Shown here one piece after another: positions 1 through 64,000 of a DNA stretch of 64,000 bases. The position numbers and the translations under genes were made by a program. The stretch comes from Nitrospirota bacterium (GTDB lineage Bacteria; Nitrospirota; UBA9217): positions 68,167-132,166 of the forward strand of contig CAVWHO010000005.1 of assembly GCA_963754875.1 (NCBI GenBank), in the 5' to 3' direction. Position 1 is the first letter of the stretch; each line of letters begins with the position of its first letter. The notes under the pieces are model-generated. The model saw only the letters and a program-made list of their open reading frames with translations. It ran no database searches and had not been told where the DNA came from.

Positions 1-674
1 GCGTTGTCCATTACCCTGCCGCCGAAGGCGATGATGTTCCCCGCTATATCGCTGATCGGGAACATAATCCTTCCCCGGAACCGGTCGTAATGACCTTCTC
101 CTTCGCTCCGCTTTACGACGAGCCCGGCTTTTTCCATCTGGCCGGAGGTGTAGCCCTTTTGCTTGAGATGCCGGAGGAGGCCGTCCCATTCAGGCCGGGC
201 AAAGCCGAGGCCGAAGGCCTGAATAACGGCGGCACTGACTCCCCGCTTCGCCAGGTATGCCCGGGCCTGGGTTCCCGCCGGCCCTTCCAGTTCCTTCCGG
301 TAATACTGTGCAGCTTCGTCGACGATCGCGAGGAGCGCCGCGCGCTCATCAGCAGATTTTTTGTCCTCCTGCCGCGACCTGCTGTCCGCGGGCAGCGCGA
401 TCCCGGAGCGTTCCGCCAGCTTCCTGACCGCTTCGGGAAAGTTCAGTCCGTCCTGCAGTTCGACGAACTTGAACACGTCGCCGCCGGTGCCGCACCCGAA
501 GCAATGGAAAATCTGCTTGTCCGGGTTGACCGTGAACGACGGGGTCTTCTCGCTGTGAAAAGGACAGAGCCCCGTATGGTTCTTGCCCGTCTTCTTCAGG
601 GACACATATCCGGAAATGAGATCAACGATGTCGACGCTGTCCCTGACCCGGCTTATGAGATCATCGGAGAACAC
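1..674 (-). CDS. dnaG: DNA primase (5' part; runs off window start)
   Basis: Not in the ORF track; manual translation from GTG at 674 gives MFSDDLISRVRDSVDIVDLISGYVSLKKTGKNHTGLCPFHSEKTPSFTVNPDKQIFHCFGCG (CHC2 zinc finger) and, in frame, YDRFRGRIMFPI..G.IIAFGGR. Confidence 0.95.
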   Translation of the reverse strand, partial: MFSDDLISRVRDSVDIVDLISGYVSLKKTGKNHTGLCPFHSEKTPSFTVNPDKQIFHCFGCGTGGDVFKFVELQDGLNFPEAVRKLAERSGIALPADSRSRQEDKKSADERAALLAIVDEAAQYYRKELEGPAGTQARAYLAKRGVSAAVIQAFGLGFARPEWDGLLRHLKQKGYTSGQMEKAGLVVKRSEGEGHYDRFRGRIMFPISDIAGNIIAFGGRVMDN

Positions 675-675
675 G

Positions 676-3042
676 TTATTTTTTCAGCTCCGCCACCGTT
701 ATGCCTGCGCCGCCTTCAGCCGGCTCTCCGGGCCGGATGGACGAGACGAGCGGATGGTTCTTCAGAAATTCCGTAACCGCGGCTTTGAGCGCACCCGTTC
801 CCAGCCCGTGGATCACGGTTACGATCGAGAAGTGGCTGAGCCCTGCCCGATCGATAAAGCGGTCGACCTCGGCCAGTCCCTCTTCCACGCGGAGACCGAT
901 GATGTTCAACCGGTCCGAAGCGTCTTCTTCCTCGTGAAGTTCCGTGCCCCATCCGGAAACAGCCGCACCTGGACGCTGCCCCACGAGAGGCTCTGCTGGC
1001 GCCACCTCTGTTGCCTGGAGCCTGATCTTTTTTCCGGATACCTCAAGCTCGACCGTGTCCCGGTTCAGAGCAAGAACGGTCCCCGTCTTGTTCAGCCTCG
1101 TTATCCTCACCCTGTCGCCGGCGTTAATGTTTTTGACGAATGCGGGGCTTGCCGGCTGCGGCTCGATACCAGGCTCAAGCTTCCTGTTGAGCGCCTCGAT
1201 TTCCGCGCTCACCTTTTTGGCTTCTGCCTGTTCAATGATCGCCCTGCGGGAAAGCTCGCGAAGCCTCTGCCTGAGCGAGGACAGCACCTCTCGCGCTTCC
1301 AGCCGTGCCTGGGTTCGCAGGTTCCGAACTTCTTCCCTCGCTGCCTGGAGCCGGGAAGCCGCTTCGTTGCGGTCGTTCAATGCTGTTGATCGGTCTTGTT
1401 CAAGTGCTTGCCGCTCGATGTCGAGCCGGCGGGATTCATCCTCTACGTGCTTGAGCAGGTCCTCAAGCCGGGTGTCGTCCTCGCCGAGCCTCGCGCGTGC
1501 GCGGTCGATTACTTCCGAGGGGACGCCGAGCCTCGCTGCCATGTCCAGTCCGTAGCTCCTGCCGGGCCGTCCCGGGATGAGACGGTACGTGGGCTTGAGC
1601 GTCTGCGGGTCGAACTCCATGGCTGCATTCACGGCGCCGCTCGTCTCAGAACCGAAGAGCTTGAGAGCATTGTGGTGCGTCGTCACGAGGGAGATGCTGC
1701 CCCGCTCCATCAGACTTTCGAGCACCGCCGCGCCGAGGCCCGCTCCCTCGCCCGGCTCGGTACCTGATCCCAGTTCGTCGAGCAGAACCAGGGAATCCTT
1801 GTCCGCCTTTTGCAAAATGCCGGCGATCTGGCTCACATGGGAGGAGAAGGTGCTCAGGTCCTGTTCAATGCTTTGTTCATCGCCGATGTCGGCAAACATT
1901 GAACCGAAGCACGGAAGCTCGCTCCCCTCGGCAGCGGTAATGGGCAGCCCGGACTGCGCCATGAGGCTTAAGAGCCCCACGGTTTTCAGGATCACGGTTT
2001 TCCCGCCCGCATTCGGACCGCTGATAACCAGCGCCCGATCGCGGTCGCTGAGCATGATGTCATTCGGTTTCACAGCGCTGCCGCCCGTGAACTTCTGCTT
2101 CCACGTGAGCAACGGATGCCGGGCACTGCGAAGCCGCATGCTTCGTTCGCGGGTCAGCAGGGGAATGGCGCCGTTATAGTCCTTCCCGAACCGTGCCCGG
2201 GCGTAAACGCCATCGATCTCGGCGAGGGCCTCGATCGTTTCCTCGATCGTGCCGGCTTCCTGTGACAAAAGACCGGTCAGTTCCCGCAGAATGCGCTCTA
2301 CCTCGTCGCGCTCCTCCATGCGGAGCTCGGCAAGCCGGTTGTTCTGTTCCAGCACGTCGAGGGGCTCCACAAAGAGCGTCGCCCGCGAGCCGGACTGGCC
2401 GTGCACGACGCCTTTGATGCTCTGCCGGAAACCGGGTTTGAGCGGAAGCACGTACCGGTCGTCACGGATCGTGACCACCGGCTCCTGAATGATCTTCTGA
2501 AAACCGCTGTCCTGGAGGATTCCCGACATGCGGGAAAGGACCTCGTCCCGCGTCCGCGCCAGCAGCTTGCGGATCTTGCGGAGAGCGGGGCTGGCAGCGT
2601 CCTTGACATCCGCCCGCTCGTCTATTGCCGCGAAAACCGCGTCCTCGATATGCTTCAGCGGCCGGATCCTGTCGGCTTTCGCCGTAAGGAGCGGCGATGC
2701 ACTTTTTCCTTCGATCCTCTGAAAAAACTGCTTAACCCTTCGTGCGGCGCCCAGTGTCGCTGCCGTATTCAGCAGCTCGGCCGGAACGAGCGTACTTCCG
2801 CGTGCGCCGAGTTTTGCAACCGCTGGCCCGATAGCAAGAATGCCGTCCAAAGGCGGGTTCTCACCGCGCTCCAGGATCCGGAGAAATTCATTCGTTTCCC
2901 TGAGGCGCTCTTCGGCAATTGAGCGCTCTTCTGCCGGCAGCATGTTGAGTACCGCTTGTTTCCCGACTTCCGAAGCTGCATATCCGGCAACAATGTTTAC
3001 AATTTTGTCAAATTCAAGGACCCGCAGGGTATGTTCATTCAT
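676..3042 (-). CDS. mutS2: Endonuclease MutS2
   Basis: LRVLEFDKI N-terminus, Walker A SGPNAGGKT, DIGDEQSIEQDLSTFSSH, LLDELGSGT, C-terminal Smr domain (VIHGLGTGAL...GGAGIT). Confidence 0.97.
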   Translation of the reverse strand: MNEHTLRVLEFDKIVNIVAGYAASEVGKQAVLNMLPAEERSIAEERLRETNEFLRILERGENPPLDGILAIGPAVAKLGARGSTLVPAELLNTAATLGAARRVKQFFQRIEGKSASPLLTAKADRIRPLKHIEDAVFAAIDERADVKDAASPALRKIRKLLARTRDEVLSRMSGILQDSGFQKIIQEPVVTIRDDRYVLPLKPGFRQSIKGVVHGQSGSRATLFVEPLDVLEQNNRLAELRMEERDEVERILRELTGLLSQEAGTIEETIEALAEIDGVYARARFGKDYNGAIPLLTRERSMRLRSARHPLLTWKQKFTGGSAVKPNDIMLSDRDRALVISGPNAGGKTVILKTVGLLSLMAQSGLPITAAEGSELPCFGSMFADIGDEQSIEQDLSTFSSHVSQIAGILQKADKDSLVLLDELGSGTEPGEGAGLGAAVLESLMERGSISLVTTHHNALKLFGSETSGAVNAAMEFDPQTLKPTYRLIPGRPGRSYGLDMAARLGVPSEVIDRARARLGEDDTRLEDLLKHVEDESRRLDIERQALEQDRSTALNDRNEAASRLQAAREEVRNLRTQARLEAREVLSSLRQRLRELSRRAIIEQAEAKKVSAEIEALNRKLEPGIEPQPASPAFVKNINAGDRVRITRLNKTGTVLALNRDTVELEVSGKKIRLQATEVAPAEPLVGQRPGAAVSGWGTELHEEEDASDRLNIIGLRVEEGLAEVDRFIDRAGLSHFSIVTVIHGLGTGALKAAVTEFLKNHPLVSSIRPGEPAEGGAGITVAELKK

Positions 3043-3190
3043 AGATCACACCGCAGGCTGCTCATTCATTCGGCCCGCTTCTGGCCAGGGCCTGAGCACG
3101 CTGTCCTCTGCAGACGTTCCCGGAGTTCATTGATGGATTGTTGATACAGGTTGATTACTTGGGGGATCAAATAAAAACTCCTAAAAAAAT

Positions 3191-3219
3191 CAGGGGGCCT
3201 CGGTCTTGATGGCCCCCTG
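3191..3219 (-). terminator. Probable intrinsic terminator after yqeY
   Basis: CAGGGGGCC...GGCCCCCTG stem followed by a T-run on the minus strand. Confidence 0.6.
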
Positions 3220-3267
3220 CGTCCGGCTTAATTAAAAAATACCATGCCTTTTACCTGACAGAGTTCG

Positions 3268-3711
3268 TTATCCCAGTGCATTTTTTACCAGCTCGCTGAC
3301 CAGTTTTCCGTCGGCGCGCCCGCCCACCATGGGAATGAGCGCTTTCATGACCTTGCCCATGTCCTTTGCGCCTTGCGCTCCGGTCTGGGAAATGGCGTCC
3401 CGAACCATTACTTCAAGTTCTTCCCGCGCCAGCTGTTTCGGCAGGTACACTTCGAGCACTGCGATTTCAGCAGTCTCCTTGTCAACGAGATCCTGCCTGT
3501 TGCCTTTGGTAAATTGCTCGATCGAATCCCGGCGCTGTTTGATAAGCGTCCGCGTGGTTTCGAGCACTTCTTCTTCGGTCAGCGGCCGCCTCTTGTCGAT
3601 CTGCTTATTTTTCAGCGCGGCGTTTAGCATGCGCAGAGTAGAAACTTTGTCTTTCGCGCCGGACTTGAGGGCATCCTTTGTATCCGCTTCGATTTTCGAA
3701 CGTAATTCCAT
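3268..3711 (-). CDS. GatB/YqeY domain protein
   Basis: MELRSKIEADTKDALKSGAKDKVSTLRML...KQRRDSIEQF...KDMGKVM...GRADGK; usual position after rpsU; start moved to ATG 3711. Confidence 0.93.
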   Translation of the reverse strand: MELRSKIEADTKDALKSGAKDKVSTLRMLNAALKNKQIDKRRPLTEEEVLETTRTLIKQRRDSIEQFTKGNRQDLVDKETAEIAVLEVYLPKQLAREELEVMVRDAISQTGAQGAKDMGKVMKALIPMVGGRADGKLVSELVKNALG

Positions 3712-3776
3712 TCCGCCCCTCTCATCAGCCAAAAACGTCCGAATGGCACAATACCCGAACCGTGCCACACCGGTGT

Positions 3777-3977
3777 TTAGTTATGCCTGGATAGGCGAGC
3801 TGTCTTAGCCGCTTTCTTTCGAGCAGCCAATGCTTTTTTCTTGCGCTTAACACTGGGCTTCTCGTAATGCTCCCTCTTTTTGACCTCGGAAAGCACGCCT
3901 TCTTTTTCAATGCTTTTTTTAAATCTCCGAAGTGCGGCCTCAAAGGGCTCATTCTCCCTTAACCGTATACTTGGCAC
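3777..3977 (-). CDS. rpsU: 30S ribosomal protein S21
   Basis: [14 protein letters not shown]...[21 protein letters not shown] start at 3977 after a GGAGG-like RBS. Confidence 0.96.
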
Positions 3978-4220
3978 TCTCGCTACACCCCCCCTCCAGA
4001 TGCAACACATTGTAATATATAAGTAATTATTGATTTAATGCGTTCGAAAAACGCTCTTAACGGTATAAATAACGATACCGCTCCTTCTTGATCTTGAGAA
4101 GCGGCATAATCATTAAAATTAACGAGTTTATTGGTGAAAGTCAAGGGAAATTATTGTCACTTTTTCAGTCAGTTTCAGAGCAAAACCATATGAGCACAAA
4201 CTACCACTCCCTTACCATGG

Positions 4221-5426
4221 TCAACTCCGGTAGGCGGCATTGATCTTGACATATTCATAGGACATGTCGCATGTCCAGACCGTGGCATTCCCCTTGCCCT
4301 TGTGCAGATCAATGCTGATCTGGATATCCCGCTGTTTAAGAGCGAGCGCTGCTTCGCGCTCGGCTGCCTTGCCCTGGCCCAGGCCTTTTTCGACGATTTT
4401 TGCCTTGCCGATCGAAATGTCCGTCCTTGCCTCGTCCATATCTACGCCTGCATACCCCAGGGCTGCCATGATTCTTCCCCAGTTTGCATCTTCTCCGAAG
4501 AGCGCGGTTTTTACGAGGCTTGACTTGGCAACGGTCGAAGCTGCACGTTTGGCTTCGACCGGGTTTTTCGCGTTCCGCACTTCGATCTCCACGAACTTCG
4601 TCGCACCTTCTCCGTCGCGCACAACCTGTTTGGCAAGCGACAAAGTGATCGTGTCGAGGCATGCCTGAAACTTTTTGAATTCTTTGGTTCCGGGGGCGAT
4701 TCTCTTGTTTCCCGCAGCGCCGTTCGCCATGCACAGAATTGTATCGTTCGTGCTGGTCTCGCCGTCCACCGTGATATTATTAAAAGATCGCTCGGTCGAA
4801 GCGAGCAATGCTTTCTTGAACAGCGGGGCGGCTATGGCCGCATCGGTCACGATAAAACAGAGCATCGTCGCCATGTCCGGGTGAATCATCCCCGATCCCT
4901 TGGCAATGCCCCCGACCGTAATCGTCTTGCCGCCGATCTCTTCCTGGACAATGGACAGTTTTGGATACATGTCCGTGGTCATGATCGCCTCTGCCGCCTG
5001 CTCCCAACCGGTCGCAGAGAGGAGTCCTGCCGCAGTCGATATGCCCATCGATAGTTTCGGCACCGGCAGGAACTCTCCGATGACCCCGGTTGAGGCCACG
5101 TACACGGCGTCCGGTTTGAGGCCGAACGTACGAGCGGCCACTTCAGCCGTTGCGCGTGCGTCTGCAAGACCGCGTTTCCCGGTGCAGGCGTTGGCACAGC
5201 CGCTGTTTGCAATAATCACCTGCCCCTTGCCGGACTTTATTTTTGCCATATCCAGGAGAACGGGCGCCGCCTTCACGCGGTTTTTTGTAAATACACCGAC
5301 GACCGAGGCCTCGCGATCGGAATGGACGATCGCCAGGTCTTTTTTCTCGTTCTTCTTGATCCCGCACGAGATGCCCCACACCTTGTAGCCAGGAACGGAA
5401 AAACTTTTTGTATCCAGAGTCCTCAT
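4221..5426 (-). CDS. argJ: Bifunctional ornithine acetyltransferase/N-acetylglutamate synthase
   Basis: NSGCANACTG, STGVIG, AKGSGMIHPDMATML, DGETSTND, DGEGATK, DANWGR motifs. Confidence 0.97.
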   Translation of the reverse strand: MRTLDTKSFSVPGYKVWGISCGIKKNEKKDLAIVHSDREASVVGVFTKNRVKAAPVLLDMAKIKSGKGQVIIANSGCANACTGKRGLADARATAEVAARTFGLKPDAVYVASTGVIGEFLPVPKLSMGISTAAGLLSATGWEQAAEAIMTTDMYPKLSIVQEEIGGKTITVGGIAKGSGMIHPDMATMLCFIVTDAAIAAPLFKKALLASTERSFNNITVDGETSTNDTILCMANGAAGNKRIAPGTKEFKKFQACLDTITLSLAKQVVRDGEGATKFVEIEVRNAKNPVEAKRAASTVAKSSLVKTALFGEDANWGRIMAALGYAGVDMDEARTDISIGKAKIVEKGLGQGKAAEREAALALKQRDIQISIDLHKGKGNATVWTCDMSYEYVKINAAYRS

Positions 5427-5465
5427 GAGTTTACCCCTGTCAGAACAGTGATTTGGATACTTCTA

Positions 5466-6518
5466 TCACGGGAAAAGCCCCGCGACCTTGATACCTTCCA
5501 TTTCATGAAAGCCCATCATCAGGTTCATATTCTGGATTGCCTGGCCTGATGCTCCTTTCACGAGGTTGTCGATGGCGGAAACCACGACGACCCTGTTGGT
5601 GCGGCGATCTGCATAGACCCCGATGTCGCAGAAATTGGCCCCCCGCACATTCCGCACGTTCGGAAACTCTCCGGGAGCCAGGAGCCGCACAAAAGGTTCA
5701 TCCCGATAGAATTCATGGTAGAGCGCGTGCACCACTCCTGTATCGGCTGCCGTTTTCAACGCCGCATACGTCGTCGTCAGGATCCCGCGGTTCATGGGGA
5801 TAAGATGCGGTGTAAATGAAATCGTCACCGAGTGTCCGGCCAACATCGTCAGTTCCTGTTCGATTTCCGGTGTGTGCCGGTGCGTCCCGATTTTATACGC
5901 CATCAGGCCTTCATTGACCTCCGGGTAATGGTGCGCGAGCGAAGGACTGCGGCCCGCTCCGGAAACTCCCGACTTGGAGTCGATGATCAAGCTCTTGAGA
6001 TCGACGAACCCTTTTTTTATGAGCGGCGCGAGCGCAAGGATCGCGCCGGTGGGATAGCAGCCGGGATTAGCAACGAGCGAAGCCTTCTTGATCTTTTCCC
6101 GGTGCAGTTCGGGCAAGCCATAGACCGCACTCTTGAGGAGATCGGGATACTGATGACAATGCTCGTACCACGTTTCGTAGACTGTTGGATCAGCGAGCCG
6201 GTAGTCGGCGGAAAGATCAACGACCTTTTTCCCGAGTTGATGGAACCTGAACGCTGCCTCTTGGGAAGTTACATGGGGAAGGGCCAGAAACACAAAATCA
6301 GTTTTTTTTGCTATGGCCTCCGGGTCAAGCGGCTCACAAACGAGGTCCGCCAAGCCGGCAAGATGGGGGAAGATGGTCGTGAGTGGTTTTCCGGCTGACT
6401 TCTCGGAGGTGACCGAGGCAACCCGAACGTGGGGGTGATTGAGGAGAAGCCGGTACAGCTCGCCTCCCGTGTACCCGCTCGACCCCACAATCGCTATGTT
6501 AATTTTTTCAGAAACCAT
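5466..6518 (-). CDS. argC: N-acetyl-gamma-glutamyl-phosphate reductase
   Basis: GSSGYTG, DLSADYRL, ANPGCYPT, SGVSGAG, HRHTPEI, IDNLVKGASGQA. Confidence 0.97.
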   Translation of the reverse strand: MVSEKINIAIVGSSGYTGGELYRLLLNHPHVRVASVTSEKSAGKPLTTIFPHLAGLADLVCEPLDPEAIAKKTDFVFLALPHVTSQEAAFRFHQLGKKVVDLSADYRLADPTVYETWYEHCHQYPDLLKSAVYGLPELHREKIKKASLVANPGCYPTGAILALAPLIKKGFVDLKSLIIDSKSGVSGAGRSPSLAHHYPEVNEGLMAYKIGTHRHTPEIEQELTMLAGHSVTISFTPHLIPMNRGILTTTYAALKTAADTGVVHALYHEFYRDEPFVRLLAPGEFPNVRNVRGANFCDIGVYADRRTNRVVVVSAIDNLVKGASGQAIQNMNLMMGFHEMEGIKVAGLFP

Positions 6519-6576
6519 GTCATGATCCCGTTATTGAACTGATCAGGATGCACAAAGCCGGAGCACAATAGAAAAT

Positions 6577-6611
6577 AGAAAAGGGAAGGCATCTCTACCT
6601 TCCCTTTTTCT
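6577..6611 (-). terminator. Intrinsic terminator after rpsI
   Basis: AAAAGGGAAGG-catctcta-CCTTCCCTTTT hairpin with A/T tails. Confidence 0.7.
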
Positions 6612-6642
6612 AAACAGGACCTGCAACGAGGTATATGATCCC

Positions 6643-7044
6643 TTATCTCTTCGAGAACTGGAACCGAGCACGCGCGCCTTTCTGGCCGTATTTCTTACGT
6701 TCTTTTGCCCTCGGGTCGCGGGTCAGGAGCCCCTCCTTGCGCAGTTTGCCGCGAGACTCGGCGTCCACGGCAAGGAGCGCCTTGGATATGCCATGTCTGA
6801 TTGCCCCTGCCTGGCCGGAGTTGCCGCCGCCGAGTACGCTGACGAGAACATCAAATTTATCCACCGTGCCGGTGACCTCGAAGGGCTGACGAATGATCAT
6901 CTTGAGCACGTCCCTGCCGAAGTACTGGTCCATGGATTTCTCGTTTATAGTTACCTTCCCGCTTCCGGGCATCAGCCACACCCTGGCGATGGAGTTTTTG
7001 CGCTTACCCGTTGCGTAATATCTGGATACTGTTGCTGCTGACAT
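6643..7044 (-). CDS. rpsI: 30S ribosomal protein S9
   Basis: [13 protein letters not shown]...[14 protein letters not shown]...[19 protein letters not shown]. Confidence 0.98.
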
Positions 7045-7077
7045 TAAAAATCCTCCTAAACGGATTTGCCTAATTCT

Positions 7078-7506
7078 TTAGAGTTTCATCTCCACGGGCT
7101 GCTGTGCGCTGTGCGGATGTTTTTCTCCGGCATACACTTTGAGCTTGCTCAGCATCTGCTCGCCCAACCGCGTCTTGGGGAGCATCCCCTGTACGGCTTT
7201 CTTAATGACATCCTCTGGCTTGGTCTTGAGCAGTTTGCCTGCGGTAATAGACTTAAGACCGCCGGGATATCCGGAATGGCTGTAGTACGTCTTCTGGTCG
7301 AGTTTTCTGCCGGTCAGATGAATTTTATCGGCATTCACGACGATCACGAAGTCGCCGGTGTCAACGTGTCTCGTGTAAACCGGTTTGGTCTTGCCTTTGA
7401 GCACGGACGCAACTACTGAAGCAAGCCTTCCGAGAGTTTTGCCGTTCGCGTCTACAACGTGCCAACTCCTCTGAATTTCTTCCTTTTTTGCTGAATAAGT
7501 TCCCAT
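7078..7506 (-). CDS. rplM: 50S ribosomal protein L13
   Basis: [16 protein letters not shown]...HVDTGDFV...[12 protein letters not shown]...HPHSAQQP. Confidence 0.98.
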
Positions 7507-7780
7507 TATGCCCGCCTCACTGCTGTGTTATTTTTTATCAAGAATAGCGAATATAAACAATTTAGTCTGTTTTGTCAAGCCTTTTATAAAAAATTCATAG
7601 ACAAAATTCATAATCAAGAGCACTGACGGGAAAGCATCAGATTCCATGGAAAAATCGCTATGATAGGGGGCAATAGACCCATGACTTTACTTTTTTAAAT
7701 GGGTGCGGTTTTCCACTTGTAATGTTAGGGTTTGTAACCATCTTAACAAAAATTTTTCATTGTGATCCCCTAAAAATAAA

Positions 7781-7806
7781 AAAAGGCGGTGTTTCCACCG
7801 CCTTTG
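7781..7806 (-). terminator. Intrinsic terminator after the small membrane protein pair
   Basis: AAAGGCGGTG-tttc-CACCGCCTTT hairpin with T-run on the minus strand. Confidence 0.7.
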
Positions 7807-7857
7807 CGTCACTCATTCACATCACAGCATTGAACGTTTCCTTGATTGTTTCATCAC

Positions 7858-8190
7858 TTATGCTTTTTCAACATATGCTTTCTGAGCATCCCCTTGTCTG
7901 TTACGGAGTGTAGCTGGGGCAGAGATCACGAAGCCCAGTGCTGTGCCGATAAGACCGCCGACCACGATGCTTACGGCAGCAGCGCAGGAGATTCCCACCA
8001 CGATACCCATAACCACTGCTGCTCGAACAAAAAGCGTCGGTTCAACCGTGCCGCCCATCAGTTTTTGGAGCAGGATCAGGGTACCATAGCTCCCAAAATA
8101 GAACCCCGGCATGATTCCGAACACTACGAACACCAGCCCTCCGACTGTTGCTCCGATCTTCATACCTGCCTTTACGGTTTCATTCTTCAT
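7858..8190 (-). CDS. Small Gly-rich membrane protein, paralog of upstream neighbour
   Basis: 110 aa, mostly hydrophobic; IGATVGGLVFVVFGIMPGFYFG aligns with neighbour; GGAG RBS. Confidence 0.8.
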   Translation of the reverse strand: MKNETVKAGMKIGATVGGLVFVVFGIMPGFYFGSYGTLILLQKLMGGTVEPTLFVRAAVVMGIVVGISCAAAVSIVVGGLIGTALGFVISAPATLRNRQGDAQKAYVEKA

Positions 8191-8192
8191 GG

Positions 8193-8528
8193 CTATCTCC
8201 TTTCCTCTGCCTTAGATAAGTTTTTTCCCTCTCCTACTTCCTTTGCATGCACTCCCGATTCAAGGACCTTGCCGACGAACCAGCCGACCGTGGACGATGC
8301 GGTCACGATAACAATGCCTGCGACCAAGACTCCGGTCAGCATGGCTGCCAGGACAATCATTCTGGATATGAGGCCTGGTTGGAGTGGAAGCCCGAAGAGC
8401 CAGCCGGCTATATTGATACCTGCCGCGCCTCCCAAGAGGCTCCCTGGCAGAAGCCCAAATAATGCGAACAATACTAAACCAGCGCCTGCACCGATGTATG
8501 CTGTTCTTCTTGCAATAGTGGTCTTCAT
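8193..8528 (-). CDS. Small Gly-rich membrane protein
   Basis: Start MKTTIARR at 8528 with AAGGAGG RBS; IGAGAGLVLFALFGLLPGSLLGG; hydrophobic segments. Confidence 0.8.
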   Translation of the reverse strand: MKTTIARRTAYIGAGAGLVLFALFGLLPGSLLGGAAGINIAGWLFGLPLQPGLISRMIVLAAMLTGVLVAGIVIVTASSTVGWFVGKVLESGVHAKEVGEGKNLSKAEERR

Positions 8529-8568
8529 GGTAGTTTCCTCCTTTGCGTTCAGTCTTGCTTTTATAAAT

Positions 8569-8584
8569 TGCATCAAACATGCCA
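8569..8584 (-). promoter_or_regulatory. Sigma54 (-24/-12) promoter
   Basis: Minus strand TGGCATGTTTGATGCA: GG-N10-GC spacing, close to TGGCAC-N5-TTGCA, ~40 nt upstream of the ATG. Confidence 0.65.
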
Positions 8585-8790
8585 GGACATAACTACCTGA
8601 TTTCATGAGATCAACAGCAAAAAAATTTTTGCAAGCCTGAGAAAACTTCATGAACTCTGTAATAAAAATGCGAAAAAATCCTGCATGAATCTGTTATTCG
8701 TAAAAAGCTGCGAGAGACAAAATTTTCCTTGAAATGCGCTTATATATATGGTAATTTAAGGGTCGCCTTTTTAGGAAGGCAATCTCTTAT

Positions 8791-8874
8791 TCCACACGCA
8801 CCGGGACTTTTAGCAGGGTGCCCCGTTATAGCAACAGGGTCTGCGGAAGGACGATCGGTGCGGCGGTAAAAACC
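8791..8874 (+). ncRNA. rpsB 5' leader (S2 autoregulatory / t44-like RNA)
   Basis: CACACGCACCG...GCAGGGTGCCC...GGGTCTGC...CGGTGCGG...AACC nested stems with GGGT motifs like the E. coli rpsB leader; directly upstream of rpsB. Confidence 0.7.
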
Positions 8875-8889
8875 AGAAGGAGGGACATC

Positions 8890-9687
8890 ATGTCCACGAT
8901 TACCATGAAGGAGCTGTTGGAAGCAGGCGTACATTTCGGCCACCAGGCGAAGCGGTGGAACCCCAAGATGAAGAAGTACATCTTTGGAGAGCGGAACGGG
9001 ATCTACATCATCGATCTCCAGAAGACGCTGAAGCTGTTCAAGGAATCATACGATTTCGTCCGCAAGTCCGCGTCTGAAGGAAAGGACATCCTTTTTGTCG
9101 GCACCAAGAAACAGGCCCAGGACGCCATTACCGAAGAGGCCAAGCGATGCGGCATGTACTATGTATCGAACCGCTGGCTCGGCGGCATGCTCACGAACTT
9201 CAACACGGTCAAGAAGAGCATCGACAGACTGAAAAAGATCGAAAAAATGAAAGAGGACGGCACCTACGACAAGCTTACGAAAAAAGAAGTGGCCGGCCTC
9301 GAAAAAGAACGGACGAAACTCGAAAAAATTCTTTCCGGCATTAAGTCCATGACTCAGCCGCCGTCTATGATTTTCATCATCGACCCCCGCAAGGAAACCA
9401 TTGCGGTCCAGGAAGCAAACAAGCTGAACATTCCCGTGGTAGCGGTCGTTGATACGAACTGCGACCCCGACAACATCGATTACGTCATCCCCGGCAATGA
9501 CGATGCTATCCGCGCTATCCGGCTTATGGCATCAAAGGTCGCCGATGCCGTCATCGAGGGCCGACAGGCCATTGTAAAGGAACAGGGCGAAGCCATGGAA
9601 GCAGCAAAGGCGGCCGGCGAAGTAGCGACCGCAATCGAGCCGGCAGCAGAAGCAGCCGATGCTGATGTCGAAGACGACACGGTTTAA
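8890..9687 (+). CDS. rpsB: 30S ribosomal protein S2
   Basis: [19 protein letters not shown]...RWLGGMLTN...DTNCDPD...[10 protein letters not shown]. Confidence 0.98.
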
Positions 9688-9736
9688 TTGGCGGGGGCTC
9701 GAGGGCAGTAAGAAAAGACAAGGGGGTTTCCAAGAA

Positions 9737-10618
9737 ATGGCAACGATATCAGCAAGTGCAGTGAAGGACTTGAGAGAAAAAACCGGCGTCGGCATGATGG
9801 AGGCAAAAAAAGCCCTGGAAGAAGCTGGCGGCGATTTTGAGAAAGCAGTCGACATCCTGAGAAAGAAAGGGCTGTCCGCTGCGGCAAAGAAAGCCACCCG
9901 CGTTGCATCCGAGGGAATGATCGCCTCCTTCCTTGAAAGAAGCAACAAGGTCGCGGTCCTCATTGAAGTCAACAGCGAGACCGATTTCGTGGCAAAGAAC
10001 GCAGATTTTCAAAGCTTCGCAAAGGGGCTGGCCGAGCTCGTGGCCGTTCAAAAGCCTACGGATGTTACTGCGCTTTCACAGCTCACGATAGCGGGCGAGA
10101 ACGTTGAAGCCAAACGAAATGCACTCGTGCAGAAGATCGGCGAAAACATCGCGGTTCGCCGCTTTGTGCGGTACGAGACCCCGGGCCGTATTGCGATGTA
10201 TCTCCACGGCAGCCGTATCGGCGTCATGGTCGACTATACCGGCGACGAGCAGCTCGGCAAGGACCTGGCAATGCACATAGCCGCGGCCAATCCTCAGTTC
10301 CTCAACCGCGAGACAGTTCCCGCAGACTCTCTGCAGCGTGAACGCGAAGTGTACGAGGCCCAGGCCAAGGAATCCGGCAAGCCTGCGGCAGTTATCGGCA
10401 AGATTGTGGAAGGCAAGCTCGAAAAATTTTACACCGATACCTGCCTCATGGACCAGGTCTACATCAAGGACCCTGACGGCAAGCTGAAGATCAAGGACCT
10501 CTTGAAGAAGGCCGGTGCAAACGTGGCTGTCAGCCGATTTGTCCGATATCAGCTCGGCGAAGGGATCGAGAAGAAGAAGGAAAACTTTGCTGAGGAAGTA
10601 GCAGCACAGCTGAAGTAA
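9737..10618 (+). CDS. tsf: Elongation factor Ts
   Basis: VKDLREKTGVGMMEAKKAL, EVNSETDFVAKN, KIGENI, ENFAEEVAAQL. Confidence 0.98.
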   Translation: MATISASAVKDLREKTGVGMMEAKKALEEAGGDFEKAVDILRKKGLSAAAKKATRVASEGMIASFLERSNKVAVLIEVNSETDFVAKNADFQSFAKGLAELVAVQKPTDVTALSQLTIAGENVEAKRNALVQKIGENIAVRRFVRYETPGRIAMYLHGSRIGVMVDYTGDEQLGKDLAMHIAAANPQFLNRETVPADSLQREREVYEAQAKESGKPAAVIGKIVEGKLEKFYTDTCLMDQVYIKDPDGKLKIKDLLKKAGANVAVSRFVRYQLGEGIEKKKENFAEEVAAQLK

Positions 10619-10742
10619 AACCGGTTATTCGATCGCATATCCAATCACATTGAACCGTTAGGACGCGAAGAAGGGTAAAAGATTTTCTTTGCATTCTTCG
10701 CGTCTTAGCGCTAAACTCTTTTTCAGTCGTTCCACAATTTAA

Positions 10743-12048
<1,306 letters not shown>

Positions 12049-12077
12049 GCAAAATTTCTCTCGAAAAAAGCTCTATT

Positions 12078-12104
12078 GCCCTCGATCTTTTTCGGGGGCT
12101 TTTT
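12078..12104 (+). terminator. Intrinsic terminator after frr
   Basis: GCCCTCGA...TCGGGGGC stem followed by TTTTT. Confidence 0.55.
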
Positions 12105-12301
12105 GCTGCCTAAAGCCTTCTGTCTGTTCATTCCGCGGAAAGCGGCTCCTGCCTTAATTCAAAGTTTGCTGCCATAGCATCGACTGCTTTCAATCGATTT
12201 ATAAGGAAATTTAATGGATCTTTACCTGATTTTTTCTTGACAAAGAACGAGAGTTCCTGTAGATTTTTCGTGTCTTTCAATCGACTGTTAGGAGCGTATA
12301 T

Positions 12302-12982
12302 ATGAAAGAGGGCCCGTTACTTCTTCCGGAAATTCATGGTATACCTGACCATGTTACGTATACCTGGCTTGCGATGGCTATTCTCATCGGTCTTTCACTG
12401 GCGGCGCGCTTCAGGCTGAAAAAGACCGCGCCGACGGGCCTGCAGAACTTTCTGGAGACCATTGTCGGCGGCCTCGAGAACTTCGTTATAGATACCATGG
12501 GTCCCGAAGGCAGGGATTACCTCCCGCTCATCGGCTCCTTGTTCCTCTTCATCCTCGTCTGTAATCTGCAAGGCCTCGTCCCCGGGTTCGATTCTCCAAC
12601 TGCCAATCTCAACACAACACTGGCACTTGCACTCGTGGCCTTTACAATGACCCACTACATCGGGATAACGAGACATGGCATCGGATACGTTAAGCACTTC
12701 CTGGGCCCGATCTGGGTGCTCGCACCACTGATGCTCCCCATAGAACTCATAAGCCACTTTGCGCGAGTTATTTCGCTCTCGTTCCGTTTATTCGGCAACA
12801 TGATCGCGAAACACAAATTGCTTCTCGTCCTCGCACTCCTGGCGCCCTACATCGCTCCCGTACCGATCCTGGGACTCGGCCTCCTCGTCTCCTTCGTCCA
12901 GGCCGGTGTGTTTACGCTTTTAACCATGCTCTACCTTTCCGGGTCCATTGAAGCAGCACATCTCGGCGGAGAGCACCACTAA
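12302..12982 (+). CDS. atpB: F0F1 ATP synthase subunit a
   Basis: QNFLE, PTANLNTT, IELISHFARVISLSFRLFGN (conserved Arg), VQAGVFTLLTMLY. Confidence 0.96.
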   Translation: MKEGPLLLPEIHGIPDHVTYTWLAMAILIGLSLAARFRLKKTAPTGLQNFLETIVGGLENFVIDTMGPEGRDYLPLIGSLFLFILVCNLQGLVPGFDSPTANLNTTLALALVAFTMTHYIGITRHGIGYVKHFLGPIWVLAPLMLPIELISHFARVISLSFRLFGNMIAKHKLLLVLALLAPYIAPVPILGLGLLVSFVQAGVFTLLTMLYLSGSIEAAHLGGEHH

Positions 12983-13109
12983 ATTATTACCTATAAATAA
13001 ATTGACCCCGGGTGACGGCACTTCCTCCGATTGGAGGAGTTCCCGGGAGGTAACGCCCCGGCACGATTCCGGACCGCAGTTCATTCTTCAGAAGAAAGGA
13101 GGGCGAAAC

Positions 13110-13454
13110 GTGAAAAAATCATTCGCTATCATGCTTCTCGTTATCGGCTTGATGCTGATAACATCCGCTGCTTTTGCAGCTGAAGCGGCAGCTGCTCCTG
13201 ATGCGGCCAAGTTGTCCTTCTACGGCACTGTAGCCGCAGCTTCGGCAATCGGCATGGGTCTGGCTGCTCTGGGCACCGGAATCGGCATGGGCCTGGGTAT
13301 CGGCAGATCGACCGAAGGTATTGCCCGCAACCCCGAGGCGTCGGGAAAGATCATGACCACCATGATTGTCGGTCTGGCCCTGATCGAGTCGCTGGCCATT
13401 TACACCCTGGTCGTCGTGCTCATCCTGCTCTACGCAAAACCGTTCGGCGTGTAA
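13110..13454 (+). CDS. atpE: F0F1 ATP synthase subunit c with N-terminal signal-like extension
   Basis: GTG start after AAAGGAGG; GxGxGxG, ARNPEA loop, ALIESLAIY; leader MKKSF...SAAFAAE. Confidence 0.95.
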   Translation: MKKSFAIMLLVIGLMLITSAAFAAEAAAAPDAAKLSFYGTVAAASAIGMGLAALGTGIGMGLGIGRSTEGIARNPEASGKIMTTMIVGLALIESLAIYTLVVVLILLYAKPFGV

Positions 13455-13488
13455 TGAATCGAGCCGAGAATATCTGTCGTTAATTAAC

Positions 13489-13525
13489 AAAAAAAGAGAC
13501 GGTTCAAAAAACCGTCTCTTTTTTT
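13489..13525. terminator. Bidirectional intrinsic terminator
   Basis: AAAAAAAGAGACGGTT-caaa-AACCGTCTCTTTTTTT between convergent genes. Confidence 0.8.
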
Positions 13526-13627
13526 GTTCGCATGTCCCGTTTTAACGGAATCTAAGACACGCCCGGTGGACGATTTCGTTGTCTTACTCCCTGCGATCCA
13601 TCCTCCCCCAAGTTCGGCAAATGAGCA

Positions 13628-14074
13628 TTATGCCGCCTTTTTTTCCATTTCAGCATCCCCAAGGAGTTTTACTTCTCCACTAACTCGCGCATTACCGAGC
13701 ACCGTTGCGTTCCCGCCGACTTGGGCTCTATCGCTTACTTCGGCAAATCCGCTCAGAACCGCGTTTCCATATACCGCGGCAAATCCATAAATCTTAGCAT
13801 CGCCGGTCACTTTCGCGTTTCCGAAGACCCGCGCATTCCCGAAGATCTCTGCCCTGCCTGACACCTCTGCCCGATCGAAAATCCACGCATTGCCGAAGAC
13901 AAATGCTTCGCCGCTTAGTTTGCAGTGGCCGCAAATCTTGGCAAAAGGACCGACATATACACTCTCCTCGACATGCGCATGCTCGGCGACCATTCCGCCG
14001 CCGTTCGGATGGTGGTGATATTTTATACCGTCGATCTCCACAACCGGTTCCGTCGTCAATACCTTGATGTCCAT
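13628..14074 (-). CDS. Hexapeptide-repeat (left-handed beta-helix-like) protein
   Basis: Tandem 6-residue repeats (GNAWIF/DRAEVS/GRAEIF/GNARVF/GNAKVT/GDAKIY); GGAGGT RBS. Confidence 0.8.
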   Translation of the reverse strand: MDIKVLTTEPVVEIDGIKYHHHPNGGGMVAEHAHVEESVYVGPFAKICGHCKLSGEAFVFGNAWIFDRAEVSGRAEIFGNARVFGNAKVTGDAKIYGFAAVYGNAVLSGFAEVSDRAQVGGNATVLGNARVSGEVKLLGDAEMEKKAA

Positions 14075-14107
14075 GCTCCACCTCCAGAGAAGGATTTTTG
14101 TGTACGC

Positions 14108-15246
14108 TAGTGTACTGCGTCATAAATAACTTGACTTATGATATGGAACTCTGTATGCTAAGCCATCATGAAAAGCGCAGCGCCCATTATTTTGTCTCCT
14201 GAGGAACAATCCAAATTGGACGTCTGGGTTCGTGGAAAAAGCTTTCCCTTGCGACTTGTACAACGTGCACTGATCATCCGAATGGCTGTGGATGGAGTAC
14301 AGAACCAAGATATTGCACAGGAGCTTGGTGTCTCCCGGCCAACCGTGCAGCTTTGGCGACAGCGGTTTCTGGCTTTTCGACTGGAGGGACTGGAAAAGGA
14401 TGCACCCCGTCCTGGTCGTATCCCCAAAATACCGGTGAAGAAGGTTCAAGCAGTCATCGAAGCCACCCTCCATACCACTCCACCCAATGCAACCCATTGG
14501 AGCACTCGCAGCATGGCCAAGGCTCAAGGGTTAAGCGAAGCCACAATACGCCGTATATGGAAGCAACACGACTTAAAGCCTCATTTGATCAAAACCTTCA
14601 AGGTCAGCCGCGACAAAAACTTCGTCGAGAAACTGTACGACGTTGTTGGGCTCTATCTCAATCCTCCGGACAAGTCCCTCGTGCTCTGTGTCGACGAGAA
14701 GAGTCAAATCCAAGCACTCGACCGGACGCAGCCGGGGTTGCCGTTGAAAAAGGGCCGTTGTGGGACCATGACGCACGATTACAAACGAAACGGCACAACA
14801 ACATTATTTGCAGCCCTCAGCATGCTCGACGGTACGATTATCGGCGACTGCCTGCCGCGCCATCGGCATCAAGAATTTATCCGCTTCCTCAAGAAAATAG
14901 ATGGAGAGACCCCGATCGGTCTCGACCTGCACTTGATCGTAGACAATTACGGGACCCACAAGCATCCCAGCGTAAAAACCTGGCTCAAGCGGCATCCACG
15001 GTTCCATTTGCACTTTATCCCGACCTCGAGCTCTTGGCTGAACATGGTCGAGCGGTGGTTCCGAGAAATTACCGACAAGCGGATACGTCGTGGCACGTTT
15101 CGGAACGTGCCAGCATTAATCGACGCTATCAAAAACTATATCGATAATCACAACCAAAATCCGCAGGTGTTTGTATGGACTGCACCTGTGGAACAGATTT
15201 TGTCCAAGGTCGCCAAAAGTAAAGAAGCGTTGGACGCACTACACTA
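14108..15246 (+). mobile_element. IS630-family insertion sequence
   Basis: Terminal IRs TAGTGTACTGCGTC / TAGTGTAGTGCGTC (reverse complement), TA duplication within CTAG at both ends. Confidence 0.92.
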
Positions 15247-15247
15247 G
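14168..15247 (+). CDS. IS630 transposase
   Basis: N-terminal HTH, LCVDEKSQIQALDR, LIVDNYGTHK, SSWLNMVERWF (DDE). Confidence 0.95.
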   Translation: MKSAAPIILSPEEQSKLDVWVRGKSFPLRLVQRALIIRMAVDGVQNQDIAQELGVSRPTVQLWRQRFLAFRLEGLEKDAPRPGRIPKIPVKKVQAVIEATLHTTPPNATHWSTRSMAKAQGLSEATIRRIWKQHDLKPHLIKTFKVSRDKNFVEKLYDVVGLYLNPPDKSLVLCVDEKSQIQALDRTQPGLPLKKGRCGTMTHDYKRNGTTTLFAALSMLDGTIIGDCLPRHRHQEFIRFLKKIDGETPIGLDLHLIVDNYGTHKHPSVKTWLKRHPRFHLHFIPTSSSWLNMVERWFREITDKRIRRGTFRNVPALIDAIKNYIDNHNQNPQVFVWTAPVEQILSKVAKSKEALDALH

Positions 15248-15552
15248 TTGCCTGAGTAATGCTGTGCTCTTTTTTTGCCATAAAGTTACAATTTTACACT
15301 CGTTAAAGCATAGCGAACACCATTAATTTTGTCAAATGACGACCCTTCGATACCAAATCAAATAGGTGGTTGATTTTCCCCCCCCCACCCTTATTGCGAC
15401 CTTAAAATCATCACATGTTTACAATCCATTAGAAAGGAGCGACGGTGCGACATATATGACATTGCTTCACCTAAATTTCCTTTTGATTAATCGCGCAATT
15501 TGTTATAATAAGCGGCTGGTAAACACCCTCTTAACAAGGAGTACACAACATA

Positions 15553-16963
15553 ATGAGTAACACGAGCAATGTACGGGTTCGCTTTGCACCCAGCCCCACC
15601 GGCGCGCTTCACATAGGCGGCGTCCGGACGGCGCTCTTTAACTGGCTTTTTGCACGTCATTACAAAGGAAAGTTCATTCTGAGGATCGAAGACACGGACC
15701 AGACGAGGTCCACTGATGAATCGATCAAGATCATCTTGGACGGCATGAAATGGCTCGGCCTTGACTGGGATGAAGGCCCGTTCCGGCAGACCGAGCGCAT
15801 GGACATCTACCGTGCTCACGTCGACAAGTTACTGAAAGAGGGCAAGGCATACTATTGCTACTGCACTCCTGATGAACTCGAAGCGCGTAGAAAAGTGGCC
15901 TTGGCAGCGGGCAGGCCGCCCAAGTACGACCGGAAATGCCGCTCGCTATCGTCGCCGGTCCCCGGCAGGACCCCGGCCGTCCGTTTTCTCTCGTCGGACG
16001 AAGGCCAAACTATCGTGCGGGACCTGATCCGCGGAGCAGTGACGTTTGAGAACCAGCAGCTCGACGACCTGATCATCCAGCGCTCCGACGGTTTTCCGAC
16101 CTACAATTTCGCTGTTGTCGTAGACGATGTTACCATGAAGATTTCTCACGTAGTCCGCGGCGACGACCATCTGAATAATACGCCGCGCCAGATTCAGCTC
16201 TATCAGGCTCTGGGATATGATCCGCCGGAGTTTGCCCATCTGCCGATGATCCTCGGGTCGGACAAGACCAAGCTTTCCAAACGTCACGGAGCAACGGCCG
16301 TTACCGAATACATCGACCTCGGTTATCTGCCCGAAGCGCTGGTGAACTATCTCGCACGCCTCGGCTGGTCTCATGGCGACCAGGAAATTTTCTCAAGCCC
16401 AGGAACTCATCGATAAATTCTCGCTCGATACCGTTGGCAAAGCCCCGTCCGTCTTTAACCCCGAGAAACTCCTGTGGCTGAACCATCACTATATTCAGCA
16501 GGCGGACCACGGCAGGCTTGCAGGCCTGGTTCTCGACCTGTTAAAGAAGGACGGGGTCCTGAAGACGGAACCTGATATCGAGTGGTTCAAGAAACTCATA
16601 GCGATCCTGACTGAACGGAGTCACACACTCGTTGAGATGAAGACGGGAGCGCTGCCATTTATCGTTGACGAGATCACGATAGACGAGAAAGCGAAAGCCA
16701 AGCAGTTGACGGCCGATGTTGCCCCCCTCCTTACGGAATTGACAAGCCGGCTGAAGCCAATCGAGCCTTTTACACACGGGGAAGTGGAAAAGGTCTTCAA
16801 CGCCCTGGTTGCCGAGAAAAATATCAAGCTGGGCAAACTCGCCCAGCCGGTACGCGTGGCGCTCACCGGCGGCACCGTCAGCCCGGGAATCTTTGAGGTA
16901 ATCGAAGTGATGGGAAAAGACAAGGTGATCAAGCGGATTGAAGCAGCAGTGAAGCTTATTTAG
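15553..16963 (+). CDS. gltX: Glutamate--tRNA ligase (apparent +1 frameshift near 16395, probably sequence error)
   Basis: [18 protein letters not shown]-terminal half ([11 protein letters not shown]...[12 protein letters not shown]) continues in another frame; removing one A in TCAAGCC restores [13 protein letters not shown]. Confidence 0.93.
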
Positions 16964-17063
16964 GCCCTAGAGATACAACCGTTAGACTGTGCCATCACCA
17001 TTGTGTAACGGGGATGAAAGCAATTCAACGTTTGAATGTTGCGGTACTATAAGGAGCTGTTCC

Positions 17064-17471
17064 GTGGGCCTTATTAAATGGAATGAATTTTATGCGGTCA
17101 ATATAAAGGAAATCGACAATCAACACAAGAAACTCATCGAGCTTATAAACCAGATGTATAACGCCATGAGAGCCGGCAAAGGCAAAGAGGCCCTGAGCAC
17201 GGTATTGACTGAGTTGGTTGATTACACGGTCTATCATTTTGAGACCGAAGAACAGATGTTTCTCCAATACGGCTATGCGGAGTACGAAGCACACAAGATC
17301 ATTCACGATGACCTGACCAGGCGGGCGAAGGAGCTCAAGGACCAGTTAGACCGCGGAAATAATCTGATCACCATGGATGTAATGCTTTTTCTGAGCAACT
17401 GGCTGAACGTCCATATTCTCGAGGTAGACAAGAAGTACAGCCCCTACCTGAGCAGCAAGGGAATCAAGTAA
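17064..17471 (+). CDS. Bacteriohemerythrin
   Basis: W...IDNQHKKL, YTVYHFETEE, HKIIHDD, WLNVHILEVDKKY di-iron motifs; GTG start after AAGGAG. Confidence 0.93.
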   Translation: MGLIKWNEFYAVNIKEIDNQHKKLIELINQMYNAMRAGKGKEALSTVLTELVDYTVYHFETEEQMFLQYGYAEYEAHKIIHDDLTRRAKELKDQLDRGNNLITMDVMLFLSNWLNVHILEVDKKYSPYLSSKGIK

Positions 17472-17564
17472 CCTCCGAACGCATGATCACCTGTAGCGGC
17501 CAAGGAAAACGATCTCGGATTCTTTCCGGGCCATTGCCCTTAGATTTATGTTCTCGGTAACCGT

Positions 17565-18057
17565 GTGAACTCATTTGATAGCCAACACTGCATTGAAACA
17601 AAAGCCCTCCTCACCGGAGCCGTCAACCAGTACTCCTGCGAACTGCTTCATCTCGATGACAGCCTCGGAATTTTGCGATATATCATTGACAAAGAATATT
17701 ATATAAGCGGCATGCGATTACTGCCAGGCGACGTGACCATTGCGCTCTACTGGACTGACAGACCGTACACGTTATATATATGGCAGATACAGCGGAGCGC
17801 TAATGTTGCATATTACTTTAACATCGCCGACAGCATTTCCCTCTTCCCAGGACGAATTTCGCTGGCGCGATCTCGCCGTCGATATTCTTATCGACTCGGC
17901 AGGAATTGTTCACATCCTTGATGAAGACGAGCTCCCTGCTGATTTACCCGCTGAACTGCAAAATTATATCTTTGCCGCGACGACGCATGTCCTGACAGGC
18001 TATAGGGACATTATTGTCGAAGCGAAATCTCTTCTGAAAAAGCACGTCTCGCAATAA
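17565..18057 (+). CDS. DUF402-like protein (apparent frameshift near 17844)
   Basis: YWTDRPY..Y...YYFNIAD joined to WRDLAVDILI...ILDEDEL after removing one T. Confidence 0.7.
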
Positions 18058-18137
18058 TGATGAATGAACGTAGCGACTTCTTCTGTCAAAAAGCCTTTCC
18101 CGTTGTCAATCCGCTTTTTTTACGTTATACTTGATTC

Positions 18138-18393
18138 GTGCGACTCGATCTGTTCTTGAAAGCAAGCCACCTCGTTAAGCGCAGGACTGTTGCACGCGAG
18201 ATGTGTGATGCGGGCAGAGTTCTGGTAAATGGGCACGAAGCAAAACCTTCCAAAGAACTGAAGCAGGGCGATCGCGTCACCCTGCAGTTTACGACGAAGA
18301 GCATCGAATTGGAGGTTATCGCTCTGCCTGACCGGAAATCAATGCAGAAAGCGGATGTATCAGACCATTACCGCGTTATTGCGGAAAAAATGA
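18138..18393 (+). CDS. RNA-binding S4 domain protein (YabO/Hsp15-like)
   Basis: MRLDLFLKASHLVKRRTVAREMCDAGRVLVNG..AKPS; the ORF reads to 18614 overlapping pdxA, but one fewer A in the 18385-18390 run gives TGA at 18391 and a typical length. Confidence 0.85.
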
Positions 18394-18414
18394 GTTACCA
18401 CGAAGATCGGAAGT

Positions 18415-19434
18415 ATGGACAAAAAACCTCTTATAGTCGTCACGATGGGCGACCCTGCGGGAATCGGCCCCGAGATCATCGCCAAGGTTATCGACAGCGA
18501 CGAGCTGTTTTCTCTCTGCCGGCCCGTCGTGGTCGGCGACGCAGGCGTCATGAAGAAAATAATCGAGGAGATGCATCTCTCAGTGGCGGTCAGAAGCGTT
18601 TCATCGCTCGTTGACGCTGATCCTTCCCCCGCCAAGCTTGACGTCCTCGACCTCAAACTGGTCGATCCGGTCGTCCATAAATGGGGGACCCCCGACAAGT
18701 CATCAGGCAACGCGGTCGTGGGGTACATTAAGAAGGCTGTTGAGCTCTGCATGGGGCACGAGGCGGATGCCATGGTGACCGCGCCTATCAGCAAGGAGAT
18801 GATGAACGCAGCCGGACATCATTACGCAGGGCACACCGAACTTCTCGCCGACCTGACGAAGACTCGCGAATACGGAATGATGTTCGTCGGCGGCGGTCTT
18901 CGCGTTATCCTTGCGACAATCCACGTGGCGCTCAAGGATGTGCCGCGCCATATTACGACTCCTGGTGTGCTGAAGACCTTGCGGCTCGCGCACAAGGCCA
19001 TGCGATACTTCGGTTTCGACACGCCTCGTATCGGCGTTGCTGCACTCAATCCGCATGCCGGTGAAGGCAGGCTCTTCGGCTCAGAAGAGTGGGACGTGAT
19101 CCTGCCCGCCGTGATCAAAGCGCGTGATGAGGGGATACACGCGAGCGATCCCCTGCCTGCGGACACCTTATTCTACAAGGCAAGGAATAATTATTATGAT
19201 ATCGTCGTTGCCATGTACCATGACCAGGGTCTTGCGCCGCTCAAGATGCTCGCCTTCGGCAACGCGGTGAACGTGACGGTCGGCCTGCCCATAATCCGAA
19301 CGTCAGTTGATCACGGCACTGCCTATGATATAGCGGGTAAGGGCTGTGCTGACCCTGCGAGCCTGCTGGAAGCGGTCAAACTCGCGTCCAAAATGGCAGC
19401 TCATCAACGAACCGAATCTAAGGAGCGCACTTGA
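18415..19434 (+). CDS. pdxA: 4-hydroxythreonine-4-phosphate dehydrogenase family
   Basis: TMGDPAGIGPE, GHTELLA, LNPHAGE, AMYHDQGL, RTSVDHGTAYDIAG. Confidence 0.95.
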   Translation: MDKKPLIVVTMGDPAGIGPEIIAKVIDSDELFSLCRPVVVGDAGVMKKIIEEMHLSVAVRSVSSLVDADPSPAKLDVLDLKLVDPVVHKWGTPDKSSGNAVVGYIKKAVELCMGHEADAMVTAPISKEMMNAAGHHYAGHTELLADLTKTREYGMMFVGGGLRVILATIHVALKDVPRHITTPGVLKTLRLAHKAMRYFGFDTPRIGVAALNPHAGEGRLFGSEEWDVILPAVIKARDEGIHASDPLPADTLFYKARNNYYDIVVAMYHDQGLAPLKMLAFGNAVNVTVGLPIIRTSVDHGTAYDIAGKGCADPASLLEAVKLASKMAAHQRTESKERT

Positions 19435-20498
19435 CCAACCAACAGCCCTTCATGAGCCGCTCCACCCTTTTTGCAGTTGCCTTCTTCGGCGTCTTTCTCT
19501 TCCTCCTGTACCAGATGCTGCGCTTGCTTGCGCCATTCGGGTCGGCCCTGCTTTTAGCGGCCATGATCACCATTGCCCTGCACCCTATCCACGGCTGGTT
19601 GGTAAAACATCTAAAAGGACGAAAAAAACTTTCTGCCCTTATCATGACTTTTTTCGTCATCTTACTCGTTATCGGCCCGGCAATCACTTTGTTCGGCGTT
19701 CTTACAACACAGGCTATCGATGTGTACCAGGGAATCACGGGCGGCATACAGTCCGGTAAATTTCCCGAAGCCTGGACCGTGATTATTGACCGCTTCTCGC
19801 GCAGGATTACAGAGTACCCCTTCTTGTCCACAGTCGATATTAAAGATTTTTTGCTCAAAAGTCTGGGTGATGTTTCATCCGGTCTTGCATCGCAGCTCGG
19901 GTCTCTGCTTAAAAATACCTTCATTTTGGCCGTTGATCTCATGGTCATGTTGATCGCTCTTTTTTTCTTCTTCGTGAACGGAGAGAGCTACTATCATTCC
20001 CTCATTGACATGCTGCCCTTCTCCTCCGAGCATAAAAAAGCCATTGCTGAAAAAGTTCATGACACCTTCGTTGCGGTAATAAACGGCGTATTCCTCATTG
20101 CTCTCGTACAAGGCGTTTTAACCGGCGTCGGATTCGCTTTATTCGGCCTGCCCGTTCCTGTCTTCTGGGGGAGTCTTGCAGCTATCGTCGCACTCTTTCC
20201 GGTCGGAGGCGCTGCTCTCGTCTGGTTTCCCGGAGTTTTGTTCCTGTATCTGAAGGGGTCTGTCATGCGAAGCATCCTTCTCTTGTTTTGGGGGCTTGTC
20301 TTTGTCACGTTGCCGGACAACATTGTAAAACCTATCCTGATCGGCCGGAAAGCAAAGATACCGACCTTCTTTTTGTTTATCAGCATCCTGGGTGGATTAA
20401 GCGCTTACGGCGTATTTGGAATATTATTGGGGCCGATCGTCGTGACCATGCTAACCGCTTTTAGCCAAATCTATCGCGAAGAATATGCGGACAACTGA
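19431..20498 (+). CDS. AI-2E family transporter
   Basis: Multi-TM; DNIVKPILIG, GGLSAYGVFGILLGP signature. Confidence 0.92.
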   Translation: MTNQQPFMSRSTLFAVAFFGVFLFLLYQMLRLLAPFGSALLLAAMITIALHPIHGWLVKHLKGRKKLSALIMTFFVILLVIGPAITLFGVLTTQAIDVYQGITGGIQSGKFPEAWTVIIDRFSRRITEYPFLSTVDIKDFLLKSLGDVSSGLASQLGSLLKNTFILAVDLMVMLIALFFFFVNGESYYHSLIDMLPFSSEHKKAIAEKVHDTFVAVINGVFLIALVQGVLTGVGFALFGLPVPVFWGSLAAIVALFPVGGAALVWFPGVLFLYLKGSVMRSILLLFWGLVFVTLPDNIVKPILIGRKAKIPTFFLFISILGGLSAYGVFGILLGPIVVTMLTAFSQIYREEYADN

Positions 20499-20562
20499 GC
20501 CCGGCATCGCGATACGCTGCTTACAGATACTATTCTAACAATTCTTTAAAGGAGAAAGCAGC

Positions 20563-21248
20563 ATGGAAGATCTTGCAAAGTCGGATACGTGGCGCGTATT
20601 CAGGATCATGGCAGAACTCGTGGAAGGCTTTGAGGCATTGAACAACATCGGCCCTGCCGTGACCATCTTCGGGAGCGCCCGTTTGCAGCCTGGCTCTCCC
20701 TATTACAACAAGTGCCTGAAGGTCTCTGAGAGTCTGGCAAAAGACGGCTTCGCCGTAATTTCCGGCGGTGGCCCCGGCATCATGGAGGCCGCCAACAAGG
20801 GGGCACAGAATGCCGACGGCACGTCTGTAGGCCTCAATATTGAGTTGCCCAGGGAGCAAACACCGAACACCTATCAGGACGTACGGGTCGAATTCCGCTA
20901 CTTTTTCTTACGTAAGCTGATGTTCGTCAAGTATGCGGTCGCGTACGTAATCTTTCCCGGCGGTTTCGGCACGATGGATGAGTTATTCGAGGCGCTCACA
21001 CTGATCCAGACAAAGAAGATCAGGAGCTTTCCCGTTGTTCTGGTGGGCAAGGATTACTGGGAGGGGCTGATCGACTGGCTCAGGAAGACAGTGCTCGAAA
21101 TCGAACGCCATCAAACCTGAAGACATCGATCTGATGCATATCGTGGACGAGCCGGAAGAAGTTTGCGCGATCATCAACAAGCGATACAAAGACCGCATCA
21201 GCCGGAGTCCACATGGACAGGAGAGACAAAACGCGAAAAGGCGTTTAA
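20563..21248 (+). CDS. LOG family (TIGR00730-like) Rossmann-fold protein; apparent frameshifts near 21100 and 21238
   Basis: VTIFGSAR, GGGPGIMEAANKGA, FFLRKLMF, PGGFGTMDELFE; removing single As restores VLESNAIKPEDIDLMHIVD and a TAA at 21246. Confidence 0.88.
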
Positions 21249-21983
21249 TCAATCTGTTTCTCTTGCCAGTTTGTGATTTTCGGACCGCGACTTCAGCCGC
21301 TGTATGGCGCGGATTCTCCGTAACCAGTGCTCAATTTGCCCTCGGTAAACCATCGTCATAAAAATGAAAACGATACTCACGCCGACGAGAGTAAAAAGCG
21401 CCCGGTAGTCGGCTGCCCGGAAAAAAGCGCCGCCAAGCGTCAGCAACGTAGTGCCGAGCAGACGGCCCAGCGTGGAAACGAAAAGAAAAGCCGCTAGACC
21501 CATGTGCCCCAGGCCGAGCAGATAGCAAAAATAATCTTTGGGAAATCCGGGGACAATGAACAGCAAGAATGCGAGGAATAGGCCCTTATGTTTCATTACA
21601 TAATCGTACCGTTTGATCGTCTCCGCATCAATCAGGGCTTCAACCAGCGGCCGGCCAACTGCCCGACCGAGCCAAAATGCAGCCCATGACCCAAGGGTGA
21701 GCCCCATGGTCGAATACACAATCCCCCAGAACGTTCCAAAAAGCATACCCCCGGCAAAACCCGTTACCTCTCCCGGGATCGGTGCAAGAACGACTTGCAA
21801 CGCCTGCATGCCTATAAAAATGATTACTGCGTAGGTCCTGTGGTCCTCAATGAATTTAAGCAACCGGTGTCTGTCCGTGAAGAGGTCGAGCAGTCCCAAG
21901 ACATACAGCACGTAGATAAGAAGCGCCATGACTGCGATAAAGATGGAGAGACTGGCAATGGATTTTTTATTCAACGTAATCAT
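21249..21983 (-). CDS. TVP38/TMEM64 (DedA/SNARE-associated) membrane protein
   Basis: QVVLAPIPGE..GFAGG..FG, FIVPGFPKD, GRLLG. Confidence 0.9.
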   Translation of the reverse strand: MITLNKKSIASLSIFIAVMALLIYVLYVLGLLDLFTDRHRLLKFIEDHRTYAVIIFIGMQALQVVLAPIPGEVTGFAGGMLFGTFWGIVYSTMGLTLGSWAAFWLGRAVGRPLVEALIDAETIKRYDYVMKHKGLFLAFLLFIVPGFPKDYFCYLLGLGHMGLAAFLFVSTLGRLLGTTLLTLGGAFFRAADYRALFTLVGVSIVFIFMTMVYRGQIEHWLRRIRAIQRLKSRSENHKLARETD

Positions 21984-22003
21984 CGGGGGTAAGATCGAGA
22001 GAA

Positions 22004-22294
22004 CTATTTCTTGAACAGCCTCTCAAGGGCCTTATGTGCGTTTTTTATCTCTGTGCCCGCGGTTTGGTCAGTCGGTCTCGACTCCGCAAACACGAAAAAA
22101 TCACAGTAATTTGTCCTGGATTTCCCGTTCACCAGTTCTGCAACAGGTTCTCGGCATTGCTTCGAGATATGAGAATCAAAAAAAGAGCAGTTGAGACAGC
22201 AATGAAGGTCGGTACCGCAGGAAGGGCAGGTTTCCTTTCTGCCCGGGTTTCTGCCGATGGACAACTCTTTTTTGCAGGCATGGCAGGTTATCAC
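22004..22294 (-). CDS. Small Cys-rich (zinc/Fe-S binding) hypothetical protein
   Basis: GTG start; CxxC...CxxC...CCxxC...C...CDFF; ends ALERLFKK. Confidence 0.75.
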   Translation of the reverse strand: MITCHACKKELSIGRNPGRKETCPSCGTDLHCCLNCSFFDSHISKQCREPVAELVNGKSRTNYCDFFVFAESRPTDQTAGTEIKNAHKALERLFKK

Positions 22295-22673
22295 GATTGG
22301 TATAATAGCGTATTGGAAGAATGATAACAAGCCGAAAATGCCGGATAAGCCAGGCAACTGGGGCATAGTACATTTTATACTTATTCTTTATGTTTATCGG
22401 TCGAAAAATTTTTCGTACCTTCAACTGCTTATTGCCCTCCGTCAAAAATTCTTTTTTTTGAGGAGAAGCTCTGTTCTTTCTAATCAATGACTGAATCTAT
22501 CTCGTGTTCGTACTTTTTTTGCCTCGTTTAGTCACGGGTAATCCACAGTTAATTTTTTATGGAAGCAAATTACAATTATTTCTGCTATACTTGGAGAAAT
22601 TTCTGCTCTTTTTGTTTTTTCTGTTTTATTTATATTTTCACATTCTTTTACTCCAGAGAAGGGGGGACCGCGC

Positions 22674-22964
22674 ATGAGTAAGAAAATCATTGTAGAAAAT
22701 CTGCCGTCCGATATAACCGAGGAGAGTCTCAAAAATATTTTTAGCCAGATAGGTGCTGTCGAATCGGTCAGGATTAATACAGATCTCCTGTCCAGACGTC
22801 CAAAGGGTTCCGGCTATGTAGAAATGTCTCTAGATGTCGATGCTTTCCGTGCGGTAAATTGCTTCAACGGCGCTTCATTTAAAGATAAAAAAGTATCTCT
22901 CAAGGAAGCGCGACCGTTAGTCGAACAGGCTAAGCATATTTTAAAGCATGCTATTCTGCCATAG
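22674..22964 (+). CDS. RRM (RNP-1) RNA-binding protein
   Basis: KIIVENL..DITEESL..IFSQIG, RPKGSGYVEM, KEARP. Confidence 0.88.
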   Translation: MSKKIIVENLPSDITEESLKNIFSQIGAVESVRINTDLLSRRPKGSGYVEMSLDVDAFRAVNCFNGASFKDKKVSLKEARPLVEQAKHILKHAILP

Positions 22965-23393
22965 GTCTGGAATTTTGGCTAATTAATCAGAAAAAGATAA
23001 AAAGTGGAGTGCTCAGTCATAACCGGAAGCTTATATCATATTAACCATCTTTTTTCCTGATTTAGCGGCATTTTCCGCCTAATTTTCATACTGACCATTT
23101 TTCCGTTCCCCCTGAATCGCCACTTTTATAATACTATATTATGATTTTTTCTTTTTTCTCGCCTTACGCTTCTTTTTCCTTGCCCCTTTGCTCCCAGCGT
23201 TCATGTGCGATATTTTGATTGCTATGCTGAGGTAGTGGAAAAGCATTTGAGCAGGGAGAGGGATTCGGCTCAATCTCGTGTTAAGCATTCATTGTTTTAT
23301 TCGAGATGAGAAGATGCTGATTTTCGCGGTTTTCGCATGGGAAATGAAGTATTGTTGGAATATGGTATACTGGAAGCAAGAGAGGTTAACATT

Positions 23394-23798
23394 ATGTCGT
23401 TCATCGAACTACTAGCGGCAATCGGTGTAGTTTCATTTATTATTTATGCGTCGTTCAATATTTTCTATCTTATTGAAATGCGGAAAACGAGTTTTGCTAT
23501 ACGGCAGCTCATTACGCGAGCAGAGGAAAACCTCTATCCCGCGCTTGCAGCAATAAGACATATTTTTGAGGATATCAAGACAGTAACCGATAACGCGGCA
23601 GCTCTCTCAAAGAGCCTACGGGAAGCGGCTGAGGCATTGACCTCAGCGCAGAGTGCGATAAAAAATATGTACCAGTCTTACGAAGAGAATTTAGGCAAAT
23701 CAATGCGCGCGAATGTGTCCGGGCTAAAGGCCGGCATCAAAACAGGGGTTGACACCTTGTTAAGTAACCTCAAAGACAGGAAGGAGGGATTATCATGA
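23394..23798 (+). CDS. DUF948/YoxC-like membrane-anchored coiled-coil protein
   Basis: N-terminal TM then helical repeats; adjacent to a YtxH-like gene; start after GAGGT. Confidence 0.65.
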   Translation: MSFIELLAAIGVVSFIIYASFNIFYLIEMRKTSFAIRQLITRAEENLYPALAAIRHIFEDIKTVTDNAAALSKSLREAAEALTSAQSAIKNMYQSYEENLGKSMRANVSGLKAGIKTGVDTLLSNLKDRKEGLS

Positions 23799-24076
23799 AA
23801 GAAGAACTGATCACAAAAGAGCGTTCCATTTTGGTTCCCTTTTTAGTCGGCGGTGCTGTGGGAGCGGCTCTGGGGCTTTTGTTTGCGCCAAAAGCAGGAA
23901 GGGAAGTGAGAAAACAAATTAAGGATCTCGCAGTTGACGGCAAGGACAAGATCGTTTCTACGGTTGGAAAAACCAGAGAGTTCTATACTGAAGCGATTAC
24001 AGCCGTAAACAGCGCCATCGATGCGGGAAAACAGGCTTACATTCAGGAGCGAGAAAAAGTCGAGATGGCACACTAG
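23795..24076 (+). CDS. YtxH-like protein
   Basis: FLVGGAVGAALGLLFAPKAGREVR signature. Confidence 0.9.
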   Translation: MKEELITKERSILVPFLVGGAVGAALGLLFAPKAGREVRKQIKDLAVDGKDKIVSTVGKTREFYTEAITAVNSAIDAGKQAYIQEREKVEMAH

Positions 24077-24160
24077 CAAGCCTGTTTCGTTAAATGCTGT
24101 ATTTCTGACAACGGACGCTGGGATCCTCCGGCGTACTTTTTTGTTTTAGCCAATATGAGT

Positions 24161-24275
24161 ATTCCGGTCCTAACCGACCCACCATTCCGCTGTTATCCGA
24201 CCCCTGATTCCGTTTTAATCCGACCCACGATTCCGGTGGTATCCGACCCACCATTCCGATTCAATTCGGTCATTC
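24161..24275 (+). repeat. IS21 left-end 23-bp tandem repeats (about 5 copies)
   Basis: ATTCCG-N6-A/TCCGACCC-N3 units at 24161, 24184, 24207, 24230, 24253; inverted copies at about 26716-26787. Confidence 0.88.
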
Positions 24276-24357
24276 GCTAATCCACAAATCGACGCTGGGT
24301 AAATTCTATAAATTCGTATATCCTGCCTCCTTCAAATACGCCTCTGAGGAGATCCGG

Positions 24358-25899
24358 ATGACGAGAGAAAGAATACCTATGCGAACAATCAAAGAAGTCT
24401 TACGCCTAAAATGGTCCTGCGGCCTGGGTCGCCGTGCCATCGCCAAAAGCTGTGGCATCGCCAAGAGCACGGTTATCGAGTATTTGAGGCGAGCAGAGAA
24501 GGCCAGCCTATCATGGCCTCTGCCGGCAGAACTGGACGACGCCGCTCTTGAGCATCTTCTCTTCCCACCTGTAATTCTTTCCGATTCCCCGCGCCCGCTT
24601 CCGGTCTGGGAGGACGTCCACCGCGAGCTTGCACGTAAAAGCGTTACCCTGACGCTTCTGTGGGACGAGTACAAAGCGCAATATCCGGACGGATATCAAT
24701 ATTCTTTCTTCGCGGAACTCTACCGAGCTTATGCAAAAAAGCTCGATATCTCCATGCGCCAGGTGCATTACGCGGGAGAGAAGCTATTTGTAGACTACTG
24801 CGGTCAAACAGTCCCGGTAATCGACAAATCCACTGGAGAGATGCACGACTGCCAGATCTTCGTCGCTGTCTTGGGCGCCAGCAACTTTACATATGCCGAA
24901 GCAACATACACGCAGGGTCTGCCGGACTGGATCGGCTCCCATGTTAGGGCGCTGCAGTTTATCGACGGTGTCCCTGAAATCCTGGTCCCCGACAATCTCC
25001 TCTCCGGCATCACCAAGGCCTGTCGCTATGAGCCAGGCGTCAATCGCACCTATCAAGAGCTTGCGGTTCATTATGGGGCCGCGGTCATTCCGGCCCGTGT
25101 CAGAAAGCCCAAAGACAAAGCGAAAGTAGAAGCCGGGGTCCTCCTGGTGCAGCGGTGGATCCTGGCTGCCCTCAGGAACCGCACCTTTTTCAGCCTTGCA
25201 GAGCTCAATGCCGCTATCCGGGAACTGCTGGATAGACTCAATAACCGGCCCTTCAAGAAGCTCTCCGGCAGCCGTATGGGCCGGTTTTTGGAGATCGATA
25301 AACCGGCACTACAGCCTTTGCCTGCGATTTTCTTCGAATACGCGGAATGGAAAATAAAAAAACGGTCCGGTATCGATTACCATGTCGAAGTCAATGACCA
25401 TTATTACAGCGTACCCTATCAGCTTCGCAATGAATACCTGGATGTACGGCTAACGGAATCGATTGTGGAAGTCTTCTTTCACAACAAACGGGTGGCCTCA
25501 CATATCCGGTCTTATGCCAAGGGAAGACATACGACCCTTGCCGAGCACATGCCGAAGTCCCATCGGGACTATGCTGACTGGACCCCAGAGCGCCTGATAC
25601 GCTGGGCGTCGGAAACCGGCAAATCAACGGCAGAGCTGGTTACGGCCATTCTCGCAAAGAAGCTTCATCCGCAACAAGGCTTTCGCTCCTGCATGGGAAT
25701 CATCACCCTTTCCAAGAAGTTTGGCAAAGAACGCGTTGAGGCTGCCTGCAAAAGGGCACTCGCCATCGGGGGCACCAGCTTCGGAAGCGTCAAATCCATC
25801 CTTCAAACCGGCTTGGACAAAAAGCCATTGCCGGAGTCGAGGCCTGCATCACCGGTGATCACTCACAGCAATATCCGTGGCCGCGAATACTATAACTAA
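24358..25899 (+). CDS. istA: IS21 transposase IstA
   Basis: GEKLFVDYCG, LVPDNL, PARVRKPKDKAKVEAGV, HSNIRGREYY. Confidence 0.95.
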   Translation: MTRERIPMRTIKEVLRLKWSCGLGRRAIAKSCGIAKSTVIEYLRRAEKASLSWPLPAELDDAALEHLLFPPVILSDSPRPLPVWEDVHRELARKSVTLTLLWDEYKAQYPDGYQYSFFAELYRAYAKKLDISMRQVHYAGEKLFVDYCGQTVPVIDKSTGEMHDCQIFVAVLGASNFTYAEATYTQGLPDWIGSHVRALQFIDGVPEILVPDNLLSGITKACRYEPGVNRTYQELAVHYGAAVIPARVRKPKDKAKVEAGVLLVQRWILAALRNRTFFSLAELNAAIRELLDRLNNRPFKKLSGSRMGRFLEIDKPALQPLPAIFFEYAEWKIKKRSGIDYHVEVNDHYYSVPYQLRNEYLDVRLTESIVEVFFHNKRVASHIRSYAKGRHTTLAEHMPKSHRDYADWTPERLIRWASETGKSTAELVTAILAKKLHPQQGFRSCMGIITLSKKFGKERVEAACKRALAIGGTSFGSVKSILQTGLDKKPLPESRPASPVITHSNIRGREYYN

Positions 25900-25916
25900 C
25901 CTCAAAGGAGATCATT

Positions 25917-26657
25917 ATGTTAGCGCATCCCACACTCGACAAGATCGAACAACTCCGTCTTTTTGGCATGGCAAAAGCCCTGCGTGAACAAGTACAGAAT
26001 CAAAAGGCAACTGCCCTAAGCTTCGAGGAGCGCCTTGGGCTCCTCATTGACCGAGAGCTGACTGAACGAGAGAACAGACGACTTGTTACGCGCTTACGAG
26101 CTGCAAAACTGAGAATCTCGGCGTCTGTTGAAGACATCGACTTCCGTCAGCCTCGAGGGCTGGACAAATCGCTCATTCTGTCGCTTGCGTCGAACAAATG
26201 GATTACCGAGCACCACAATCTGCTCATCATCGGCCCGACCGGCGTGGGCAAGAGCTACCTTGCTTGCGCCCTGTCCCATAAGGCCTGCCGGGACGGTCAT
26301 GCCGTCGTGTATCAAAGGCTGCCACGACTCTTGGAAGATCTGGCACTTTCTCATCATGACGGGCGATATCGAAAACTGATGAAGTCTCTTCTTAAAGCAG
26401 ACCTTCTTGTCCTCGACGACTTCGGACTTGCTCCGCTTACGACGGAACAGCAAAGAGATCTTCTGGAAATTATCGAGGACCGCTATGATCGCCGGTCAAC
26501 TCTCATAACTACGCAAATGCCCGTAAAGCACTGGCATGATATCCTGGCCGACCCGACCTTAGCTGACGCTATCATGGATCGTCTGGTACACAATGCTTAC
26601 AAAATAGAACTGAAAGGAGAGTCAATGAGAAAGAGCAAATCATCTATCAAGCGTTGA
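25917..26657 (+). CDS. istB: IS21 helper ATPase IstB
   Basis: GPTGVGKSYLA, LLVLDDFG, ADAIMDRLVH...GESMRK. Confidence 0.95.
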   Translation: MLAHPTLDKIEQLRLFGMAKALREQVQNQKATALSFEERLGLLIDRELTERENRRLVTRLRAAKLRISASVEDIDFRQPRGLDKSLILSLASNKWITEHHNLLIIGPTGVGKSYLACALSHKACRDGHAVVYQRLPRLLEDLALSHHDGRYRKLMKSLLKADLLVLDDFGLAPLTTEQQRDLLEIIEDRYDRRSTLITTQMPVKHWHDILADPTLADAIMDRLVHNAYKIELKGESMRKSKSSIKR

Positions 26658-27035
26658 CAAGTCAAAATCCCTGTGAGATAGTAGCTTCAGCCCAGCGCCT
26701 GGTCAGCCCAATTAGCGGAGGGGTCGCTTTGAAGCGGAACGCGGGGTCGCATAACTTCGGAATCAGGGGTCGGATTCACCGGAATACAAAGCCAATAGTC
26801 GCTCACAATTTCGATCACCTATTAAGGGTCTCCCAGTTAGTCGTTTGTCGCAATAAAAAATTACCCAATAGATCTTAGTAAATATATAAAGTCATGAGAA
26901 AAAACAGCGCACAGGCAGGACGAGCCTTGTGAGGATCCACGCCTTTGAAAGAGATCTTGTGCACAGCGCGGACTCTATTCTGTGTTTAGCCTATCATCTG
27001 CAGTTTGGATAGGGACGAGCGTTAGGGCGGGCTGT

Positions 27036-28334
27036 TCAATGTCTCAGAGAATGTACGTCGAACGACGGAGGCACGGCGAACTCCTGTGCCCGCTTGCAGG
27101 CCGTGTCCGCTACTTCGATCATCTTTTGTTCGCTTTCAATATTTTTGTCGGGAAGGCCTGCGACGCCGATGCTCATGGTGACCTGCGCTGCATCAGGCCA
27201 CGTGAAGGGGTGGGTCGCCACAACTTCGAGCGTCCGCGCCGCCGCCTGCATGGCGTCTGTACGCATCGTGTTCGGGAGCAGTACGATAAACGACTCACCG
27301 GACCACCAAGCAGCGGTGTCCACCTCACGTATGGTTTTCTGAACAAGACCGATGATTGCTTTGACGAGGGCCTCATCAGCCTTGCGTCCCAGCCGACGGC
27401 CATCCAGGTTGATCAGCATACAACTCATTTGCTGCTTGAAGCGGACAGCCCGCTTGAATTCCTTCGAAAACATGGTCTCGAATTGGGGACGTCCAAAGAG
27501 CCCCGTGGCGGGATCGACGACTGAATTGCCCGTTACCCTAAAGGCAAGTATAGGAGACAATACAGCGACGTCGTTTTCAGAATTTAATTCCAGGCCGAGG
27601 TTTAGATCCGATCCTCTCTTCGGGCACTCCTCCTTGCGAGGCGCCGAAGTCCATGACATGTGCGGTTGTGTGGGTTCTGGATCCGGTGCCGGAATGGGCC
27701 GCAGCGACGGCACAGCCTTGAGCGCTGGTCTCCGTTCCCTGTCTTTATCCGGAAGCATAGCCGGCGTTCCTCCTGACGACGGATCCGCCTGGGGGAAGGT
27801 CAGCTGTCCTGTCTTCGATACGAGCTTCAGATCAGGCTTCATTGCTGGCGGGGAGACCGTGGCCAGCGTCGGCTCCGCCTTCTGTCGTGGTGAAAAAGAC
27901 GGTTCCTCTGCCCGCTCCATTTGGGCTCTAACTTCCAGGACCGTAGCAATTCGATCATCAAGTTCGCTCTCCCGGTAAGGCTTCGCGAGATAATCGTCCG
28001 GCCCGAACGCCCCGACGCCGGTACTATCGGGCAGGTACCCGTAGGCAGTGAGCAAGATGATCGGGATTGAGTGCGTGTCCTTACGCTGTCGAAACCGGTG
28101 GCACAAATCGAGGCCCTCAATGTCCGGTAGTGCTACGTCGAGGATGATCAGGTCCACGGTCTTCTTCGCCGCCATCATGAGTGCGGTCAACCCCGACCCG
28201 GCCCAAAAGACCTTGTGGCCCCTCTCCTCAAGATGACGCTTGGTTCCATTCCCCTGCGTCTCCGCGGATTGTATGAGCAGAATAGTCTTCTTTTCCATAA
28301 TTACCGGCCTGTGAAGTCCGTGAACGAGAGCCAT
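27036..28334 (-). CDS. Response regulator with REC domain, Pro-rich linker and degenerate GGDEF domain
   Basis: DLIILDVALPDIEGL...IILLTA...DDYLAKP; DPATGL...WWSGESFIVLLP...VTMSIGVA. Confidence 0.85.
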   Translation of the reverse strand: MALVHGLHRPVIMEKKTILLIQSAETQGNGTKRHLEERGHKVFWAGSGLTALMMAAKKTVDLIILDVALPDIEGLDLCHRFRQRKDTHSIPIILLTAYGYLPDSTGVGAFGPDDYLAKPYRESELDDRIATVLEVRAQMERAEEPSFSPRQKAEPTLATVSPPAMKPDLKLVSKTGQLTFPQADPSSGGTPAMLPDKDRERRPALKAVPSLRPIPAPDPEPTQPHMSWTSAPRKEECPKRGSDLNLGLELNSENDVAVLSPILAFRVTGNSVVDPATGLFGRPQFETMFSKEFKRAVRFKQQMSCMLINLDGRRLGRKADEALVKAIIGLVQKTIREVDTAAWWSGESFIVLLPNTMRTDAMQAAARTLEVVATHPFTWPDAAQVTMSIGVAGLPDKNIESEQKMIEVADTACKRAQEFAVPPSFDVHSLRH

Positions 28335-28573
28335 CCTTCTTCCTTCCTTCGTTAAGCGTAAAGTGACTACCGGGAATACAAAGTACGCGGTTTTTCTTGG
28401 TTTGGCATGTTACCCATAAAAAATACCACAAACCAACATTATATGTCAAGCATTTCGATGGGGTATATTTAGGGTATTCTTTTTCTTAATCAGCCCCGCA
28501 ATATCAGTGGCTTGACCTTACGGTGCCAAGAAAGGCAGGGGCGGGCCGGATTAGATCGGGTCTGGAAGTAGAT

Positions 28574-28610
28574 AAAAAAAGCCCCTGTCTGAAAAATCCA
28601 GCAGGGGCCC
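28574..28610 (-). terminator. Intrinsic terminator after fhs
   Basis: GCCCCTG...CAGGGGC stem then a T7 tract on the minus strand. Confidence 0.75.
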
Positions 28611-28634
28611 TGAATTTTGAGTATTGAATCTGTC

Positions 28635-30398
28635 TTAGAACACGCCCTGGACCTTGCCGGTCTCGACGTCCACATCCACACGGCGGTACGCCGGGTCTGA
28701 CGACGTTCCGGGCATGAGCGTGATGGTTCCGGCAACGGGAACCACGAAACCTGCTCCCTTGTAGGTAAGGATATCGCGGATGCGAAGTCTCCAACCCTTG
28801 GGCACGCCCTTAATGCTCGGGTTGTCCGTGAGCGAGAGGTGGGTCTTGACCATGCAGACACCCATCTTGGCCAGATCCGGATCGGCCTCCATCTTCTTGG
28901 CCTTGGCCTCCGCCTCGGGTGTGTAGTCGACGCCGTCAGCTCCATACACTTCCTTCGCGATCAGCTCGATGCGCTGCCGGAGCGGGGTGCTGAGCTCGTA
29001 CAGGAACTTGAAGTCGTTCTTCTCGTTGCAGGCGTCGATGACTGCATCGGCGAACTCAAGCGCCCCGTCGCCGCCCTTTTCCCAGTGGCGGGAAAGTGCA
29101 ACACGCGCGCCGGCCGCTTCCGCGAGCCTGCGAACCGCCTTGATCTCATTGTCCGTGTCGGTGTAGAACGCGTTGATGCAGACCACGGGATTGATGCCCG
29201 CCTTCTTCACGCTCTTGATGTGGTGGACGAGGTTCTCGCAGCCTTTTTCGACCCAACCCACGTTCTCGCCCTTGTACTCGGCCGGCATGGGTTTGCCCGG
29301 CACGGGAATCGGCGCTCCGCCGTGGCACTTGAGGGCGCGGATCGTGGCCACAACGACGGCGGCATGGGGCTTCAGGCCGGACATGCGGCACTTCAGGTTC
29401 CAGAACTTCTCGAAACCGATATCAGCGGCGAAGCCGGACTCGGTCACGACATAATCGCCGAGTTTGAGGCCAACGCGGTCGGCGATGATTGAAGACTGGC
29501 CGATGGCGATATTCGCGAACGGGCCCGCATGCACGAACACGGGTTGGCCTTCAATGGTCTGGAGCAGGTTCGGATTCAGGGCCTCGACCATCCAGGCAGT
29601 CATAGCTCCATCCACACCCAGATCGGCGGTCGTTACCGGCGTGCCATCCTTGCTGTAGGCAACGACGATCCGGCCCATGCGCTCCCGCATGTCCTTCAAG
29701 TCCCTGGCAACGGCCAGGATCGCCATGACTTCCGAAGACACGGCAATGGCGAAGCCGGACTTCATCATGAAGCCGTTCGACTTTCCGCCCATGCCGATGA
29801 CAATCTCGCGGAGCGACTGGGCGCAGAAGTCGATGATCCACTTCATCTCCACATTGTGGGGGTCGATGTTGAGGCGCTTTAATTTCCTTTTCGCAAGCTG
29901 TTCGTCGTTGTAGTTGAACTCATGCTGCATGCGCGAGGTGAGCGCCACCATCGCCAGATTGTGTGCGTTCATAATGGCGTTAATGTCTCCGGTAAGGCCG
30001 AGCGAAAACGGCGTGAGCGGGATGACCTGTGACAGGCCACCGCCTGCAGCCGAACCCTTGATGTTCATGGTCGGTCCGCCCGAAGGCTGACGGATCGCTG
30101 CGATCACGTTCTTGCCGCGTTTACCGAGGCCCTGCGTGAGGCCGATGGTCGAGGTTGATTTGCCCTCGCCCAAGGGTGTAGGCGTGATGGCCGTCACGTC
30201 GATATACTTGCCGTCCGGCTTTCCCTCAAAGCGCTTCAAAACCTTCTTGAAGTCCACCTTGGCGATGTAGTGGCCGTAAGGCAACAGCTCTTCTTTGGTG
30301 AGCCCCATCTTCTCTGCAATTTCCGCGATCGGCTTCATCCTCTTTTCTGAATCTTCAGCAATTTCCCAGTCCGCATGCTTTGTTGGATCCAGTGCCAT
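28635..30398 (-). CDS. fhs: Formate--tetrahydrofolate ligase
   Basis: [45 protein letters not shown]. Confidence 0.97.
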
Positions 30399-30556
30399 TC
30401 TGTGCCTCCTCTTTGTTTGAGAAATTTATGTTAACGTATCCTCTTCAATACTGAGTTTGCCCGGTTCACGGTTCCAAGAGGACAGTGAACGCAGCGGCGG
30501 CTACTTAAGCGATTCTCCGGTCCTCCCGAGCGTTGGGATTGCTCGCGTTCTCTCCC

Positions 30557-31015
30557 TCAGTAACTGATCAGGAGTTTCATGAGTTTTTCATTCATGGAGT
30601 GCACATTTTTACTGGCAAGGCGTGCAATGGTCCGCATGATTTTATACATCGTGGCAGGATCGCTTTTTTCGAAAGCCTTGAACTTTTCGGTCGTAAAGAG
30701 ATAGACATCCGTCGCCTCGATTGCTGTCGCATCGGCGCCGTGCGCCTTCTTGTCCTCGATCACTGACAATTCACCGAAGATCTGGTTTTCTGCGAGGATG
30801 GCCAGGGTCTGTTTCCAGCCGTCCGGAGTTTTTTTCGAGATCTCGACCTTTCCCTTCTTCACGAGGTAGATGCCACCCGTCTGCTCGCCCTCACGGAAAA
30901 TCGACTGCCCTTTGGAATAATTCACCACCTCGATCTTCTGCGCAATCATGCCCAGCTCGATGTCGGTCAGGTCGGTAAAGAGTATCTGCTGCTTCAGTTC
31001 TGATTTGTCGGCCAT
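30557..31015 (-). CDS. Stand-alone cyclic-nucleotide-binding (Crp-type) domain protein, no HTH
   Basis: IFREGE..G.IYLVKKGKVEI...FGELSVI; 152 aa ending after the C-helix; GAGGAG RBS. Confidence 0.85.
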   Translation of the reverse strand: MADKSELKQQILFTDLTDIELGMIAQKIEVVNYSKGQSIFREGEQTGGIYLVKKGKVEISKKTPDGWKQTLAILAENQIFGELSVIEDKKAHGADATAIEATDVYLFTTEKFKAFEKSDPATMYKIMRTIARLASKNVHSMNEKLMKLLISY

Positions 31016-31144
31016 TGCTCCTCCTCGATGAGTGTCTGAACGAATTAAAAAAGATGGACGACCGTTCGCATCGCTCACTCAGACGATGGACGCATCCATT
31101 CCTTTATTTTCGTCCTTCGACCCTTCATCCATCATCCCTCGGTT

Positions 31145-33817
31145 TTATATCTTCTCGATCCGCACTGCAGAGACCTTGAACGAAGGGATCTTGGCCACGG
31201 GATCGAGCGCGGTGCTGCTCGTGAGCACGTTGGCGGCAGCTTCCCTGAAGTGGAAGGGGATGAAAACGAGCCCCTTCTGCAGTTTCTTGGTCACCATCGC
31301 CTTGAGTGTAATAGAGCCCCGGCGCGAACTGACCTTCACTGATGCCCCTCCGTCGATGTTGAGCGCCCGCGCGTCTTCAGGATTGATCTCAATAAAGGCT
31401 TCCGGAGACACGATATCGATCGGCTTGACTCTTCTCGTCATAGTGCCGGTATGGTACTGGAAGAGCGTCCTGCCCGTGGTGAGCAGGAACGGGTAGTCCT
31501 TGTCCGTGGCCTCATGCGAGGGTTTGTAGTGCACGAGGGTGAATCTTCCGTTCCCCCGGGGGAAGCCTCCCTTAAACAGGAACTGCGTACCCGGATGGTC
31601 CGGCGTTGGGCACGGCCACTGGAGGCCGCCGTCTTCGAGACGGGTATAACTCATTCCTGCAAGAGCCGGCCATGCCTGGCCTATCTCGCGGAATACTTCA
31701 TCGGTGTGATTGTAGGGCATTTCATATCCCATGCGCTTTGAGAGCTCCATGATGATAAGCGAATCCTTCATGGCGCTTCCCGGAGGATTGACAGCCCTCC
31801 TGACACGCTGAACACGCCGTTCCGTGTTCGTAAACGTACCGACCTTCTCAGCAAACGAGCTTGCAGGCAATACCACGTGGGCCAGTTCGGCCGTATCGGT
31901 CATGAAGATGTCCTGCACCACCAGAAAGTCGAGAGCCTTGAGCGCCTTGATCGTATGGGTACTGTTCGGGTCCGAGATCACAGGGTTTTCTCCCATGATA
32001 TACAGAGCTTTGAGAACGCCCTTTTCAGCTGCCGGGATCATCTCCGTGGCGGTCATGCCGTCCTTATCGGACAGCTTCACCTTCCAAAGGGCCTCGAACT
32101 TCTCCCGGATAGCCGGGGTCGTCACGCGCTGGTACCCGGGGTACATGTTTGGGGTGCAGCCCATGTCCGTGGATCCCTGCACATTGTTCTGGCCGCGCAG
32201 CGGGTTCACTCCCGCGCTCGCTTTGCCGAGGTTCCCGGTCATGAGAGCCAGGTTGGCGATCGAAAACACATTTTCCGTACCGTGTGCATGCTGGGTAATG
32301 CCCATGGTATAGTAAATGCCGGCCCGTTTTCCTTTTGCGTACAGCCGCGCAGCGTTGACAATCAGATCTTTTGGCACCCCGGTGATCTTCTCGGTCACCT
32401 CAGGTGTATATTCGGCGAGGTTCTTCCGGAATTCTTCATCGAAGCCCTCGGTCTGCGTATCGATGAAATCGCAGTTAATGAGGTCCTCGGCAAGGATCAC
32501 GTGCATCATGCCATTTAGGAGCGCAACGTCGGTACCGGGCCGGTGCTGCAGCCAGACATCGGCGAACCTGACGAGCGGCACACGCCGAGGGTCTGCGATG
32601 ATGATCTTCGCGCCCTTGCGCTTGGCCTTGATCATTCTGAGTGCTACGATGGGGTGGCTCTCTTTGGTATTCGAACCGATGACGAACAGGACGTCGTTGT
32701 TTTCGATCTCGGCAATGGAATTCGTCATCGCCCCGGAACCGAACACAGTGGCCAGACCGGCCACAGTCGAGCTGTGTCAGAGGCGCGCGCAGTGGTCGAC
32801 ATTGTTCGTGCCAATCCCCGCGCGCATGAATTTCTGGAACAGGTAATTCTCTTCGTTCGTACATCGTGCAGACGACAGACCGCCGATTGCGTCGGGACCG
32901 TGCTTGCTCTTGATGGCGCTGAGTTTTTCGGCAATGTATCCAAATGCCTCGTCCCAGGACGCCTCGACAAACTTCCCATTCTTCTTGATGAGCGGCGTCT
33001 TGAGCCGGTCCGGACTATTGATGAAGCTGAACCCGAACCGTCCTTTGACGCAGAGCCAGCCTTCGTTGATCGTGTCCCTGCGCGACGTAACGCGGAGCAC
33101 TTCGTTTCTGCTCACGTGCAAGGTAAGGTTGCACCCGCAGCCGCAGTAGGGGCAAATGGTCTCAACCTGCTTTACGTCCTTCTGCCTGCCTTTGCCCAAA
33201 GACTGCTTGCCCATGAGTGCACCCGTGGGGCAGACACTGACGCACTGACCGCAGAACTCGCAGTCCAGATCTTTTTCGAACGGTGTGGAGACTTTGGCCA
33301 CGAATCCGCGGCTGGAGATGTCGATTGCGCCGAACCCCTGGATTTCCTCGCACACGCGCACGCATTTGCCGCAGAGGATGCACTTCTCCATGTCGCGCTC
33401 GATGAACGGGTTAGCGTCCTTTTTCGTGTACGTCCTGCGTTCTCCGGCAAAACGGTTCGTCCGGATTTCGTAGAAATACGCAAGTTCCTGGAGCGTGCAA
33501 TCGCCCGCCCGTTCGCATACCATGCAGTCGTTGGGATGGTCGGACAACAGAAGTTCGACGATCGTGCGGCGCTGGCGTTCGATCAGGTCGTTCGAGGTTT
33601 CAACCTCCATGCCCTCGGTCACCGGCGTCGTGCACGCAGTCACCGGACGGGGCATGCCCTTGATTTGCACCAGGCACAGCCGGCAGCCGCCGTGGGGCTC
33701 AAGCCGGGGGTCGTCGCACAAAGTCGGAATGTAGATATCGTTCCGTCGTGCTGCATCAAGAACGGTTACGCCGTTCGGTACTGTTATTTTCTTTCCGTTT
33801 ATAGAGAGATTCGACAT
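31145..33817 (-). CDS. fdhF: Selenocysteine-containing formate dehydrogenase alpha subunit with NuoG-like N-terminal Fe-S domains
   Basis: Two track ORFs join in frame through TGA 32777-32779: NNVDHCARL-U-HSSTVAGL; CPYCGCGC, PLRGQNNVQG, VVQDIFMT, C-terminal molybdopterin-binding domain. Confidence 0.93.
32748..32764 (-). promoter_or_regulatory. Bacterial SECIS element of fdh
   Basis: GTGGCC-GGTCT-GGCCAC hairpin 12 nt after UGA, same position and GGTCT loop as the E. coli fdhF SECIS. Confidence 0.8.
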
Positions 33818-33819
33818 AA

Positions 33820-35598
33820 TTACCCTTTTTTAATCGCCTTGAACTTGCAGGTCTCGAAGCAGGCGCCGCACTTGATGCAAATGTCCTGGATGATCTTGTG
33901 GGGCTTTTTCTTCTCGCCGATAATGGCCCCGGCGGGGCAGACGCGGCTGCAGGCCGTACAGCCCTTGCAGAACTCTTCGAGGATGCTGTACGAGAGAAGG
34001 TCCTTGCACACGCCGGCAGGACAGCGTTTCTCGTAGATGTGCGCTTCGTACTCGTCCCGGTAATATTTGATCGTGGAAAGGATCGGATTCGGAGCTGATT
34101 GCCCCAGGCCGCAAAGCGACGAGGTCTTCACGTCGCTGCTCAAGGTTTCGAGGAGTTCGATATCGCCCTCCCTGCCCCTGCCCTCGGTGATCCTGGTCAG
34201 GATCTCGAGAAGCCGCTTGGTGCCGACGCGACAGGGCACGCATTTACCGCATGACTCGGACTGCGTAAATTGGAGGAAGTACTTGGCAACGTTGACCATG
34301 CAGTCGGTCTCGTCCAGGACGACCATACCGCCGGATCCCATGATGGACCCGACCCTACCGAGCGATTCGTAATCCAGCGTCGTATCGATGATGCTCGCCG
34401 GAATGCAGCCGCCCGACGGCCCTCCGGTCTGGACCGCCTTGAGTTTCCTGCCGCCCTCGATGCCGCCGCCGATGTCGTAGATCACTTCTTTAAGGGGGAT
34501 ACCCATCGGCACTTCGATGAGGCCGGAGTTCAGGATCTTGCCGGTGAGCGCGAAGACCTTTGTACCTTTGCTCTTCTCCGTTCCCATTCCCGCATACCAC
34601 GAAGCCCCTTTGCGCATGATGTAGGGCACGTTCGCAAGCGTTTCAACGTTATTAATGATGGTCGGATATCCCCAGAGGCCCTTTTGGACCGGAAACGGCG
34701 GCTTTGCTCTCGGCTGGCCGCGCTTGCCTTCGATAGAAGCGATCAGTGCCGTCTCTTCTCCGCACACAAAGGCCCCGGCGCCGAGCTTTACTTTGATCGT
34801 GAAATCGAAACCTCTGCCGAGAATATTCTTGCCGAGAAAGCCCCGTTCTTTCGCCTGCTTGATAGCGAGGTGGAGGCGTTCCACGGCAAGCGGATACTCC
34901 GCCCTGATATAGACATAGCCGTAGGGTGCTCCGATGGCATATGCACCGATGATCATGCCCTCGATCACCGCATGGGGATTTCCCTCGACGACCGAACGGT
35001 CCATGAAGGCTCCCGGGTCTCCCTCGTCGGCGTTGCAGATAAGGTACTTGATGGGACCGGGTGCCTTGATCGCCATGTCCCATTTCGTTCCCGTAGAGAA
35101 GCCCGCACCGCCCCGCCCGCGAAGTCCGGAAGCCTTGATGACCTCGATGATCTCCTGCGGAGCCATGGTCGCAAGCACTTTCTTCGTCGCTTCGTACCCG
35201 CCCCGCCCGATATAGGAATCGATGTCCTCGGGGTCAACCTCGCCGCAGTCCGAAAGCACAACCTTGACTTGTTTGTTGTGGAAGGTGTGGTAGTCGTCCT
35301 TCACGAGCCATTCGGCGACCGGCGATCCGCCAACGATGTGCTCATTTACGATCCGATCAACCATGTCCGGTTTGATATACTGGTAGGTCGACTTGCTGCC
35401 GTTGATAATCACATCAACGAGCACGTCGCGTGCGCAGAAGCCCCGGCACCCAACTTTGTGCAGGGAGCAGTTTTTCTCTACCGAGGCCTGGATACCCGCT
35501 GCGGAAAAAGCGTTCTCGAAGGAGGACATTACCCCCACGCCACCTGCTGCGATTCCACCGGTGCCCATACAAACTTTTATGAAGACGTCTTTATCCAT
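33820..35598 (-). CDS. NuoF/HydB-like NADH-binding flavoprotein subunit
   Basis: N-terminal thioredoxin-like 2Fe-2S domain, GLRGRGGAGF, NADEGDPGAFMDR, GGPSGG, ESCGKCVPCR, C-terminal 2x[4Fe-4S]. Confidence 0.93.
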   Translation of the reverse strand: MDKDVFIKVCMGTGGIAAGGVGVMSSFENAFSAAGIQASVEKNCSLHKVGCRGFCARDVLVDVIINGSKSTYQYIKPDMVDRIVNEHIVGGSPVAEWLVKDDYHTFHNKQVKVVLSDCGEVDPEDIDSYIGRGGYEATKKVLATMAPQEIIEVIKASGLRGRGGAGFSTGTKWDMAIKAPGPIKYLICNADEGDPGAFMDRSVVEGNPHAVIEGMIIGAYAIGAPYGYVYIRAEYPLAVERLHLAIKQAKERGFLGKNILGRGFDFTIKVKLGAGAFVCGEETALIASIEGKRGQPRAKPPFPVQKGLWGYPTIINNVETLANVPYIMRKGASWYAGMGTEKSKGTKVFALTGKILNSGLIEVPMGIPLKEVIYDIGGGIEGGRKLKAVQTGGPSGGCIPASIIDTTLDYESLGRVGSIMGSGGMVVLDETDCMVNVAKYFLQFTQSESCGKCVPCRVGTKRLLEILTRITEGRGREGDIELLETLSSDVKTSSLCGLGQSAPNPILSTIKYYRDEYEAHIYEKRCPAGVCKDLLSYSILEEFCKGCTACSRVCPAGAIIGEKKKPHKIIQDICIKCGACFETCKFKAIKKG

Positions 35599-35663
35599 CT
35601 AAAACTCCGATATGAGAGCGAAATTGCAGAATCTTCAAAAGCGTTGGCTCTTAATAAAATAAG

Positions 35664-36209
35664 TCAGTAATCCGCCACAATGCTGCCTGTTAACGGTATC
35701 GAGTTAAAAGCCGGCATGTTGGATGCAGGCTGCCTTACTGGCCCCCCGTCTCTCCTGCTTTCAGGGTTCTTCATCTCTTTCATGAGATGGTCCGACGTCA
35801 TTTTGCCGTGAACGGTCTTATTAATGATGATGACCGGCGCAATGCTGCATGCACCTACACAATTGACTTTCTCCACGGTAAACTTGAGATCTTCGGACGT
35901 ATCTTCGCCTGCAGGAATAGCCAGCTCTTTGAGCAGGCTGTTGATCAGCCGCTCGGAACCCTTGACGTGGCATGCCGTACCGCAGCACGCGGTGATCACG
36001 TTCTTGCCCTTGGGTTTGAGATGAAACTGCGCATAGAATGTGGCGATCCCGTAGAATTTCGCCGGCGGCACATCGAGCCGCTCGGAAAACCAGTAGATCG
36101 CGTCCTCGCGAAGATAGCCGAATTCATTCTCGATATCCTGCAGGATCGAGATGAGGTTTCCTTCGTTTTCCCGGTATCTCCCGAGTATTTGTTCCAGTTG
36201 TTCTTCCAT
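35664..36209 (-). CDS. NuoE/HydC-like 2Fe-2S subunit
   Basis: ATFYAQF, CCGTACHVKG, VNCVGACSIAP; the extreme C-terminus may be shifted by a +1 error. Confidence 0.92.
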   Translation of the reverse strand: MEEQLEQILGRYRENEGNLISILQDIENEFGYLREDAIYWFSERLDVPPAKFYGIATFYAQFHLKPKGKNVITACCGTACHVKGSERLINSLLKELAIPAGEDTSEDLKFTVEKVNCVGACSIAPVIIINKTVHGKMTSDHLMKEMKNPESRRDGGPVRQPASNMPAFNSIPLTGSIVADY

Positions 36210-36323
36210 CGTTCATCCTCTTGAGACAAAAAAGGCCGCCATCAATATGAATCCGGCAGCCGCGTCTGAGCTTTGCCCTACCGTGGTCGTGGATGTGCCT
36301 ATAGTACGCACCCGGCCTTCGAG

Positions 36324-36350
36324 AAATAAGGCGCCCCCGAAGGGGCGCCT
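36324..36350 (-). terminator. Hairpin/terminator after acsB
   Basis: AGGCGCCCC-TTCG-GGGGCGCCT followed by TATTT. Confidence 0.7.
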
Positions 36351-36373
36351 GAAGATACGAGCAGCTTTTGGAA

Positions 36374-38575
36374 TTAGAACATCGAATCCATCGTGAGCGC
36401 CGGATGGCCTTTTTCGGTAAGGTATGCCATCAACTTTTCCGAATCCTCAGCCACCGTCTCGTCCGCGATCTTGTCGAGGAGATCGGGTACGCCTTCTTCC
36501 TCGCCTCGCTTCTTAAACTGCTCCGCAAAGGACTCCTTGAGGTTCTTGGTCATCCAGACGATGCGCTTGAACCCGCCTTCGGCGGAGAGGAACTTGTTGC
36601 TCGTGAGGAAGTACCGTCCGATGCCCATGAAGCCCGGGCTCTGCGCTCCGCCGCCGACAGTGCCGGCAAGGGTCGAGAACTTCATGCCGATGGGTGTCAT
36701 TCCCGTGTAGCCCCGGTTCACCACCATGACCCCGTTGGCCTCCGGCACGATCGCCACGATGCATTCGAAGCATCCGCACGAGGTCATCGGTGCGTCCATG
36801 ATGCTGTAGGCGTTGAAGTATTCGAGTGCCTGGTGGGAATTCTTGTACACGTAATCGTCCACCCCGGCCCAGCGTCCCTTCACCGCGTCCTTCGTTTCAC
36901 CCTTCAGGACAGGCTGGTTTGCGCCGTTCGGGTCGATCTCGAAGGCCGCCTTGGCATCGAGCCAGTTGTACGCTCCGCAGAGGCCGAGCCGTTCCGGCGA
37001 TACGACGCAGACATGGTTCGGCGCAAAGCTCTGGCAGAGGATGCAGGAGTAGAAGGTGTCCACTGACTCGTCCGTCATGGATGCGAGGCGTACGTCGCGC
37101 TCGAGATACGCTTTCTGGGCATCGTCGAGCAGCTTCTTGACATCGGCATCATCCACGTAGAGGGTCACCTGGACCTTGTCGACGATATTGTTGAACTTGT
37201 GCTTGAGCTGGGTCGTGAGGATGTCGCCGAAGTGCTTGAGCACGAAGCCTTCCTTGAGGGCGTTAATGCTGACCCGGAGCCAGTTCTGGTCGCGCTGACC
37301 CATGTGCCAGACGCCCTGCGCTTCGTTGACGAAATGGTGGATCTTGCGCTCGAGCACCGGCTCGAAGTCCTTCTGCATCTTGCGGCCTGCGACCTCGATG
37401 AGGATGCCCAGTGGCATCTGGCCGCCCTTCTGGTACCGGGCCTCGGCGTCCTTGCCGACGATGGTCACCTTGCCGTCCTCGACCTTGTCGAGGTCTGCGG
37501 TACGGAGCCATTCGAAGGCCGGCGTGCGCTGGCCGCCGAATTCGACGTGCATGTCTTCCTTGCGGATGCGTTCGCCCTCGAACGCGGGGCCGAAGGCCAC
37601 CGGGATCGGCGGCTTCGAGACGGTGATCTTGAGACCGCGCACCTCGAAGCATCGCTGAATGAGCTTCTTGGGGTCGAGCTCTTTCTCCACTTCTTCGTAG
37701 ATCGTCACGCCGGTCGGATGGACCACTGGGATGTCCGTGTTCGCGATCGCCGGGAAGCCCATGTTGATGGCGCCCGCGCCCGTGGTCCAGATCCGGTCAT
37801 TAAGCGGCCCCAGCACCATGGCAAAGGCAAACACCTTGTCCTTGGAGTATTTCAGGATCTTCTTGTAGTCTCCACCCTTCATGCCGCCGAAGGTGATTCC
37901 GGCGCGGGCGGCCCAGTTCAGGGCGTAGATGGCATGCTCCACTTCCGGACCGAGAGGAACAAGGCGGGTGTCCCAGCCGAGCTGGACGCCTTTGCGCAGG
38001 AGCTGCTTCGTAAAACTATTGCCGTTCACGTTGCCGCACATGAGGGTGAGGATGTTCTTCTGCTGGAGATCCCGGGCCATCTCGAGGGCCTGTTCGTCGC
38101 TGTCCGCTGCACCGATGATGCAGACGTAACCGGGCATAGACCCGTCCACGAGCTGGACACCGAGGTTCCGGAGGATCGTGTCGGAAATAAATCCGTTATA
38201 GGTGAGGCCGATGGAATCGTCCTTCACCGGCTCCTGGCCGTAAATGTAGCGGATGGCCATGATCATCTCCTGGGCAAAGAGGGCCGCCATACCGGCATCC
38301 AGGGCTTCTCCAAGAAACGGCTTGTACAGTTTGTCATCGGGTACGTTCGTAAGGAGCGGCTTCACATGCTTCTCAAGGGCGGTCTTCATGTCCCCGACCG
38401 TTCTCACCTCAAACCCGGTCATGGTGAACATCTGCGGAAGGAAATAGGCTGTGTCCGGAAATTCGAACTTGAAATCCGCGCCTTTTTCGCTGATGGCCTT
38501 CTCAACGAGGGCTTCTGCCTGCTTGACGTAATAGTGCGAGCCAAGTATGGCTCCAGTGGCAATGATCTTTGACAT
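36374..38575 (-). CDS. acsB: Acetyl-CoA synthase (CODH/ACS beta subunit, bacterial type)
   Basis: FPDTAY, GPAFEGERIRK, FYSCILCQSFAPNHVCVVSPERLGLCGAYNWLD, PMTSCGCFECI (A-cluster). Confidence 0.96.
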   Translation of the reverse strand: MSKIIATGAILGSHYYVKQAEALVEKAISEKGADFKFEFPDTAYFLPQMFTMTGFEVRTVGDMKTALEKHVKPLLTNVPDDKLYKPFLGEALDAGMAALFAQEMIMAIRYIYGQEPVKDDSIGLTYNGFISDTILRNLGVQLVDGSMPGYVCIIGAADSDEQALEMARDLQQKNILTLMCGNVNGNSFTKQLLRKGVQLGWDTRLVPLGPEVEHAIYALNWAARAGITFGGMKGGDYKKILKYSKDKVFAFAMVLGPLNDRIWTTGAGAINMGFPAIANTDIPVVHPTGVTIYEEVEKELDPKKLIQRCFEVRGLKITVSKPPIPVAFGPAFEGERIRKEDMHVEFGGQRTPAFEWLRTADLDKVEDGKVTIVGKDAEARYQKGGQMPLGILIEVAGRKMQKDFEPVLERKIHHFVNEAQGVWHMGQRDQNWLRVSINALKEGFVLKHFGDILTTQLKHKFNNIVDKVQVTLYVDDADVKKLLDDAQKAYLERDVRLASMTDESVDTFYSCILCQSFAPNHVCVVSPERLGLCGAYNWLDAKAAFEIDPNGANQPVLKGETKDAVKGRWAGVDDYVYKNSHQALEYFNAYSIMDAPMTSCGCFECIVAIVPEANGVMVVNRGYTGMTPIGMKFSTLAGTVGGGAQSPGFMGIGRYFLTSNKFLSAEGGFKRIVWMTKNLKESFAEQFKKRGEEEGVPDLLDKIADETVAEDSEKLMAYLTEKGHPALTMDSMF

Positions 38576-38602
38576 GAGTCGCTCCTTTTAACGCATTTTT
38601 TC

Positions 38603-38681
38603 ACCGCGGAGTTCGCGGAGGTCGCGAGGACGTCACGAGTCGCCCAGATTTTCACTCTGTGCTCCCGGCGTCCTCTGCGGT
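38603..38681. repeat. Inverted 9-nt-period repeats between acsC and acsB
   Basis: ACCGCGGAG TTCGCGGAG GTCGCGAGG vs reverse complement ACCGCAGAG GACGCCGGG AGCACAGAG. Confidence 0.6.
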
Positions 38682-38691
38682 TGATGGCTGC

Positions 38692-40034
38692 TTACGCTCT
38701 TGCCTTCAGGAACGTCGGGAGCTGGTTCGCTTCCCGCGGTCCGACGGTGATCTTCCAGCCCGGGGAGCTTTTCCTCAAGCGCTCCCGAGAGGACGGCCAC
38801 GTACCCGGGAATGATGAGCTCCTTATGTTTGATATTCTTTTCCACGCCGCTGTCGGTGATGAATTGCGCGATCTTGCTTGCTGTAAACTTTCCAGCTGCC
38901 CAGGCCGTCAGCACCGACAGTCCCTCGTTGTCCATGACGGCTAGCCACGACGGCACCTTGCTGTTTTCGACTTCGCCCCGCACGATGAAGTAGGAGAGCG
39001 AGAAATTCGTGGTGATCATGAGCGGCGAGTTGTCCTTGGCGTCTCCGACCTTGTAAACGTTCTGCGCCACCTGCATCGGCACCTGCGGGTCGGTGTAGAT
39101 ATTCTGGCGCAGCGACAAGAGCGCGAGCATCTTCCATTTCTCGACATTGCTCAGAATGATGATAGAAGCATATTTCATCGTGCCGATGGCCGCGGCCATG
39201 GACTCGGACAGGGAATTGTCGCGGGTTGCAAACGATGATGACCGGGTATCCCAGGGGCTTGAAGTTCTTTTTGATGGCTGCACGGCGGATGATGGTAAAG
39301 TGCTCGATCATATCCTTGGCCTTGCGTGCGCCGGAATCGAGCACGAGATCGTCCACGCCCATGCCTTTCACTTTTTCGGAGAGCGCCGTCAGCGCGTCAA
39401 GACCGTCTGCGGCAACGGCGAGGGAGGCCTTCTTTTCCTTTGCGATCTTCGCCATGGCTTCTGCGTTCTCTGCAGTCGCGGCATAGATGAGAGGCTTTTT
39501 ATCGGCACAGTGCGCGATCCCGGCCTCGATGGTCGCGGGATTTTTGCTCACGAGGATGATTGGCACGCCCGGCGCACCGTCCACTACCTGTTTCACGACA
39601 GAAGCAAACTTCGCTGCATCGCCGCCTTCGTCGGTTATGGCAATGGCGTCCACCCGGAGCTTCTGCCCCACGCGGTCGATCTCGGAGGTGTTGACCGCAG
39701 CGATCTTCTTGGCAGCGGCATCGCCGGCTTCAGAGGCTTTGATCGCAACGGCAAACACGTTCGGGTTGAAAAACTTTTTCTCGTGACGGAACATGCAGAT
39801 CTCTTCGCCGACCTTCACGGCCTTCGTCCCCGTACCGAGGACAATGCCCCGGATCGGCGGTGCTGCTGATTCGCCCAGTATCTTCTTTGCATCCTCAGAC
39901 GCGTCCGGACAGGCATCGAGGCTTGCCTGCTTGGCTGCAAGCTTCATAGCGAAGGCGAGGCAGGTGGGATGCCCGCACTTCTTGCAGTTGGTCTTCGGTA
40001 AATGTTTGAATATTTCAACACCAGAGAGTGCCAT
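38692..40034 (-). CDS. acsC: Corrinoid iron-sulfur protein large subunit (two apparent +1 frameshifts, ~39230 and ~38761)
   Basis: LPKTNCKKCGHPTCLAFA, FRHEK, LRQNIYTDPQVPM, TTNFSLSYF, GLSVLTAWAAGKF; corrected end PGWKITVGPREANQLPTFLKARA*. Confidence 0.93.
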
Positions 40035-40138
40035 TTAAATGCTCCTTTCGGAATGAACCGCAAAAATTTTTATCGCTGGTTGGAAGAGTACTGGATAATT
40101 CCAATCCTTATTTTTTTTTGTGAACGTCCTGCTGGCAA

Positions 40139-41081
40139 CTACCCCATCAGTTCTGCGATCATCTCTTTGGCCTTTGCTGCCGCGCCAGGATGCCGCATGA
40201 TCAGCATATCAGCGCCTGCAGTGATCATGGCCGAGGCAGTTAGGGATTCCCAGGCCAGGGCCCGGTCCGCAAGGCCGCCCCATTCGGGGACTTCGGCGTC
40301 GGGAGCCATCGTTTCCTTCACCTTCCACACGTTCGCACCGATATCGCAGACAACGGGCGTCTGCATCATGGCATCGTTCTGCAGGAGTCCTGCCAGACGG
40401 ATACGCTCCATAACGCTGTACGTATATTCGAGGCCATATCCCAGAGCGGAAGACATGGGGTCCATGATGATCCGTTCCTTGTCGAATCCCATCTGGGTAA
40501 GCAGGATGTTTAACTGCTTCGCAAGGTTCACGTCAAGTTGGCTCATGGCGATCAGTTTGTGGTCATTGGCCATGGCTGCTGCGGCGATGGTTTTATAATT
40601 CTCTTCCACAGCTTTGCCGATGGCGCAGTTCTTTCCGCGCGTCGCTGCCGCTGCCGCCTGTAGTACCTGACTGTCCTTTTCCACGTGACCGCTGCCGAGA
40701 ATGAGGAGAGGGATGTCGATGGCTGCCGCGACCTCCGCAGCCGTCTTGGCAGCTTCTTCGACGCTTTTGTTTTTCTGGTCAGGGTGAGTGCCCATTAATC
40801 TGAGCGCAACGATGTCTGCGCCGTTCTGCTGGGCAGAACTTTGCCCACTGCACCGGATTAGCTGATACGCCGCCAACGGCTTTCTGCAGGGTATCAGGCC
40901 AATCGCTCGGTGCGATGTCCATGATCTCAAAGGCAACGGCAGGCTTGTTCGGGAACGTACCTTCAAATGCCAAAAACGGAAGTGCGCTCGCTCCGCCGAT
41001 GGTCACTGCTTTTGCGCCGGATCCAAGCTGCACGTTAAAGATTTTACCGCTGTAGGACTCTTTCGGAATTGTCAGTGCCAT
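40139..41081 (-). CDS. acsD: Corrinoid iron-sulfur protein small subunit (apparent +1 frameshift ~40832)
   Basis: IGGASALPFLAFEG joined to DVNLAKQLNILL...LGYGLEYTYSVMERIRL...MRHP. Confidence 0.92.
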
Positions 41082-41097
41082 GAAATCCTCCTCAAAA

Positions 41098-41116
41098 TTG
41101 TTACCTATAGTAACAA
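41098..41116. promoter_or_regulatory. Palindromic operator candidate upstream of acsD
   Basis: TTGTTAC-N5-GTAACAA perfect inverted repeat between a TATAAT (41120-41125, minus) and the RBS. Confidence 0.55.
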
Positions 41117-41231
41117 AATATTATACAGAGATCAACAGAAAAAAATACGCAAAATTAAAATTTTACAAGGCTTACTGTCAGAAGTTGAGCACCTTTCGCG
41201 TAGTTCTCCGTCATTTACATGCCGGACCAGA

Positions 41232-42020
41232 CTACATATCCAAATAAGAATGGGCATACATTGTCTTGCCCATGATCATCTCAACGGTCTTGACCGTATC
41301 CATCATGTCCTTGTCCAACGGATCGATGATGGCTGAGGTGAGTCCTTCATACATCAAAAGCGCTAGGAAGTTACGGTTGATGATGGGTCGCAAGGCCTTG
41401 GGCGCGCCGTTCGAGATGTTCGAAAGCCCCACCACGCTCTGCATGGGCGGATCGTTCAGGTCCTTGAACATCCTGACTGCACGGATTGCCTGCCTTCCCT
41501 GGTCCTGCATCGTGCAGACTTGGAGAATGAGAGGGTCAAGGAAGATGTTCTCCATGGGCACGCCATATTCCATGCCGCGCGCCATGATCTCGGCTGCGAT
41601 GCCGCAACGGTCCTCGGCATCGGCCGGAAGACCGCCCTTCCCGAGAGTGAGTGCGATGACTTTCGAGTTGTACTTGCCGGCCAGCTCCATCATGGGGAAC
41701 CGCTCGGGTTCGTTGGACGTAGAGTTGATGAGGGGAGTTCCCCACTGGTTGTTGTGCGCCTTGAGCCCCGCTTCCATAGCCTTCACGTTTGTCGTATCCA
41801 GGCAAAGCGGTTTTTCTACCACCTCCTGCACAACCTTAACGGCCCAGTCCATAAGCTCGGGACCATTTTCCTCGGCAGGGCCAATGGACACATCGATAAA
41901 ATGCGCGCCTGCTTTTGCCTGGGCTACGGCAAGTTCCTGAAGCGGCTTCGCATCGTGATTCGTAAGAGCCTCACGAACTTTTTTTGCCATAACACTGATT
42001 TTTTCTCCGATTACGATCAT
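41232..42020 (-). CDS. acsE: Methyltetrahydrofolate:corrinoid iron-sulfur protein methyltransferase
   Basis: MIVIGEKI, pterin-binding barrel (LCLDTTN, LINST, IFLDP, VVGLSNISNG), YAHSYL end; adjacent to acsD. Confidence 0.92.
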   Translation of the reverse strand: MIVIGEKISVMAKKVREALTNHDAKPLQELAVAQAKAGAHFIDVSIGPAEENGPELMDWAVKVVQEVVEKPLCLDTTNVKAMEAGLKAHNNQWGTPLINSTSNEPERFPMMELAGKYNSKVIALTLGKGGLPADAEDRCGIAAEIMARGMEYGVPMENIFLDPLILQVCTMQDQGRQAIRAVRMFKDLNDPPMQSVVGLSNISNGAPKALRPIINRNFLALLMYEGLTSAIIDPLDKDMMDTVKTVEMIMGKTMYAHSYLDM

Positions 42021-42105
42021 TTCAAAAAACCTCCTCTTTCATCGTATTCCTTGTTTACCTAAGGAAAAATTCTGTTAACACGTGTTTTGATTGGAACACT
42101 TCCAG

Positions 42106-43002
42106 CTAATTTTGCTGTTCAACTACATCCGACAATTTCCGAAGCACTTCCGGCGATAGTGCCCGTCTCTCTTTTGCGATGATGATGGTTTGTTTCGCAA
42201 GCTCCCGGTAAAGACCAAGAAGCTCCGGCGCTCTTGTTCGCATGGCGTCCATATGATCCCTGACCGTCTCTACATCGCCCCGGACAATGGGGCCGGTCAA
42301 CGCATCGGGAATCCCGGCGGATTCAATGTTCGCCAGCGTACCCTTGATGAGTGGAAGCACGGCTTTGAGCGCTTCCTTCTTATCCGCACCCAGTGCCTGG
42401 TAAAAGCAAAGTCCGAAATCCACAAGCGCAACGAAAAAATTCGATACTGCCACGGCGCCGGCATGGTAGAGGGCCGGGGAACTTTTATCCGAAAGCCACC
42501 CCGGCATATCCAGCTCAATGCCTTCCAAAGCCTTTACCAGACCCCTGGCTAACGCAATTACTTCCGGATCAGCTTCCAATCGAAAATAGGACCCGGGAAT
42601 ATTCTTTATACCGAGTTCCCTGCTCGGAATCGATTGAAGCGGATGGATGACCGCGCGGTATGCACCTGACTCTCGTGCGGAAGCCAGTAAATCCAGGGTG
42701 TGCGCGCCGGAGGTGTGTACAACGAGCATGCCTGGTCTGAACCCGCCACCCGATGCAATCGCATCACAAACGGTTTTGATCGCTCCGTCCGGGGTTGTAA
42801 TGAATATCACGTCAGCCGTCATCGCTGCTTGCACCACGTCGGTCAATGCTTTACCGGAGCCGATGAACGCCCGCGCTTTCTCTGCCGACTCCCGGGTGCG
42901 CGCAACAACTGCGGTAATGCTATATCCCGCCCGCTTGAGCAGGAGTCCCACGGAACTGCCGACGCGACCTGCGCCTATGATGGCGATGGTTTTCGCGGCC
43001 AT
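42106..43002 (-). CDS. Rossmann-like + DUF2520 protein (possible PanG-type ketopantoate reductase)
   Basis: IIGAGRVG, TTPD, VHTSGA, HPLQS, YHAGAV..SNF, ALTGPIVRGD. Confidence 0.85.
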   Translation of the reverse strand: MAAKTIAIIGAGRVGSSVGLLLKRAGYSITAVVARTRESAEKARAFIGSGKALTDVVQAAMTADVIFITTPDGAIKTVCDAIASGGGFRPGMLVVHTSGAHTLDLLASARESGAYRAVIHPLQSIPSRELGIKNIPGSYFRLEADPEVIALARGLVKALEGIELDMPGWLSDKSSPALYHAGAVAVSNFFVALVDFGLCFYQALGADKKEALKAVLPLIKGTLANIESAGIPDALTGPIVRGDVETVRDHMDAMRTRAPELLGLYRELAKQTIIIAKERRALSPEVLRKLSDVVEQQN

Positions 43003-43005
43003 AGT

Positions 43006-43776
43006 TTACGGGATCAGCTTGTCCAGCACTCCGTAATAACTGGTAAGCGCCTTGGAGTCGGCCGGAAGCTGAATAAGCGGCTTACCGTTCAAATCATACT
43101 CAAAGATCAGTTCGTCGGCAGGAACGAACCCTGCGAACTCCACGCCCTGTTGGGCTATTGCCTGCTGAAGCGATTTATCGTCGCTCGTACCGTCCTGCAC
43201 ACGGTTTACGATAAGGACGGTGCGCTTGACGTTCAGTTTCAGTTCTTTAACCAGTTCGCCGATACGTCCGGCTGTCATTATCCCGCGCACGGATGAGTCA
43301 CTGATGATGAGGAGCAGGTCCGTGTCCTGCGTGGTGCGACGGGAGAGATGCTCAAGACCGGCCTCGTTGTCCATGACCGTGTACGGATAGGTGTCGGCCA
43401 GCTTATCCATATACTTGCGAATGATGTTGTTCGCCGCACAGTAACAGCCCGCGCCCTCGGGCCTGCCCATCACGAGCAGATCAAAGCCCTTCGCTTCGAT
43501 GATCGCCTGCTGGATCTGGTAATCAAAGAGCTGCTCCATGCTCATGCCGCCGGGCCGGGGCGCCGTGGACTTAACCGCTTCAAGAGAGGTCTCCCGCAGC
43601 CGTCCCACCGTGGCATGTACATTCACACCGAGCACATCATGCAGGTTCGCATTGGCATCAGCGTCAACAGCCAGCACGGCCCCGCGCTTCTTTTCGGTCA
43701 AATATCGTATCGTAAGGCCGCAGAGGCTCGTCTTACCTGTGCCACCCTTGCCTGCTACTGCTATTGCAAAACCCAT
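43006..43776 (-). CDS. acsF: CooC/AcsF-type Ni-insertion ATPase
   Basis: VAGKGGTGKT, DADANANL, MGRPEGAGCYCAAN, DNEAGLEHLSR. Confidence 0.88.
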   Translation of the reverse strand: MGFAIAVAGKGGTGKTSLCGLTIRYLTEKKRGAVLAVDADANANLHDVLGVNVHATVGRLRETSLEAVKSTAPRPGGMSMEQLFDYQIQQAIIEAKGFDLLVMGRPEGAGCYCAANNIIRKYMDKLADTYPYTVMDNEAGLEHLSRRTTQDTDLLLIISDSSVRGIMTAGRIGELVKELKLNVKRTVLIVNRVQDGTSDDKSLQQAIAQQGVEFAGFVPADELIFEYDLNGKPLIQLPADSKALTSYYGVLDKLIP

Positions 43777-43878
43777 CTAGTATGAACCTTTCGAAACAAT
43801 GAACCGGAATCGGGGAACCGGCGATATCATCAACATCTTTTTTCCCGTTTCTCCCTTTCTCCGATTCGTTCTTCCTTA

Positions 43879-44610
43879 TTATTTTTTAACTACTCCGTAC
43901 TTCTTCCTGACCTCATCGATCTTTCCACAGGTCATCTTGCCCTCGGGGCAGGGAGCATGAAGACAACCGGGCCCGGACTTGGCGAAAATCGTCGGCGCCG
44001 TCTGCTTCAGCAAAGCGAGCATGCGCTCGGCCATGTCACGAATCTCCCACTGCGCCCGGTTACAGCACCGTACGCGGAAGAAGTGGAGGAGCTCTCGCCC
44101 GTTCATCGTGACCACTATTTTCGTCTCTGCCGCATTTGGCAGCAGATACCGCGCGTCCTGTTGTCCTGCTTCACCCTCGTACCCAAGCTCCCCGAGCCGT
44201 TTGAGTACGTTCGTATAGTTCATCTGCGCCTCGGCCATGCACTTCTCAAACTCGCGCACGAGTGCGGGGTCCTGCTTGATGCTCGGAGGAATTACATAAT
44301 CAAACTGCTCTGCCTTTACATATCGCTGGCTCTGCTGCGAGTAAGACGCAACGCGGTGGCGGACCAGCTGGTGCGAACATGCCCGTGAGATGCCCTCGAT
44401 GCCGAAGGTGAACGAGACATGCTCAATGGGAGAGAGGTGACCGATGGCCGCAAGCTTCTCCACGAACGCAGCCTGGTCTTTTTTCCCGAGTTTCTCCTTG
44501 AGCTCTTCTATCCCCGAGGGGCTGTAGCACAGTTTCGCTGCCATAGCCACAACGGATTCGGGTTCCGGCGTATGCTGGAGGAGAACTACGTTTAGAGTTG
44601 ATTCAGGCAT
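43879..44610 (-). CDS. thyX: FAD-dependent thymidylate synthase
   Basis: GHLSPIEH, SRACSHQLVRHRVASYSQQSQRYV, DARYLLPNA, RAQWEIR. Confidence 0.96.
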   Translation of the reverse strand: MPESTLNVVLLQHTPEPESVVAMAAKLCYSPSGIEELKEKLGKKDQAAFVEKLAAIGHLSPIEHVSFTFGIEGISRACSHQLVRHRVASYSQQSQRYVKAEQFDYVIPPSIKQDPALVREFEKCMAEAQMNYTNVLKRLGELGYEGEAGQQDARYLLPNAAETKIVVTMNGRELLHFFRVRCCNRAQWEIRDMAERMLALLKQTAPTIFAKSGPGCLHAPCPEGKMTCGKIDEVRKKYGVVKK

Positions 44611-44828
44611 GCAGTCCCCTCCTCTTAGCGGGAAGAGGACGTAGAGCAAAATGGTAAAAACGGGGTATTATAGCCATCGCATATCGAGTGAGTCAAGAAA
44701 AATTCAAGAAAAGTGACAAAATTTAAGAGTAATTATTTTAATTAACTTATAAATTTCATTGATAAAAAAGGCCTCGCTACGAAAAGTACACCACCGTTTG
44801 TTACGAATATATACATTAGTTTTTTTTA

Positions 44829-45629
44829 TTATTTGAAGCTATGCTCCTCATCGGGGAAGGTCCCGGACTCGACTTCCTGCTTATACTCTGTTACCGCTTT
44901 CATCGCCTGATCCTTGAGATGAGCATATTTTTTAACGAACTTAGGAGTGAACCGGTCAAAGAGCCCGAGGATATCATGGAGGACAAGCACCTGTCCGTCA
45001 CAATCCGGACCGGCGCCGATACCGATGGTGGGAATATGAAGGAGGTCATGTATTTCTTTAGCGAGTGAAGCGGGCATGGCTTCGAGCACTACGGAAAAGG
45101 CGCCCGCGTCCTGCACTGCTCTTGCATCCGCCAGGATCTTCTCACGAGCGGCCTCATTTTTGCCTTGGACCTTGAACCCCCCGAGAGCGTGAATGTATTG
45201 CGGGGTCAGTCCGATATGGGCCATCACCGGTATACCGGCGTTCACGATGGCCCGGATCGCATCAGCCATCTGGGTTCCGCCTTCAAGTTTCACGGCCTCT
45301 GCACCTGCTTCTTTCAGAAACCGGCCTGCATTTCTGACCGCCTCGGACTTGTCTGTTTGATAAGACAGAAAGGGCATATCGCCGACCACGAGGGATGACG
45401 ATGCCGCACGTGACACGATCTTCGTATGGTACAGCATCTCATCCATGGTCACCGGGAGCGTGCTGGTCAGCCCCTGGACCACCATGCCGAGCGAGTCGCC
45501 GACAAGGATCATGTCGATCCCTGCCTGGTCTACGATCTGTGCCGTGGGAAAATCGTAAGCCGTGAGCATGGTGAGCTTCTTGCCCTCGGTTTTTTTCTTA
45601 TACAGATCCAGGATGGTAGTTTTAGGCAT
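44829..45629 (-). CDS. panB: 3-methyl-2-oxobutanoate hydroxymethyltransferase
   Basis: [38 protein letters not shown]; start MPKTT at 45629. Confidence 0.97.
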
Positions 45630-45699
45630 ATACCTATCTCGATTTGGACCAAGACAACCGCGTTGCCGTCTGACGCCGACACGGTCGGCTCGCTCCAAA

Positions 45700-46665
45700 T
45701 TACGGTCTTGGATACAGTCCCGCTGCCTTGACAATCCCCTCGATGGCGCTCTCCCACTCGATGGCCTGAATATGAACGCCTTTGACGCCGGGGATCTCAA
45801 GGATCTGGTGGATAAGCTCCACGGTGATCTTGAGTCCTTCGGCTTCCTGCAGCTCGCGGGCCTTCTTTTTGTCGTCGCCTGCTGCTTCCTTTGCCTTGTT
45901 CATCCGGTCGATGAGCGGCTTCGGCACAGTTACGCCGGCAACGGAGGCGTCCATATACTTGAGCATCATGGCGCTCCGGGGAACGATGATGCCGCCGAGG
46001 ATAGCTGTCCGCTCCGTGAGCCCCAGGTTCCGCGCTTTTTCCATCTGCGACTTGAATATTTCCACGTCGTAGATTCCCTGGGTCTGGATGAAGTCGGCCC
46101 CGGCATCCACTTTTTTCTTGAGGTTATAGGGCCTGAAGTCGATCGGGTCTCCCATGGGCGTCCAGGAGGCGCCGATGAAAAACTTCGGCGCCACTTCGAT
46201 CTTGTCCCCGCCCTCCTGCAAACTCTCGTCGCGCATCTTTTTCATGATCCCGACAAGCTGACAGGTATCCACATCGTAAACGTTCTTTGCGCCCGGGTGG
46301 CCTTTGAGCTTGCCTGCTGCGCTGAACTTCTGGTGATCGCCGGCGATGCAGAGACAATTCTTGAGGCCCAAGGCTGCGGCGCCCAGGAGGTCCGCCTGCA
46401 TGGCAATGCGGTTCCGGTCCCGGCAGGTCATCTGCATGACCGGTTCGAGGCCTTCCCGCTGGGCAATGAATGCCGCGGCGATGCTCGAGATGCGCACCAC
46501 GGCGGTCTGGCAGTCGGTGATGTTCGCGGCGTCGCAAAAGCCCTTCAGCTTGTGGGCCTTTTCCACGACCTCTTTGCCATCGGCGCTCATGGGCGGCCCC
46601 AGCTCCGCCGTTACCGCAGGTTTTCCGCTTGCGATGACTCGTTCGAGGTTGCTTCCACTTTTCAT
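45700..46665 (-). CDS. metF: Methylenetetrahydrofolate reductase
   Basis: [44 protein letters not shown]. Confidence 0.94.
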
Positions 46666-46683
46666 TACGCTTATCCTCCAGCC

Positions 46684-47376
46684 TTAGGCTTTTTTCTCTT
46701 CTTCAAGGTCCATAATGTGCTCGAGCACCATCCTGCGCGGGCCGCCGTGCGTGCCAGAGGACCAGTTCCTCGGCGGTTGAATGGTGTACAACTCTTCAAG
46801 CTTGCCGAGCTTTTTCATGCGCTCAACGATCAGATACCACGCACAGTCCACCTCGTTGCTGACCTCGCACTTGCCCTTGTTCGTACCGCCGCAGGGACCA
46901 TTCATGAGTGACTTGGAGCAGCGCACGACCGGACAGATGCCGCCGGTCAGGTGAAGAATGCAGTTGCCGCACCCGCCGCAGAGCTCAACGAAGAATCCGG
47001 CCTTGGGTACGGCTCCGTAGAACGTCGTGTTGACTCCCGGGTAGACCGGGATGCTGTCGCCGATCTTCTCGGCGAGAAAGTTCACCCCCACGCCGCAGGC
47101 GGTCGAGAGCACCAGATCATAGGTCTTCACCTTTTCCATGAGCGGCTCGAAGAACTCGGGCTCGCAATGCCGCTCGATTGCGGCATGGTCGATCTGCATG
47201 CCCGAGCCTTCCTGGGTCGCTTTCATCCGGAGCATAGACGCCAGAATTTCCGCCTCCTTGCCGCCGCCCGCGTGGCTGATGGCAACGCAGGTGTTGCACC
47301 CGAAGACAAGGACCTTCTTGAAGCCCTTGACCATGTCCCAGATTTCGTCGAATGGTTTCTGTTTACCGACTATCAT
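46684..47376 (-). CDS. metV: MTHFR small Fe-S/zinc subunit MetV
   Basis: GCNTC, RHCE, ACGVG, CGGCGNCIL..TGGICPV.RCSKSLMNGPCGG...CAW. Confidence 0.9.
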   Translation of the reverse strand: MIVGKQKPFDEIWDMVKGFKKVLVFGCNTCVAISHAGGGKEAEILASMLRMKATQEGSGMQIDHAAIERHCEPEFFEPLMEKVKTYDLVLSTACGVGVNFLAEKIGDSIPVYPGVNTTFYGAVPKAGFFVELCGGCGNCILHLTGGICPVVRCSKSLMNGPCGGTNKGKCEVSNEVDCAWYLIVERMKKLGKLEELYTIQPPRNWSSGTHGGPRRMVLEHIMDLEEEKKA

Positions 47377-47383
47377 TGGTCAG

Positions 47384-47896
47384 TCACTCCTTTTCCGTGC
47401 CGCATAACTGTTGGTGTTTTGCGAGTGAGATCGGCGAAGGCCCGAGTTTCCGTATCTTCTCGACAAATTCGTTGCACATCTCCGCCCATCGCGGGCCCAT
47501 TGCCGCCGAAAGATTGAACATCTCCAGGCGCGCAGGGTCGATGCCGATCTTCGTCAGCAAGGTCTTTACGTATTCTATTCTTCGAGCCGCAAACTTATTA
47601 CCTTCCAGGTAATGGCATTGGCCTTTCAGTCAGCCGGCGGCAAAAACGCCGTCTACGCCTTTTTCGAAGGCCCGGAGGATATGGATATGGTCGAGCTTTC
47701 CCGTGCAGGGCAGGCGAATGATCTTGACGCTCGGTGAATAGGACAGACGCATAACGCCTGCCAGGTCCGCTGCCGCGAATGCACAGTAGTGGCACGCAAA
47801 GGCAATGACGTTCGGCTCCCAGCCCGCCGGTGTTTCGTGAGGTTTCTCGACGGACGAGACCACGACTTTTTCCGGTGTTTCTGATGCTACAGCCAT
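47384..47896 (-). CDS. mvhD: MvhD/FlpD [2Fe-2S] subunit, selenocysteine-containing
   Basis: FACHYCAFAAADLAG, LPCTGK, DGVFAAG-U(TGA 47630-47632)-LKGQCHYLEGN...RLEMFNLSAA...LGPSP continuing in frame to TGA 47384. Confidence 0.9.
47597..47613 (-). promoter_or_regulatory. SECIS-like hairpin of mvhD
   Basis: ATTACCT-GGA-AGGTAAT perfect hairpin with G-rich loop 16 nt after the UGA. Confidence 0.65.
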
Positions 47897-47932
47897 GGAT
47901 GCACTCCTTTCAAAAAAACTAAAATCTAATCT

Positions 47933-48067
47933 ACCACGGAGGCACAGAGAAAAACCAAATACTGATTTAGCGAATCAAAACCTTGAGCGTTTGCAGCTTT
48001 AAAATTTACTCATCTCTTGCTCTGATTTTCAGCTTCTTCTTTCTCCGTGTCTCTGTGTCTCAGTGGT
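47933..48067. repeat. Inverted 9-nt-period repeats between hdrA and mvhD
   Basis: ACCACGGAGGCACAGAGA vs reverse complement ACCACTGAGACACAGAGACACGGAG around an AT-rich spacer. Confidence 0.65.
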
Positions 48068-48089
48068 AAAAATTTTCTCTCTTTTAAGC

Positions 48090-51000
48090 CTACGACCCGA
48101 TCACGCCCGCTTCGGATTCCACGGCAGCGTCGATCATGGCGAGGATCTGGTCGTCCCGGAAATTGTTCACCTGGAACGCCTTTGCCGGGCAGATGCCCGC
48201 ACAGATCCCGCAGCCCATGCACTTGATCTCGTTGTGCGAGATCTTCCCGTCTTCGGCGATATACGGCGACCCGAAGGGGCAAACGCGGAGGCAGGAGAGG
48301 CAGGACATGCAGAGCTCCCGCTTGTGCTTGGCGATGATGCCGGAGACCGCGAGCTTCTCGTGGGACAGGATCACCCCTGCCCTTCCGGCTGCTGCCAACG
48401 CCTGGGCGATGGTCTCGTCAAGGTTCTTGGGCGCGTGCCCCAGACCGGCCACGAATAGTCCTTCGCTCGGAAAATCCACAGGACGGAGCTTCACGTGCGC
48501 CTCGAGGTAATAGCCGTCAGGGTTGCGCGTCACCTTGTACATGGCGCCGACGGCATCGGTCGTTGGATGGGGCCGGAGGCCGACGGAAAGAACAAGCCAG
48601 TCAGCATCAAACTGGAGCTCCCGGTTCAGCATAAAGTCCCATGCCTTGACCTGAACTTTGTTCCCTGCCTGTTCGACCACGGGCTTGCGGTCCACGTCGT
48701 AGCGGACGAAGAATACACCCAGATCGCGGGCTTGTTTGTAATAGTCCTCACGCAGACCGTAGGTCCTGATATCGCGGTAGAGGATGATGACCTCGGCTGA
48801 AGCATTCCGTTCTTTGATGGCAATGGCGTTCTTGATCGCATCCTGGCAGCAGACGCGGGAACAATACTGGGCAGGCTCTTCGCGGGAGCCCACGCACTGG
48901 ATCATCACATATCGTTCGCCTGCCTTGGGCGTGATATTTTCGCTGAACAGTTTCTTTTCCAGGTCGCGCTGGGTGATCACATTCGAGCTCGTGCCAGCCA
49001 GGTACTCCGTGGGCTGATATTCAACTCCGCCCGTTGCCAGGACGATGGCTCCGTGCTGAACAACGCTCCCATCTGAAAGGGTCGTCTCGAAATTGCCCAC
49101 AAAACCGTCGGACTTCCTGACTTCAGCACCCGTGTGAACGGTGATCTTCGGATGGGCCTTGACCTCGGCGATCTTCTGCCGCAAGGAACTGCTGCACGTC
49201 GGAACCATCAAGCGTGCGATAAAGGTTTTTCGCAAGGCCGCCGAGTTCCTTTTCCTTCTCAACGATGTGGGTGGGGAAGCCCTGGTCGGCAAGGGCCAGT
49301 GCGGAAGTCATACCCGCAACGCCGCCGCCGATGATCAGGCACGCAGGCGTTACGCCGACGCTCTCGCTCTTGAGCGGTTCCTGGAGCCGTGACTTGGCCA
49401 CGGCCATCTTCACGATCTTGATGGCTTTCTTCGTTGCTACCTCGTTCTGGCCTTTATGACACCAGGAGCACTGCTCGCGGATGTCGGCAAGGTCAAAGAG
49501 GTACTTGTTCAGGCCCGCCTCTTGGATCGTCTCCTGGAACAGCTTCTCGTGGGTCCGCGGAGTGCAGGACGCGATCACGACGCGGTTCAGGTTCTGGTCC
49601 TTGATCGTCTGTTTGATCACGTCCTGGTTGTCCTGGGCGCAGGCATAGATCGTATTCGTAACGTAGGCAACGCCTTTTTCTTTTTTAATAGCCTCGACCA
49701 CCTGGTCGATCTCGACAGTGGAAGAGATGTTCGTGCCGCAGTGGCAGACGAACACGCCGATGCGCGGCGCTTCACCGGCAACGTCTTTCTCGGGCGGCAA
49801 CTCCTTCTTCTTGGTCTGTGTCCCGCGCGCTTCGGCAAGAAGAGCCATGACACTTCCGGCCACACCGCTTCCCTGCATCACGGTGTCGGGAATGTCCTTG
49901 GGCCCCTGGTAAATGCCGGTAACGAATACGCCGTCACGCGAGGTCTTGACTGGCGTAAAGTGCGAGGTCTTGGCGAACTTGTACTGGTTCATCTCGATGC
50001 CGAAGGTCTTGGCGAATTCTACGGCATCGGCGTGGGGTTCGAAGCCCACGGACAGGACGACCATGTCGAAATTTTCATTCAGGAGCTTGCCCGTTTCATC
50101 GGAATAGCGGAGCACGAGATTGCCTGTTCCCGGCTCTTCCCGCACTGCCGAGACCATGGCACGCTTGTACTTGACGCCGTACTCGTTCTTTGCCCGCTCC
50201 ACGTACTTGTCGAAATCCTTGCCAAAGGCCCGCATCTCCATGTAGAAGACCGTGGGCTCGATGTTCTTATCATGTTCCTTGGCAATGATCGACTGCTTGG
50301 TGGCGTACATGCAGCAGACCGACGAGCACCAGGGGTTCGCATTGTGGTTGTCCCGGGAACCGACGCATTGTATCCAGGCTACCTTGACGGGGTGTTTCTG
50401 GTCAGAGGGCCGCTGCACCGTGCCCTTGTAGGGGCCGGACGCGGAAAGGATGCGCTCGAACTGGACCGATGATACCACGTTCTGCCAGCGGCCGAGGCCC
50501 AGCTCAGGCCTTACCCGCGCGTCATAGCGCTGGAGGCCGGGAGAGAGAATGATGGACCCTACGTTCAGTTCGAATTCTTTACCGGTGTCTTCGTAGTTGA
50601 TCGCGCCTGCCTTGCACGTCTTTTCGCACAAGCGGCAGCGTTTTTTCTGAGGATCGGTGAGACAAAGGCAGTTCTTGGAATCAATGGCCCGCGTATTCGG
50701 CACGGCCTGAGGAAAGAGGGAAAAGATGGCCTTGCGAGTTCCCAGCTGCTGGTCGAATTCGCTCGGCACTTTCTTGGGGCATTTCGCTTCACAGTCGCCG
50801 CAGCCCGTACATTTGCTCTGGTCCACATACCGGGGGGCCATCTTCACCTTGACCGTGAAATTTCCGGACTGGCCGGAAACGGAGGTCACCTCAGCCAGGG
50901 TATGTATATCGATATTGAGATGGCGGCCGACCTCGACCATCTTGGGCGAGATCATGCACATCGCGCAGTCGCCCGTGGGGAAGGTCTTGTCCAGCATGAC

Positions 51001-51147
51001 CATGGTCCCGCCCACGGAAGTTTCCCTCTGGACCATGTGGACCTTGAAGCCGCTTTCAGCAAGATCAAGGGCCGCCTGCATGCCGCCGATGCCGCCGCCG
51101 ACGATGAGGACCGATCCCTGTTTGTTCGAAGAGTTTTGTGCGCTCAT
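48090..51147 (-). CDS. hdrA: Large heterodisulfide reductase subunit A with duplicated FAD/Fe-S modules (apparent +1 frameshift ~49183)
   Basis: GGGIGGM, LDKTFPTGDC, QCVGSR...CSSVCC, GVFVCHCG, CTPRTHE, second GGGVAG and QCVGSR..CSRVCC, EAHVKLRPVD, C-terminal 2x[4Fe-4S]. Confidence 0.93.
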
Positions 51148-52019
51148 ATCAGGTTCAACTCCTTTAAGAGCCCCATGGCATCAACGAAATGGCGGTCGAC
51201 CTGCATGAGGGCGGGGTCGATCCCCATGGAGACGCCGATGAGTTCGGTGATGAAGTAGACCGGCAGCCGCTTGGCGATCCCGTACTTATCATTGACCTCG
51301 TCCTGGCAGGCGTCCACGTTCATCTGGCAGAGCGGGCAGGTGGTGACGATGCAGTTCGCGCCGCGGGCAGTGGCGTCCTTGAAAATGCGGGACATGAGAA
51401 GCTGCGACTGCTCGGCATCGTTGTATGCAGCAGAAGCGCCGCAGCAGTCCGTCTTGTAGCTCCAGTCGATGGGCTCGGCGCCCAGGGCCTTGCAGACGAT
51501 CTCCATGCCCTGGGGGTTCTCCACGTTATCAGGCACCTCGATATCAATGGGAAACCGCGTCAAAAGGCATCCGTAGTAGCACGCGGGCTTGAGGCCGGTG
51601 AGTTTCTTGGTTGCCTTGCCGGCAATCTCGCCGGAGGCTACCTTGGGCCGCAGGACTTCGAGGATGCTCGATACTTTGATCGTGCCTTGCACTTTATGGC
51701 CGAGCTCGACATTGATGGAGTCTTTGAGCGCGGCATCGGAAGCAAGCCTCTTCTGCGACACGAGGGTCCTGCTGTAACAGGAAGAGCAGGGAATGACGAT
51801 TTCAGAAAGACCGGTAGCGTCGGCGATGCCCAGGTTCCGCGCGGGCAGGGCGATGGACAGGAATTCATTGGTCTTGCTCGCCGCCGTTGCGCCGCAGCAG
51901 TTCCAGTCTTCGATCTCCTTGAGCTCGAGGCCCAGTTTGCCAAATACGAGCTTGCACTGGATATCGTAGAGCTTCGACGATGCGTGCAATGAACAACCGG
52001 GATAGTAGGCTATTTCCAT
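51144..52019 (-). CDS. hdrB: Heterodisulfide reductase subunit B
   Basis: YYPGCS, DWNCCG, PCSSC, YYGCLL, CCGAS, TCPLCQMN (two CCG domains). Confidence 0.94.
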   Translation of the reverse strand: MEIAYYPGCSLHASSKLYDIQCKLVFGKLGLELKEIEDWNCCGATAASKTNEFLSIALPARNLGIADATGLSEIVIPCSSCYSRTLVSQKRLASDAALKDSINVELGHKVQGTIKVSSILEVLRPKVASGEIAGKATKKLTGLKPACYYGCLLTRFPIDIEVPDNVENPQGMEIVCKALGAEPIDWSYKTDCCGASAAYNDAEQSQLLMSRIFKDATARGANCIVTTCPLCQMNVDACQDEVNDKYGIAKRLPVYFITELIGVSMGIDPALMQVDRHFVDAMGLLKELNLI

Positions 52020-52046
52020 AGTGCGGTACTCATCCTCTCTCGACCG

Positions 52047-52649
52047 TTAGCGGCCCTTGGACTTTTTGTAGAGGGCTTTTATTTCCGAACGGTTCTTGAC
52101 CCTGTCGATGCCGAAGTGCATCCGCTTCTTCTTCGTCATTGCTGCGCCGAGTTTGCCCTGGCTCACCATTTCATCGATCACCGCTTTCAGGTTTCCTTTA
52201 GCAAGCTCCTTGAAGAGCGTCTTGGTCTCATAGATGGCCATGCTCTCGATTTCGTTGAAACGGCCCAGGTGACCGGTCGTGGTCATGAAAGCATTGTGGA
52301 AATCGGCGATCCGCGGGGTGAGCGGCTTCAAATGTGCTTCCTTGGACATCAGCTTCAAGGTCTCGGTGATCCGCGCTGTCTGGATATTATTGGGGCAGCG
52401 CGTGCCGCAGGTGTAGCAGGCCACGCACTTCCATACGAGGAGATTATTGAGGGCGGCTTCCCTGTCTCCCACCAGGATCATTCTGATCAGCCGGTCCGGC
52501 GTCACGCCTGTCTCTTCCCCGACCGGGCAGCCGGCAGCGCACCGGCGGCATTGGTAGCAGGACTGGAGATTCTGGCCCGAACGGCTCATGACCTCCTCTA
52601 CCAGCGGTTTTGAGACCGAGGCCTCATATTTGAGAACTGATGATGTCAT
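52047..52649 (-). CDS. hdrC: Heterodisulfide reductase subunit C
   Basis: CYQCRRCAAGCP and WKCVACYTCGTRCP; upstream of hdrB. Confidence 0.92.
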   Translation of the reverse strand: MTSSVLKYEASVSKPLVEEVMSRSGQNLQSCYQCRRCAAGCPVGEETGVTPDRLIRMILVGDREAALNNLLVWKCVACYTCGTRCPNNIQTARITETLKLMSKEAHLKPLTPRIADFHNAFMTTTGHLGRFNEIESMAIYETKTLFKELAKGNLKAVIDEMVSQGKLGAAMTKKKRMHFGIDRVKNRSEIKALYKKSKGR

Positions 52650-52677
52650 GGATACTCCCTTACGTAGACTTAAACTG

Positions 52678-53241
52678 TTAATCCCGCGCCTTGAGGAACG
52701 CCAGCATCTCCAGACGCGTTGATTCCTTGGACCGGAAGGTGCCGCGAACCGCCGAAGTGATCACCCGCGACCCCGGCTTCTTCACGCCGCGCATGCTCAT
52801 GCAGAGATGCTCGGCGTCAATCACCACCATGGCTCCCCTCGGCTTGAGCCGGCTGACGATCAAGTCGGTGAACTGCGCCGTGAGCCGCTCCTGCACCTGG
52901 GGCCGTTTGGCGAGGACCTCAAGCGCCCGCGCCAAAGAACTGATGCCTACGATCTTGCCCGCACCCGGGATATACGCGATGTGCGCCTTGCCGAAGAACG
53001 GCAGCAGGTGATGTTCACACACGGAATAGAAGGGGATGTCGCGGATCATCACCATCTCGTCGTGGTTTTCACCCGCCATCGGCTTGAACAGCTGTTCGGT
53101 ATCGGCGGTAATCCCGGAAAATATGTCGCCGTACATCTCGGCAACGCGTTTTGGCGTGCTCTTGAGCCCCGGCCGGTCCGGGTCTTCGCCGATGCCCTCT
53201 ATGATCAGCCGCACACCCTTTTCTATTTTTTTCGTGTCCAT
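52678..53241 (-). CDS. folE: GTP cyclohydrolase I
   Basis: [44 protein letters not shown]. Confidence 0.96.
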
Positions 53242-53338
53242 ATGGTTTAACTGGTTTAACAAACCCTGAAGCTGAAGAACAACATCCCGGCGCGTTTTCT
53301 CGTTGGATTATTCGGGAGTAGGAAAAGAGGATTTACGC

Positions 53339-53902
53339 TCAGGCTTTGTTAATCACTATTGTTCGCTTCTCCGTTACGATCTTTTTTACCGGGATATCGA
53401 GCGCAGAGATCGGAACCTGGGGTACAATCTGTATCTCAAATGCAAGCGCAGCGGTCTCTTTTTTATACAGAGGAAGTATCCTGTCATAAAACCCGGCCCC
53501 ATACCCCAGCCGGTTGCCGTTCAGATCAAACGCGAGGCCGGGCACAATCATAAAATCGACGTCATGAATCGTAACCGGCAGGATTTCGCGGGGCTCGGGG
53601 ATGCCCCATGCGCCCGGAGCAATGTCTTTATCAAAATCCCGTATTTCGAAGAGGCCTAAATCCTTGCCCTTGACTTTCGGGAGAATAGTCCGCTTGCCCA
53701 TTGCCAGCGAATGCCGGATCATCGGCAGTGTATCAACTTCGCTCCGAAAGGATGCAAAGAACATTACCACCGACGCTGACTGGAACTCGGGAAGCAAAAA
53801 GAGCCTCTGCTCGATATCGCGGCTTTTGGACTCGCGCTCTTCCCGCGACAGGCTGCCCCTCGCTTCGGCTACCTGTTTTCTCAGAGATGTTTTTGATTTC
53901 AA
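53339..53902 (-). CDS. ygfA: 5-formyltetrahydrofolate cyclo-ligase
   Basis: SFRSEVDT, WGIPEP, VPGLAFD..GNRLGYGAGFYDR, IVTE. Confidence 0.94.
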   Translation of the reverse strand: MKSKTSLRKQVAEARGSLSREERESKSRDIEQRLFLLPEFQSASVVMFFASFRSEVDTLPMIRHSLAMGKRTILPKVKGKDLGLFEIRDFDKDIAPGAWGIPEPREILPVTIHDVDFMIVPGLAFDLNGNRLGYGAGFYDRILPLYKKETAALAFEIQIVPQVPISALDIPVKKIVTEKRTIVINKA

Positions 53903-54022
53903 TGGTGTATGGGTTGTTAGAGATAACCTTTTTCTACCGAACGATAATAAGTACTTATAATAACATGAAAAAAAATTATAATCCAGTCTTTTTTAAAACG
54001 CTCCCGCCGTATTTGACGGGGC

Positions 54023-54814
54023 TTACTTGTCCGAAGTTGCCTGCATCAAACGGTCAAGTGATGCCTTGATGACCTTTGCTTCTTCTACAGCCCGGGGAGA
54101 TGCATCATAAGGGGATTTGCCGTCAAGGTCCGCCTTGACCGTATCATCGGCGTAGCTCATGAAACCCAAAACCCGCATGCCCTCGAGATGTTTTAGGATG
54201 AAGTCTTTATCTGATTCCTGTTTAATCTTATTGCCGACAACAAACACATTCTTGATTCCCAGCCCCTTTGCCAGGTTTTCCACGTGCCGCGCCGTCTGAA
54301 GGCTCCGCTGGCCTGGCTCAACCACCACAATGAAGGCATTGACCCCACTCGCCGTACCGCGCGTCAGGTGTTCGATACCGGCCTCCATATCGAGAATGAC
54401 CACTTCGTCACGTCGCAGAATCAGATGGCTCACCAGGCGTCGCAGCAATACATGTTCAGGACAATAACACCCGGCTGCTGCCTCTTTTGATTTACCCATG
54501 ACGAGAAGTCGCACCCCCTCGTGCTGGACTCCGTAAGCCTCGGGGATGTCATCCACCTTTGGGTTGATACTGAACATCCCGCCGGGGGCGCCGGGACGCG
54601 AGCCGGTCCGCTCTTCGATCATGTCGGACTGTTCAGCAAGCGGCAATGCCCGTGCTGCTAATTCCGGCGCAATGCCGAGCGCTGATGCAAGATTTGCATC
54701 CGGATCGGCATCAACAGCCAGAACTTTTTTACCCGCAGCCGAATAGAGCCGGGCCAGGAGGCCGGCCAGCGTGGTTTTTCCCACACCGCCCTTGCCTGTA
54801 ATCGCAATTTTCAA
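54023..54814 (-). CDS. cooC: CO dehydrogenase maturation ATPase CooC
   Basis: KIAITGKGGVGKTT, DADPDANL, NPKVDDIP, GCYCPE, DMEAGIEHLTRGT; TTG start. Confidence 0.92.
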   Translation of the reverse strand: MKIAITGKGGVGKTTLAGLLARLYSAAGKKVLAVDADPDANLASALGIAPELAARALPLAEQSDMIEERTGSRPGAPGGMFSINPKVDDIPEAYGVQHEGVRLLVMGKSKEAAAGCYCPEHVLLRRLVSHLILRRDEVVILDMEAGIEHLTRGTASGVNAFIVVVEPGQRSLQTARHVENLAKGLGIKNVFVVGNKIKQESDKDFILKHLEGMRVLGFMSYADDTVKADLDGKSPYDASPRAVEEAKVIKASLDRLMQATSDK

Positions 54815-55005
54815 GCACATCTCCTCGAAAAGACTGCGATAAAATAACATCTACCCTGCGGAAGTGTCAAGGTTTTTTTGTCCTTAACAAGAAGCTACGA
54901 ATAGTAACACTGATATTTTAGTATGATATTTTTTTCGGGTCATCGTTGCTGTTTCATTGCAAAGGTCTAAAGATATGGACCAATTTTCCCGATAAAAGAG
55001 ACACA

Positions 55006-56655
55006 ATGAAGCTTAAAGAATACATACCCTACATAGTGATTTTTTTGATCTGTTTCTTCGGCGGGCTCGTGATTGCATTGGGCTGGCACAAAATCATTGT
55101 GAAAAGACATGCTGCGCCGCTTACAGCAAGTTCAACGTCCACTGTTTCACGGTCAACGGGCAGCGCCCCTGCCCTGCTGTCGAAAGCGACATCTACTGCG
55201 ATAACCGAAATAACGCCGACTGCTCAACCCGCGCCGACAGTAAAAGGCATTTCCTCCGCCCAGTTGAAACCCAATGCTCAACCGGCTCTGCAAACAGCAC
55301 AGACTCCGACAATTGCTCCGGGATGCGATATCATCCTGCTTATAGACAGTTCCGGGAGCATGAAGCACACGGACCCCGGAGACTACCGCAAGAATGCAGC
55401 CAAGCTGTTCATTTCTCTTCTCGACAGGAACGACCGCATTGGCGTCATGGGATTCGGGAATGCAGCGACGCTGCTACAACCTCTCACCCAGAATATTGGA
55501 CAGAATCGACAGGCACTTTTTGACGCTGTTGAAAAAATTACTTCAAGGGAATTGCACACCAACATTACCGAGGCGGTCCGGCAAGGCCTTAACGAACTGG
55601 AAAAGTCTCGTCAGCGGAACCGGATTATGGTATTGATGTCGGACGGCAGGATCGATCTCGGGTCCAAGGAAAGGGACGACCTGTCAACATCCGTCCTGAT
55701 GGGCATTCTCCCCGAGCTGGCTCGAGAACAGATCCCCCTCTACACTGTCGCGTTCACGCAGGAGTCCGACCGCGCCCTGCTCGAAAACATGGCGAAAGCG
55801 ACGGGAGGCTCCTTCCGCTTTGCCCGAGAAGACAAAGACGTGCACGTCATGTTTGCATCGATTTTCGAAAGGATCAAGTCGCCCGATGCCGTCCCCTTCG
55901 TCGGCGAGTCGTTTACCATTGACCGCGAGATCCGGGAAGCGACCGTCCTCGTTACGAAAAAACCGGGAACCGCGCTCTCTCTCATGGACCCATCGGGCAA
56001 GAAGCACCAGGCAACAACACATGACACCCATATCGCCTGGTTCGAGTCTTCGGTCTTTGATATGATCACGATTCAGGAGCCTGCGGCAGGTATTTGGAAC
56101 GTGAAGCTGAGTTCGAACGAAGGAAACAAGGTATACGTATTAACGAGCCTACACCTCAAGAGCTCCTTTGACGGACACGACGTGGTCCGGGGACAGACGG
56201 TGACAATCGACGCATGGCTTGAGAAGGCGGGCGGGACCGCGCTCGAACGGGCTGTACTTGAGAACACGACGTTTTCAGCCAACATTACCGGACCTGATGG
56301 AAAGACATCAACGGTGGCACTTTCTCGAGCAACAAAACCGGCGTCGCCGACCCAGAATGGTACTTTTTCCGGCATCATTCCCGCCCTCGCCGCAGGCGAT
56401 TACACGGTGGATATTGTAGCAGCGGGAAAGACGTTCCAGCGGCGGATAACGGTCCCCTTCAAAGTGATCGGCGCACCCGAAAAGCCCGCCATCCAACAAG
56501 GTGCCTCTCACTCAATACAGGCAACTGCGCGCGAAGACGTCTCCTGGTTGTCCGTTCTGGTCAAATTCGGGATTATTAATCTCGCGGTCATCGGCCTGGG
56601 TGCCGCCGTGGCTGGCACACGAATCATGGTCGTCAAAATGAGGACAAGACGATGA
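55006..56655 (+). CDS. Membrane-anchored VWA-domain protein
   Basis: N-terminal TM, S/T/P/A-rich linker, MIDAS LLIDSSGSM...T...MSDG, beta-rich C-terminal region, C-terminal TM. Confidence 0.85.
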   Translation: MKLKEYIPYIVIFLICFFGGLVIALGWHKIIVKRHAAPLTASSTSTVSRSTGSAPALLSKATSTAITEITPTAQPAPTVKGISSAQLKPNAQPALQTAQTPTIAPGCDIILLIDSSGSMKHTDPGDYRKNAAKLFISLLDRNDRIGVMGFGNAATLLQPLTQNIGQNRQALFDAVEKITSRELHTNITEAVRQGLNELEKSRQRNRIMVLMSDGRIDLGSKERDDLSTSVLMGILPELAREQIPLYTVAFTQESDRALLENMAKATGGSFRFAREDKDVHVMFASIFERIKSPDAVPFVGESFTIDREIREATVLVTKKPGTALSLMDPSGKKHQATTHDTHIAWFESSVFDMITIQEPAAGIWNVKLSSNEGNKVYVLTSLHLKSSFDGHDVVRGQTVTIDAWLEKAGGTALERAVLENTTFSANITGPDGKTSTVALSRATKPASPTQNGTFSGIIPALAAGDYTVDIVAAGKTFQRRITVPFKVIGAPEKPAIQQGASHSIQATAREDVSWLSVLVKFGIINLAVIGLGAAVAGTRIMVVKMRTRR

Positions 56656-57074
56656 TAAAACTGAATCCGCTCTATCTCCTGTTGCTTATTGAACTTTCCG
56701 GTATCTTGGCGGGCGGACTTGTCGTTCTCCTGCTCAGGAGCAGGAAATACAGGAGTCTCTATCAGGAAGTGCTGAAAGACCTCGTGGGAGCAAAACAGAT
56801 ACAAGAAGACCTACGGAAAAAGCTTGCCCTGGCACGGAACAGTGCGCCTGATGCCGCCCGCGGTGCCGAGCACATTCAGGCGCACAAGGGCACAGAAGGA
56901 ACGGATGAACTCGAGGTATTACGAACAAAACTTCGTTCTGTTGAGGAGGAGCTAAAGGAGAAGAACCACAAGATGGAACAGCTGCAGTTGAAGTTTGCCG
57001 ATCTGGAAAAAGAATATGTGGTGCTTTACCAGCAGCAGCAAAGCCAGCAGCAGGAACAGCCAGACATCCCCTGA
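56652..57074 (+). CDS. Single-TM coiled-coil hypothetical protein
   Basis: ATGA overlap with the VWA gene; N-terminal TM then heptad-rich helices (LEKEY). Confidence 0.75.
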   Translation: MIKLNPLYLLLLIELSGILAGGLVVLLLRSRKYRSLYQEVLKDLVGAKQIQEDLRKKLALARNSAPDAARGAEHIQAHKGTEGTDELEVLRTKLRSVEEELKEKNHKMEQLQLKFADLEKEYVVLYQQQQSQQQEQPDIP

Positions 57075-57162
57075 ACGGAACGTACTCCGGTATGGTTGCG
57101 AACGTTAAAACGCCACGGCGAGCTGGGCTGCGTGACGAATTTCTGTCGTAATCCATACTGCC

Positions 57163-57540
57163 CTACCTGGTCTCGGGGTAAAGCTTTTCAATAAGCGTAT
57201 GGAGATCGCTTGGTTGAAAGGGTTTTTTCACGTACCCCTTTGCTCCGAGGGCGAGGCCCCGCATCGTGTCCTCCTCCTTCCCCTCTGTGCTCACGATGAT
57301 GATTGGAATGTCGTCATATTTTCCGAGATCCTTCAGTTTTTTGATGAACTCGAGGCCGTTCATCAGCGGCATATTAATATCGAGAAGAATCAGGTTCGCG
57401 TCAGGATTTTTTGCCAGTTTGTCCAGCCCCTCTTGGCCGTTCAAGGCATCGATGATATCGCACTTATAACGCATCAGCACCATTTTGTACATCTGGTGAA
57501 TCAGTGCTGAATCATCAACAACAAGAACTTTTTTCAACAT
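57163..57540 (-). CDS. Single-domain response regulator (CheY-like)
   Basis: VLVVDDS, LLDINMPLMNG, IVST, YVKKPF. Confidence 0.92.
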   Translation of the reverse strand: MLKKVLVVDDSALIHQMYKMVLMRYKCDIIDALNGQEGLDKLAKNPDANLILLDINMPLMNGLEFIKKLKDLGKYDDIPIIIVSTEGKEEDTMRGLALGAKGYVKKPFQPSDLHTLIEKLYPETR

Positions 57541-57934
57541 TGCTTACTCCTCCCCTCATAAAACTTCATGGCAGTCTCCCGGCCCTTGCGATACGCATCA
57601 TGACGAGCGACCATTCACTGCTTGGCCGGAATTCCCCTGTCGCCTACCCGCCGCATAATAAGTTCTTCATATCGATCGGTTTCGTGTAACCGTTTAATTG
57701 TTCTCTCTTATTGTCTCAAAACCGGTCAGTGCGTGTCGTCTGAATGACACGAATTGTCAGAACATGATTACGAAGCTATGTCCTCATAAACAGCATAGAC
57801 GAAGAATCGCTCTTTTGCAAGATATTGTCAATCACCAAGCCAGGGTATATTTGGGGTAGAGAGAATGCACGAGAATCCGCCTTGCTTTTGAAAAATAAAG
57901 ATGTTACATTCGGAAAGAACGAAGGATCCAAAGA

Positions 57935-58984
57935 ATGACCGCAGAAAAAATTAACATCAAATCTCTGACTCGTGACGAACTTCTGGCGCGTCTCGTCGAT
58001 CAGGGGCTTAAAAAATTTCGTGCAGACCAGATCCTCATGTGGCTATACACGCACCATGCCCGATCTTTCGACGATATGACGAATATCGCGAAGCTGGAGC
58101 GCACACAGCTCGCATCCTCTTTTTACATTCCCATTCCAAAAATCATCACCACGGAAACATCTCTTGACGGTACAAAAAAGTTTCTTTTCGAGCTCGTGGA
58201 CAGCCATACCGTGGAAAGCGTGCTTATCCCCGATGAGGACCGGCAGACGCTGTGCATCTCTTCCCAAGTAGGCTGCCAACAGGCGTGCCGGTTCTGTCTT
58301 ACCGGAAGCGGGGGTTTTACGAGAGACCTCAAGGCACACGAAATCGTCGACCAGGTGCTGGAAGTTTCCCGAATTCTGAAGGAAGAGGGAACACGGGGCA
58401 TTACCAACATCGTGCTCATGGGCATGGGCGAACCGCTCGCAAACTTCGACGAGGTCGTTAAGGCAATAAAGCTCATCACGTCCACGACGGGACTCGGGTT
58501 TTCGCCGCGCCGGGTGACGGTCTCAACGGACGGGCTGGTCCCGGAAATAGGGAAGCTCGGACGCTCGGGAGTGAAGGTGAATTTGGCTGTGTCCTTAAAC
58601 GCAACGACCGACGAAGTGCGGGACAGGATCATGCCCGTGAACAGGCGCTATCCGATTAAGGAGCTCCTGGCTGCCTGCAAACGCTTCCCCCTGGAACCGA
58701 GACGCAGGATCACCTTTGAATATGTGCTGTTGCGGGGGGTGAATGATTCCGTGGAAGACGCGCAAAGGCTTACGAAGCTGCTGCAAGGGATCAAGTGCAA
58801 GGTAAATCTCATCCCGTTCAATCCCTTTCCGGGCAGCGAGTTCAAAAGACCCGAGGATGGAGCGGTGCAGCGCTTCCGGAAAATCCTGGTCAACGCCAAC
58901 TACACCGCACTTGTGCGCGAATCGCGCGGACAGGACATTTCTGCTGCCTGCGGACAGTTGCGCGAGAAGGCAGCGGCGGCATAA
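57935..58984 (+). CDS. rlmN: Dual-specificity RNA methyltransferase RlmN
   Basis: CISSQVGCQQACRFC, MGMGEPL, TFEYV, NLIPFN, DISAACGQL. Confidence 0.97.
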   Translation: MTAEKINIKSLTRDELLARLVDQGLKKFRADQILMWLYTHHARSFDDMTNIAKLERTQLASSFYIPIPKIITTETSLDGTKKFLFELVDSHTVESVLIPDEDRQTLCISSQVGCQQACRFCLTGSGGFTRDLKAHEIVDQVLEVSRILKEEGTRGITNIVLMGMGEPLANFDEVVKAIKLITSTTGLGFSPRRVTVSTDGLVPEIGKLGRSGVKVNLAVSLNATTDEVRDRIMPVNRRYPIKELLAACKRFPLEPRRRITFEYVLLRGVNDSVEDAQRLTKLLQGIKCKVNLIPFNPFPGSEFKRPEDGAVQRFRKILVNANYTALVRESRGQDISAACGQLREKAAAA

Positions 58985-58993
58985 GAACAGTCC

Positions 58994-59359
58994 CTATCCC
59001 CAATAGATACCTGTTGGATCGCGGTCAAGCTCAGCAAGGATCAGATCCAGATTCTTCACCGGCGCAAGCCCTTCGTCCTCGCGCCATCTGCTATTCCGGT
59101 CTCGCCAAAAAAGCATCCACGTTTGGGCCTTCGGGTTATAGCGGAGTTTTGCAACGGCGGATGAAGACCATTCCGTGAGGCTTTCGGTCCATGGCGGGCG
59201 GTGTTCAAATATCGTTACCGAGTTGCCGCGGAACGTGTACGAAAGCCGGATTTGATCCGCCAATTTCGGAGGCACGCGCTTACCAAGGAAGGCATCCAGT
59301 TTCTTTTCGACCAAGTTTTGCGTCGCTGCGGGAAGAGGCACAGGCCACTCCACACTCAT
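58994..59359 (-). CDS. DUF3024-like protein
   Basis: RVPP...IFEHRPPW...VAKLRY...W.LFWRDRN.RW...DPTGIYWG. Confidence 0.8.
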   Translation of the reverse strand: MSVEWPVPLPAATQNLVEKKLDAFLGKRVPPKLADQIRLSYTFRGNSVTIFEHRPPWTESLTEWSSSAVAKLRYNPKAQTWMLFWRDRNSRWREDEGLAPVKNLDLILAELDRDPTGIYWG

Positions 59360-59462
59360 CTATTCGCCAAATATGCCCTTACCAGTTACCACAAGTGTTA
59401 TTATTTAAGCCTATGTATGGTAACGGCCAAGGAGTTTGATGGATATGTTCGTCCAATAACAA

Positions 59463-61063
59463 TCAAGATTGCGGTGATGATTTACCATTACCGAGGTCGG
59501 TAACGATCTCCCTGAACTGCTCCAACGCCGCCTCAAGGTCTTCCACGATCTCCAGTGCAATGACATCAGGATCAGGCAGGTTGTCGGAGGCTTCGAGAGA
59601 GTCGTCCTTGAGCCAGAAGATGTCGAGGCTCGCCTTGTCGCGGCTGACGAGTTCGTCATAATTATAAGACCGCCAGCGGCCTTCATTCCCTACTTCCTCG
59701 CCTTTCCGGGGAGAGGACCGAGGTGAGGGGGTAGCCTTTTCTTTCCACGTGGCCTTGCGCTGATGGCGATCTAAACTTCCCCCCTTTGGCAAGGGGGGGA
59801 TTGAGGGGGGGTTGGTTTTGGACACGTTCAAGCCGAAATAGCAGGCAAAAAACTCGTCGAGGTCTGAGCGCTGGAGGGAGCTCGTCTTGAGAGTGAAGTG
59901 CATGTTCGTGCGGAGGTCGTAGATCCAGAGCTTCTTTGTCCAAGGTGTTTCGCTTGCCGGCTTTTTGTCGAAGAACAGCACGTTCGCCTTCACACCCTGG
60001 GCGCAGAACAGGCCCGTAGGCAGGCGCAGGAGGGTATGCACGTCGCACTCGTGCAGGAGCTTTCTCCTGACCGTCTCCCCTGCCCCGCCTTCGAACAGGA
60101 CGTTATCCGGCACAACAACTGCCGCGCGGCCATTCTGTTTTAAAAGGGTCTTTACATGCTGGATGAAATTGAGCTGTTTGTTTGACGTCGTGGCCCAGAA
60201 GTCCTGGCGATCGATGATATCGGTCTCCCGGGATACTTTGCCGTTCTCGGCAACGATGGTGGTGCTGCTCTTCTTGCCGAAGGGAGGATTGGTCAGTACG
60301 ATATCGAACCGGTCACCGGGGTCGGCAGCAAGAGAATCCGAAACGATGATAGGAAGGTCCTTGTCGGTCCCGATGCTGTGGAGCATCAGGTTCATGGCGC
60401 AGAGCCGGGCCGTGCTCTGAACCAGCTCCCAGCCCTTAAAGGTGGAGCCTTTGAGTTTGCGCTTCTCATCGGCGCTCATGTTCGGGTTATGCTTTACCAC
60501 GTAATCGTGCGCAGCAAGGAGAAAGCCCCCGGTCCCGCACGCAGGATCGCAGAGGGTCTCTTTCGGCTTCGGCTGGATCACGTCAACCACGGCATGGATC
60601 AAAGGACGGGGAGTGAAGTACTGGCCAGCGCCGGACTTGGTATCCTGTGCGTTCTTCTCCAGGAGGCCTTCGTATGCGTCCCCTTTTACATCAGCGCTCA
60701 TCACCGACCAGTTTTCCTTATCGATCAGGTCGACGACAAGACGTCGTAATTTCGAAGGGTCCTGGAACTCGTTCTGGGATTTATTGAAGATCAGCCCGAG
60801 CAGACCTTTTTCATTGCCGAGACTTTCGAGCATATGGCGGTAATGATCGAAGAGATCGTCGCCGTCCTTCTTGAGTAGGGTGGGCCAGTGTACTTCGCGG
60901 GCACGGCACTCGGCTGGTTGTACGGCGCTTTCGTGCGCTCGTCGGCCATCTTGAGGAACAGCAGATGCGTAAGCTGCTCCACGTAATCGCCGTAGCTCAT
61001 CCCATCGTCTCGGAGGACGTTACAGTAGTTCCAGAGTTTTGAAACGATTGCAGCTGAGGTCAT
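59463..61063 (-). CDS. hsdM: Type I restriction-modification methyltransferase subunit M (one-base deletion ~60890; possibly decaying)
   Basis: IVSKLWNYCNVLRDDG, GAGQYFTPR, DPACGTGGFL, NPPF (N6-adenine MTase), LRLPTG, SLDIFWLKD. Confidence 0.9.
59694..59811 (-). repeat. Two GC-rich palindromic repeat units inserted in frame in hsdM
   Basis: CCCCCCCTCAATCCCCCCCTTGCCAAAGGGGGGAAG (59776-59811) and CCCCCTCACCTCGGTCCTCTCCCCGGAAAGGCGAGGAA (59694-59731). Confidence 0.75.
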
Positions 61064-61103
61064 AAACTGATAATGCCTTTCCTGCCATCTCTAACCACGA
61101 ATC

Positions 61104-61361
61104 TTATCTATTCTGTAGCTTCGGTTGTTTACGTGCAGTCATGAAGTCAGCTGAGAACTTGTCCAGGTGATTTATCAGCTCGTCCCAGGGAGCTGTTCGG
61201 AAAGATTCGTCCTCTACAAACAGACCACAAGTCTCACAGTGATGAGTTACAATTAAATGCCGGTCCCTATTCTTGCACCCCGCACCGCGCCTCGTCTCCT
61301 GCGTCGGTCGCATGTTCCGCACGCTCATGCAATGCGGACAGTATCCAACAAACATACTCAT
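61104..61361 (-). CDS. Zinc-ribbon protein with VapB-like C-terminal tail
   Basis: CPHC...CETC then PWDELINHLDKFSADFMTARKQPKLQNR. Confidence 0.55.
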   Translation of the reverse strand: MSMFVGYCPHCMSVRNMRPTQETRRGAGCKNRDRHLIVTHHCETCGLFVEDESFRTAPWDELINHLDKFSADFMTARKQPKLQNR

Positions 61362-61378
61362 GCAGGCCGATGTCTCTG

Positions 61379-61783
61379 TTACAGAAGCTCGACCGACTTT
61401 ATGCTTTTGACCTTTTCGTAAAGCTTTCTGTCTGCGGTTACGAATGTACATTTGAGCCTCCTGCTGAGCTCAACATAAGCAGCGTCATAGCCTGTTATTT
61501 TGTATTTCCTGGATAAGACAAGACCGCCTTGAAATTCTTCCAATCCAAGATCAAACCGTTCGAGGGAGAAATCCCAGAGAAGCGAAAATACCTCTGCAAT
61601 GGCCGCTTCGGTAAGCCGTGTCTTTGTTGCCAATACATTGCCGATCTCATAGAATAGCAGGTCGGGCACCGCTACGATCTCATGCCCGGCGACATGAGCG
61701 TCCTTCAAACGGGCCGCGCGTTCTCCACCATCTTCGTCATCGAATATCCACTTGAGGACCACTGAGGCGTCCAGGACGATCAT
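61379..61783 (-). CDS. PIN-domain (VapC) toxin
   Basis: MIVLDASVVLKW, EIGN, YDAAYV, VTAD. Confidence 0.92.
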   Translation of the reverse strand: MIVLDASVVLKWIFDDEDGGERAARLKDAHVAGHEIVAVPDLLFYEIGNVLATKTRLTEAAIAEVFSLLWDFSLERFDLGLEEFQGGLVLSRKYKITGYDAAYVELSRRLKCTFVTADRKLYEKVKSIKSVELL

Positions 61784-62058
61784 CGACGCTCCCGTGCTTC
61801 CCGGATAGCTTTTACGACGTCCAGGTGAGCGGTCTCTTTCCGGTGTTCCTTCTTCCAGGCATCCATTCGGCTGGACAGCTCCTTGAGCTTCCTCCCCCGG
61901 TCGCCTTTCAGCACCTTGTCCTGATACTCGTCCGCGGAAATGAGGACCGCGAGGGGCTTGTTTGCCCGGGTGATCGTCACGGGTTCATGCCCTTCCGCAA
62001 CGGAATTGAGCACGCTGCCCAGTTTCTTGCGCAGATCGAGCGCGGTTACGGTTTTCAT
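61780..62058 (-). CDS. Phd/YefM family antitoxin
   Basis: MKTVTALDLRKKLGSVL...PVTITRANKPLAVLIS; ATGA overlap with toxin; TTGACA-17-TATATT promoter and GGAGG RBS upstream. Confidence 0.9.
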   Translation of the reverse strand: MKTVTALDLRKKLGSVLNSVAEGHEPVTITRANKPLAVLISADEYQDKVLKGDRGRKLKELSSRMDAWKKEHRKETAHLDVVKAIREARERR

Positions 62059-62169
62059 GCAAAACCTCCTTGCCTTCATGAGCTATAATATAGACTATCA
62101 TAGCAGGTATGTCAACAGCAGTTTAACGGCTTAAGCGGCTTAAGTGTCACCCATTTAAAGGGCACCGTC

Positions 62170-62544
62170 AAGCGGAAAAAGCTATCTTGTGGCGAGAAAC
62201 GAATGTTTCTCGCCGAGCCTTTTCGTTATCTTCATCATTACCATTGCCGCAGTTTCATTCGGTTTCGGTGTCAGTCTTCACTGCACCAGTCACCCATCGG
62301 GATTAAGGTCATTGGTGAAGCTTTTTATCCATGACCCTTTCCGCCTTATGGCGGACCAGAAAATCTTCGGTTCCATGCCGTGTCCAGGAGTATGTACAAG
62401 TCTTATGGTTGTTAACCAGCCCCATGATGGCTCGCGGCATGGGCAGTAAAGATGCTGATAACGCTATAAAAGGGTGGGACGGATTACCAATCAGGTCTCG
62501 TGGTTTTTTGCCAACCCTAAGCAAGGTTCACCGTCCCAGCCAGC
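62170..62544 (-). ncRNA. Predicted bridge/seek RNA with two target loops and one donor loop
   Basis: Stems GGGACGG/CCGTCCC (62476-62537), CCATGCCG/CGGCATGG (62373-62442), CTTCAC/GTGAAG (62276-62320), terminal hairpin 62191-62214; loops contain matches to the flank and the element end. Confidence 0.72.
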
Positions 62545-63573
62545 CTATGAACTTTGTGTAAAGATTTTCTCCGGCATAAAGGGAACTCCATCTCGCATGA
62601 TGTAATACGCTGCCCGCGCCAGTTTGTGGGCCAGGGCTTGATGGGCTATCATGGCGTTGGTCTTTTGCATCTTGCGCTGGTAATATGCCCGGGCTTCCGG
62701 ATAATAGCGTCGGGCGATCTCGGCAGCTTCGGAAAAGGCCCATGCCAGGTACTTGTTGCCGCTTTTCTTGTTCCCTTTGCCCTTTTTCTTATCGTTGCTG
62801 ATCCATTTGGTTGAAACTTTCCGGCAGTAGGAGCAATAGTTGCCGACTTGCGAGAAGCGGCTGATCGGGCCGGTCTCCAGCATGATGGTAAGTCCCAACG
62901 TTTTACCCACTCCCTGCAACGTGAGGAGATTTTTGTATGGTTCGCGCAGCTCCATTCTGTCTTCTATGATGCTCTCAACCGTTTTGATCTTGAGCGTCAG
63001 AAAATCTATGGACTCCTTGCTGATCTTGCCGGCCAAGGCCAGGTCCTCGTTCTGCTCAAGAAACGGCGCAACGCGATCCGTTTTCAATGCCTTGACGTCG
63101 TTCGTCTTGAGCCGGAACCCGTTGTTACGGCAAATGATGTTCTGCAAACTGATGATGAGCGAGGTCCTGAGCTTTACGAGATGGCTTCGTTTGCGTAACA
63201 AGTCACGGACTGGTCGATCTTCTTTCGGGTAAATGTAGCCTTCGGGAAGGATCCCGAGCCGCAGCATCTCGGCCAGCCAGAAGGCATCATGCTGATCGTC
63301 TGAATACTTGAGCCCCTTATATTGCTTGATCTCCGTAGGGTTTGCGAGATGCACCTTGTATCCTTCTGCCATGAGTGCATCCACCAACCAATACCAGTTG
63401 TACGTGGACTCGATGACGATGCCGATAATCGTATCCTTGTATGGTGCGAGAGCGGAAAGAATTTGTTCCGGATCATTGGGAAGCTTCTTTTTGAACACCC
63501 GTTTACCAGTTTCATCGATGATCGCCAGATAACTGTTGCTTGAATGTAGATCAATTCCTGTGTACAATCTCAT
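62545..63573 (-). CDS. IS110-family DEDD recombinase/transposase
   Basis: YTGIDLHS, VIESTYNWYW, SDDQHDAFWLA, GVG..LG..I..E.G...RF, GNKYL.WAF.EAA, LAHKLAR..Y. Confidence 0.95.
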   Translation of the reverse strand: MRLYTGIDLHSSNSYLAIIDETGKRVFKKKLPNDPEQILSALAPYKDTIIGIVIESTYNWYWLVDALMAEGYKVHLANPTEIKQYKGLKYSDDQHDAFWLAEMLRLGILPEGYIYPKEDRPVRDLLRKRSHLVKLRTSLIISLQNIICRNNGFRLKTNDVKALKTDRVAPFLEQNEDLALAGKISKESIDFLTLKIKTVESIIEDRMELREPYKNLLTLQGVGKTLGLTIMLETGPISRFSQVGNYCSYCRKVSTKWISNDKKKGKGNKKSGNKYLAWAFSEAAEIARRYYPEARAYYQRKMQKTNAMIAHQALAHKLARAAYYIMRDGVPFMPEKIFTQSS

Positions 63574-63689
63574 AAAGCACCTCCTGGGATAAGATTGGTC
63601 TCTTCTCCCAAGAGCATATCAGAGCTTAACCACTCTGGTATGCTCTGGAGGTGCCCTTTATATGGTTATACAGGTCTTTTATTTTGGTG

Positions 63690-64000
63690 TCACGACTTCC
63701 CTCGCACCAGATTGCTGATCGTTGAATAATGCATATTCAAATGAGCAGCTATCAGCTGCTGGGTGTAGCCGTATTTCTGCACGGCATCAATAATCCTCTT
63801 GTCTCGTTTCTTCTTGTCCAGGATCACCTGTTTCGGAAATATCTTATCGAGAGACGGTCTGTTCACATAGCGATGACTCTTGGGTATTTCAGGAATGTTC
63901 TGGTGTTTCTTGATATGGGAGATGAGTCCCTCCACAAAATCGTCTTCACCCAGAATAGACTCTCCTTTTACCTCTCTCCAGATAGACTCCTTGCCGATCC
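63690..64000 (-). CDS. C-terminus of a REP-associated/IS200-like tyrosine transposase (runs off window end)
   Basis: IGKESIWREVKGESILGEDDFV...YGYTQQLIAAHLNMHYSTISN (C-terminal HTH typical of this RAYT-like family); catalytic HUH part lies outside the window. Confidence 0.65.
   Translation of the reverse strand, partial: IGKESIWREVKGESILGEDDFVEGLISHIKKHQNIPEIPKSHRYVNRPSLDKIFPKQVILDKKKRDKRIIDAVQKYGYTQQLIAAHLNMHYSTISNLVRGKS

Follow-up and report, generated by a model that had tools for sequence, protein, structure and literature searches.

Comparison of a mobile element in the window (the whole 64,000-nt stretch of Nitrospirota DNA that was analysed) with its homologs indicates that its predicted bridge RNA has three loops, a layout that is real and clade-wide. 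Two loops are of target type (loops 1 and 2) and the third is a donor loop, and the second target-type loop appears to shadow the target of the first and to name no second target. This three-loop layout is likely, though not certainly, new in print.

An IS110-family element with IS1111-type anatomy

The gene at 62545..63573 (minus strand) encodes an intact 342-aa DEDD recombinase of the IS110 family, which scored 175 bits against NF033542 (cut-off 140) and contains the domains PF01548 and PF02371. Its D8/E55/D93/D96 and S259 fall at positions which we take to be catalytic in IS621 and ISCro4. They were aligned with the acidic and serine positions of those proteins (PDB 8wt6 and 9t56; residue numbers hand-counted). 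As expected of the IS110 family, the recombinase combines a DEDD RuvC-like domain with a Transposase_20 domain carrying the catalytic serine, insertion is conservative, at a short core common to target and donor and without target duplication, and the structured non-coding end has loops that match and covary with target and donor. The core was TG at both junctions of three full copies, and empty AGACCTGACCC sites are present in the same genome.

Three features of the IS1111 group were likewise found. The sub-terminal inverted repeats, of 7-17 bp in the group, are 16 bp long here with 15 complementary; the long non-coding region lies downstream of the transposase gene (about 395 nt, against about 97 nt upstream); and in loops 1 and 2 the top-strand match stands 5′ of the bottom-strand match, an order set out for the group in the available text of PMC11187229. 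On these features we describe the element as of IS1111-type anatomy; the nearest named group is ISGsu4-like. The -35-like and -10-like hexamers at the two ends meet at 18-nt spacing only in the circle junction, where they would form a putative promoter by analogy with the elements described in the available text of PMC11208160.

Three loops in the 3′ non-coding end

The 395-nt 3′ end was found to fold better than chance (MFE -134.4 kcal/mol, z -4.88, 0/100 shuffles as good), and the MFE fold includes the closing stems of loop 1 and loop 2. All three loops have a common pattern of CC-N, guide and TGG, and the positions of their parts are listed in Table 1. A first-pass annotation, made from the letters of the window, had described an IS110-family element of IS1111-type anatomy with a 3′ bridge-RNA-like region containing two target-type loops and a donor loop, and this description was borne out; the strings that it quoted are all in place (loop 1 at 62476-62537, loop 2 at 62373-62442, AGACCTG at 63671-63677, ATGGGTG at 62291-62297 and 62148-62154). 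It had also ascribed the same layout to both target loops, but the two differ: after the core TG, loop 1 has AT and TGG and loop 2 a G-poor spacer. A G-poor spacer of 10-13 nt follows the core TG of loop 2 in 108/123 elements. The 5′ half-guide of loop 2 had been misread as ACCCCATG and is correctly read as GCCCCATGA.

An Rfam scan of 60000-64000 returned only one chance snoRNA match (E 0.35). Among RNA runs, no run contained more than 0.10 of the sequence words. Four metatranscriptome runs (82% likeness) gave short assembled contigs of relatives over the non-coding end and the gene, although such contigs cannot reveal transcription, strand or ends.

Table 1. Features of the element and its putative bridge RNA (positions in the window)
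Feature	Position	Strand	Basis
Left target flank, core TG at 63671-63672	63671..63680	-	Same AGACCTG in each of the three full copies
Left end (right-donor half) with -10-like TATAAC; begins TA here, AT in most homologs	63665..63670	-	Sequence, homologs
Left sub-terminal inverted repeat	63650..63665	-	Sequence
Hairpin in short 5′ non-coding end, upstream of ribosome-binding site	63612..63645	-	Sequence; similar ones by eye in homologs
Loop 1, putative primary target-binding loop	62475..62538	-	Stem covariation; tracks insertion sites
Loop 1 closing stem	62531-62538/62475-62482	-	Covariation
Loop 1 predicted right-target guide	62514-62524	-	Sequence
Loop 1 predicted left-target guide and core	62492-62500	-	Sequence
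Loop 1 handshake-like AT	62490-62491	-	AT in 122/127 copies
Loop 2, second target-type loop	62373..62442	-	Sequence, covariation, tree tests
Loop 2 closing stem	62435-62442/62373-62380	-	Covariation
Loop 2 predicted right-target guide	62419-62427	-	Sequence
Loop 2 predicted left-target guide and core	62397-62405	-	Sequence
Loop 2 G-poor spacer where loop 1 has handshake	62387-62396	-	Sequence
Putative donor-binding multi-branch loop, outer limits approximate	62266..62372	-	Sequence; inner hairpin covaries
Donor loop, predicted right-donor guide (half-guide unnamed in first-pass annotation)	62359-62367	-	Sequence
Donor loop, predicted left-donor guide and core	62291-62298	-	Sequence
Donor loop, handshake-like AC, first two right-target bases	62289-62290	-	Equality in 80/90 sites
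3′ hairpin of non-coding end, possible RNA end	62191..62215	-	Folding, sequence
-35-like TTGACG	62166..62171	-	Sequence
Right sub-terminal inverted repeat	62151..62166	-	Sequence; 15/16 complementary to left repeat
Right core TG (62148-62149) and right target flank	62138..62149	-	Sequence, copies

Conservation and covariation in homologs

Homologs were collected from the phylum's genomes (a match in 30 of 301), GTDB contigs (70 loci), metagenome contigs (at least 120 stretches) and 38 further genome stretches. The 210 anchor matches reduced to 194 distinct contexts and to 171 distinct 3′ ends with at least 195 nt upstream, some of these being remnants or chance pattern matches. Loops were identified by alignment-anchored parsing; right flanks less than 200 nt from the anchor were blanked, and those of L155 and L185 were removed as mis-parsed. 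Among the 171 ends, loop 1 was parsed in 127, loop 2 in 150 and both in 124. Two target-type loops with a donor loop, in place of the one target and one donor loop of a canonical bridge RNA, were parsed in 120 of the 132 ends directly attached to a transposase C-terminus; the remaining 12 comprised seven with both loops by eye, three damaged ends and two single-loop chimeras (L106 and L115). Each chimera joins the 5′ part of loop 1 to the 3′ part of loop 2, neither has a recognisable right end, and one has a broken frame.

The two-loop layout was visible by eye in relatives at 31-57% protein identity and on replicons of cultured Paraburkholderia, Pseudoalteromonas and Alteromonas, of which two carry an ISGsu4 family annotation. 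Among named relatives, the nearest (93-96% protein identity) come from Nitrospirota metagenome-assembled genomes. In a search of proteins alone, 7999 of the best 8000 scored candidates had E<=1e-40, and the donor-loop pattern gave 0 matches in viral contigs.

Conservation and covariation of loop 2 in homologs had been named in the first-pass annotation as a check on its proposal, and both were observed. In a set of 81 non-redundant ends (90% identity filter), both closing stems emerged from an unguided RNAalifold prediction, and two-sided changes were found in 8/8 pairs of the loop-1 stem and in 9/13 of the loop-2 helix. Over the whole named structure 93.6% of cells pair, against 24-41% in slid controls, and two-sided changes occur in 23/35 pairs, against 13.8 +/- 1.7 in shuffles (0/500 as high) and 10-15 pairs in the slid controls, over which the structure is favoured by having been taken from the window's own sequence. 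The inner hairpin of the donor loop (helix 6) covaries as well.

Loop 1 and the choice of insertion site

Comparison of insertion sites shows loop 1 to be the loop that reads the site and decides where the element lands. At 56 sites with two flanks, loop 1 fitted better in 47 and loop 2 in 2, with 7 ties (48, 3 and 5, respectively, with G-U pairs). When five positions per side were compared at 58 sites, the target base at positions where the loops differ was that of loop 1 at 128, that of loop 2 at 22 and neither's at 20. Among the 32 of these sites at which the loops differ at three or more of the 10 core-proximal positions, loop 1 fitted better in 28, with one tie, and loop 2 in three (25/5/2 for loop 1, tie and loop 2 with G-U pairs counted), sites that are not mutually independent. 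Mean core-proximal pairing over the 58 sites, G-U included, was 9.33/10 for loop 1 and 8.0/10 for loop 2. The three sites that favour loop 2 (L012, L044 and L051) mean that it may be used occasionally.

The same genome holds three full copies (on C5, C15 and C20), a 5′ remnant (C18) and a diverged 3′-end remnant (C7). AGACCTG forms the left junction of the full copies and of the 5′ remnant (4/4), while the right flanks of the full copies start ACAC, ACCT and ACCC, the C7 remnant likewise having ACCC. The first-pass annotation had proposed that loop 2 addresses a second variant of the target and that insertion sites might split into loop-1 and loop-2 classes. No such split was observed, 28/32 discriminating sites fitting loop 1, and the second variant found no support: all full copies and the 5′ remnant are at AGACCTG, and elements with AGACC in loop 1 and AGACT in loop 2 sit at AGACC in 6/6 sites. 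Moreover, loop 2 of the C20 copy reads AGACCTG, which makes the C/T difference between the loops, on which that proposal drew, a polymorphism within one genome. Four of the seven empty loop-2-like sites in the genome are copies of one sequence; this four-copy match to loop 2 falls within the coding sequence of another multi-copy IS, is intact in 4/4 and was treated as chance.

At L012, and at L049 and L051, one flank is an exact match to loop 1 and the other fits loop 2 better, as if half-guides of different loops had been combined or loop 1 had drifted after insertion.

Loop 2 follows the target of loop 1

Over 31 target classes, loop 2 matched its own target at 5.81/8 positions, against 3.85 +/- 0.21 when permuted, and loop 1 at 7.29, with relatedness uncontrolled. 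A tree was therefore built for relatedness from the scaffold alignment with the guides masked (124 ends, 325 columns); the tests on it are simple parsimony on a short alignment, and the registers of the right halves were set by a rule chosen post hoc with the data already seen. In the left halves, 53/63 changes of loop 2 from a mismatch ended at the base of loop 1 (off-position control 82/289), and changes on the same branch reached the same base in 29/33 (control 22/87). The right halves gave 34/46 changes to the base of loop 1, against 83/231 in the control. Loop 1 changed 140 times on the tree and loop 2 91 times, with 62 and 28 solo departures from the matched state; since loop 1 changes and leaves the match more often, loop 2 lags.

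Identity between the loops on the left is 0.81 at -1, 0.65 at -5 and 0.38 at -6; on the right, from the core outward, it is 0.98, 0.86 and 0.80 and then at most 0.50. A similarity that fades past 4-5 bases from the core and does not extend to the adjacent AT makes selection on pairing more likely than gene conversion. By comparison of homologs, loop 2 is a conserved structure whose guides follow the site of loop 1 over the 3-5 core-adjacent bases, change more slowly and are without the handshake. The lineage of L062-L065 and L142 has a loop 2 that fits no more than 4-5 of 10 target positions, yet its elements sit at loop-1 sites, which argues that pairing by loop 2 is not strictly required.

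Handshake dinucleotides

The two bases after the core are AT in 122/127 copies of loop 1 as compared with 6/150 copies of loop 2. In most elements the AT of loop 1 is the start of the donor's right half, and L259, whose left end starts AA, has AA in loop 1. The donor-loop dinucleotide equals the first two right-target bases in 80/90 sites. The post-core dinucleotides of loop 1 and of the donor loop thus match their partner DNA, as an insertion-favouring handshake would. The subgroup of the present element reverses the general rule, its left end TA mismatching the AT of loop 1 in 8/8 and matching the TA of loop 2 in 7/8 closely related elements. Loop 2 has canonical spacing in three distant relatives (L023, L026 and L262), and in L023 and L026 it was seen by eye to keep AT.

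The dinucleotide of loop 2 equalled the first two right-target bases in 1/105 sites, with 1.7 expected by permutation, so no enrichment was found and a handshake of loop 2 tuned to the target was rejected. A second candidate, prompted by TG-TA in this subgroup, was that loop 2 reads the left junction, where left target meets right donor; it was rejected because the post-core bases are variable and G-poor in 129 distinct tails and the 5′ half follows the right target. Aim at the element's own inverted repeat fits L048 only, and by eye no covariation was seen elsewhere.

Possible roles of loop 2

Loop 2 probably serves the same site as loop 1. In IS621, according to the available text of PMC13626964, handshake pairing drives insertion and lowers excision by a factor of about 2000, and a target loop reading target-derived flanks is required for excision; the circles of ISEc11 likewise require target flanks, as stated in the accessible part of PMC11187229. 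Since the handshake suppresses excision and excision reads target-derived flanks, loop 2 suggests itself as a flank reader for exit. The reading we favour, at close to an even chance, is that loop 1 is the insertion guide and loop 2 an accessory target loop for the same site, most plausibly aiding excision; that excision is its very job, by analogy with IS621, we would put slightly short of an even bet. Comparison shows that loop 1 chooses the site and that the last loop reads the element's own joined ends; in the favoured scheme, the 3′ RNA with its three recombinase-binding loops would guide the bridge recombinase. Loop 2 would be used on sites already chosen by loop 1; free of the handshake that locks the inserted state, it would partner the adjacent donor loop and read target-derived flanks during excision or copy-out. 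Loop 1 could then drift to a new target while loop 2 still fitted the old flanks. Against excision, a loop tuned to it should carry a target-matching handshake, so that the equality in 1/105 sites is at best neutral. The lineage with a poorly matched loop 2, the distant relatives with AT in loop 2, and the TA left end of this element's subgroup, which agrees with loop 2 and not with loop 1, also count against it.

More broadly, there may be a division of labour, which we put forward tentatively and with some doubt, between a handshake-bearing target loop for entry and a slower-evolving second loop that serves exit or, now and then, entry at the previous target. If so, an element could change its target without stranding itself, and one recombinase would have two separately reprogrammable target loops on one RNA; were loop 2 separately programmable, it could serve as a natural scaffold for controlling direction or for editing at two sites. 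The second target loop bears on how elements excise against an insertion-favouring handshake and on retargeting when exit needs a guide matching the old flanks.

Alternatively, loop 2 could guide insertion redundantly and more weakly into the same family of targets, which would widen mismatch tolerance and back up a mutated loop 1. Its average of 8.0 paired positions out of 10 is in keeping with this, as are the three sites that fit it better (L012, with 10 against 8 paired, L044 and L051) and the separate functioning of split target and donor loops of IS622 as modules (available text of 10.1101/2025.05.14.653916). However, loop 2 lacks the handshake that drives insertion, and those three sites are explained equally well by drift of loop 1 after insertion or by the RNA of a sister element acting in trans, the L044 genome holding several element types; we consider a redundant guide unlikely.

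True multiplexing, in which loop 2 would by itself guide insertion to a second target or variant of the target, is improbable, and its direct claim is unsupported by natural insertion sites. Differences at three or more of the 10 positions in 32/58 sites, reaching 6/10, would allow it, and with few sites sampled per element rare loop-2 insertions could escape; but 28 of those 32 sites fit loop 1, the AGACC/AGACT elements are at AGACC in all six cases, and loop 2 converges on loop 1 without divergence. In the present genome seven loop-2-like sites are empty and elements occupy three loop-1 sites, with six further loop-1 motif matches unoccupied, numbers too small for a test. Just as improbably, loop 2 might be a structural or processing module that owes its resemblance to loop 1 solely to gene conversion taking place now and then between the two neighbouring paralogs. 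Recombination between the loops does occur (chimeras L106 and L115) and some lineages tolerate a poorly matched loop 2, but the likeness is confined to core-proximal bases, and homogenisation has reached neither the adjacent AT nor the apical hairpin, though both halves move in parallel.

Relation to known systems

Published bridge RNAs are described with one target and one donor loop, whereas here a second target loop has been retained across a large clade, in relatives with as little as about 31% protein identity. The element resembles IS621 and ISCro4, as far as the available text of PMC11208160 and PMC13626964 describes them, in its recombinase of DEDD and Tnp domains, bipartite guides for both strands, 2-nt core, target and donor loops, handshake-like dinucleotides and circle-junction promoter (here predicted). 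It differs from them in having three loops instead of two, the RNA at the 3′ end, a reversed order of half-guides and a multi-branch donor loop, and the protein match to IS621 is weak (E 7.5e-08). With the IS1111-family seekRNA elements ISEc11, ISKpn4, ISPa11 and ISPst6 (available portion of PMC11187229) it has in common a long 3′ non-coding region, long sub-terminal inverted repeats and a top-strand match 5′ of the bottom-strand match. Their long RNAs, in the same portion, are of about 145-170 nt with one target-matching unit, in contrast to about 270 nt here, made up of two target loops and a donor loop; none of the four was among the plasmid matches listed (25 of 27) at E<1e-30.

The ISGsu4/ISGsu5/ISShfr7/ISShwo5 group (ISfinder) comes nearest by name: plasmid relatives at 48% identity are annotated as 'ISGsu4 family transposase' and contain both loops. 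The group is a row in the tree table of PMC11208160 and in the source data of PMC11187229, in the parts available. We found no description of an RNA for it in the accessible literature, in which one unrelated paper names ISGsu4, and ISGsu4 itself was compared via annotation only.

TIGR stem-loop arrays share tandem dual-spacer units, short conserved flanking motifs and binding by a related RNA-binding domain, and a bridge RNA has been likened to two fused TIGR units (both in the available text of PMC12045711); as described there, however, the arrays consist of many units whose spacers are unrelated, and they lack a donor loop, whereas here two target units converge on one site. An IS110 locus with several predicted donor-binding loops (10.64898/2026.08.14.744561, available text) also has more than one loop of a kind per element, but these are donor loops at a single locus, as against a clade-wide second target loop. 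Bridge RNA structures deviating from that of IS621 are reported in the accessible part of 10.64898/2026.10.21.760802. A description of two target-binding loops in one bridge RNA was not found in the literature covered, which excludes subscription papers and patents, and none is given in the available text of 10.1101/2024.01.24.577089, PMC13604230, 10.1101/2025.10.25.684509 or PMC12288879.

Further observations on targets, termini and neighbours

The target in this genome is a short dispersed intergenic repeat, a TGTCAA-like motif followed after 4-7 nt by AGACCTGAC (63671-63692; also on C6, C7, C14 and C20), with six empty matches. It resembles REP-like elements and may be of that kind. In the window it stands directly after an HTH-ending ORF (63690-63998) that is truncated by the contig end. 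Recurrent remnants were seen in which an empty target-like repeat runs into the 3′ portion of the non-coding end; their right junction is intact and they lack a transposase (C7 at ~59920-60260; L126, L132, L226, L229, L242 and L246).

In distant relatives at 31-40% identity (L021, L023, L024, L026 and L262) both loops end in TAAC (CTAAC in 4/5), and insertion is at GTTA(G/T) sites. We take these sites to resemble integron attC cores. The right-target guide of loop 1 reaches 0, 1 or 2 bases into the core depending on the lineage, at a constant length of 11 nt. In L048, L174 and L204, loop 1 is a match to the linker that separates loops 1 and 2 in related elements, and that linker is where L048 and L204 have inserted, one bridge-RNA element being aimed at the guide RNA of another.

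A tandem duplication of the right terminus (15 nt, from inverted repeat to core) is seen in L048, L059, L064, L142, L150, L185 and L214 and may stem from donor-donor or one-ended recombination. The right junctions of L062, L063, L064, L065 and L059 carry TA and their left junctions TG or CG, which suggests that the core can be mismatched and that each junction may inherit the core of a different parent.

Directly downstream of the element is a gene pair of a Phd-family antitoxin and a PIN-domain protein (61379-62079, minus strand), and at 59463-61063 (minus strand) lies a type I restriction-modification methyltransferase-like gene, apparently split into overlapping frames (59463-60833 and 60791-61063). 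Elsewhere in the genome, C15, C16 (two), C17 and C21 carry a different multi-copy IS, about 1.8 kb long, whose ORF is of DDE type.
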